DNA of 32,502 bases from Nitrospirota bacterium (lineage in GTDB: Bacteria > Nitrospirota > Thermodesulfovibrionia > Thermodesulfovibrionales > UBA1546). Both the position numbers and the translations under genes were made by a program. Below the pieces are notes generated by a model that had not been told where the DNA came from, did no database searches, and saw only the letters and a list, made by a program, of their open reading frames with translations. The stretch covers positions 1 to 32,502 of the forward strand of contig SCSY01000200.1 of assembly GCA_004298625.1 (NCBI GenBank), written 5' to 3'. Below, one piece after another: positions 1 through 32,502 of the stretch (position 1 is its first letter; the number at the start of each line of letters is the position of its first letter).

Positions 1-1600
1 CCACAGGATGCCCGTGCGTATCGTTTACCTTCTTGAAAAAATCAATGTCTATAAGAAGCAGGGAAATGGATTCCGAATACCTGTTCAACTCTCTGAGTTT
101 TTCTGATAATTTTTCCTGGAAGATCCTGTGATTATAGAGACCTGTAAGGCCGTCGGTGGTTGCCAGTTTTTGTATTTCCGCATGCAATTTTGCATTTGCT
201 ATTGATGTTGACGCCTGATTGCACATTACCTTAAGCAATTCTATCTGGAAGGTATCAAGAAAATCTTTTTTCCCGGAGGACATTACAAACAGGCCAAGCA
301 GCTTATTTTCATAAAGCAGCGGCATGACAAAGATCGAGCAAATTTCGTCGCTCTTAAAAGGCATTACCGAAATCCGGTAGTTTGTCATATCAGCCATGTA
401 TAACTGCTGCATGTTTTCAACTGCCATATTTATAAAGGTTCCCTTTAGGTCAAATTGGTTTTCATTTTCCTGTATATTTCCGCTATGGTGGATTAACTCA
501 AACATTGGCCCTTCTGAAATAAAGAAAAACGCCTGCGAAGATGCGATCTTCTTTGCTCCCTCGCAAAGCTTCTCTGCAATGACATTTATATCGAGAGACG
601 AAACCAGGTTGGAACTCTCTTCATTGAGTATCTTCAGGCCGTTGTAATCACGCGTTATCCGCGGGTATATCCTTTCCCTCTCGAGTATCCTGATAAGATA
701 GGTGGTGAACATATGCGCCATATTCTTTTCCGGTTCGGTGAAAGCCGCATATCTTGAACTGTCAGCCGTTAAAACTCCAATTAAGGCAGACCCATCCATT
801 ACGGCAACAGCGAGGAGAGAGGAGATATTGCCTTTTTTTATGTAGCCGATTTCCAACCCCTTCTCCGGTATCTCTCCGGAGTAGAAAGTCTTTTTATCTT
901 TCAAGCATAAGGCAATCATCCCATTGCCGGTAACAATGATATCGCCTTTTTTTTCAGTCGAGTTTCTAAGCGTAAAACTGCTGTGATACGGCGTAAAAAA
1001 ATTTACCGAATCGGCAAGAAGCGCCTGTTTTATCGTGAGAAGGAGTTCTTTTATCTCTTCATCTGTCTTGAGCATAGATGCAAGATAATGGGATACGGCC
1101 TCGTCGCTGCTCAGAGCCTCTGTCCCTGTTCCCGGAGCTATATCTCTTGCAGTGTCTTTAATCGTTTTCAGGGTAGCCAGAGCCTTTTCCTTTTCCTCTC
1201 TGAACCTGCTGAATATGAGAGAGGAAATTACGGCTGTTAACAGCAAGGAAGACGAAAATGCAATCTCCTCATTGCCGATTCCACGCGCAAGGAAGGTCTT
1301 TAGCCCGAAGGATGTGATAAGTAGGGATAGGGGTATGATAGTTTTCCAGTTATAAAAAACCGCCATAACGACAATAAGGGGGAAATAGGCAATTTTCAGC
1401 CATGTAAAATTCAGAGCATGTATTGCGCCTGCATAAATCAATGTTAAAGAAAAGAGAAAACCGAGAGCTAATTCTTTTGTTCCTTTTCTGTTGCCTGCAA
1501 AGTGGAGCGTGGAATATACTAAGGCGGTTGCTGCGCTGAATAAAAACCAGGGGACCGGTCTTGTTACAGGTAAATCCATCAGCAGGCCAATCCACGTCAA
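1..1600 (-). CDS. Membrane-anchored GAF-domain diguanylate cyclase (GGDEF); C-terminus cut by the window edge
   Basis: Absent from the ORF track because it runs off the edge. My minus-strand translation (codon low coordinate = 2 mod 3) showed no stop in every stretch I translated: about 1630 down to about 480, and the last ~95 nt. The stretch 96-480 was not re-translated codon by codon. Hydrophobic N-terminus: PLLCLILTWIGLLMDLPVTRPVPWFLFSAATALVYSTLHFAG...LIYAGAIHALNFTWLKIAYFPLIVVMAVFYNWKTIIPLSLLITSFGL. Two GAF-like soluble segments follow (...LLAVAVMDGSALIGVLTADSSRYAAFTEPEKN...; ...SSLDINVIAEKLCEGAKKIASSQAFFFISEGPMFELIHHS...). It ends ...LRELNRYSESISLLLIDIDFFKKVNDTHGHPV, the typical start of a GGDEF domain. 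The start codon is uncertain (TTG 1600 or ATG 1579). The track ORF 1350..1610 is an out-of-frame shadow. Confidence 0.8.
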   Translation of the reverse strand, partial: MTWIGLLMDLPVTRPVPWFLFSAATALVYSTLHFAGNRKGTKELALGFLFSLTLIYAGAIHALNFTWLKIAYFPLIVVMAVFYNWKTIIPLSLLITSFGLKTFLARGIGNEEIAFSSSLLLTAVISSLIFSRFREEKEKALATLKTIKDTARDIAPGTGTEALSSDEAVSHYLASMLKTDEEIKELLLTIKQALLADSVNFFTPYHSSFTLRNSTEKKGDIIVTGNGMIALCLKDKKTFYSGEIPEKGLEIGYIKKGNISSLLAVAVMDGSALIGVLTADSSRYAAFTEPEKNMAHMFTTYLIRILERERIYPRITRDYNGLKILNEESSNLVSSLDINVIAEKLCEGAKKIASSQAFFFISEGPMFELIHHSGNIQENENQFDLKGTFINMAVENMQQLYMADMTNYRISVMPFKSDEICSIFVMPLLYENKLLGLFVMSSGKKDFLDTFQIELLKVMCNQASTSIANAKLHAEIQKLATTDGLTGLYNHRIFQEKLSEKLRELNRYSESISLLLIDIDFFKKVNDTHGHPV

Positions 1601-1629
1601 AATAAGACAAAGGAGCGGGATGCCCCTCT

Positions 1630-1914
1630 TTATCCGGAAGCCCTGCCCTTTTTTATCTCCTCTTCCCTGAAAAATTTCTTGTATAAAACCTCCCACTCAG
1701 GACTCCCCTCAACCATTTTTTTAGAAAAGGACTGGAGTTTTTTCCGTACGGCTTCATCCATATCAGCGCCTACTTTAAGCTCATTGGATATTATGCGTTT
1801 TATCTCGCGCCTTACTGCGCCTTCTTCTTCGTTCAGGGCAATCAGGTCTCGGTCCATCATCCCCTTAAGGAGCACGTGCGTCAGATGCGTTACTTTATCT
1901 TCAGAGAGCATCAT
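1630..1914 (-). CDS. Small helical protein, DUF507-like (paralog 2)
   Basis: 94-aa charged helical ORF. It overlaps the upstream paralog by ATGA (1911-1914). The resemblance to the DUF507 family (MxLSEDKVxHLxHxLLKG...IKRIIxxELKV...KLxSxSKKxVEGSxEW) is from memory and not verified by search. Confidence 0.6.
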   Translation of the reverse strand: MMLSEDKVTHLTHVLLKGMMDRDLIALNEEEGAVRREIKRIISNELKVGADMDEAVRKKLQSFSKKMVEGSPEWEVLYKKFFREEEIKKGRASG

Positions 1915-2192
1915 AGTATCAGGTTTCTTTCCTTCACGATTTTTTGCTTCGTAAGGTCAAACAGCCTTCTGTAGTCGAGCCTGCTGCGCTCAATCTCAGG
2001 GCTATGTTTTTTCAACAGCTCCCTTACTTCTTCGTTAAGCCTGTCTTCCACCGTAAGCTCTTCCAGCATAATCTCTTCAGCTCCGGCAAGTAGTTTGTCC
2101 ATCGGGACGCGCGGTTCGATAAGATCCTTGGCGACAATGCCGTCAATAACCTTCCTGGTTAACAGCGACACCCACGTTTTGGGGATTCTCAT
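1911..2192 (-). CDS. Small helical protein, DUF507-like (paralog 1)
   Basis: 93-aa ORF lying 3 nt downstream of rpsR. It has the same size and charge pattern as the adjacent ORF. The family assignment is from memory only. Confidence 0.55.
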   Translation of the reverse strand: MRIPKTWVSLLTRKVIDGIVAKDLIEPRVPMDKLLAGAEEIMLEELTVEDRLNEEVRELLKKHSPEIERSRLDYRRLFDLTKQKIVKERNLIL

Positions 2193-2195
2193 GGT

Positions 2196-2420
2196 CTATT
2201 TTTCTACGAAAGAAAGAAGCGCTATGTTTCTGGCCCTTTTTATCGCTTCGTTCAAATCTCTCTGATGCTTTGCGCAGGCGCCTGTCATCCGCCGTGGAAG
2301 AATCTTCCCCTTGTCCGTTAGATAGTGTTTTAATGTCTTGGTGTCTTTGTAGTCTAAAAACTTTACTTTTTCTGCGCAGAATCTACAAAATTTTTTTCTT
2401 TGAACTCTTCGTGGCTGCAA
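2196..2420 (-). CDS. rpsR: 30S ribosomal protein S18
   Basis: 74 aa: [62 protein letters not shown] is a canonical S18. TTG start at 2420 with AGGAGA 6 nt upstream. Confidence 0.95.
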
Positions 2421-2438
2421 TATATTCTCCTTTCTTTA

Positions 2439-2507
2439 TTCAGTGTCAGTGCTTAGTGTCCGTGTAAGTTTTTTTATTTACTGTCACTGTTCACTGTCAC
2501 TAATCAC
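2439..2507 (-). repeat. CAGTG/CACTG-unit intercistronic repeat, copy A (between ssb and rpsR)
   Basis: Sense (minus) reading: GTGATTAGTGACAGTGAACAGTGACAGT-AAATAAAAAAA-CTTACACGGACACTAAGCACTGACACTGAA. The 5' arm is 27/28 identical to copy C (31609-31636). The 3' arm is 22/23 identical to copy B (18791-18813). The arms can pair as a segmented imperfect hairpin. Confidence 0.75.
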
Positions 2508-2512
2508 CAATA

Positions 2513-2923
2513 TTAAAACGGTTCTGAATCCGTTATTTCTTCCGGTGGTGCAGCTTCATCAGATGGGCCGGAATCTTCCGCCCCTGTCTCGCCCTGAGCC
2601 GAAGTTCTCTTTGACAAGAATCTGACTGAATTGGCAACTACCTCGAACTTGCTCTTCTGCTGCCCTTCGGACTCCCATCTTCTTTCCTGCAGCCTTCCCT
2701 CAACAAGAACGGATTTCCCCTTGCTGAGATACTGGCCTACATTTTCAGCCTGTTTGCCGAAAACAACAATACTGATGAAAAGCGTTTCGTCTTTGAATTC
2801 GCCCTGATGCTTTACCTTTGAGTTTACAGCTATTCTGAAAGAGGCAACTGCCGTCCCCTGAGGTGTATACCTGAGTTCGGGGTCTTTCGTTAAATTTCCT
2901 ATCAATATTGCTTTGTTATACAT
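2513..2923 (-). CDS. ssb: Single-stranded DNA-binding protein
   Basis: 136 aa. OB-fold N-terminus MYNKAILIGNLTKDPELRYTPQGTAVASFRIAVN..., a G/P/E-rich linker, and an acidic C-terminal tip ...DSEPF. Confidence 0.95.
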   Translation of the reverse strand: MYNKAILIGNLTKDPELRYTPQGTAVASFRIAVNSKVKHQGEFKDETLFISIVVFGKQAENVGQYLSKGKSVLVEGRLQERRWESEGQQKSKFEVVANSVRFLSKRTSAQGETGAEDSGPSDEAAPPEEITDSEPF

Positions 2924-3301
2924 TTACGCCTCGCTTTTGGGGGCTGCCTTTTCTCCGGAAACAGCCGCGCCTGCTGCCGCGACAGGAGCTGCCGGCAACG
3001 CTGCGTCAATCTGCTTTTGACCCAGCTTCAAAACCATATATTTCATCACGGGATCAAAGACCTTATAATAATCCTCGAGTTTTCTTATCGCCGCAGACGG
3101 GGATTTAAAAAAGAGAAGAAGATAAAAACCCTTGTTCTGTTTTTGTATCTCATAGGCCAGTTTTCTTCTGCCCCATACATCAACCTTGAGAATTTCTCCG
3201 CCGGAACTTGTTATGAGGTCTTTTATCTTCCCTGAAGCAGTTTCGATGTCTTCGTCGCTGAGAGACGCATTGAAAATAATAATATTTTCGTAGATGTCCA
3301 T
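2924..3301 (-). CDS. rpsF: 30S ribosomal protein S6
   Basis: 125 aa: YENIIIFNASLSDEDIETASGKIKDLI...GGEILKVDVWGRRKLAYEI is S6-like. AAGGAGGTG RBS upstream. Its stop abuts the ssb start. Confidence 0.93.
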   Translation of the reverse strand: MDIYENIIIFNASLSDEDIETASGKIKDLITSSGGEILKVDVWGRRKLAYEIQKQNKGFYLLLFFKSPSAAIRKLEDYYKVFDPVMKYMVLKLGQKQIDAALPAAPVAAAGAAVSGEKAAPKSEA

Positions 3302-3325
3302 TCGTGAACACCTCCTTATGGATTT

Positions 3326-3344
3326 ATCCCGACAACTTCGGGAT
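3326..3344 (-). promoter_or_regulatory. 7-bp hairpin in the rpsF 5' leader (possible S6:S18 autoregulatory leader)
   Basis: atcccga-caact-tcgggat lies between the putative promoter and the rpsF RBS. S6/S18-binding leaders upstream of rpsF are known in several phyla, but I cannot verify the consensus here. Confidence 0.25.
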
Positions 3345-3385
3345 TTGCAGCCCTACCCTGTATAGAGAGAGCAAGGAGTTAGTAT

Positions 3386-3414
3386 TTATAACATAAAAAG
3401 CCGAATAAAATCAA
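3386..3414 (-). promoter_or_regulatory. Putative sigma70 promoter of the rpsF operon
   Basis: On the minus strand: TTGATT (3414-3409), a 17-nt spacer, then TTATAA (3391-3386). This is about 85 nt upstream of the rpsF ATG. Confidence 0.35.
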
Positions 3415-3423
3415 CAACGCTCC

Positions 3424-4023
3424 CTAAATCCTTTTTATCGCCTCTGCCCCCAGTTTTTTCAAAAATCTCTCCCTCTTTTTTTTATCCTTAATCTCCGACA
3501 GGGCTTTTGTGCGGATTTTTTTGATGGAATCGAGACGACGGCCAAATTTTGGACCGTAGAGTTTTTCCAGTTCCTTTCTTATTGCTTTTGCAATTGAAGG
3601 GCTGACCCCTGATGTGGATATCGCTATTGTGAGCGGCCCGCGCCTGACAACGGAAGGGGCAATGAAGTTGCAGAGCGAAGGAGCGTCTACGACATTGATA
3701 AGATTCGGAGCGTCCGCAGACACTTTTTTATTTGTCTCCATGGAATCAGTGGCGGCTATGGCAAGAAAAGCATTCCGAATATCGCCTTTTTTATATTCCC
3801 GTGAGATATGCCTTAAATTTCCCTTTGAACCTTTTGCCCTATTTAAACTCTTTACACTTTCTTTCCTGAGCCTTTTTGTGAGTTCAGGGCTTATTACGGT
3901 TATATCAGCGCCTGATTCAAGCAATGATAAAACTTTTCTTTCCGCAACCCTGCCTCCGCCGACCACGACACATTTTTTGCCCTTCAGGTTTAAGAAAACA
4001 GGATAGTAACGAGGTGAGGTCAT
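3424..4023 (-). CDS. Precorrin-2 dehydrogenase / sirohydrochlorin ferrochelatase (siroheme synthase N-terminal type)
   Basis: 199 aa. YPVFLNLKGKKCVVVGGGRVAERKV is the Rossmann motif typical of SirC/CysG-N/Met8. The ATG overlaps the bamD stop (TAATG). Confidence 0.8.
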   Translation of the reverse strand: MTSPRYYPVFLNLKGKKCVVVGGGRVAERKVLSLLESGADITVISPELTKRLRKESVKSLNRAKGSKGNLRHISREYKKGDIRNAFLAIAATDSMETNKKVSADAPNLINVVDAPSLCNFIAPSVVRRGPLTIAISTSGVSPSIAKAIRKELEKLYGPKFGRRLDSIKKIRTKALSEIKDKKKRERFLKKLGAEAIKRI

Positions 4024-4775
4024 TACTTTTTGCCGGGTGATAATTCTTTCTTTGCCTCAGGGACAAGATTATTATTAGGATATTTTTCTATTAGGAGTTT
4101 GAAATATTCCGATGCCTTATCTTTATTGCCGTGTTTTTTATATGCCGATGCCAGGCTGTAGAAGACCTCGGGTTCTTTCCTGAAACCCGGATATTTCTGA
4201 AGCAGAGCCTGAAACCTGTTGATGGCTGCATCATAAGAGCCCTTATTATAATAAAAAGTCCCGACAACAAATTCGTAATCAGCCAGGATATCTTTGCATT
4301 TCTCGATCCTTGCGTCCAGTATGTCCCTGTAAGGATTTCTCGGGAACATCTGTTTCAGCTTTTCGAATTCAGCCAGCGCCTTGGACGCCGCGCCGTATCC
4401 CCTCTCCGAACTCTCTATCTGGTTGAAGTATATCATCGCGACCTGATACTGGGCATAAGACGCATATTTGTGCTCGGGATAAATCTCCAGAAATCTTTTG
4501 TATTCTTCAACAGCGCGGTCGGGTTCTTCTTCCTGAATATAGGTGTCCGCAATTCTCAATTGCGCCAGAGGGGCATACTTTTTCGTGAGGTCTCTGTTCC
4601 TGATCTCAAAGAATGAGGTCCTGGCCTCTTCGTATTCTTTTCTCTCCATCTGTTCATTAGCCGTTGCAAATGCCTTCTCGGCATCAAATGCCTGATCGGG
4701 CTTTGCGGTCTCTTTTGAGCATGAAAAAACAAACAATAAAGATAAAAGCAGAAATGCTATTTTAATTTTTTGCAT
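4023..4775 (-). CDS. bamD: Outer membrane assembly lipoprotein BamD/YfiO (TPR)
   Basis: 250 aa. Lipoprotein signal LLLSLLFVFSC, followed by TPR-like repeats (YEEARTSFFEI..., AVEEYKRFLEIYPEHKYA..., AINRFQALLQKYPG..., ASEYFKLLIEKYPNN). Confidence 0.85.
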   Translation of the reverse strand: MQKIKIAFLLLSLLFVFSCSKETAKPDQAFDAEKAFATANEQMERKEYEEARTSFFEIRNRDLTKKYAPLAQLRIADTYIQEEEPDRAVEEYKRFLEIYPEHKYASYAQYQVAMIYFNQIESSERGYGAASKALAEFEKLKQMFPRNPYRDILDARIEKCKDILADYEFVVGTFYYNKGSYDAAINRFQALLQKYPGFRKEPEVFYSLASAYKKHGNKDKASEYFKLLIEKYPNNNLVPEAKKELSPGKK

Positions 4776-4852
4776 ATTATTATTTAAACTTTAAAGCGTG
4801 TCTTTAGTCAAGGCAGTATTTTTTCCAAAAATGCAGCTTTTAGTCTCGCTCT

Positions 4853-6130
4853 TCACCCCACATACGAAAATCTTTTCTTAAACTCCTCTATCTTCATATT
4901 CCCTGCTGATGCGAGGTGTTTGATATTTCCAAGCTTAAAATCGCTCTTTTCGAGCCTTATCATATATTCCTTCGCGACAAGATATGTTTCGGATGCAATA
5001 TCAACATAGCGTATCTTTGTCTTGTCCGTATCAGGCTCGAACATCTCGCAGAAAGGAACAGACTTCAGTTTTCCTTCGTAAAAAACTATCATCGAGCCGG
5101 TGCCGCCCATCATGAGAAACCTCACGGCGCCGTATCCGAGGTTTCTTGTATATTCAGCGTCAAACGGAATGGGATCCGCTGCCCTAAGTTCATAGCCGAT
5201 ATTTTTGTCTACGATTGTGACCTTTATCCCGCGGCTTTCAAGGCTTTTTTGAACTATGGTCTTCATAACCCTTCCGAGCTGGATCTCGGAGAGCCTGACC
5301 CTTCCTGTTTCATCCTTTTCTATTACTTCGTATTCCAGAAGCTCTTTCTGGTCGAATTTATTCGCAATCCCCTCTGCCAGGACAGCGACGCCGTAATTCT
5401 TGCCCATTGAGAGCCTTTTGATGATTGAACCTTCGAGTATATCGGCGACTTTCTTTGCAGAGAGCTTTTCTTCTTTCCCGCTCACGGCGGATCCTGTGGA
5501 GAATTCTTCCGGAATTAATGTTATTGCTGCGCCCGATGCCTTTCCGATTCCAAGCGCAAGATGGCCTGTGAATCTGCCCATTGTTGTGACAAAATACCAT
5601 CTGTCTGTTGACCTGGCATCTTCTATGATATTTTCGACAAGCTCAACGCCCCAGTGCCTTGCAGTCTCATACCCGAATGTAGGCATCCCGGCAGGCAAAA
5701 GCAGGTCGTTGTCTATTGTCTTTGGAACATGCACTACTGCAATCCGGCCTTTAGCCTCTTTTTCTATCCACCGCGCCATATAGAGCGTGCCCTCTCCTCC
5801 GATTGTTATCAGATACCTGACCTTTAATGATTTAAGTGTAGACATGAGGGTCTTAAACCCTTCTTTCACTTTAGCGGGAAATTCCCGTGAAGTTTTCAGG
5901 ATCGAGCCGCCTGCGCCGTGGATCTGGGTTACATCATCTATTTTGAGTTCTATTATCTTTTTCCTGTCGCCTGCAAAAAGGCTCTTAAAACCTCCGACGA
6001 TGCCTATAACCCTCATGCCTTTTTCTATTGCAGCGATTGTAGCAGCGCTTATAACCCCGTTTATTCCCGGTGCAGGCCCCCCGCCGACAACTATCGCGAT
6101 AGTTTCTTTCATATACGAAAATTCTAACAT
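4853..6130 (-). CDS. 6-phosphofructokinase, PfkA family (ATP versus PPi specificity unresolved)
   Basis: 425 aa with the motifs IAIVVGGGPAPGINGVI, ITIGGEGT and VPKTIDNDL. An alternative start at ATG 6112 (MKETIAIV...) is possible. Neither ATG has a clear SD. Confidence 0.88.
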   Translation of the reverse strand: MLEFSYMKETIAIVVGGGPAPGINGVISAATIAAIEKGMRVIGIVGGFKSLFAGDRKKIIELKIDDVTQIHGAGGSILKTSREFPAKVKEGFKTLMSTLKSLKVRYLITIGGEGTLYMARWIEKEAKGRIAVVHVPKTIDNDLLLPAGMPTFGYETARHWGVELVENIIEDARSTDRWYFVTTMGRFTGHLALGIGKASGAAITLIPEEFSTGSAVSGKEEKLSAKKVADILEGSIIKRLSMGKNYGVAVLAEGIANKFDQKELLEYEVIEKDETGRVRLSEIQLGRVMKTIVQKSLESRGIKVTIVDKNIGYELRAADPIPFDAEYTRNLGYGAVRFLMMGGTGSMIVFYEGKLKSVPFCEMFEPDTDKTKIRYVDIASETYLVAKEYMIRLEKSDFKLGNIKHLASAGNMKIEEFKKRFSYVG

Positions 6131-6168
6131 AAAGGCAGCATTGCTTAAATGAAAAAATTAGCGGCAAC

Positions 6169-6185
6169 TATTGCATTTTGCAATA
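6169..6185. promoter_or_regulatory. 17-bp palindrome TATTGCA-TTT-TGCAATA in the divergent pfk/kinase intergenic region
   Basis: A perfect 7-bp inverted repeat with a 3-nt spacer, read directly. It lies 22 nt upstream of the kinase ATG. Confidence 0.3.
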
Positions 6186-6206
6186 AAACAGTTTTAAAAT
6201 TGCTTG

Positions 6207-7631
6207 ATGTTTCGATTTGAGTCAAGCATACAGAACAAGGTCAGGGCCGGGTATTACATCTGCCTCGCCCTCATAATCGTTGTTTCTCTCCTGAATTATC
6301 TCAATCTGACGAGGATTGACAGAAAGATTAATTTCGGCTTTATCATCTCCGAACTTTTTGACACAACCCTTGAGATGAGGAGATTTGAAAAAAACTATTT
6401 TCTCTATAGAGACAAAGAAGACTACGCAGAGAATTTGCGCTTTACGGAAAAGGCGGAATATATTATCGGGCAGAATAAGGGGGACATTAAAAAACTCTCG
6501 ATAAAGGCAGATGTGTATGCCCTGGAGACCGACATCAGGGAATATAAATTGCTGATGCAGAGATATTTCAAGCTGGATAAAACTCTCCACCCTGTTGATG
6601 CCTATGATCTGGAAGGCAGGATAAGGTTAAGGGGAAAGAAACTTGTCACTGCAACAGAGGCCGTATCAGTAGCCGAACGGAAATATATTCAGTCACTTAT
6701 AAAGTCTTCGGGAAGGGTTCTTGTTGTTTCGGTAATTTTCCTGATAATTGCAGGATTAATCATAGGCCAGTATCTGTCCCGCATGGTTGTGAGGCCCTTA
6801 AAACAATTGGAAGGCTGCATGCGGCTGATAGCCGATGGAAAATTCGATACTCTCGCATGCGACTCGTCCGAGACGGAAATCGTGTCCCTGAGCAAGGCCT
6901 TCAGCAAGATGATAAAAGAATTGGAATTAAGGCAGATGAAAGTTATTATTCAATCCGAAAAACTCATATCTCTCGGGACCATGGTCTCGGGAATTACGCA
7001 CCAGCTTAATAATCCCCTATCGAACATATCAACCTCCTGCCAGATATTGAATGAGGAGATAGATGAGGCCGACATAAAGTATAAGAGAGAACTGCTGGAG
7101 CAGATAGAGGGGCAGGTCGAGAGGGCCAAGTCTATGGTGCATTCCCTCCTTGAATTTGCAAGGAAAAAAGAATTTAAGGCAAAACCCCTGCCGCTGAAGG
7201 ATTTAATGGATGATACTGTCAGACTCTTGCAGGGAGATATTCCCACAAATGTCGGGATAGAGACGGATATTCCCGAAGACGTCTGGATAATTGCCGATAA
7301 GCAGCGGATACAGCAGGCCTTCTTAAACATTATTAAAAACGGCATTGATGCAATACCGGAGGAAGGAGAGGTTTCCATTTCAGCCGAAGAAAATAGTGAG
7401 ACGAAAACAGTGGAGATAAAAATTAAAGATACCGGAGCCGGCATAGAGCAGGAAAACATTGCAAAGATATTTGAGCCGTTCTTTACCACAAAAGATGAGG
7501 AAAAGGGGTCCGGCCTTGGGTTGTTCGTTGCCCGTGAGATTATCGAAGAACATGGAGGCTTCATAGAGGTTGAGAGTGCAGCAGGACAGGGAACAACCTT
7601 TTCTATAAAACTACCTTTAAAGGAGACTTGA
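6207..7631 (+). CDS. Sensor histidine kinase (two TM segments flanking an extracytoplasmic sensor, then HAMP, HisKA, HATPase_c)
   Basis: H-box GITHQLNNPLSNI. N-box FLNIIKNGIDA. G-boxes IKDTGAGI and GSGLGLFVAREI. HAMP-like MVVRPLKQLEGCMRLIADGKF. ATG 6207 is preferred over the track's TTG 6204. Confidence 0.87.
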   Translation: MFRFESSIQNKVRAGYYICLALIIVVSLLNYLNLTRIDRKINFGFIISELFDTTLEMRRFEKNYFLYRDKEDYAENLRFTEKAEYIIGQNKGDIKKLSIKADVYALETDIREYKLLMQRYFKLDKTLHPVDAYDLEGRIRLRGKKLVTATEAVSVAERKYIQSLIKSSGRVLVVSVIFLIIAGLIIGQYLSRMVVRPLKQLEGCMRLIADGKFDTLACDSSETEIVSLSKAFSKMIKELELRQMKVIIQSEKLISLGTMVSGITHQLNNPLSNISTSCQILNEEIDEADIKYKRELLEQIEGQVERAKSMVHSLLEFARKKEFKAKPLPLKDLMDDTVRLLQGDIPTNVGIETDIPEDVWIIADKQRIQQAFLNIIKNGIDAIPEEGEVSISAEENSETKTVEIKIKDTGAGIEQENIAKIFEPFFTTKDEEKGSGLGLFVAREIIEEHGGFIEVESAAGQGTTFSIKLPLKET

Positions 7632-8992
7632 TGGAACATAAGGCAAAAATACTTATCGTTGACGACGAACAAATTGCTTTAAAAAACCTGGAACATATCA
7701 TGCAGAAAGAAGGGTACAGCGTCGTGGGAACTCAGAGAGGCCCGAATGCCCTGAAGCTTATTGAAGAGCAGTGGTTTGATGTCGTGCTTACGGACCTGAA
7801 GATGGAAAAGGTTGACGGGATGCAGATATTGAAAAAGTGCAAAGACCTTTATCCCGACACAGAGGTGATAATGATAACCGGATATGCAAGCATTCAATCT
7901 GCTATTCAGGCTATTAAAAAAGGGGCTTATGATTATATTGCAAAGCCGTTCAAGCTTGATGAAGTAAGAAAGGTAGTCAGGGAGGCGATAGAAAAGGTAA
8001 GGCTCAAAAAAGAGAACGCACAGCTCAGAGAGCAGATAGAAAAATTCGAGGGCAAGGTCAAGATTATGACTCAGGATCCTTCAATGCACAGGCTGCTTGA
8101 GACAGCGCGGCAGGTAGCCCCCACAGACTGCAACGTTGTCCTTACAGGAGAAAGCGGGACAGGGAAGGAGATGTTTTCCCGGTATATCCACTATCATAGC
8201 GCCAGGGCAGAAGGCCCTTTCTTTGCAATCAACTGCGGCGCATTTACAGAAGAACTCCTATCCAATGAGATCTTCGGACATGAAAAAGGCGCATTCACAG
8301 GCGCAACCGCGCTTAAAAAAGGGCTTATAGAGATGGCATCAAAAGGGACCCTCTTCCTCGACGAGATAACGGAGATGCCTTCTTCCATGCAGGTAAAGCT
8401 CCTCAGGGTTATACAGGAAAAAGAGATGTTAAGGCTCGGCGCAACCGAACCGGTTAAGGTTGACGTTAGATTCATAGCCGCGACAAACCGGGACATACAT
8501 GATGCGATCAAAAATGGAGATTTCAGGCAGGACCTTTTCTTTAGATTAAATGTGGTTTCACTGCATATCCCTCCCCTGTCGGAGAGAAGAGATGACATAC
8601 CGTTGCTAAGCTATTACTTTTTGAAAAAATATGCAGCCCTCATGAAGAAAGAGACCGTTGAGATATCCCCGGATGTAATAGCCATATTAATGAACTACGA
8701 TTTCCCCGGTAATGTAAGGGAGCTTGAGAATATCATCGAAAGGGGCGTTGCGCTCTCAAACAACAATACAATAGAGATAGCTCACCTTCCGGAAGACCTG
8801 AAAGAACTGAGCATAATGACATTCAGGAAAAAAGAGGGGAAGATCCCTTCGCTTGAAGAGCAGGAGACAGCCTATATAAATTGGGTATTAAAGGAAGTCG
8901 GGGGAAACAAGACCCTCGCCGCCCAAATACTCGGCATAGACAGGGTCTCTCTCTGGAGAAAACTCAAGAAGTTCGGGATGGAAGAAGACTGA
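7631..8992 (+). CDS. Sigma54-dependent response regulator (REC, AAA+, Fis-type HTH)
   Basis: REC domain (ILIVDDE...VLTDLKM). Walker [15 protein letters not shown] loop (EKGAFTGAT). Arginine-finger region and C-terminal HTH (NKTLAAQILGIDRVSLWRKLKK). The ATG overlaps the kinase stop (TGATG), and AGGAGA lies 4 nt upstream. Confidence 0.92.
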   Translation: MEHKAKILIVDDEQIALKNLEHIMQKEGYSVVGTQRGPNALKLIEEQWFDVVLTDLKMEKVDGMQILKKCKDLYPDTEVIMITGYASIQSAIQAIKKGAYDYIAKPFKLDEVRKVVREAIEKVRLKKENAQLREQIEKFEGKVKIMTQDPSMHRLLETARQVAPTDCNVVLTGESGTGKEMFSRYIHYHSARAEGPFFAINCGAFTEELLSNEIFGHEKGAFTGATALKKGLIEMASKGTLFLDEITEMPSSMQVKLLRVIQEKEMLRLGATEPVKVDVRFIAATNRDIHDAIKNGDFRQDLFFRLNVVSLHIPPLSERRDDIPLLSYYFLKKYAALMKKETVEISPDVIAILMNYDFPGNVRELENIIERGVALSNNNTIEIAHLPEDLKELSIMTFRKKEGKIPSLEEQETAYINWVLKEVGGNKTLAAQILGIDRVSLWRKLKKFGMEED

Positions 8993-8998
8993 AATGCC

Positions 8999-9481
8999 TT
9001 AAGGCGAGTATCTCCCCTTTAGATGAGGTTTCTTCAATGCATCGGGAAGGATAAACTTCACGCGGTCTTCGATCTTGTTTTTCTTAACAGCTATTGCCAG
9101 TTCCCAGCGGCCTTCTCTCTTAAGGTCAAGGCCTGAGACAATATAAAGACCCTCGCCCTTCTCCTTTATTGAAATAGCGCCCGGAGCCGTCTCGCCTGTG
9201 TCGAGGTTCTTATGAGTTATTACAAGTTTTGCTCCCTCGACATCGGCGTCATTATCGCCATGTACGACTATGCCGACCACATTTTCCCCAATCTTATACT
9301 CCTTCTCATCGGGCAAGACCTCTATACTGAAGGCAGCAGCCCCTGTGATAGCGAACAGGGTCTCCTGAAAATGCTTTGTAAATAGTTTTTTCCCCCCGCT
9401 CTGATTTTCGTGTGCGGATGCCTGCATAAAAATGCAGAAAAAAAGCGCCAGACCTGTCAGTCCCGATAAAAGAGTTTTCAT
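8999..9481 (-). CDS. Secreted Ig-fold protein, YtkA/FixH-like (tentative)
   Basis: 160 aa. Signal peptide MKTLLSGLTGLALFFCIFMQASA, then a beta-rich domain (...GAKLVITHKNLDTGE...GEGLYIVSGLDLKREGRWELAIAV). The family call is by resemblance only. Confidence 0.4.
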   Translation of the reverse strand: MKTLLSGLTGLALFFCIFMQASAHENQSGGKKLFTKHFQETLFAITGAAAFSIEVLPDEKEYKIGENVVGIVVHGDNDADVEGAKLVITHKNLDTGETAPGAISIKEKGEGLYIVSGLDLKREGRWELAIAVKKNKIEDRVKFILPDALKKPHLKGRYSP

Positions 9482-9551
9482 CGTCTCCTCCTCAGCGTGA
9501 GTTGTTATGAATAGTATAGATGAAATTAAAGCGGGTTACAAAATAAGTGGT

Positions 9552-10454
9552 TCAATAACTAATGTAGACCTTCACTACAAGCACGGCGCACTCTGCATGG
9601 CCGATGACGCGCTCTGTGACGCTTCCCATTAAAAGCCTTGCAAGACCTGTCCTTCCGTGGCTTCCTACGACAATTAGATCCGCTCTCTTCTCTTTTGCGG
9701 CTTCCAGAATTGCTTCGTAAGGCCTTCCTGCACAAACAAGCCCCGTGGTTTTTATACCTTCTTTTTCAGCAAGTTCTTTTACTTTCTTAACGTTCTTTTC
9801 GCCTTCAGCCAGTTCTCTCTCGACAATGGAACCCTTCTGCATCTCGGAGTGGACGATATCAAAGGGGGACATCGCCTCGGAAGGCACGACAGATATCACA
9901 GTAAAAGCAGCCCCGCAGAGTTTTGCGATATTTATCGCCTCAGCGGCCGCAGCATCGCTGAATCTGGAACCATCAGTTGCCACGAGAACGCTCCTGAATT
10001 CAAGTTTTGCCGCACGCGGCACAACAACCACATTGCATGGAGCATGACCGATGACGCGCGCTGTTTCGCTTCCCATCATGAGTCTCTTGAGGCCGGTTCT
10101 TCCGCGCCTCCCCATGATTATCATGCTAACATTATTTTTCTCTGCCTCTTCGATAATATATTTATAAGGCTCATCTCCCTGGCGGGCAATAATTTCGCAC
10201 TGAACGCCTTCTTTTTCCGCCCTTGACTTTACTGCTTCAAGATGTGTCCGTGCCTCTTTCTCCGCCTTTTCAACAAGCTGGGGCGCAAGCGTTTCATATT
10301 CAGGATTTGTTTCTATGACAGAGACTGCTATAAGCTTGCTCGAACACGATTTTGCAAGGCTTATCGCCTCCCTTATCGCTCCCTCGCTGAATTCAGAACC
10401 GTCTGTCGGTAAGAGAAGTTTTTCAGGTTTTGATGTAGGACATATCTGAGCCAT
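9552..10454 (-). CDS. Tandem-domain universal stress protein (2 x UspA)
   Basis: 300 aa with two USP halves. Each ends in the ATP-binding motif G(R/S)(R/H)GRTGLxRLxMGSxxxxVIGHAxC. Confidence 0.88.
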   Translation of the reverse strand: MAQICPTSKPEKLLLPTDGSEFSEGAIREAISLAKSCSSKLIAVSVIETNPEYETLAPQLVEKAEKEARTHLEAVKSRAEKEGVQCEIIARQGDEPYKYIIEEAEKNNVSMIIMGRRGRTGLKRLMMGSETARVIGHAPCNVVVVPRAAKLEFRSVLVATDGSRFSDAAAAEAINIAKLCGAAFTVISVVPSEAMSPFDIVHSEMQKGSIVERELAEGEKNVKKVKELAEKEGIKTTGLVCAGRPYEAILEAAKEKRADLIVVGSHGRTGLARLLMGSVTERVIGHAECAVLVVKVYISY

Positions 10455-10487
10455 ATTAAGCCTCCTCTGCAGAAAGGATGGGTTAAA

Positions 10488-10946
10488 TTATTTTTTTGCC
10501 TTTATCGGGACTACAAGCACCTGACATGGAGCATGCCCTATTACCCTTGAAGCAGTGCTTCCCATCATAAGCCTCTTAAGCCCTGTGCGGCCGTGGCTTC
10601 CCATGATTATCATTTTTACTTTTTTCTTTTTTGCCTCTGAGATTATATATTCATAAGGGTCTTCTCCCTGGTGGATTATTATCTCGCAGTCAACCCCTTG
10701 TTTTTTCGCCTTTGCTTTTACTGCATCGAGATGCTTCCCAAGTTCTTTTTCGGCTTTTTCGGTAATATCGGGCAAGAGGGCTTCATATTCAGGATTAATT
10801 TCAATAACCGAAAGCACGTATAATTTGCTCGAGCATGCCTTTGCAATTTCGACTGCCTCGTTCAAGGCTGCCCTGCTGAATTCAGAGCCGTCTGTTGCTG
10901 CGAGGAGCTTTTCAAACCCGGGAGTCGGGCATATATTTTTTGCCAT
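10488..10946 (-). CDS. Universal stress protein (single UspA domain)
   Basis: 152 aa. By eye it shares many identical positions with the N-terminal half of the neighbouring tandem USP, e.g. ...SVIEINPEYEAL... and GSHGRTGLKRLMMGSTASRVIGHAPCQVLVVP. Confidence 0.88.
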   Translation of the reverse strand: MAKNICPTPGFEKLLAATDGSEFSRAALNEAVEIAKACSSKLYVLSVIEINPEYEALLPDITEKAEKELGKHLDAVKAKAKKQGVDCEIIIHQGEDPYEYIISEAKKKKVKMIIMGSHGRTGLKRLMMGSTASRVIGHAPCQVLVVPIKAKK

Positions 10947-11389
10947 CAGTGTCCTCCTGCCTTAAGTATACCACTGGCGGCGAGGGTAAGCACCGCTACT
11001 TCGAGTATCGCTATCACTACGTATGGTGTATCCCTTTTTCTTATGAGGATAGGAAGTATCACAAGATAGCACAAAATGCTCAGGCCCCCAAGCATTGCTA
11101 TCCCTACAAAATTAAGATAATCGCCCTTGCCTACCAGGGATACCCAACCCCAGCCGTGCGGAACTTTGAATGCCTCGTTAAACTCATGCGCCCTCATGCC
11201 CCAGTACGGCACATTTGAACCCTGCGGAATTTCTGAAAGTTTTTCGATAGGCACATAACTCGGCAGCGCTCCCGAAACATATATGATAAATGTAACGACA
11301 AGCAGGGCAAGCCCTACCCACATCCCTATATTTAAAACACCTGCATATGCAAGCTGCTCTTCCGATGCCTTTGGTTTATTTTCTGTCAT
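10946..11389 (-). CDS. Small membrane protein, DUF1634-like (usual partner of TauE/SafE permeases)
   Basis: 147 aa with about four hydrophobic helices. It lies directly downstream of a TauE/SafE-type permease. AGGAGG RBS at 11400-11395. The family call is from memory. Confidence 0.55.
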   Translation of the reverse strand: MTENKPKASEEQLAYAGVLNIGMWVGLALLVVTFIIYVSGALPSYVPIEKLSEIPQGSNVPYWGMRAHEFNEAFKVPHGWGWVSLVGKGDYLNFVGIAMLGGLSILCYLVILPILIRKRDTPYVVIAILEVAVLTLAASGILKAGGH

Positions 11390-11412
11390 TTATTCCTCCT
11401 GTATTCAGCCTT

Positions 11413-11439
11413 TAGCTATCAGCTGTCAGCTAACAGCTA
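11413..11439 (-). other. Intercistronic hairpin built from AGCT(G) units
   Basis: tagctatcagc-tgtca-gctaacagcta. There are 11 stem positions. On the sense (minus) RNA, the two non-Watson-Crick positions become G-U/U-G wobbles. On the plus strand they are A-C mismatches. Confidence 0.45.
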
Positions 11440-11441
11440 TT

Positions 11442-12428
11442 TTATTTCCAGATTTCGAGACCCTTTAGCAATGCCCTCGTACCTGCAAAAAGCAGAAGTC
11501 CTATAACCATCCATTTGATCGCCTTTGGCTTTGCCTTTGCAAGTATCTTAACGCCTACGATCGAGCCGAGCATTATACCGACAATGGACGGTACAACAAT
11601 CATCGGCAATACAGCCCCCTGGTTAAGATAGACCCATGCCGCAGAAGTGTCTGTTATCGAAAGCAGGAACTTGCTTGTTGCAACGGATATCTTCAGAGGC
11701 GCGCCCATCAAAAGATTTAAAACAGGCACATTCGCCCATCCGGCTCCGAGGCCGAACATCCCTGCCATGATACCTATTATTATAAAGAGCGCCAGCCCCT
11801 GAGGGGTCCTGTGGACATTCCATTCGACATCCTTGCCGATGGACTCCTCCCTGTAAATTCCCGTTATGTGCAAGGCCTGCGAAACCTTGTCGGGATTGGG
11901 GACCTTTGGGAAATCTGATTTTTTTGCCAGGGCCATAATCGCTACAATAAACAGGATCGTAGCTCCGAGAAGGATGTTGACTACGTTTGGTTTAAGGGCA
12001 AGGCCGATCATCGCGCCGACGATCGCAGCTGCCGACGCAATAAGCGCAACAGGAAGCGCCAACCGAAGGCTCGCCAGGTTTCTTTTCAAAAGGCCCGGCC
12101 CGGCCGCGAGTGCGCCTGCGAGAGCAACAAGAAGCCCGGCGCCCCTCACGAAATCAATATTAAAAGGAAAGAACCCGCCGATAATCGGCACAAATAAAAC
12201 TCCGCCGCCTACTCCGCCGAGAACAGCGAGTATCCCGAGGACAAACGTGACAACGAACAGGACGAGCGGCCAGACCCACCACGGAGTGGTCGAGGCAGGG
12301 GCTGTTTCAGCAACCGCCTCCTTTACTGCCTCCTGCGCCTCTGAGCCGAAAGCAGGCAGGCTCATGAACAGGGCGATAAGACAAACTGCAGCTATGAAAA
12401 TTTTCAAAAGTCCTTTGGAATTACTCAA
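11442..12428 (-). CDS. TauE/SafE (TSUP) family anion permease with an N-terminal signal/extension
   Basis: 328 aa. Polytopic, with G-rich helices (LGGVGGGVLFVPIIGG..., GMFGLGAGWANVPVL) typical of TSUP/TauE. TTG start with GGAGGGGG 8 nt upstream. Confidence 0.8.
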   Translation of the reverse strand: MSNSKGLLKIFIAAVCLIALFMSLPAFGSEAQEAVKEAVAETAPASTTPWWVWPLVLFVVTFVLGILAVLGGVGGGVLFVPIIGGFFPFNIDFVRGAGLLVALAGALAAGPGLLKRNLASLRLALPVALIASAAAIVGAMIGLALKPNVVNILLGATILFIVAIMALAKKSDFPKVPNPDKVSQALHITGIYREESIGKDVEWNVHRTPQGLALFIIIGIMAGMFGLGAGWANVPVLNLLMGAPLKISVATSKFLLSITDTSAAWVYLNQGAVLPMIVVPSIVGIMLGSIVGVKILAKAKPKAIKWMVIGLLLFAGTRALLKGLEIWK

Positions 12429-12501
12429 TCTTTTCCCCCTCCTTGATCCAGAAGTATTGTTTCATTTAGCAATATGGTGTTTATTAATTGAAACGGTATA
12501 T

Positions 12502-12530
12502 ATATTAACTCCGCGCCTTAAAAGGGTCAA
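12502..12530 (-). promoter_or_regulatory. Putative sigma70 promoter for the TauE-DUF1634-USP gene string
   Basis: On the minus strand: TTGACC (12530-12525), a 17-nt spacer, then TAATAT (12507-12502). Confidence 0.4.
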
Positions 12531-12569
12531 GGGAAAGAAGATATTAAATTTTTATGGGATTATAAGAAT

Positions 12570-13481
12570 TTATGAGGCATTAATGTTTCTCTTCTCCCAC
12601 CAGTTGTAATATCTTTCCCCTATAAGAAATGTAATCGCTGTAAGGCCGAAGCCGGCTATCACATCCACAACATAATGATAACGGCAATATACTGTTGAAA
12701 TTATGAGAAGCGTCACAACCGGAAGATATATGAGAAAAAGCCGCCTGTTATATCTGTATGCAAGAAAGAGCACTGTTAAGGCAATGCCTGTATGCCCGCT
12801 CGGGAATGCGTCCCGTTTCACGCCTTCAAGTCTGTTAAGAAGATTCTGAATCGGCTCTGCTATCAAAAAGCCTCGGAGTTTCTGAGTCTGTAGGTGGTCG
12901 AGAGTGAACCTCGGACCTATTGCAGGCCAGATTATGTAGCCAATGTATGACAAGTAAAAACAAAAGAGAATAAGAAACAACGACCTGTTAAACTCCTCCC
13001 TTTGATCATTCTTTATCAGAACTATGCCGAATATTACAGGCAGGAAATAGTATGTCGAATATGCAATCTGGAGAATATCGGTAAGGAGCGGATTCATTAT
13101 CGCCTCAAGCATGACAGTGGGGTGGTTCCCGAAAATCATGTAATCGAGCTTTATAAGCAGAGGGTCTATATCAACGGGATTTATATAATGGACAATCCAG
13201 CCAAGGCTGTCAAAGATGATAAGCACGGTTATTACCGGAAAGATCAGGTCGTAAGTGAATCTTAAAAATCTGTTTTTATCCTTTGCCTTGATGAGGATGA
13301 ATTGCGTAATAAGCAGTGAGCTGTATATTGAAATTAAGAGCAGCCTGTTTGGAATGGCAGAGTTGAATGCTATTGTGAGCAGCAGCAAGATGCCCACAAA
13401 TACCACTGTCAGCGTATCAGCAGGTCTAATCTTAAATATCATTCTCATTTTCTCATCCAATGTTTTAAGAGCAGGGGACAA
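12570..13481 (-). CDS. PAP2-superfamily membrane phosphatase/phosphotransferase
   Basis: 303 aa and polytopic. PAP2 C2/C3 motifs are FPSGHTG and CRYHYVVDV. The start is uncertain: TTG 13481, or the first downstream in-frame ATG (the M of MRMIFK, 11 codons in). Confidence 0.75.
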   Translation of the reverse strand: MSPALKTLDEKMRMIFKIRPADTLTVVFVGILLLLTIAFNSAIPNRLLLISIYSSLLITQFILIKAKDKNRFLRFTYDLIFPVITVLIIFDSLGWIVHYINPVDIDPLLIKLDYMIFGNHPTVMLEAIMNPLLTDILQIAYSTYYFLPVIFGIVLIKNDQREEFNRSLFLILFCFYLSYIGYIIWPAIGPRFTLDHLQTQKLRGFLIAEPIQNLLNRLEGVKRDAFPSGHTGIALTVLFLAYRYNRRLFLIYLPVVTLLIISTVYCRYHYVVDVIAGFGLTAITFLIGERYYNWWEKRNINAS

Positions 13482-13527
13482 TCTTCTCGCTCATTCTCGG
13501 CCGTTCCGACCTCATAGGATTTTGTCT

Positions 13528-13582
13528 CACCCCCTTTTAGTTCCCCCCTTGCTAAGGTGGGAATTTAAGAGGGGTGGTTTTT
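13528..13582 (+). terminator. Terminator-like hairpin plus T5 on the plus strand, with no plus-strand gene upstream
   Basis: cacccccttttagttcccccctt-gct-aaggtgggaatttaagaggggtg followed by ttttt. The stem has 23 positions with about 4-5 non-Watson-Crick pairs. The T-run is only on the plus side. Confidence 0.3.
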
Positions 13583-13644
13583 GGTCTATCGGCAAAATAA
13601 ACCGCTCAAAGAAAGTCCCCTGCTCTATGCTAAATATAATATTG

Positions 13645-14103
13645 TTATAGCTTATTCATCGCCCTTCTCTTTGCTTTTTCTTTTTTAGAAAGTTTTCTTG
13701 AACTGCCTTTTTTCTCTGATTCGTATTCCTCTTCCTCCAGGAGCTCAAAATCGCCCGAATCAACCCTTCCTGATCTCTCAAGGACATTTTGAAATTCTTC
13801 TGAGGATACAGCGACAGAGCCGCATCTCCACGCATGGTCTGTTATCTCCCTGTCGGATGAGATAAGGATCCACTGTCTTTTACCGGATGAGATAATCCTC
13901 TTAATAACAGAATCGGCTTTTTCTCCAAGCCTCGAATAGATAATTCTTACCCCGCCTGCCACGGATTGATTCTCCTCACCGCTTCCGCTTTTCCATCCGT
14001 CGAATACAACAGTGATTTCATGCCCCTTTATTTTCCTGTATTCAGCAAGCTTCTCCACAAGCCTCTGCCGCTCTGCCTCAAGGTCTTTATGATGTATGCC
14101 CAT
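13645..14103 (-). CDS. YacP/Rae1-like NYN-domain ribonuclease (N-terminus probably extends to 14136)
   Basis: 152 aa from the first ATG: ...ITVVFDGWKSG...RIIYSRLGEKADSVIKRII...ILISSDREI is YacP-like. The in-frame upstream codons read IASIIIDGYNL-M, which is the conserved (L/I)xVDGYN strand of this family. See findings. Confidence 0.75.
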   Translation of the reverse strand: MGIHHKDLEAERQRLVEKLAEYRKIKGHEITVVFDGWKSGSGEENQSVAGGVRIIYSRLGEKADSVIKRIISSGKRQWILISSDREITDHAWRCGSVAVSSEEFQNVLERSGRVDSGDFELLEEEEYESEKKGSSRKLSKKEKAKRRAMNKL

Positions 14104-14182
14104 TAAATTGTAACCGTCTATTATTATAGAAGCTATCGCACACCTCCGATTCTGATTATTATAACCAAAACTTTATTATTTC

Positions 14183-14370
14183 GACCGAAGGCAGGGCTTG
14201 ATTGAGCGATATTAGAGATTTTTCGTTGACGATCTTAGCGAATAGAGTGTTCACCGCAGGCGGAACAGCCGCAACTGTCTGAGCGAAGCGAGTTTTGCGG
14301 CTGTAGCGAAATGAGCTTTAGAACGACAGAAAAATCTCTGCCGGTAGCGAAACCCGCCCTGCCTTCGGTC
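14183..14370 (+). ncRNA. Candidate structured RNA (6S-like rod or protein-sponge RNA), or alternatively a MITE-like palindromic element
   Basis: Three nested perfect stems: 14183-14197/14356-14370 (15 bp), 14214-14224/14329-14339 (11 bp) and 14265-14274/14295-14304 (10 bp). A symmetric 16x16-nt internal loop is present. AGCGA occurs six times on the plus strand only. The strand call rests on the motif asymmetry (GCGA fits a GNRA loop). Confidence 0.3.
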
Positions 14371-14409
14371 TATATCAATCCGCGCCAGCCCAATAAGTTA
14401 TAATAAATT

Positions 14410-16299
14410 ATGCTTAAAGAACGGGATTATGACGTAATTGTTATCGGCGCGGGGCATGCGGGGTGCGAGGCTGCGCTTGCTGCATCGCGCATGGGATTTT
14501 CGACCTGCCTCTTCACTATGAACCTCGACACAATCGGCCAGATGTCGTGCAACCCTGCAATCGGAGGTCTTGCAAAAGGACATATTGTGCGGGAGATAGA
14601 TGCCTTAGGCGGAGAGATGGCAAAGATAACCGATAAGGCCGGGATTCAATTCAGGATATTAAACAAATCAAAGGGCCCTGCGGTATGGTCATTGAGGGCG
14701 CAGGCGGACAGGGTTTTATACAAACTTGAGATACGAAAGGTTCTTGAGTCTCAAAATAATCTCGACATAAAACAGGCATCCGTTGAAAAGATTGTCGCAG
14801 AGGATGGAAAAACAGAAGGCGTTCTTACGTCATTGGGAATATTCTATGGCGCAGCCGCAGTAATAGTAACAACAGGGACATTTCTTAAAGGATTGATCCA
14901 TATCGGCCTTGAGAATTTTCAGGCCGGAAGGGCAGGGGAATTTCCTTCTGTCGGGCTTTCGAATTCATTAAGAGAACTGGGCTTTGAAATGGGAAGGCTT
15001 AAGACAGGCACTCCTCCGAGGCTTGACGCAAAGACAATTGATTTTTCAAAGACAGAGCCGCAGTATGGAGACGAACCTCCGCTGGCTTTTTCTTACAGCA
15101 CAGAGAAGATTACGAATCCCCAGCTTCCGTGCTACATAACATATACAAACCCGGAAACCCATAAGATAATCCTTGGAAGTCTTGACCGCTCGCCTTTGTA
15201 CAGCGGGAAGATTCAGGGAATAGGGCCGAGGTACTGCCCCTCGATAGAAGATAAGGTCGTAAGGTTCTCTGATAAATTACGGCATCAGGTCTTCCTTGAA
15301 CCTGAAGGCATCGAGACAAAGGAATATTATGCGAACGGAATATCCACGAGCCTTCCCTATGATGTGCAGGTGAAACTCGTGCGCACAATACCGGGACTTG
15401 AGAACACAGAGATAATGAGGCCGGGCTATGCCATAGAATATGACTTTGTATTCCCGACCCAGATAAAGCACAACCTTGAAACAAAGCGCATCAGCGGGCT
15501 TTTCCTCGCGGGACAGATTAACGGCACATCAGGATACGAAGAGGCAGCGGCGCAGGGCTTGATGGCAGGGATAAATGCCGGATTAAAGCTCCGGGGTAAA
15601 GAGCCATTAATCCTCGGAAGGCAGGAGGCATATATCGGCGTGCTTATTGACGACCTCATAACAAAAGGCACTTCCGAGCCTTACAGGATGTTTACATCAA
15701 GGGCGGAATACAGGCTGCTTTTGCGGCATGACAATGCTGATTTGAGATTGATGGAAAAAGGGTTCAACGCCGGTCTCATTAAGACCGGACAATTCAAAAA
15801 GGTAGAGGAGAAAAAAAGGCTCGTATCAGCAGAAATAGATAGGCTCAAAAAAACAAGGCTGAAACCATCGCAGATTAACGCTGCCCTCGCGGAAATAGGC
15901 GCAGCCGCAATAACAGAGGATATAATCCTGGAGCAGTTGCTTAAAAGGCCTGAGATAACGTATGAGTTTATCAAGCGGTTTTCTCCGTCGGAAAAATCTT
16001 TAAATAGCGATGTAGAAAAACAGGTAGAGATACAAACAAAATATGACGGTTATATAACAAGGCAGCTTGAGACAGCGGAAAAACTAAAAAAGGGCGAAGG
16101 GAAAAAAATCCCGGAAGGATTCGATTACGGATTAGTCAACGGGCTCTCAACAGAGATACTCGAAAAACTGAAAAGAGTGATGCCTGAAAATCTTGGACAG
16201 GCAGGCAGAATTCCGGGCATTACGCCGGCAGCGCTGTCGCTTTTACTGATAAACATAGAGAAGAAAAAAAGACAGGGCAAAAAAGAAAAACAAACCTGA
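14410..16299 (+). CDS. mnmG: tRNA uridine 5-carboxymethylaminomethyl modification enzyme MnmG (GidA)
   Basis: 629 aa. YDVIVIGAGHAGCEAALAASRMG is the FAD motif, and the sequence is GidA-like throughout (GPRYCPSIEDKVVRF, GQINGTSGYEEAAAQG). Confidence 0.97.
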   Translation: MLKERDYDVIVIGAGHAGCEAALAASRMGFSTCLFTMNLDTIGQMSCNPAIGGLAKGHIVREIDALGGEMAKITDKAGIQFRILNKSKGPAVWSLRAQADRVLYKLEIRKVLESQNNLDIKQASVEKIVAEDGKTEGVLTSLGIFYGAAAVIVTTGTFLKGLIHIGLENFQAGRAGEFPSVGLSNSLRELGFEMGRLKTGTPPRLDAKTIDFSKTEPQYGDEPPLAFSYSTEKITNPQLPCYITYTNPETHKIILGSLDRSPLYSGKIQGIGPRYCPSIEDKVVRFSDKLRHQVFLEPEGIETKEYYANGISTSLPYDVQVKLVRTIPGLENTEIMRPGYAIEYDFVFPTQIKHNLETKRISGLFLAGQINGTSGYEEAAAQGLMAGINAGLKLRGKEPLILGRQEAYIGVLIDDLITKGTSEPYRMFTSRAEYRLLLRHDNADLRLMEKGFNAGLIKTGQFKKVEEKKRLVSAEIDRLKKTRLKPSQINAALAEIGAAAITEDIILEQLLKRPEITYEFIKRFSPSEKSLNSDVEKQVEIQTKYDGYITRQLETAEKLKKGEGKKIPEGFDYGLVNGLSTEILEKLKRVMPENLGQAGRIPGITPAALSLLLINIEKKKRQGKKEKQT

Positions 16300-16308
16300 A
16301 GAAGGCCG

Positions 16309-17694
16309 CTACTTTATCTTATACTCTTTTATCTTAGACCTAAGCGTATTTCTGTTAATCCCAAGAGTTTTTGCGGTCTTCAATTGATTGCCCTTTGTCT
16401 CCTTAAGGACAATGCTTATCAGAGCCTTTTCCACCTCCGACATTACGGCAGCGTGAAGGTTGGCGGTTTCAAGTTTTGTCATATCTTTGAGATATTTCCT
16501 TAATTTGTCTTCGAGAAATTCTTTTATGGAGTATGTGTTCCCCTCTTCAACATGGAGGTCGCGCTTTTCTATCGAGACTCCATCAGAAAGGATGCACGCG
16601 CTCTTTATTGCATTTTCAAGTTCCCTTACATTGCCCGGCCAGTCATACTTTGTTATGAAATCTTTTGCCTCCTTTGTAAGCTCTTTTTGCCCGGTCTCGA
16701 ATTTTTCCCGGGCTTCTTTGAGAAAATGTTTTGCGAGCGGCAGGATATCTTCCCTGCGGTCTCTCAGAGGGGGCATCTTTATCTGCACAACATTGAACCT
16801 GTAATAAAGGTCTTCCCTGAATGTGCCCTTCGCAACTGCCTCTTTAAGGTTTTTATTTGTTGCGCCTATTATTCTTGCATTTGCCTTTGCCGCTTTATTG
16901 GTTCCGAGGGGCGTGAATTCATTATCCTGCATAAATCTTAGAAGTTTTGCCTGAAGGTTAAGGGCAAGTTCTGAAATCTCATCGAGGAATAAGGTGCCTC
17001 CATTTGCCGATTCTATTTTGCCTATGCGTTTTTCCTTTGCGCCTGTGAATGCGCCTTTTTCCCAGCCGAAAAGCTCTGCCTCAAGAAGGTCTTTGGGGAT
17101 GGATGCGCAGTTAATCGCAACAAAAGGCCCTGAACTCCGCTTGCCGTTAAAGTGAATCGCCTTTGCAACGAGCTCCTTGCCTGTCCCGCTTTCGCCTGTT
17201 ATTAGAACCGTGACATCCTTTGAAGCAACTCTGCCTGTTTCCTTGAAAACCTTCAGCATCTTTTCGCTTCTGCCGACTATCTGAGGAGCTTCCCCCTCTG
17301 CCTCCTTAAACTTTCTCAGTTCCTCTTTCAGCGCCATATCCTTGAATGCCTTTTCAACAACGATCTTGAGCTCTTCGATGTCGAAAGGTTTTTCGATGTA
17401 GTCATAAGCGCCTTCCTTCATGGCGTCTATTGTGCTTTCCATCTTGCCGTGCGCTGTTATCATTATGACTGTTGCTTCGGGATCCGATGATTTAATTTCC
17501 CGCAGACCGTCAAGACCGTTGCCGTCGGGCAGGATAAAGTCGAGAAGTATAACCTGTGAGCTGTCCTTTACAGCCTTCAAGCCCGAGGACATTTTGGTGT
17601 GCGAAACAACCTTATACCCGACCGGCTCAAGGGCTTTCTGAACAACCCATGCTATGCTTTCATCGTCATCAATTATTAAAACTTCTTTATTCAT
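16309..17694 (-). CDS. Sigma54-dependent response regulator, NtrC family
   Basis: 461 aa. REC domain ([10 protein letters not shown]...[11 protein letters not shown]). Walker [15 protein letters not shown] (EKGAFTGAK). C-terminal HTH ([23 protein letters not shown]). Confidence 0.92.
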
Positions 17695-17755
17695 AGTTTG
17701 CTATCTTTCAGGCAATGCATTATGTTTTCGCTGTCCAAACAACATCACCTATATA

Positions 17756-18790
17756 TCATTTCCCCGCAAATGGTATATAGATATTAAAAGTTGTTCCTTT
17801 GTTAATCTGGCTTTCGACCTTGATGAAGCCCTTATGGTCAAGAAGAATCTTTTTTGATAATGCAAGCCCTATACCAGTCCCGTGTTTTTTCCTTGTATAA
17901 AAAGGCAAAAATATTTTTGGGATGTCTTCAGAGGGAATTCCCTCGCCTGTGTCCTTGATGGATACAACGGCCCAGCGTTTTAGTTTACCCTTTTGTTTAA
18001 CATATTCTCTGGAAACCCTTGTCAACACTGTAAGAGTGCCGTCTTTTTCTAATGCCTCTGTCGCATTTTTTGTTATATTCAGAAAGACCTGAAGAAGCTT
18101 TCCTTCGTCCCCGATAACCCTTGGAAGGCTCGGATCATACATCTTATGTAAAATAATGCCCTTGTTTTTCATTGGCAGGTTAAGGATAGACAGCGCTTTT
18201 TCTATGACTTCGTGGATATTAACTGAATGAAATGACGGTCTTTTGCTTATAGTTAAATAATTCTGAAGTATGGAATTCAGCCTGTCGGTCTCCTTGATTA
18301 TCAGGTTTGTGTATTCGTCAATTTCCGCAGATTGTGTCTTATCACGCAGAAGTTGCGCTGCTCCTTTTATGCCGCCGAGGGGGTTTTTAATCTCATGAGC
18401 AATGGTTCCGAGAAGACATATCAGGGAGTCAAATTGATAATCTTCTCTTTCTACGATGGCGATATTTCCCCTGAGTGAAAGCACGGCTCCTTTTGTTTCC
18501 CCCTGCACAAAAAAAGGCGATAGATTAAAGTCAACATTTACTGTCCTGCCGATGTTTATGTCAACACGCCTGCCGCTGAAAGGCCGCTCTTCGGCTATGG
18601 TTTTTTTTATGAGCCCTGATATTGTTTTTTCTTCAGGGAACAGTTCCCTGAATTTTTTCCCTGTTATCTCCTTAAGGCTCCTGGCAAGAAACTCTTCGCC
18701 TGTCCTGTTTACAAACCGCACCACGCCCTTTTTGTCAAAAACGACAATGGCATCTTCGAGGCTGTTTATCAATGCTTCAAGCGAGAACAT
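17756..18790 (-). CDS. PAS-domain histidine kinase, NtrB-like
   Basis: 344 aa. N-terminal PAS domain. H-box HEIKNPLGGIKGAAQLL (NtrB-like). N-box FLNITKNATEA. G-boxes IKDTGEGI and GTGIGLALSKKI. The ATG at 18790 has no SD and directly abuts repeat copy B. Confidence 0.87.
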   Translation of the reverse strand: MFSLEALINSLEDAIVVFDKKGVVRFVNRTGEEFLARSLKEITGKKFRELFPEEKTISGLIKKTIAEERPFSGRRVDINIGRTVNVDFNLSPFFVQGETKGAVLSLRGNIAIVEREDYQFDSLICLLGTIAHEIKNPLGGIKGAAQLLRDKTQSAEIDEYTNLIIKETDRLNSILQNYLTISKRPSFHSVNIHEVIEKALSILNLPMKNKGIILHKMYDPSLPRVIGDEGKLLQVFLNITKNATEALEKDGTLTVLTRVSREYVKQKGKLKRWAVVSIKDTGEGIPSEDIPKIFLPFYTRKKHGTGIGLALSKKILLDHKGFIKVESQINKGTTFNIYIPFAGK

Positions 18791-18884
18791 ATTCAGTGTT
18801 AGTGCTTAGTGTCTGCCCTGTGTCGGTGTTTTGTGTCAGTGTCAGTATTTTTTTGCTGTCACTATTCACTGACACTGTCACTTT
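18791..18884 (-). repeat. CAGTG/CACTG-unit intercistronic repeat, copy B (between fdhD and the NtrB-like kinase)
   Basis: Sense (minus) reading: AAGTGACAGTGTCAGTGAATAGTGACAG-CAAAAAAAT-ACTGACACTGACACAAAACACCGACACAGGGCAGACACTAAGCACTAACACTGAAT. It shares AGTGACAGTG...AGTGACAG and GACACTAAGCACTrACACTGAAT with copy A, and it has extra units. Confidence 0.75.
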
Positions 18885-19651
18885 ATCCTCTGCGGATGCG
18901 TATAAACATTCAGCCTGTCTCCCCTTACAAATCCCACTAAAGTAATCCCCCTTGCCTCAGCAATCTCCACTGCAAGATTCGTAGGAGATGTTCTGCTCAC
19001 AAGCATGGGAATACCCCACTTAGAACATTTAAATGCAATCTCAGATGACAACCGTCCGCTCGCAAGCATTATCTTTCCTTCAAATTTTATCCCTTCAAGC
19101 AGTGAATATCCAATAACCTTATCAACGGCATTATGCCTTCCTATATCCTCTGCAAACACACTGATATTCGCGCCGTCTGATAAGGCGGCGCTGTGGACGC
19201 ATCCTGTGAGACGATAAAGCTCCGAGCGGTTTTGGAATTCCTTGAAAATGTCAAAAAGGGTTTTCGGCGCTATTGAAAGGTTATCTGCAATCTTTTCGGT
19301 TTCCGGTTTTTTTGCAAAGGTTATGCCTCCCACACAGCCCGAAGTCATAACCCTCCCTTCTTTCGGCGTCGAAACACCGGCATCCTCGATATTCACAAGT
19401 ATATCGTCCTTATATTCAATGCTCATCCTGTCGGAGCACCATTCTCCTTTAACAACGCCCTCTGTCATGAGCAGGCCGACAACAAGCTCCCTTATCATTA
19501 ACGGAGTGCAATAAAGGCTGATAAGCTCCTCTTTGTTAACAAAGATTCTCAGCCTTTGCTCTACGGCAATAGTATCTTCCACCTGTTTGACAGACTCGCC
19601 GGTGATCCTCGATATTATTTTTTTTGCGGTTGGATTCATTTTTTTGTTCAC
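18878..19651 (-). CDS. fdhD: Formate dehydrogenase accessory sulfurtransferase FdhD
   Basis: 257 aa. FdhD-like throughout (LRIFVNKEEL..., YCTPLMIRELVVGLLMTEG, GCVHSAAL, EDIGRHNAVDKVIGY, SGRLSSEIAFKCSKWGIPMLVSRTSPT). Confidence 0.85.
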   Translation of the reverse strand: MNKKMNPTAKKIISRITGESVKQVEDTIAVEQRLRIFVNKEELISLYCTPLMIRELVVGLLMTEGVVKGEWCSDRMSIEYKDDILVNIEDAGVSTPKEGRVMTSGCVGGITFAKKPETEKIADNLSIAPKTLFDIFKEFQNRSELYRLTGCVHSAALSDGANISVFAEDIGRHNAVDKVIGYSLLEGIKFEGKIMLASGRLSSEIAFKCSKWGIPMLVSRTSPTNLAVEIAEARGITLVGFVRGDRLNVYTHPQRIK

Positions 19652-19716
19652 AAAAATTATAATTGTCTGTAAATTATATCACCAATTAATGCTAAAATAT
19701 CGGCTAAGGCTAAAAT

Positions 19717-20748
19717 ATGACATACAGTGACGCTATAAAAAACGGTTTCAGGCTTGTGCATAAAAACTGGCAGCTTGTGCTGGTTCAGCTTGCCATGATG
19801 GTCATAAGTTGTATCGGCTTTTTTGTGTTTATAGGCATCCCTCTGGCTGTTGCCTTTGTGATGTTCGGGCTGGATCTGACTGAGCTGACCCGTCTCAAAG
19901 ATCTCATCGGAACCATGAGAGAGCCTTCCGAGATCATATCCAGATATATGGGGTTACTTATCGTGTTTTTAATCAGTTTTTTAATTTATCTGCTTTTTAT
20001 TGCGTCAATAGGCATATACGTCTTCGGCGGCTCAGCAGGCCTGATCGGCAGGATGGTCAGGGATAACACCGCCGGGTTCAATATGAATATATTCTTTTCA
20101 GAGGGCAAACGACTTTTTTTTCCATTGGTCGGGTTTACTACAATTATCGGCTTGATATTTATAGGCGTTGCCTTTGTCCTCGGCTTATTCGGAGGCGGGA
20201 TAGCAGCTATTATATCCATTGCAAAAGAGCATGAAGCAACGCTGGCTCTTTTTCTCGGAATATTTTTTTCGCTGTTGTTGTTCTGCGTCGGGCTGGTTCT
20301 TATTGTCTGCGCGCTTGCCCTTACTTTATACGGCGTGGCATCCATTGTCTTTAAAGGCTCCGGGCCGTTGAAGGCAACAAAAGAGACTATAAAATATCTC
20401 TATCATCACCTTGATGCATTATGGCTTTACTGCATTGCATTTGCCGGCTATATCCTTGCAAGTTTCCTGCTTATCCTTCTTGGAACCCCGTTCAGCCTGA
20501 TTCCGATAGCAGGCCCGATACTGGCCCTCCCTTACCAGCTTTTCTCTTACACAGTCCAGAGCTACCTGGGGCTTGTCATCATCTGCACAATATTCATCTA
20601 TTATTTCTCCACAGAGATCAGGGCCGAACAGGCGACTGAACTGCAAGTAGAGCCTGTCGCCGAATGGGTTACCCAAATGCCTGATACTTCTCAGCCTCAA
20701 GTTTCTGAGCCAACGCCTCCTCAACCTGAGAAGGAAGGGCCGGAATAA
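19717..20748 (+). CDS. Polytopic membrane protein of unknown function with a P/E/Q-rich C-terminal tail
   Basis: 343 aa with about 6-7 hydrophobic helices and no motif I recognise. The last ~26 codons overlap the convergent ligase-family gene. Confidence 0.55.
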   Translation: MTYSDAIKNGFRLVHKNWQLVLVQLAMMVISCIGFFVFIGIPLAVAFVMFGLDLTELTRLKDLIGTMREPSEIISRYMGLLIVFLISFLIYLLFIASIGIYVFGGSAGLIGRMVRDNTAGFNMNIFFSEGKRLFFPLVGFTTIIGLIFIGVAFVLGLFGGGIAAIISIAKEHEATLALFLGIFFSLLLFCVGLVLIVCALALTLYGVASIVFKGSGPLKATKETIKYLYHHLDALWLYCIAFAGYILASFLLILLGTPFSLIPIAGPILALPYQLFSYTVQSYLGLVIICTIFIYYFSTEIRAEQATELQVEPVAEWVTQMPDTSQPQVSEPTPPQPEKEGPE

Positions 20749-21457
20749 ATTTTATATCAAATAGTTCTTCAAAAGAAAGTTTTATAATCCCCCTGAATTC
20801 TTCATCGCTTAAATCAGGAATAATATCCTTCAGCCCTGTCATGTCCTGTTTTATTTTTTGAGAAGACTTAAGACCGAACGCATTTATTATTGCCGCTTCA
20901 TCAATGATATACGGGATTGACCCCTGCTGCAAAAGGCTGTCCGGCCAGCGCTTCTGGGCCGAGCCGATAACCTTTTTTTTGTCTATCAGTATTTCTCCGA
21001 ACGAGCTCGATTGAAAACACAAAGGACTTCTCGCAAGAACCCTGCCCTTTTCCCTGTGTTTTTTAGCCTCGGCCTGTATCCCGAGCTTCTTAAGAGCGAG
21101 GTTAAAAGCAGCGCTTATTTTTTCATAACTGTCAAGCAGGCCCTTAGAAAAGGGTTCGTAGTCTGTCCGGACAGAAAAACTGTAGGTCAGTTCATCGCCG
21201 TGCAGTATCGCCCTGCCGCCGGTAGGCCTTTTTACTATCTGTATCCGGTTGGCCCTGCAATATCCGATATTAATATCAGATGACTTTTGAAAACGTCCAA
21301 GGCTTAAAGACGGCCTGTCCCACGAGTATAATCTCAGAGTAGGCGGCGAAGCGCCCTTTCTGACAGAGACTGCAAGCGCCTCATCGAGAGCCATATTGTA
21401 GGATGCGCTGCATGGGGTGGAATTGATAATTCGCCACGTTTTATGGTAATTTAGCAT
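20669..21457 (-). CDS. Biotin/lipoate A/B protein ligase family protein (LplA/LipM-like octanoyl or lipoyl transferase)
   Basis: 262 aa with the motifs LRLYSWDRPSLSLGRFQ, RPTGGRAILHGDELTYS and KKVIGSAQKR (catalytic Lys context). Confidence 0.8.
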   Translation of the reverse strand: MLNYHKTWRIINSTPCSASYNMALDEALAVSVRKGASPPTLRLYSWDRPSLSLGRFQKSSDINIGYCRANRIQIVKRPTGGRAILHGDELTYSFSVRTDYEPFSKGLLDSYEKISAAFNLALKKLGIQAEAKKHREKGRVLARSPLCFQSSSFGEILIDKKKVIGSAQKRWPDSLLQQGSIPYIIDEAAIINAFGLKSSQKIKQDMTGLKDIIPDLSDEEFRGIIKLSFEELFDIKFIPALPSQVEEALAQKLEAEKYQAFG

Positions 21458-21504
21458 GGTTTTTTTTGAACCTGATTTCAGGTATAATTATAACAGACAT
21501 CAAG

Positions 21505-21578
21505 AGGTTAAGATTGAGGTTAAGGTTGAGTAATAAAAACATCTATCTCAGCCTCAACCTTAGCCTTAACCTATTTTT
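21505..21578 (+). promoter_or_regulatory. 26-position hairpin built from GAGGTTAAG units plus T5, in the putative yjbQ-like leader
   Basis: 21505-21530 pairs with 21547-21572: 21 Watson-Crick pairs, 3 G-U pairs and 2 mismatches on plus RNA, with a 16-nt A-rich loop. TTTTT is at 21574-21578. A TATAAT lies at 21483-21488. GGAGG is at 21585-21589 and the GTG start at 21594. Confidence 0.45.
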
Positions 21579-21593
21579 ATAAATGGAGGCATC

Positions 21594-21995
21594 GTGGTCA
21601 GATATATAAATGTCAGAAGCAAACAGAGAAACGAATTCATTGATATAACCGAAAAAGTCAATGAGGTCATCAAAGAAGCAGGGGTAGTCAGCGGAATATG
21701 CTATATATATGTGCCTCACACAACAGCAGGCGTAACAATAAACGAAGGCGCAGACCCGTCTGTTCAGCGTGACATACAGAATGTTCTCAGCAGACTGATA
21801 CCTCATGAAATGAACTATTCCCATAGAGAAGGCAATGCGGATGCGCACATAAAATCGTCCATAGTAGGCGCCTCTCAGCTTGTCATCATTGATGAAGGAA
21901 GACTTGTGCTCGGCACCTGGCAGGCTGTCTATTTCTGCGAATTTGACGGCCCCCGCCACAGACGCGTAGCGCTCAAATTTATCGCGGATAAATAA
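21594..21995 (+). CDS. YjbQ/UPF0047 family protein (secondary thiamine-phosphate synthase-like)
   Basis: 133 aa. ITEKVNEVIKEAGVVSGICYIYVPHTTAGVTINEGADPSVQRD...NADAHIKSSIVGAS is the typical UPF0047 signature. GTG start with a GGAGG RBS. Confidence 0.85.
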   Translation: MVRYINVRSKQRNEFIDITEKVNEVIKEAGVVSGICYIYVPHTTAGVTINEGADPSVQRDIQNVLSRLIPHEMNYSHREGNADAHIKSSIVGASQLVIIDEGRLVLGTWQAVYFCEFDGPRHRRVALKFIADK

Positions 21996-22124
21996 ACTTT
22001 CCGTAGCTCAAACATCCTGTCTGAAAAATTAAATCCTTATCTGCGGTCAATGGGACAGGCGATAATTGTTTTTCAGCAGTGCAAATCCGTATAATATCTG
22101 GAACTTTACTAAGGAGATAAAAAG

Positions 22125-23183
22125 ATGAAATCATACAACATTGCAGTTATCCCCGGAGACGGGACAGGGCCTGAGGTCATTGCCGAGGGCATCAAGGTAT
22201 TAAAAACAGCAGAGGAAAAATTCGGGTTCAAGCTCAATCTGACATATTATGATTTTGGAGGGGACCGATATTTAAGGACAGGAGAGGTGCTTCCTGAAAA
22301 CGCCGTCTCAGAACTTCAGAAACATAATGCCGTTTATTTAGGGGCGATAGGACATCCTGATGTAAAGCCCGGGATACTTGAAAAGGGAATCCTTCTACGG
22401 CTTAGATTTGAGCTTGACCAATATATTAATTTACGCCCGGTGAAGCTCTATCCCGGTGTTGACTGCCCTCTGAAAGATAAAAAGCCCGAAGATATTGACT
22501 TTGTTGTTGTGAGGGAAAATACAGAGGGATTATATGCAGGCGCAGGAGGCACACTCAAAAAAGGCACTCCCGATGAGGTTGCTGTTCAGGAATCAATAAA
22601 TACGCGGAAGGGCGTTGAGAGATGCATTCGGTATGCATTCGAGTATTGCAGGAAGCGCAATAAGATGAAGAAACTTACTCTCTGCGGAAAAACCAATGTC
22701 CTCACATTTGCATTCGACCTCTGGGAGAGAACGTTCTATGAGGTTGCAAAGGAATATCCCGATATAAAGGCCGATTATGCGCATGTGGATGCTATAACCA
22801 TGTGGTTTGTGAAAAATCCCGAATGGTTTGATGTGATCGTCACCGACAATATGTTCGGTGATATCATCACTGACCTCGGGGCGATGATTCAGGGCGGGAT
22901 GGGGATTGCCGCAGGCGGGAACATAAATCCGCAGGGAGTCTCGATGTTCGAGCCTATCGGGGGCTCTGCCCCGAAGTATAAAGGCAAGAATGTTATTAAT
23001 CCATTGGCTGCCATATGCGCAGGCGGGATGATGCTTGAATATCTCGGCGAGGAAAAGGCAGGCCGCGCGATAGAAAATGCCGTAATGGAGATAACAGGGA
23101 AAAAACTCAAGAGCCTTGCGGCAGGCAAGATGGGATATTCAACGACCGAAGCTGGAGACCTCGTCGCAGGTCTGTTAAAATAA
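22125..23183 (+). CDS. Isocitrate/isopropylmalate dehydrogenase family oxidoreductase (3-isopropylmalate or tartrate/D-malate dehydrogenase type)
   Basis: 352 aa with the motifs [40 protein letters not shown] and [20 protein letters not shown]. Substrate cannot be assigned from the sequence alone. Confidence 0.85.
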
Positions 23184-23196
23184 AAAAGAGGTTGGT

Positions 23197-23559
23197 ATGA
23201 AAAGAGAGCAAGCTTTCAAGAGATGGGAACTATGCGAGGCCGACCTTGAGGACATAACCCCTGAGAAGGCCAGGGACCTTATCATAAAGTGCTTTTATGA
23301 GGCGCAAAAAGAGACCTTCATAAGGGCAAGGAAGCAGATAGGCGTCCGTTCCAGCGACGAAGACATACATGCCAGTGTAGCTGCGGGGGTAAGGCAGGCA
23401 TCTAAAGAAACCGGCGGAGATTTTGAGAAACCTACAAAGGAAGGTCTGGCAAAGGTATTGGAAGTTCTTGCAAAAAGATCGGCGTCCTGGGGAACCCCCC
23501 AGGACATCATAGAGCATCATAAAAAACAGATACGGATAATACTGGAGCGGCTCAAGTAA
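23197..23559 (+). CDS. Hypothetical helical protein (no family recognised)
   Basis: 120-aa ORF lying 13 nt downstream of the dehydrogenase, with a GAGG-type RBS. Charged and helical, with no motif I recognise. Confidence 0.45.
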   Translation: MKREQAFKRWELCEADLEDITPEKARDLIIKCFYEAQKETFIRARKQIGVRSSDEDIHASVAAGVRQASKETGGDFEKPTKEGLAKVLEVLAKRSASWGTPQDIIEHHKKQIRIILERLK

Positions 23560-23566
23560 TTCTTTA

Positions 23567-24574
23567 TCATGGATGGTCAAGTATTGAAGCCCGGGGTATG
23601 ATGAGCCTGTATTCTTCGTAAGTCACTGCTGAATTCCACTTGCCAGCTATCTTTCCAACCCCAACCGCGCCAAAGAACAGGCATATAACCAGAACTGCAA
23701 ATATAACAGGATTCAAGACTCTCTTCTTTGTGAAACCGATGTCAAGCGCTCCCTTCGCAGGGCAATGGCTTACACATGTTAGACATCCAGTGCATTCAGG
23801 GGATTTGATTCTTATCTTTTTATCAACAGGCAGAAGCGATGGGCAGTTCCTTGAGCATTTTCCGCAGTCAATGCATGAGTCGGTATTCCTTGTTATCTTT
23901 AAAAGACTGCCGAAGCTTATAAGCCCTAACATTGCTCCGTAAGGGCATAAATACCTGCACCAGAAATTCTTGAATGGAAGCGAGAGCAGAAACAATATGA
24001 GCAATGTAACAAACGTCACGGTCGTCATATTCGTGAAGAAATAGAGCATCTTTACATCGGCAATCTTATAGTAATCGCCTTCAAGGAATCTTAGAATCGC
24101 AAAAGAAGGCATCTTTATAACTATTACATAGATAAAAAACAACATCAGGATATATTTCAAAGACCTCAAAGGATAATCGGCATACCGGTGCATTACGAAA
24201 TTCCTGTTGAAAATCTTTCTCCCGAGTTTCCAGACAAAATCCGAAAGTGCGCCGACAGGGCATATCCATCCGCAAAAGCTTTTCTTAAGCAGCAATGCCA
24301 TCAGGATTGCCGCGATGAATATTACAAGCCCTGCAGGGTGGATTCGGTCGAATATACCTGCGGTAATCCATAGCTTTAACGCCATCAAGGCGCCGATGGG
24401 AAGGAATCCTTCAACCGAGGCCGGCCTGCCGACCGGCGTTAACAATGTGTTTGCAGAAGAGAAGTAATCAACAAACAAATAAAACCTGTATCCGGCATAA
24501 ATAAGAAAAAAGAAGACAGACCACTGGACCGCGTATCTTATATATCTCAGATATGAACGGTCAATCTTTTCCAT
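23567..24574 (-). CDS. Membrane polyferredoxin, NapH/MauN/YccM-like 4Fe-4S protein
   Basis: 335 aa with several TM helices. It has two CxxCP(V/Y)G motifs (FCGWICPVGA, FWCRYLCPYGA) and two ferredoxin-type clusters (CIDCGKCSRNCP, CTGCLTCVSHCP). Confidence 0.75.
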   Translation of the reverse strand: MEKIDRSYLRYIRYAVQWSVFFFLIYAGYRFYLFVDYFSSANTLLTPVGRPASVEGFLPIGALMALKLWITAGIFDRIHPAGLVIFIAAILMALLLKKSFCGWICPVGALSDFVWKLGRKIFNRNFVMHRYADYPLRSLKYILMLFFIYVIVIKMPSFAILRFLEGDYYKIADVKMLYFFTNMTTVTFVTLLILFLLSLPFKNFWCRYLCPYGAMLGLISFGSLLKITRNTDSCIDCGKCSRNCPSLLPVDKKIRIKSPECTGCLTCVSHCPAKGALDIGFTKKRVLNPVIFAVLVICLFFGAVGVGKIAGKWNSAVTYEEYRLIIPRASILDHP

Positions 24575-24618
24575 GTTTGATTTTAACCTGTTTCTTTAGC
24601 GGAAGGATATGATTTAAA

Positions 24619-24936
24619 TCAGGATTGGCTTTCAAGTATCTGCATGTCAAGCAGCCTTGCTCCGTGTATAACGCGCATTATAATTACCCGTGCCCCATCT
24701 ATTCTAAAAATTGTTCTGTAATTGCCATAGATGAGGTGACGGTACTTTCCGCCTAATTCGTGTGATTCCGGGATAACAGCACAGCGCATAGGGGATGTCT
24801 CCAGTGTCTCTATCTGTCGTTCGATTTCATCAACCAATCTGATTGCCGCAGTCTTGCTGTCTGTTGAAATATAATCAAAAATATACTGTATATCGGCCTC
24901 GGCTATACGGGTAATCTCAACCTTATGCCTTAGCAC
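24619..24936 (-). CDS. Type II toxin, RelE/ParE family
   Basis: 105 aa. ParE/RelE-like: ...AEADIQYIFDYIS...A..LVDEIERQIETL...P...V.PE......YRHLIYGNYRTIFRIDGARVIIMRVIHGARL. It overlaps the upstream antitoxin gene by 14 nt. Confidence 0.85.
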   Translation of the reverse strand: MLRHKVEITRIAEADIQYIFDYISTDSKTAAIRLVDEIERQIETLETSPMRCAVIPESHELGGKYRHLIYGNYRTIFRIDGARVIIMRVIHGARLLDMQILESQS

Positions 24937-25201
24937 GCCGCTTAAACTCCTTTAAAAATTCCCGCGCCGGCCTGGTACGCCTTTCTTTTACATCGGTTTC
25001 GGCTTCCGCAATCAGAGCGCCCAGGTTCAGCGCTTTGAGTTTTTTTTCGAAGACCTCAACATTAAGCAGTACAGCATCGGGTTTGCCGTTGACCGTAACA
25101 ATTATCGGCCTGCCAGTGCGGTGAAGCTGCTTAAAGACATCGCCTGTTTTTTTCTTTAAATCAGAGACTGTCTTAATATCCTCAGTAATACTTACAGACA
25201 T
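24923..25201 (-). CDS. Type II antitoxin, Phd/YefM family
   Basis: 92 aa. ...VSDLKKKTGDVFKQLHRTGRPIIVTVNGKPDAVLLNVEVFE... is a typical Phd/YefM N-domain. Confidence 0.85.
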   Translation of the reverse strand: MSVSITEDIKTVSDLKKKTGDVFKQLHRTGRPIIVTVNGKPDAVLLNVEVFEKKLKALNLGALIAEAETDVKERRTRPAREFLKEFKRRAKA

Positions 25202-25221
25202 CTTTTCTCACATCCTTTCTA

Positions 25222-25237
25222 ATACTAAATTTAGTAT
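25222..25237 (-). promoter_or_regulatory. 16-bp perfect palindrome ATACTAAATTTAGTAT, the likely toxin-antitoxin operator overlapping its promoter
   Basis: Read directly. It starts 21 nt upstream of the antitoxin ATG in an AT-rich stretch with -10-like hexamers. Autoregulatory operators in this position are standard for type II TA operons. Confidence 0.5.
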
Positions 25238-25395
25238 AAAATATCATACCATAACTAACTAAAAGTTGGGAGCTGATTTTTTTATTGGAGGAACAGGTGC
25301 CTCTCCCGCGCCGGAAGTTTTTGGGGGCAGCTATGCAATGCTCTGTCGAACTTGCGCGCTTGCTTGCTTCCATCCTGAATTCTATGTTGACGACC

Positions 25396-25947
25396 TTAAA
25401 GATGTTTCTTTGCAAGCTCCATTAAGCCGAATATCTTCAGGTCAATGGCATTTCCCTGCGTGCTTAAAGCATTCACCCTGTCATAAAATTCAGTTATCGG
25501 AATATTTAAAACCTCGATGTCCTCTGTCTCATCCCTTTGGCCGTTGCCCTTAAACTCAAGCCCTTTTGCAAGATATACGGTAAGCGTCTCGTCTGAAGAG
25601 CCTGATGATACAGGTCCCTCGGCGAGAAAAATCAATTCCCCGGCAGAATATCCGGTTTCCTCAAGAAGCTCTCTCCTTGCGGCAGCTTCGAGGGTTTCGC
25701 CTTTATCGTTAAGCCCTGCGGGAAACTCTATCACATATCTTCCAACAGCCGGCCTGAACTGTCTTATAATAAGCGCCTCCCTCCCTGCCGTAACAGGCAC
25801 GATTGCAACAATGCCGTCACAGTTAACTCTCTCAAATACCTCCCAGTCTCTTATCGAGCCGCTTGAATCTCTGTACGTTACACTCACGCACCTCAAAAAT
25901 TTTCCGCTCCATAAAATCTTTTTTTCTAAAATTTCATACATGCGCAC
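25396..25947 (-). CDS. NUDIX hydrolase (ADP-ribose pyrophosphatase-like)
   Basis: 183 aa. The Nudix box GLNDKGETLEAAARRELLEETGY matches GX5EX7REUXEEXGU. Confidence 0.87.
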   Translation of the reverse strand: MRMYEILEKKILWSGKFLRCVSVTYRDSSGSIRDWEVFERVNCDGIVAIVPVTAGREALIIRQFRPAVGRYVIEFPAGLNDKGETLEAAARRELLEETGYSAGELIFLAEGPVSSGSSDETLTVYLAKGLEFKGNGQRDETEDIEVLNIPITEFYDRVNALSTQGNAIDLKIFGLMELAKKHL

Positions 25948-26001
25948 TCCCGTTATAAAATGATTGCTCTTGACTCATGGGTGAACATAAGAATAAAATC
26001 A

Positions 26002-26077
26002 TGGTGGGCAGTCGCAGAATCGAACTGCGGACACGAGGCTTTTCAGGCCTCTGCTCTACCGACTGAGCTAACTGCCC
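26002..26077 (-). tRNA. tRNA-Phe (anticodon GAA), with CCA encoded
   Basis: Hand-folded cloverleaf: GGGCAGT-TA-GCTC-AGTCGGTA-GAGC-A-GAGGC-CTGAAAA-GCCTC-GTGTC-CGCAG-TTCGATT-CTGCG-ACTGCCC-A-CCA. Length 76 nt. Confidence 0.95.
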
Positions 26078-26092
26078 TGTATGATTAAGCGC

Positions 26093-26175
26093 AGAGTTAA
26101 AAATTAAAATTATAAGTTAAACCTTAATTGCAATCTTGTTGGATTAACTTTTAACTTTACACTTTTATCTTTTTT
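26093..26175 (+). other. AT-rich imperfect hairpin built from AGTTAAA units, followed by T6, between tRNA-Phe and lnt
   Basis: 26093-26123 pairs with 26141-26170. The 19 loop-proximal positions give 16 Watson-Crick pairs, and the outer part is poorer. TTTTTT is at 26170-26175. The AT-richness raises the chance-occurrence risk. Confidence 0.25.
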
Positions 26176-26186
26176 ATTGTCAAGGC

Positions 26187-27752
26187 ATGAGAAAATTTAT
26201 AACTGATAACTTCTTCCTTTACGGACCCTCCGTGCTTTCGGGGGTTCTGCTCATTTTCTGTTTCCCAAAATTCGATTTTTTCCCTCTGGCATGGGTCGCC
26301 CTTACGCCTTTTTTAATCTCGCTTTTGAATAAAAGGCCGGGCGAGGCGTTTCGCGCAGGTTTTTTTATGGGCCTACCGTATTTTTTTGGAACCCTGTATT
26401 GGATATACCATTCAATAAACCATTACGGCGGCATTCCTCTCATACCCAGCCTTGCAATAGTCTTTCTTCTCAGCATGTATTTGAGTCTTTACACCGGAAT
26501 ATTTGCGGCGCTTTTTTCCTGGAAGATAGCGACCACGCGGCTTCCCGCCCTTTTTCTTGCGCCTGTCTTGTGGGTAACCCTTGAGTTTGTCCGCTCGTAT
26601 GCGCTCACCGGATTTCCCTGGGCGAGCATCGGCTACTCCCAATACAGATTCCTGCACGCTATCCAGTTTGCCGACATCACGGGGATTTACGGCGTATCTT
26701 TTCTGGTTGTTGCCGTAAACGGCGTTCTTGCCGATTTCTTCATCATCAAAAAACGTCTTCGCGCTATGCCGTTGTTTTCGCTTTCTCCTTCGATAACCGG
26801 GGTCCTGCTGCTTTCGGTTTTCATGGCCTCCGTGTTTGTCTACGGATACTGGCGTCTTGGCGAAAAACGCCCCGGAAAATCAATCCGCACAAGCATTGTC
26901 CAGGGCAGCATCGAGCAGGACAGAAAATGGGACATCGCCTATCAGCAAGAGGTGGTTGATACATACAAAGATTTATCTCAGGCCGCCAATGCCATGTCTC
27001 CCTCTTTAATCGTGTGGCCGGAGACCGCGGTCCCTTTTTATTTCAGCGATGATAAGGTCTTTACACAGGAATTAATCGAGTTTCAGCAGACCTTAAAAAC
27101 ATATCTTTTATTCGGCAGCATTCTCATAAAAAACTCCCCAGCCCCAACCGGCGGAAATGCCTTAACAAACAGCGCCGTGCTTCTCGATCCCGATGGAAAG
27201 CCGACCTTTATTTATGATAAAATACATTTAGTCCCGTTTGGTGAATATGTCCCTCTGAGAAAACTCTTGTTTTTCGTGGATAAGCTTGTTGTGGGAATAG
27301 GAGATTATATTCCGGGTGAGCATTACATCAGGGCTGAAACACCTTATGGAAGTTTCGGTGTTTTTATATGTTACGAGATGATATTCCCGGGTCTTGTAAG
27401 AAAATTTTATTCCCGCGGCGGAGACTTTATGGTGACAATAACAAACGATGCCTGGTTTGGAAAAACAGCAGGGCCTTATCAGCATTTCAGCATGGCGGTA
27501 TTCCGGGCCGTTGAAAACAGGAAGCCGGTCATAAGGGCTGCCAATACAGGGATATCGGGGTTTATTGACAGCAACGGTATGATATTGGAAACAACACCGT
27601 TATTCCGGAAAACCGTCTTGACAACAGACTTTATGACGGATAAGACACGGAGTTTTTATTCCAGATACGGAGACCTGTTTTCATATCTTTGCATAGTGGC
27701 AACTGTGTTGTTATTAGTAAATATTTCGCGGTCTACGAATAATTGGAGGTAA
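26187..27752 (+). CDS. lnt: Apolipoprotein N-acyltransferase
   Basis: 521 aa. Polytopic N-terminal half, then a C-terminal nitrilase/CN-hydrolase domain (WPETA, KIHLVPFGEYVP, FICYE, ITNDAWFG). Confidence 0.9.
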   Translation: MRKFITDNFFLYGPSVLSGVLLIFCFPKFDFFPLAWVALTPFLISLLNKRPGEAFRAGFFMGLPYFFGTLYWIYHSINHYGGIPLIPSLAIVFLLSMYLSLYTGIFAALFSWKIATTRLPALFLAPVLWVTLEFVRSYALTGFPWASIGYSQYRFLHAIQFADITGIYGVSFLVVAVNGVLADFFIIKKRLRAMPLFSLSPSITGVLLLSVFMASVFVYGYWRLGEKRPGKSIRTSIVQGSIEQDRKWDIAYQQEVVDTYKDLSQAANAMSPSLIVWPETAVPFYFSDDKVFTQELIEFQQTLKTYLLFGSILIKNSPAPTGGNALTNSAVLLDPDGKPTFIYDKIHLVPFGEYVPLRKLLFFVDKLVVGIGDYIPGEHYIRAETPYGSFGVFICYEMIFPGLVRKFYSRGGDFMVTITNDAWFGKTAGPYQHFSMAVFRAVENRKPVIRAANTGISGFIDSNGMILETTPLFRKTVLTTDFMTDKTRSFYSRYGDLFSYLCIVATVLLLVNISRSTNNWR

Positions 27753-27753
27753 T

Positions 27754-28864
27754 ATGTTGCTTCAGGCTGAACTTAAAGAAGAACTATCACTTTTAAGGGC
27801 CTTGACGGAGTCCCTTAGAGGTTATCTTTGATGTTGCAGTTCTTCGTAAAGAAATAGAGGATATTAATAAAGAGCTTTCTTCGGCGTCTGTCTGGGACTC
27901 GCCTCAAAAAATGCACGGCCTGCAAAAAAGAAAGGCGTATATTGAAGACGTGCTCTTGCCGTTTGAGGCTGCATCCGACAAACTTGCTTACCTCGAAGAG
28001 TCCTTAAAAATACTCGATGAAGACGAGGGTGAAGTATTTCTCCAGGAGATCCGGCAGGAGGTCAAAGACCTGCGCAAAGAACTCGAAGATCTGGAACTCA
28101 GACACCTCCTTTCCGAAGAGCTTGATAAAAACAATGCAATTGTCTCTATCCATCCCGGCGCAGGCGGAACAGAAAGCCAGGATTGGGCGCAGATGCTGAT
28201 GAGAATGTATTTGCGCTGGGCGGAACAGCACAAATTTAACGCCCAGATCGTTGATCTTCAGCCAGGTGAAGAGGCTGGAATCAAGGGTGTAACTATAACC
28301 ATAAACGGGTCGTATGCATACGGCTTTATAAAGGCAGAGGCCGGCGTGCACAGGCTTGTCAGAATTTCCCCTTATGATGCAAATAAAAGGAGGCATACCT
28401 CTTTTGCCGCTGTTCTTGTTTATCCGGAAATCGAAGAAGATATAAATATTGAAATAAAACCTGATGAATTAAAGATTGACACATTCAGGGCTTCAGGGGC
28501 AGGCGGTCAGCATGTAAATAAAACTTCATCCGCAGTCAGGTTGACTCATATTCCCACAGGGATTGTCACAACATGCCAGAATGAACGTTCGCAGCATAAA
28601 AATAAGGCGACGGCTCTGAAAATTCTGAAGGCGCGTCTTTTTGCTCTTTCAGTTAAGGAACAGGACGCTAAGATTAAGGGAATGGTCGGCGATAAAAAAG
28701 ATATAGCGTGGGGCAGTCAGATAAGGTCTTACGTGCTTCAGCCGTATCGTCTTGTTAAGGACCATAGAACGGGTTTGGAGATTGGGAATGTTGATTCTGT
28801 GCTTAACGGCAACATTGATGAATTTATAAAAGGTTATCTGAAAAATAGAAAAGGAAAGGTGTAA
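27754..28864 (+). CDS. prfB: Peptide chain release factor 2, requiring a programmed +1 frameshift: join(27754..27828, 27830..28864)
   Basis: Frame 0 reads MLLQAELKEELSLLRALTESLRGYL, then an in-frame TGA at 27829-27831. Reading +1 gives DVAVLRKEIEDINKELSSASVWDSPQK-MHGLQ..., which joins track ORF 27911..28864. The GGQ motif (RASGAGGQHVNKT) and an SPF-like motif (RISPYD) are present. Confidence 0.95.
27817..27831 (+). promoter_or_regulatory. RF2 autoregulatory frameshift site (internal SD-like AGAGG, spacer, CTT TGA)
   Basis: agaggt-tat-ctt-tga read directly. This is the same architecture as the classical prfB frameshift cassette. Confidence 0.9.
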
Positions 28865-29059
28865 CTACTTCTTCTTTAAAGAATTAAGTATTTAATAGTA
28901 GTAGTAATAGGTAGTGTTGGTAAGTGGAAATATCAATATCATATTTGTTTCATAAAGGTTTTTAGTGTTGATAAGCAAAGCAAAATCAGCGCGAGTATTA
29001 AACAAAAATCAGCAGAGGAAAAAGAGAACAATATACTAACAGATAAACTAACAACTTCC

Positions 29060-29089
29060 TTGCTTGTGTTTATAAAGATAGGATATAAT
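29060..29089 (+). promoter_or_regulatory. Putative sigma70 promoter of dnaA
   Basis: TTGCTT (29060-29065), an 18-nt spacer, then TATAAT (29084-29089). This is about 68 nt upstream of the dnaA ATG. Confidence 0.4.
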
Positions 29090-29110
29090 AGTCCACCATC
29101 CGGGGAGAGT

Positions 29111-29128
29111 TACTAACACCTGTTAGTA
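29111..29128. promoter_or_regulatory. Perfect inverted repeat TACTAACA-CC-TGTTAGTA in the dnaA leader/operator region
   Basis: Read directly. The same ACTAACA heptamer recurs at 29035-29041 and 29047-29053. Confidence 0.4.
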
Positions 29129-29157
29129 GATTGTTAATAAAAATATAAGGCAAGGCA

Positions 29158-30489
29158 ATGAGCATAGAAGAAATTTGGGAGAAGAGTCTTTCAATAATAG
29201 AAGAGAAGGTCGGAAACAGCATATTTGAACTATGGTTCAGGCCTATCAAACCGCTTCATATAAAAGAGCAACAACTGACCCTTGAGGTGCCGAACAGATT
29301 CTTTAAGGAGTGGATAGAAGACTACTATCCGATTCTCGTAAACGAGGCGCTGGAGAAGATTTTGGGCCATCCTGTGACCTTGAAATATAAAATATCGGAA
29401 AAAGAAACTGCCGATATAAAAAGGCAGGAGGCTAAACTCGAAAACAGGAAGACCAAACTTGCAAGCAGGGGCATATACCTTAATCCAAAATATACCTTTG
29501 AGAACTTTATCGGCGGACCCAGCAATCAGTTTGCCGAGGCAGCGGCAAAGGCTGTGGCAGGCAGTCCGGGCAAGGTTTACAATCCCTTGTTTATTTATGG
29601 AGGCGTTGGTCTCGGGAAAACGCATTTAATAAGCGCAATCGGCAATAATGTTATAGACAACAAACACGAGTATAATGTGCTTTATGTGTCCTCGGAGCAA
29701 TTTACAAATGAGGTCGTATCGGCAATAAGGCACGGGAAGACAGAGGAACTGAAAAAAAAATACAGGAATGTTGATCTGCTTCTCATAGACGACATTCAGT
29801 TTGTGGAAAACAAGGTCCAGACACAGGAAGAGCTGTTCTATACGATTAATTCTCTTTATGAGAAACAGCGGCAGATAGTCATTTCCAGCGACAGGCCGCC
29901 TAAGGAGATAAAGTCTGTGACAGACAGGCTGCGGTCGCGTTTCGGTATGGGACTTATCGCCGACATACAGGCGCCGGAATTCGAGACGCGCGTGGCAATC
30001 ATCCACAAAAAAGCGGCAATGGAGAGGATAAACCTGAAAGAAGATGTTATAAATTTTATTGCGTCTAAAATAAAAACAAACATTCGGGAACTTGAAGGGG
30101 GACTGATCAGGCTCGGGGCTCAGGCCGCGCTGACAGGCAGCCCGATAGATGTGAGCATGGCAAAAAATGTTTTGAAGGACTTTATCCAGGATGATGAAAA
30201 GCCGATAACAGTGGAGCAGATACAAAAAACAGTCTGTGAATATTTCGGCCTTAAAATGCAGGACTTAAAGGCCAGAAAAAGAACCAAAGAGGTGGCTCTG
30301 CCGAGGCAGATAGCAATGTATCTGAGCAAGCAGCTTACAGCAGGCTCTCTGAGCGATATAGGGAAAAACATGGGGGGCAAGGATCACGCAACAGTTATCT
30401 ATGCCTGCAAGCAGATAGAAGATAAAAAATCAAAAGACGAGAATTTTAACAGGATGGTAGAGACCCTGTCTCATAAAATAAAACCTTAA
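29158..30489 (+). CDS. dnaA: Chromosomal replication initiator protein DnaA
   Basis: 443 aa. Walker A GGVGLGKTHL. LLIDDIQF. Sensor/box VII region SSDRPPKEI...RLRSRF. C-terminal DNA-binding domain (...IALPRQIAMYLSKQLT..SL..IG..MGGKDHATVIYA). Confidence 0.97.
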   Translation: MSIEEIWEKSLSIIEEKVGNSIFELWFRPIKPLHIKEQQLTLEVPNRFFKEWIEDYYPILVNEALEKILGHPVTLKYKISEKETADIKRQEAKLENRKTKLASRGIYLNPKYTFENFIGGPSNQFAEAAAKAVAGSPGKVYNPLFIYGGVGLGKTHLISAIGNNVIDNKHEYNVLYVSSEQFTNEVVSAIRHGKTEELKKKYRNVDLLLIDDIQFVENKVQTQEELFYTINSLYEKQRQIVISSDRPPKEIKSVTDRLRSRFGMGLIADIQAPEFETRVAIIHKKAAMERINLKEDVINFIASKIKTNIRELEGGLIRLGAQAALTGSPIDVSMAKNVLKDFIQDDEKPITVEQIQKTVCEYFGLKMQDLKARKRTKEVALPRQIAMYLSKQLTAGSLSDIGKNMGGKDHATVIYACKQIEDKKSKDENFNRMVETLSHKIKP

Positions 30490-30502
30490 TTTAGGAGGGG
30501 AC

Positions 30503-31606
30503 ATGAAGCTGAGCGTATCTAAGGCGGAATTGCAGGAAAAACTTTCGAATATTCAGAACATTGTCGAAAAAAGGAATACGATGCCGGTATTGAGCCACTT
30601 TCTTTTAGACGCAGGCAAAAAGAAATCGTATATAATTGCCACGGACCTTGAAACAGCAATCAAAGAACCTCTTGATATAAAAGTTGAAAAAGAAGGTAAA
30701 CTCTGCATCCCTGCAAGAAAGATGTTTGAGATAGTAAGAGAGGTGGACGGAGATATAACAATGGAGTCCGAGGACGGGCAGTGGCTCAAGGTTCGCGCCG
30801 GGATGAGCAAGTTCAAGCTTGCCTGCCTTTCAGCAAGCGAATTCCCTGCATGGCCGGGCATGGAAAATGTAGAAGAGATGCAGATGGACACGAAAAATCT
30901 CGTGGAGATGATAGAGAAAAGCCTTTATGCAGCAGGAGAGAGCGATACAAGGTATACCCTGAACGGCCTCCTGTTTCATGCAATGCCGGGCAGTGAAGAA
31001 ATAAATGTTGTGGGCACGGACGGTCACAGACTGGCCTGTATAAGCAGGAAGATAGACACTCCGTTAAAGGAAGAAAAAAAGGTTATCGTGCCGAGGAAGG
31101 CAGCGGCAGAGGTCAGGAAATTTCTTGACGGGGATATTGATAAGATAATAGTAGTTATCGGCAAAAGCCACGTGATGTTCAAGATAGAGGACGTGCAGTT
31201 TCTGACAAGGCTGATAGAGGGCACATATCCGAATTATGAACAGGTGATTCCCTCAGGCAATGAAAAGAAGATTGCAATCAACAAGGAAGAGTTTATAAAA
31301 GCGCTTCGGAGGGTATCTGTAATGAGCAGGGAAAAAAGCAATGCCATAAAAGCAGATTTTAGCGACGGGTCTCTATCAGTTTCAGCTTCAAACCCGGACC
31401 TTGGAGAGGCAAAAGATGAGGTCAAAGTAGAATATAAAGGCGAGCCGCTTTCCATGGGTTTTAATGCAAAGTATCTGCTGGATGCCCTGAATGCCATGTC
31501 CGGAGACAATATTGTCTTTGAACTTCAGGACCCGTTAAGCCCTACGCTTTTAAAAGAACAAGGCAGTGATAGTTATAAATGCGTGATAATGCCGATGAGA
31601 GTATAA
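30503..31606 (+). CDS. dnaN: DNA polymerase III beta sliding clamp
   Basis: 367 aa. MKLSVSKAELQEKLSNIQNIVEKRNTMPVLSHFLL..., ...TDGHRLA..., ...YPNYEQVIP... and ...IMPMRV are typical DnaN. GGAGGGG RBS. Confidence 0.97.
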   Translation: MKLSVSKAELQEKLSNIQNIVEKRNTMPVLSHFLLDAGKKKSYIIATDLETAIKEPLDIKVEKEGKLCIPARKMFEIVREVDGDITMESEDGQWLKVRAGMSKFKLACLSASEFPAWPGMENVEEMQMDTKNLVEMIEKSLYAAGESDTRYTLNGLLFHAMPGSEEINVVGTDGHRLACISRKIDTPLKEEKKVIVPRKAAAEVRKFLDGDIDKIIVVIGKSHVMFKIEDVQFLTRLIEGTYPNYEQVIPSGNEKKIAINKEEFIKALRRVSVMSREKSNAIKADFSDGSLSVSASNPDLGEAKDEVKVEYKGEPLSMGFNAKYLLDALNAMSGDNIVFELQDPLSPTLLKEQGSDSYKCVIMPMRV

Positions 31607-31608
31607 AA

Positions 31609-31676
31609 GTGATTAGTGACAGTGAACAGTGGCAGTGAGATAAAGAATTCCGATACTTACACTTGACACTTACGCT
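31609..31676 (+). repeat. CAGTG/CACTG-unit intercistronic repeat, copy C (between dnaN and gyrB)
   Basis: GTGATTAGTGACAGTGAACAGTGGCAGT-GAGATAAAGAATTCCGATA-CTTACACTTGACACTTACGC, starting 2 nt after the dnaN stop. The 5' arm is 27/28 identical to copy A. The 3' arm is a diverged version of the copy A arm (CTTACAC..GACACT..). Confidence 0.7.
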
Positions 31677-31696
31677 AAAACTAGAGAGAGGAAGTA

Positions 31697-32502
31697 ATGG
31701 AAGAGAAAGAGCAGATTAACCAGGTCGGAAACGACGAGCAACAAGAAAAAGAGTCCTACGGAGCAGAGGACATAAAGATACTTAAGGGCCTTAGCGCTGT
31801 AAGAAAAAGGCCTGCAATGTATATAGGCTCAACAGGCCATGAAGGTCTCCACCACCTTGTATATGAGGTTGTGGATAACAGCGTTGATGAATCCCTTGCC
31901 GGTTTTTGCAAAAATATCGAGGTGATCCTCCATCACGACGGAAGCTGCACGGTAATAGATGATGGAAGAGGCATCCCGACAGACCAGCATCCCGGCGACC
32001 CCGAGGGCAGGACAGCGGCAGAGATAGCCCTCACAGAGCTTCATGCAGGCGGTAAGTTTGAATCAAAGGCATACAAGATATCAGGCGGTCTCCACGGCGT
32101 TGGGGTATCGGTTGTCAATGCGTTATCTGAATGGCTCGATGTTGAGATAAAACAAAACGGGAAGGTTTTTCAGCAGCATTTTGACAGGGGTAAACCCTCA
32201 GCCCCGCTCGCTACTGTCGGAAAGACAAAATCCAGGGGCACCAAGATCACATTTAAGCCTGACGCCGAGATATTCGAGACAACGGAATTCAGCTATGATG
32301 TTCTTTCCCAGAGGCTGAGGGAAATGGCGTTTCTTAACAGCGGTCTAAAAATTTCCATACATGATGAAAACACGGATAAAACACAGGAGTTTCATTACAA
32401 AGGCGGCATAGTTTCTTTTGTCGAGCACCTGAATAAAAATAAGGCGCCGTTGCATCCAAAGCCTGTGTATATATCAGGAGAAAAAGACGGAATTACGGCT
32501 GA
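31697..32502 (+). CDS. gyrB: DNA gyrase subunit B (N-terminal part; runs off the window)
   Basis: Not in the track because it is edge-truncated. My translation from ATG 31697 reads [69 protein letters not shown]...LHAGGKF...[15 protein letters not shown]..., which is the canonical GHKL ATPase domain. RBS GAGAGAGGAAG. Confidence 0.97.

Follow-up and report, generated by a model that had tools for sequence, protein, structure and literature searches.

The 188-nt hairpin upstream of mnmG in a 32.5-kb stretch of Nitrospirota DNA (the whole stretch is referred to as the window) is one member of a dispersed family of hairpins. We interpret it, with modest confidence, as a solo copy (14178–14383) of a non-autonomous, probably mobile element that acts as single-stranded DNA (ssDNA) and belongs to a very widespread family outside Rfam.

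The hairpin upstream of mnmG

All three perfect nested stems described in the first-pass annotation (15, 11 and 10 bp; P1 to P3, Table 1) are present, and its 16 × 16, asymmetric 40 × 24 and 20-nt apical loops follow from the stem coordinates. P1 extends imperfectly to 14178 and 14375 (20 nt, 90%). The six AGCGA motifs that had drawn attention to the locus (14205, 14237, 14282, 14287, 14305 and 14346) are confined to the + strand and to unpaired segments. Given 52 occurrences on both strands of the window, ~0.15 would be expected per strand in 188 nt, so that at least six would arise with a Poisson probability of ~1e-8. Both strands fold far better than shuffled sequences, none of which folded equally well (+ strand, −80.5 kcal/mol, z = −5.4; − strand, −77.2 kcal/mol, z = −5.8). 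A covariance model matches at 14253–14317 (58 bits, E = 8e-13) and finds no second copy in the 32.5 kb; the element has no inverted partner here, and no target-site duplication is evident around it.

Table 1. Coordinates of the element, its parts and an adjoining promoter-like site in the window
Feature	Coordinates	Strand	Basis
Whole element: rod 14178–14375 (imperfect outer pairing) plus short 3′ tail	14178–14383	+	Inverted repeat and folds
P1 outer stem, 5′ arm; pairs with 14356–14370; CCGAAGG at 14185–14191	14183–14197	+	
16 × 16 internal loop, 5′ side, TTGATTGAGCGATATT; AGCGA no. 1	14198–14213	+	
P2 middle stem, 5′ arm, AGAGATTTTTC; pairs with 14329–14339	14214–14224	+	11 bp perfect
Large asymmetric loop, 5′ side; CTTAGC at 14234–14239, AGCGA no. 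2	14225–14264	+	
P3 closing stem, 5′ arm; pairs with 14295–14304	14265–14274	+	10 bp perfect
Signature tip: CTGTCTGA 14275–14282, GCGAAGC 14283–14289, GAGTTT 14290–14295; AGCGA nos. 3 and 4	14275–14295	+	
P3 closing stem, 3′ arm	14295–14304	+	
Asymmetric loop, 3′ side: AGCGAAATGAG (AGCGA no. 5), GCTTTAG 14315–14321	14305–14328	+	
P2 middle stem, 3′ arm	14329–14339	+	
16 × 16 internal loop, 3′ side, GCCGGTAGCGAAACCC; AGCGA no. 6, CGAAACC 14348–14354	14340–14355	+	
P1 outer stem, 3′ arm	14356–14370	+	
Promoter-like site of the yacP-like gene; −35 TCGAAA (14184–14179) on the element's left edge	14155–14184	−	Consensus match only

The start codon of the yacP-like gene is almost certainly the ATA at 14136, which follows GGAGG; the ATG at 14103 is not favoured, and moving the start shortens the yacP–mnmG spacer from the annotated 306 bp to ~273 bp. 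Within this spacer the element separates the −35 regions of two promoter-like sites that face outward, and it carries no terminator; comparison with the relatives L001, L004 and L005 places the −10 of the candidate yacP promoter in conserved sequence. Comparing mnmG-upstream regions among relatives, as the first-pass annotation had proposed, shows the element to be absent from the orthologous spacers of the relatives L001–L008 (YacP identity 72–82%), which hold a PemK/RHH toxin–antitoxin module, another palindrome or unrelated sequence. Because these spacers lack it, the element is not specific to the locus. Judging from the sequence, the window copy appears to have landed between the predicted core promoters from which the yacP-like gene and mnmG would be read divergently, in a spacer that other insertions occupy in relatives; apart from supplying −35 regions, it probably serves neither gene in a dedicated way. 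For the window on its own this means little more than that the mnmG-upstream hairpin would be an insertion, not a regulator.

A regulator or RNA dedicated to mnmG or yacP (6S-like, a sponge, or an AGCGA operator array) would account for the position between two divergent promoters and for six same-strand AGCGA motifs in unpaired segments. We give it next to no credence, since it is already contradicted by the absence of the element from this spacer in every relative examined, by homologous copies that adjoin unrelated genes in other phyla and by the lack of a 6S match. Searching all Rfam families (RF00013 included) on both strands returned nothing overlapping the element, whether across the whole window at the gathering threshold or in 14000–14500 at E ≤ 10, and nothing overlapping it at the Blautia locus and 16 family loci. 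The 6S-type RNA suggested earlier is thus unsupported, as are RNA readings of this locus generally, because no Rfam 15 family matches even at E ≤ 10 and the relatives have no element in the same spacer. The suggested CsrB-like sponge fares no better: the loop positions that carry AGCGA here are homologous family-wide, but the consensus there is GCAUUUG, CUUAG and CCGAAACC. mnmG (gidA) flanks oriC in E. coli; an origin reading was rejected, as the spacer has no DnaA-box cluster (one box with a single mismatch lies inside yacP) and the element is missing in relatives.

A dispersed family in at least five phyla

The family signature, (A)CTGTCTGA-GCGAAGC-GAGTTT, is the apical sequence of the window element. 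It occurs exactly in L011 (Blautia), in L014–L019 and at at least 120 metagenome loci, and the looser pattern CTGTCTGAGC-N(2-25)-GCGAGTTT with a complementary closing stem was found in one Blautia MAG, three viral contigs and at least 120 metagenome contigs. Since exact-motif searches are ascertained for the motif, the true invariance of the tip is overstated; copies retrieved by covariance model without the exact motif show variants, namely CUGUUUGA and a compensatory GAAC..GTGAG. Among plasmid and chromid records the window query matched 138 records at 339 places (at most seven per record), a count that includes a few unrelated low-score matches; nearly all were Ralstonia megaplasmids matching the tip, and one was an Ilyobacter replicon. 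A copy on a Trichlorobacter replicon was found with the Blautia query. Members come from at least five phyla (Nitrospirota, Bacillota, Pseudomonadota, Fusobacteriota and Thermodesulfobacteriota), with candidate BLAST matches to the tip in Bacteroidota, and the family is common in human-gut assemblies.

Scanning a genome collection with the outer arms gave five matches, among which the Blautia copy was the sole homologue; the other four fell in coding or unrelated sequence and were rejected as chance hits. No match to the family turned up in E. coli genomes, phage records gave marginal matches only, and the plasmid search with a gut-subfamily query gave none. Literature searches with the sequence strings of the tip, the internal loops and a second Ralstonia hairpin returned no paper on a bacterial element. 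The string CUGUCUGAGC, the 3′ end of 5.8S rRNA, also appears in papers on eukaryotic rRNA fragments, and this was treated as a coincidence.

Homology between copies extends beyond the tip. The MAFFT alignment of the window and Blautia copies was poor, and their homology was established first by inspection around anchor sequences and then through alignments that included closer relatives. The P1 5′ arm, CCGAAGGCAGGGC, is also present in the Blautia copy, and the 3′ tail of the window element, GTCTATATCAATCC, is similar to the Blautia tail GTCTATTCATCC. The 5′ side of the 16 × 16 loop aligns with GCGCGCATTGG, GTGCGAATTGA and TGAGCGACTTGG of L057, L034, L101 and L024 and with GTGCATTTGCAGG of the gut subfamily; its 3′ side corresponds to the position at which the gut subfamily keeps CCGAAACC(GCAC). 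P2 is kept as GAGATTTTTCG / CGAAAAAT in L101, L057 and L034, and the 3′ side of the asymmetric loop is homologous to CAGCGAAGCGAGG (L034, L057, L129), CAGTGAAGCGAGATTTAG (L101) and ATGCCTTTAGC (gut subfamily).

Several copies share cores that are 96–99% identical over 205–213 nt in unrelated flanks (L051/L107; the group L097/L137/L046/L070), and the cores of L029 and L092 are 94.5% identical, again in unrelated flanks. We regard the family as mobile because of these 96–99% identical cores. Against our preferred interpretation, no copy yielded an empty site whose boundary was precise. Head-to-head inverted pairs occur at ~15 of 100 loci (~15%). Clustering of neighbouring genes within 2.5 kb of 135 copies revealed no recurrent neighbour gene or ORF, and no transposase, HUH or RAYT gene lies within the 32.5-kb window; we regard the element as non-autonomous because no protein recurs near its copies and no transposase or HUH gene is found in the window. 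Two side observations belong here: the neighbour clusters that did form consist of housekeeping genes only, from the same loci sampled repeatedly, and assembly artefacts, to which long palindromes are liable, may account for the odd flanks of L051/L107.

Strand asymmetry, mini-hairpin tips and the alternatives

Family copies are rods of 188–340 nt whose helices vary freely. In the tip, A-CUGUYUGA-(GCGNAGC or a longer hairpin)-GAGUUU, and in several internal loops, only one strand shows conservation. Conservation peaks at the centre of the element and is lowest in the arms. In P3, 10 of 11 pairs change on both sides among 52 family members, with a covariation score of 0.568 compared with 0.185 for shuffles and 0.17–0.27 for slid controls. 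In 103 of 123 copies it is the motif strand that gives the better fold of the two (mean −6.5 kcal/mol), and this strand contains 578 G.U/G.T pairs versus 355 on the complement. CTTAG is the most strand-asymmetric 5-mer family-wide (123 versus 7); AGCGA is moderately enriched (43 versus 13), other words replacing it at homologous loops. We infer single-strand, strand-specific action because the motif strand folds better, has more G.U/G.T pairs and carries CTTAG in such excess.

The tip points to DNA as the active form. The first-pass annotation had read GCGA as a GNRA tetraloop, which is wrong in kind: GCGAAGC is a GNA-triloop mini-hairpin typical of DNA (PMC13037366). Among terminal triloops, 73 of 80 are GNA closed by C-G, and among tetraloops 21 of 28 are GNNA and 2 of 28 GNRA. 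The tip is almost always GCGNAGC or GCGNNAGC, and the window sequence GCGAAGC at 14283–14289 conforms to this mini-hairpin DNA motif. Both sequences form extraordinarily stable mini-hairpins as DNA and much less stable ones as RNA (PMC13037366). We favour DNA over RNA because the tips are GNA triloops and GNNA loops, mini-hairpin DNA motifs that are weak as RNA.

A multi-copy structured-RNA family, in which the motif strand is transcribed, its tip and loops bind a conserved protein or are processed (e.g. by RNase III), and copies spread by duplication and horizontal transfer, is unlikely. Strong covariation around invariant loops, the better-folding motif strand with its excess of G.U pairs, the compensatory G-C to A-U change in the tip helix and the several conserved asymmetric internal loops would all suit such an RNA; indeed, the G.U excess and the covariation fit RNA as well as they fit ssDNA, which counts against our preferred interpretation. 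The motif strand is also depleted in the sense orientation between co-directional genes (7 copies in (+,+) context versus 22 in (−,−)), as if the sense RNA were active. Weighing against an RNA are the lack of any Rfam match, the tips, which are GNA/GNNA rather than GNRA or UNCG and weak in RNA (PMC13037366), and perfect helices of 25–30 bp, atypical for stable bacterial sRNAs. No conserved promoter lies upstream of the 5′ end, the flanks are unconserved beyond ~15 nt, the window copy lacks a terminator and sits between the −35 regions of outward-facing promoters, and transcription around the copies usually runs antisense to the motif strand. Inspection showed that the tip lacks the pairings or core nucleotides required of a K-turn or a hammerhead, and both readings were dropped.

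Among the hypotheses of the first-pass annotation, a palindromic MITE comes closest: copies are dispersed, multiple and near-identical in unrelated flanks, and terminal inverted repeats are present in the window copy and in the gut subfamily. The part that did not hold up is the classical mechanism, i.e. an internally deleted IS moved by a DDE transposase that binds terminal inverted repeats (TIRs) in double-stranded DNA, which we consider very unlikely even though the element is small, non-coding and dispersed between genes, with the same terminal arm in the Nitrospirota and Blautia copies. For 27 gut-subfamily copies the longest common substring averaged 4.96 between a copy's own flanks and 4.50 between cross-paired flanks, i.e. 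no target-site duplication. The ends of this subfamily are fixed and asymmetric (CA|GC...GC|GTCC) with perfect terminal arms; the CA is invariant 5′ of the rod and, as seen in filled sites only, belongs to either target or element. Because target-site duplications are absent and the ends and tip are asymmetric and strand-specific, the element is not a classical MITE with TIRs and target-site duplications. Furthermore, the mismatches and loops are strand-specific, such centre-weighted conservation is the reverse of that in transposase-bound TIR elements, and no related transposase lies within 2.5 kb of any copy.

Orientation, possible mechanism and relation to known systems

The motif strand is the C-rich strand of the flanks in 52 of 70 locus clusters (18 opposite; p = 6e-5). 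To the right of the element the window contains dnaA/dnaN and the minimum of the cumulative GC skew; therefore the + strand is the leading-strand template, in agreement with the family bias. We count this bias, together with the depletion in (+,+) gene context, in favour of our preferred interpretation. In the case of IS200/IS605 elements, Ton-Hoang and colleagues reportedly found in 2010 that the active strand lies on the lagging-strand template, the opposite of the bias seen here, which speaks against our preferred interpretation. Selection against transcriptional polarity (in many gut copies a U-run follows a terminal GUCCC) could produce the orientation bias independently of the insertion mechanism, and so could instability of the palindrome on the lagging-strand template.

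We propose that the active form is the ssDNA of the motif strand (+ in the window). Once this strand is exposed the rod would fold, and the mini-hairpin cap and asymmetric loops would be read by a putative enzyme acting in trans. This enzyme might copy or move the element, following the logic of REP/REPIN–RAYT systems and of the IS200/IS605 'peel and paste' pathway; alternatively, it might prime DNA synthesis on the rod, following that of single-strand origins. The tip could be read by a host primase, polymerase or nuclease, or by a broadly transferred HUH protein. A tip shared across phyla better fits a universal host factor or an RNA function, and in this respect too the preferred ssDNA interpretation is weakened: such a tip is unusual for REP or IS200/IS605 because the hairpins of both are clade-specific. 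More tentatively, and with considerable doubt, the family may be an undescribed cross-phylum interspersed element, i.e. a self-folding ssDNA rod whose GCGNAGC cap and ACTGTYTGA...GAGTTT tip would be read by a putative conserved ssDNA enzyme, spreading as single-stranded DNA in step with replication, its orientation following the reverse of the IS200/IS605 rule.

If the family is truly undescribed, few non-coding repeat families in bacteria would have a wider distribution. It ties an extraordinarily stable DNA mini-hairpin, a long-known biophysical curiosity, to a natural genome-wide element. It also makes a strand and orientation bias of ssDNA open to testing, and the conserved 21-nt tip is a handle for finding the enzyme that reads it. 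Annotators could avoid mis-calling such spacers as sRNAs, terminators or small ORFs.

Quite unlikely, in our estimate, is a single-strand initiation signal (sso/ssi-like), in which the folded motif strand would recruit primase or RNA polymerase for synthesis of the complementary strand and serve either mobile DNA with a single-stranded stage or chromosomal re-priming. Two CTG trinucleotides, CTG being the start of E. coli primase, adjoin the cap. The element has an ssoA-like anatomy (~160–200 nt, orientation-dependent, rod-like in ssDNA; PMC5703833), and mini-hairpins like its cap occur at the ssDNA priming or promoter sites of G4, St-1/alpha3, RSF1010 ssiA (for which CCGAAGG is listed) and N4 (PMC13037366). 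TAGCGA, which fits the CS-6 consensus TAGCG(T/A), occurs three times in the internal loops of the window copy, with GAGCGA and AAGCGA at its tip, a feature that is not general in the family; pT181 palA reads TGTGTTAGC-N10-GCGAGTT at CS-6, and the CS-6 region is TTAGCGAGTT in pT181 versus AAGCGAGTT in the window. The ssoA lead, a by-eye resemblance to RS_B and CS-6, was rejected after failing covariance-model, profile and enrichment tests. The covariance model R1, which has no match at pT181 palA, and the nhmmer family profile find nothing in pT181, pE194 (first 3 kb) and pUB110 (first 4 kb), and RS_B (TTATGCCGAGAAAATTT; PMC4598088), allowing up to four edits, is not enriched (7 of 121 on the motif strand versus 8 of 121 on the opposite strand; shuffles 3.2). 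A G4-type ssi was likewise rejected, the order of hairpin and CTG being reversed: in G4, GGACGGCGAAAGCCGCCGTCC-CTACTG places CTG 3′ of the hairpin, and here CTGTCTGA precedes GCGAAGC. Moreover, copies sit in ordinary chromosomal spacers rather than in rolling-circle plasmids, ICEs or ssDNA phages, and the strand that folds tends to be the leading-strand template, on which no Okazaki priming is required.

Compared with known systems, the ssDNA element that we favour would resemble REPINs and IS200/IS605 in logic and single-strand origins in anatomy, and by its sequence features would belong to none of them. Like 6S RNA (RF00013) it is a rod of ~190 nt with internal loops, but it is multi-copy and mobile rather than conserved at a locus, has a DNA-type mini-hairpin tip and does not match the covariance model. 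In CsrB/RsmZ sponges the motif is GGA in conserved hairpin loops, whereas the motif here is AGCGA, which is not kept at the homologous loops of this family. Correia/NEMIS, ERIC, RUP and SPRITE elements are also small palindromic spacer repeats that can donate promoter or terminator pieces to neighbours; however, they are lineage-restricted and symmetric, with transposase-type TIRs and target duplications, while the present family is cross-phylum, centre-conserved and strand-asymmetric. With ssoA/palA and ssi (G4 ori-c, RSF1010 ssiA) it shares a strand- and orientation-specific ssDNA rod of ~160–200 nt, a conserved tip, a mini-hairpin cap (GCGNAGC, GCGNNAGC or CCGAAGG) and, in the window loops, CS-6-like TAGCGA; it differs in lacking RS_B and in being chromosomal, dispersed and multi-copy instead of one per replicon.

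REPs are clade-specific. The REP/REPIN–RAYT (HUH Y1) system likewise comprises non-coding, intergenic, multi-copy hairpins without target-site duplication; its inverted doublets are frequent, whereas head-to-head pairs occur here at ~15% of loci and the window copy is solo. REP/REPINs are recognised as ssDNA on one strand by an enzyme encoded elsewhere in the genome (PMC8266576, PMC3116915). A REP is a 20–50-nt palindrome directly preceded by GTAG (PMC8266576); no GTAG stands 5′ of the window palindrome, where it occurs only inside loops (14303 and 14344), and, unlike a REP, the element is a rod of 188–340 nt with several conserved internal loops and a tip common to at least five phyla. IS200/IS605 elements and PATEs share with it strand-specific ssDNA hairpins, asymmetric ends, the absence of target duplication and of a terminal-repeat-bound transposase, a conserved short 5′ flank (CA in the gut subfamily, where it belongs to target or element) and an orientation tied to the direction of replication or transcription. 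No TnpA or TnpB gene is found near copies of the element, and the orientation bias of IS608 and ISDra2 is reportedly opposite to that of this family. Whereas IS200/IS605 elements and PATEs carry two separate small sub-terminal hairpins, the arms of the present element pair end to end into a single rod.

The hairpin rod and its chromosomal setting

The three perfect stems, the loops between them and the six + strand copies of AGCGA that the first-pass annotation described between the divergent yacP-like gene and mnmG are all present exactly as described, with a 16 x 16 internal loop, an asymmetric 40 x 24 loop and a 20-nt apical loop, and the outer pairing runs on imperfectly as far as 14178/14375. 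AGCGA does not occur on the - strand of the element; given 52 occurrences on both strands of the entire 32.5-kb window, ~0.15 would be expected in the element, with a chance probability of ~1e-8. Folding of either strand is far more favourable than that of shuffled sequence (z -5.4 and -5.8).

The same annotation had offered a 6S-like RNA, a Csr-like sponge or a MITE as the identity of the element. Rfam 15, 6S included, gave no match at the locus even at E <= 10. We compared the yacP-mnmG spacer in relatives whose YacP is 72-82% identical to that of the window: the gene order is kept in L004, L005, L006 and apparently L007, the spacer content differs, and a covariance model of the family tip (R1) detected no copy of the tip in the relatives' yacP loci (L001-L008). 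By the criterion set in that annotation, this absence refutes a conserved mnmG-leader or 6S-like RNA. As identities of the element, 6S RNA and a Csr-type sponge fail outright. Among these relatives, the spacer next to yacP is a hotspot for insertions.

The names of the closest YacP homologues point to ordinary chromosomal DNA of a Nitrospirota (Thermodesulfovibrionales-like) organism as the origin of the window. It has the YacP-like NYN gene followed by PAP2, TauE and Usp genes to the left of the element, and mnmG followed by a sigma-54 two-component pair and fdhD, with dnaA and dnaN farther off, to the right; it contains no transposase, integrase or HUH gene. The cumulative GC-skew minimum lies at 26-28 kb, there is one perfect DnaA box, and the origin of the chromosome probably lies within the window or shortly past its right end. 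Since dnaA, dnaN and the skew minimum point to an origin to the right of the element, the + strand at 14.2 kb would be the leading-strand template. Between the conserved -10 of the yacP-like promoter on one side and, on the other, the TATAAT located 5 nt ahead of the mnmG ATG, the space is taken up by the element, whose left edge provides the predicted yacP -35; we saw neither a terminator nor an internal promoter in it. The most economical reading of this copy is that of a neutral or mildly promoter-modifying insertion in a spacer where insertions are frequent in this lineage.

Several neighbouring features deserve mention. The perfect TATAAT recurs in L004 and L005, and its position 5-7 nt before the ATG suggests that the mnmG mRNA is leaderless or near-leaderless. 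The yacP-like gene has an apparent ATA start (ATT in relatives) 6 nt after GGAGG and upstream of the first ATG; IIIDGYN, typical of the YacP N-terminus, is encoded before that ATG, database homologues have 163 aa, and the start may be one of IF3-sensitive initiation, as in infC. In the release-factor ORF the PCRF profile match begins only at position 27, and prfB, known for its +1 programmed frameshift with a short upstream ORF, would fit. A gene for a ParE-family toxin, presumably one member of a toxin-antitoxin pair, adjoins a tRNA gene.

Features of the window and of related loci
Feature	Locus	Position	Remark
Outer stem	window	14183-14197/14356-14370	15 bp, perfect; inverted-repeat search
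Middle stem	window	14214-14224/14329-14339	11 bp, perfect; inverted-repeat search
Inner stem	window	14265-14274/14295-14304	10 bp, perfect; inverted-repeat search
AGCGA loop	window		TGAGCGATATTAGAG aligns with GCGCGCATTGGAG in environmental members
AGCGA loop	window		GTAGCGAAATGAGCTTTAG aligns with CAGCGAAGCGAGG and CAGTGAAGCGAGATTTAG in environmental members
AGCGA loop	window		TAGCGAAACCC aligns with CCGAAACC in environmental members
yacP-like start region	window	14104-14147 (-)	ATA at 14136
yacP start	L001, L005	3001	ATT
yacP start	L004		ATT
TATAAT before mnmG	window	14399-14412
TATAAT before mnmG	L005	~2845-2860
TATAAT before mnmG	L004	~2130-2145
ParE-family toxin gene	window	24619-24936
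tRNA gene	window	26005-26077 (-)
Release-factor ORF	window	27911-28864
dnaA	window	29158-30489	adjoins cumulative GC-skew minimum
dnaN	window	30503-31606	adjoins cumulative GC-skew minimum
DnaA box	window	31870-31878
Spacer	L005	2846-3000	155 bp; different palindrome, GTCATTCCGC...GCAGGAATGAC
Spacer	L004	2196-2788	PemK-toxin/RHH-antitoxin pair
Flank of yacP	L001	2251-2882	same kind of PemK/RHH-antitoxin module
Spacers	L007, L008		unrelated sequence
Second module	L017	2160-2650	also in L018, L055, L093, L094, L126, L128, L135
3'-end repeats	L056	~1075-1115	also in L074
Shared flank	L051	~1000-1130	3' of element
Shared flank	L107	~1110-1240	5' of element, reverse-complemented
palA/ssoA of pT181	L140	3772-3915

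A dispersed family with a common tip

The element belongs to a very large family. When one genome per species was scanned for both outer arms with correct spacing, five matches appeared, four of them by chance. The remaining one lies in a Blautia MAG between the convergent genes pfk and ykuD and has in common with the window copy the outer arm CCGAAGGCAGGGC, a GxTTTTTCG...CTTAGC segment and the apical sequence ACTGTCTGAGC...GCGAGTTTGCGG. The apical pattern alone (CTGTCTGAGC, 2-25 nt, GCGAGTTT) is found in at least 120 metagenome contigs and three viral contigs, and in nearly every match a complementary stem of unrelated sequence closes the motif. BLAST of the window element against plasmids gave 339 places in 138 records. 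Ralstonia megaplasmids with a match to the tip account for nearly all of these records, at up to seven places each; an Ilyobacter replicon has seven places, and the records include a few unrelated low-score matches and single putative Bacteroidota matches to the tip. A Trichlorobacter plasmid copy was retrieved with the Blautia copy as query. E. coli genomes yielded no family match, no Rfam family overlapped the element in 16 family loci, and we did not find the family in Rfam or the searchable literature, which is not proof of its being undescribed.

Among 52 non-redundant members, both sides of the closing stem change at 10 of 11 pairs, and its covariation score, 0.568, exceeds those of shuffles (0.185) and of slid partners (0.17-0.27). 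The tip reads A-CUGU(C/U)UGA, followed by a G-C/C-G clamp, which carries either a loop of 3-4 nt or a longer hairpin, and by GAGUUU. Copies retrieved by the model and not by the exact string have the C/U variant and also a compensatory GAAC...GTGAG; exact-match searches inflate the apparent invariance of the motif. CUGUCUGAGC also appears in papers on eukaryotic rRNA fragments; it is the conserved 3' end of 5.8S rRNA, with the same C/U variant in yeast as in the family tip, and we treat the match as a coincidence. For the human-gut subfamily (~225 nt) a detailed consensus is available: ...CA/GC(perfect stem)GTGC-ATTTGCAGG-..CTTAGATATTCTTAG..AAATCTGCGTTATGAG..(tip)..CTCATGCCTTTAGCAGATTT..CTTAGAATATCTTAG..CCGAAACCGCAC..(stem)GC/GTCCC, slashes marking its ends.

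The window copy aligns best with the environmental members L101, L057, L034 and L024. Its AGCGA sites lie in loops homologous to those of these members, and so the pattern is genuine and in part shared by the family (43 on the motif strand versus 13 on the opposite strand of family arms); AGCGA is not the defining word of the family, CTTAG being far more strand-asymmetric (123 versus 7). A second hairpin module, also conserved and reading (G)GTTACTTTTC-loop-GAAAAGTAAC(C), often lies 3' of the rod on the motif strand, followed in Ralstonia by GGCCCCGGCAGGGGACGAAAC; the window copy is without it. In two loci the terminal 15 nt (TTTCTATGCGTCCC[T]) are tandemly repeated two to three times at the 3' end, as if that end had been copied repeatedly.

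Cores of ~210 nt are 96-99% identical in wholly unrelated flanks (L051/L107; L097/L137/L046/L070), with 94.5% for L029/L092; no recurrent protein lies within 2.5 kb of 135 copies; two head-to-head copies stand 210-390 bp apart at ~15 of 100 loci; and gut-subfamily boundaries are fixed and asymmetric, without target-site duplication. In Ralstonia, the head-to-head pairs form a super-palindrome of ~480 bp from two rod-plus-second-module units, the module being the extra conserved hairpin. The near-identical cores in unrelated flanks, the lack of a recurring neighbour, the head-to-head pairs and the fixed ends thus identify the family as a non-autonomous element that is mobile or, at a minimum, replicative. 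The MITE proposal comes closest of the three; the asymmetric ends and missing duplication set the family apart from a textbook TIR-plus-TSD MITE. The ~125-nt flank 3' of the element in L051 reappears, reverse-complemented, 5' of the 97%-identical element in L107; this could reflect rearrangement via inverted copies, in-place inversion or a fold-back assembly artefact, to which long palindromes are prone.

Strand preference and the mini-hairpin tip

In 103 of 123 copies the motif strand is the better-folding one, and G.U/G.T pairs are more numerous on it than on its complement (578 versus 355), which argues that one strand is selected to fold. With the clamp extended, terminal triloops are GNA in 73 of 80 cases and tetraloops GNNA in 21 of 28, only two being GNRA, and so the tip reads GCGNAGC or GCGNNAGC. 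These are exactly 'mini-hairpin DNA' sequences, which as DNA melt at ~76-89 C, compared with 39 C for r(GCGAAAGC), and which are found where phages G4, St-1/alpha3 and N4 and, as CCGAAGG, RSF1010 ssiA have their single-strand priming or promoter sites (PMC13037366). CCGAAGG is also present in the outer arm of the window copy (14185-14191). Of all features computed here, the tip discriminates best between DNA and RNA, and from its sequence we infer that the active form would be single-stranded DNA.

Of 70 independent locus clusters, 52 have the motif strand on whichever strand of the surroundings is richer in C (p 6e-5). Where both neighbouring genes run in one direction, the motif strand is antisense to them in 22 cases and sense in seven. 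The orientation of the window copy relative to the inferred origin agrees with this bias. Such a bias could arise if insertion followed a strand-specific route, if the better-folding strand were selected against as the lagging-strand template or the non-template strand, or if the sense orientation had terminator-like polarity, GUCCC and a U-run being the end of many gut copies.

Comparison with known single-stranded DNA systems

The family resembles REP/REPIN-RAYT and IS200/IS605 in its single-stranded DNA hairpins, strand specificity, lack of duplication, doublets and a presumed enzyme acting in trans. However, the element has neither the 20-50-nt palindrome preceded by GTAG that defines REP/REPIN-RAYT (PMC8266576) nor the separate sub-terminal hairpins that define IS200/IS605. 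It has anatomy in common with ssoA origins. In palA/ssoA of pT181, CS-6 reads TGTGTTAGC-N10-GCGAGTT and by eye resembles the family tip CTGTCTGAGC-N-GCGAGTTT at 14 of 18 positions, which is not significant alone (~0.8 such matches expected per plasmid) and is not supported by model searches: neither R1 nor the family profile matched pT181, pE194 or pUB110, and RS_B-like sequence is not enriched in the family. The CTG start of G4 ori-c follows the hairpin on its 3' side, whereas the CTGs of the element are on the 5' side. Belonging to none of the systems tested, the element would nevertheless appear to work like these single-stranded DNA systems.
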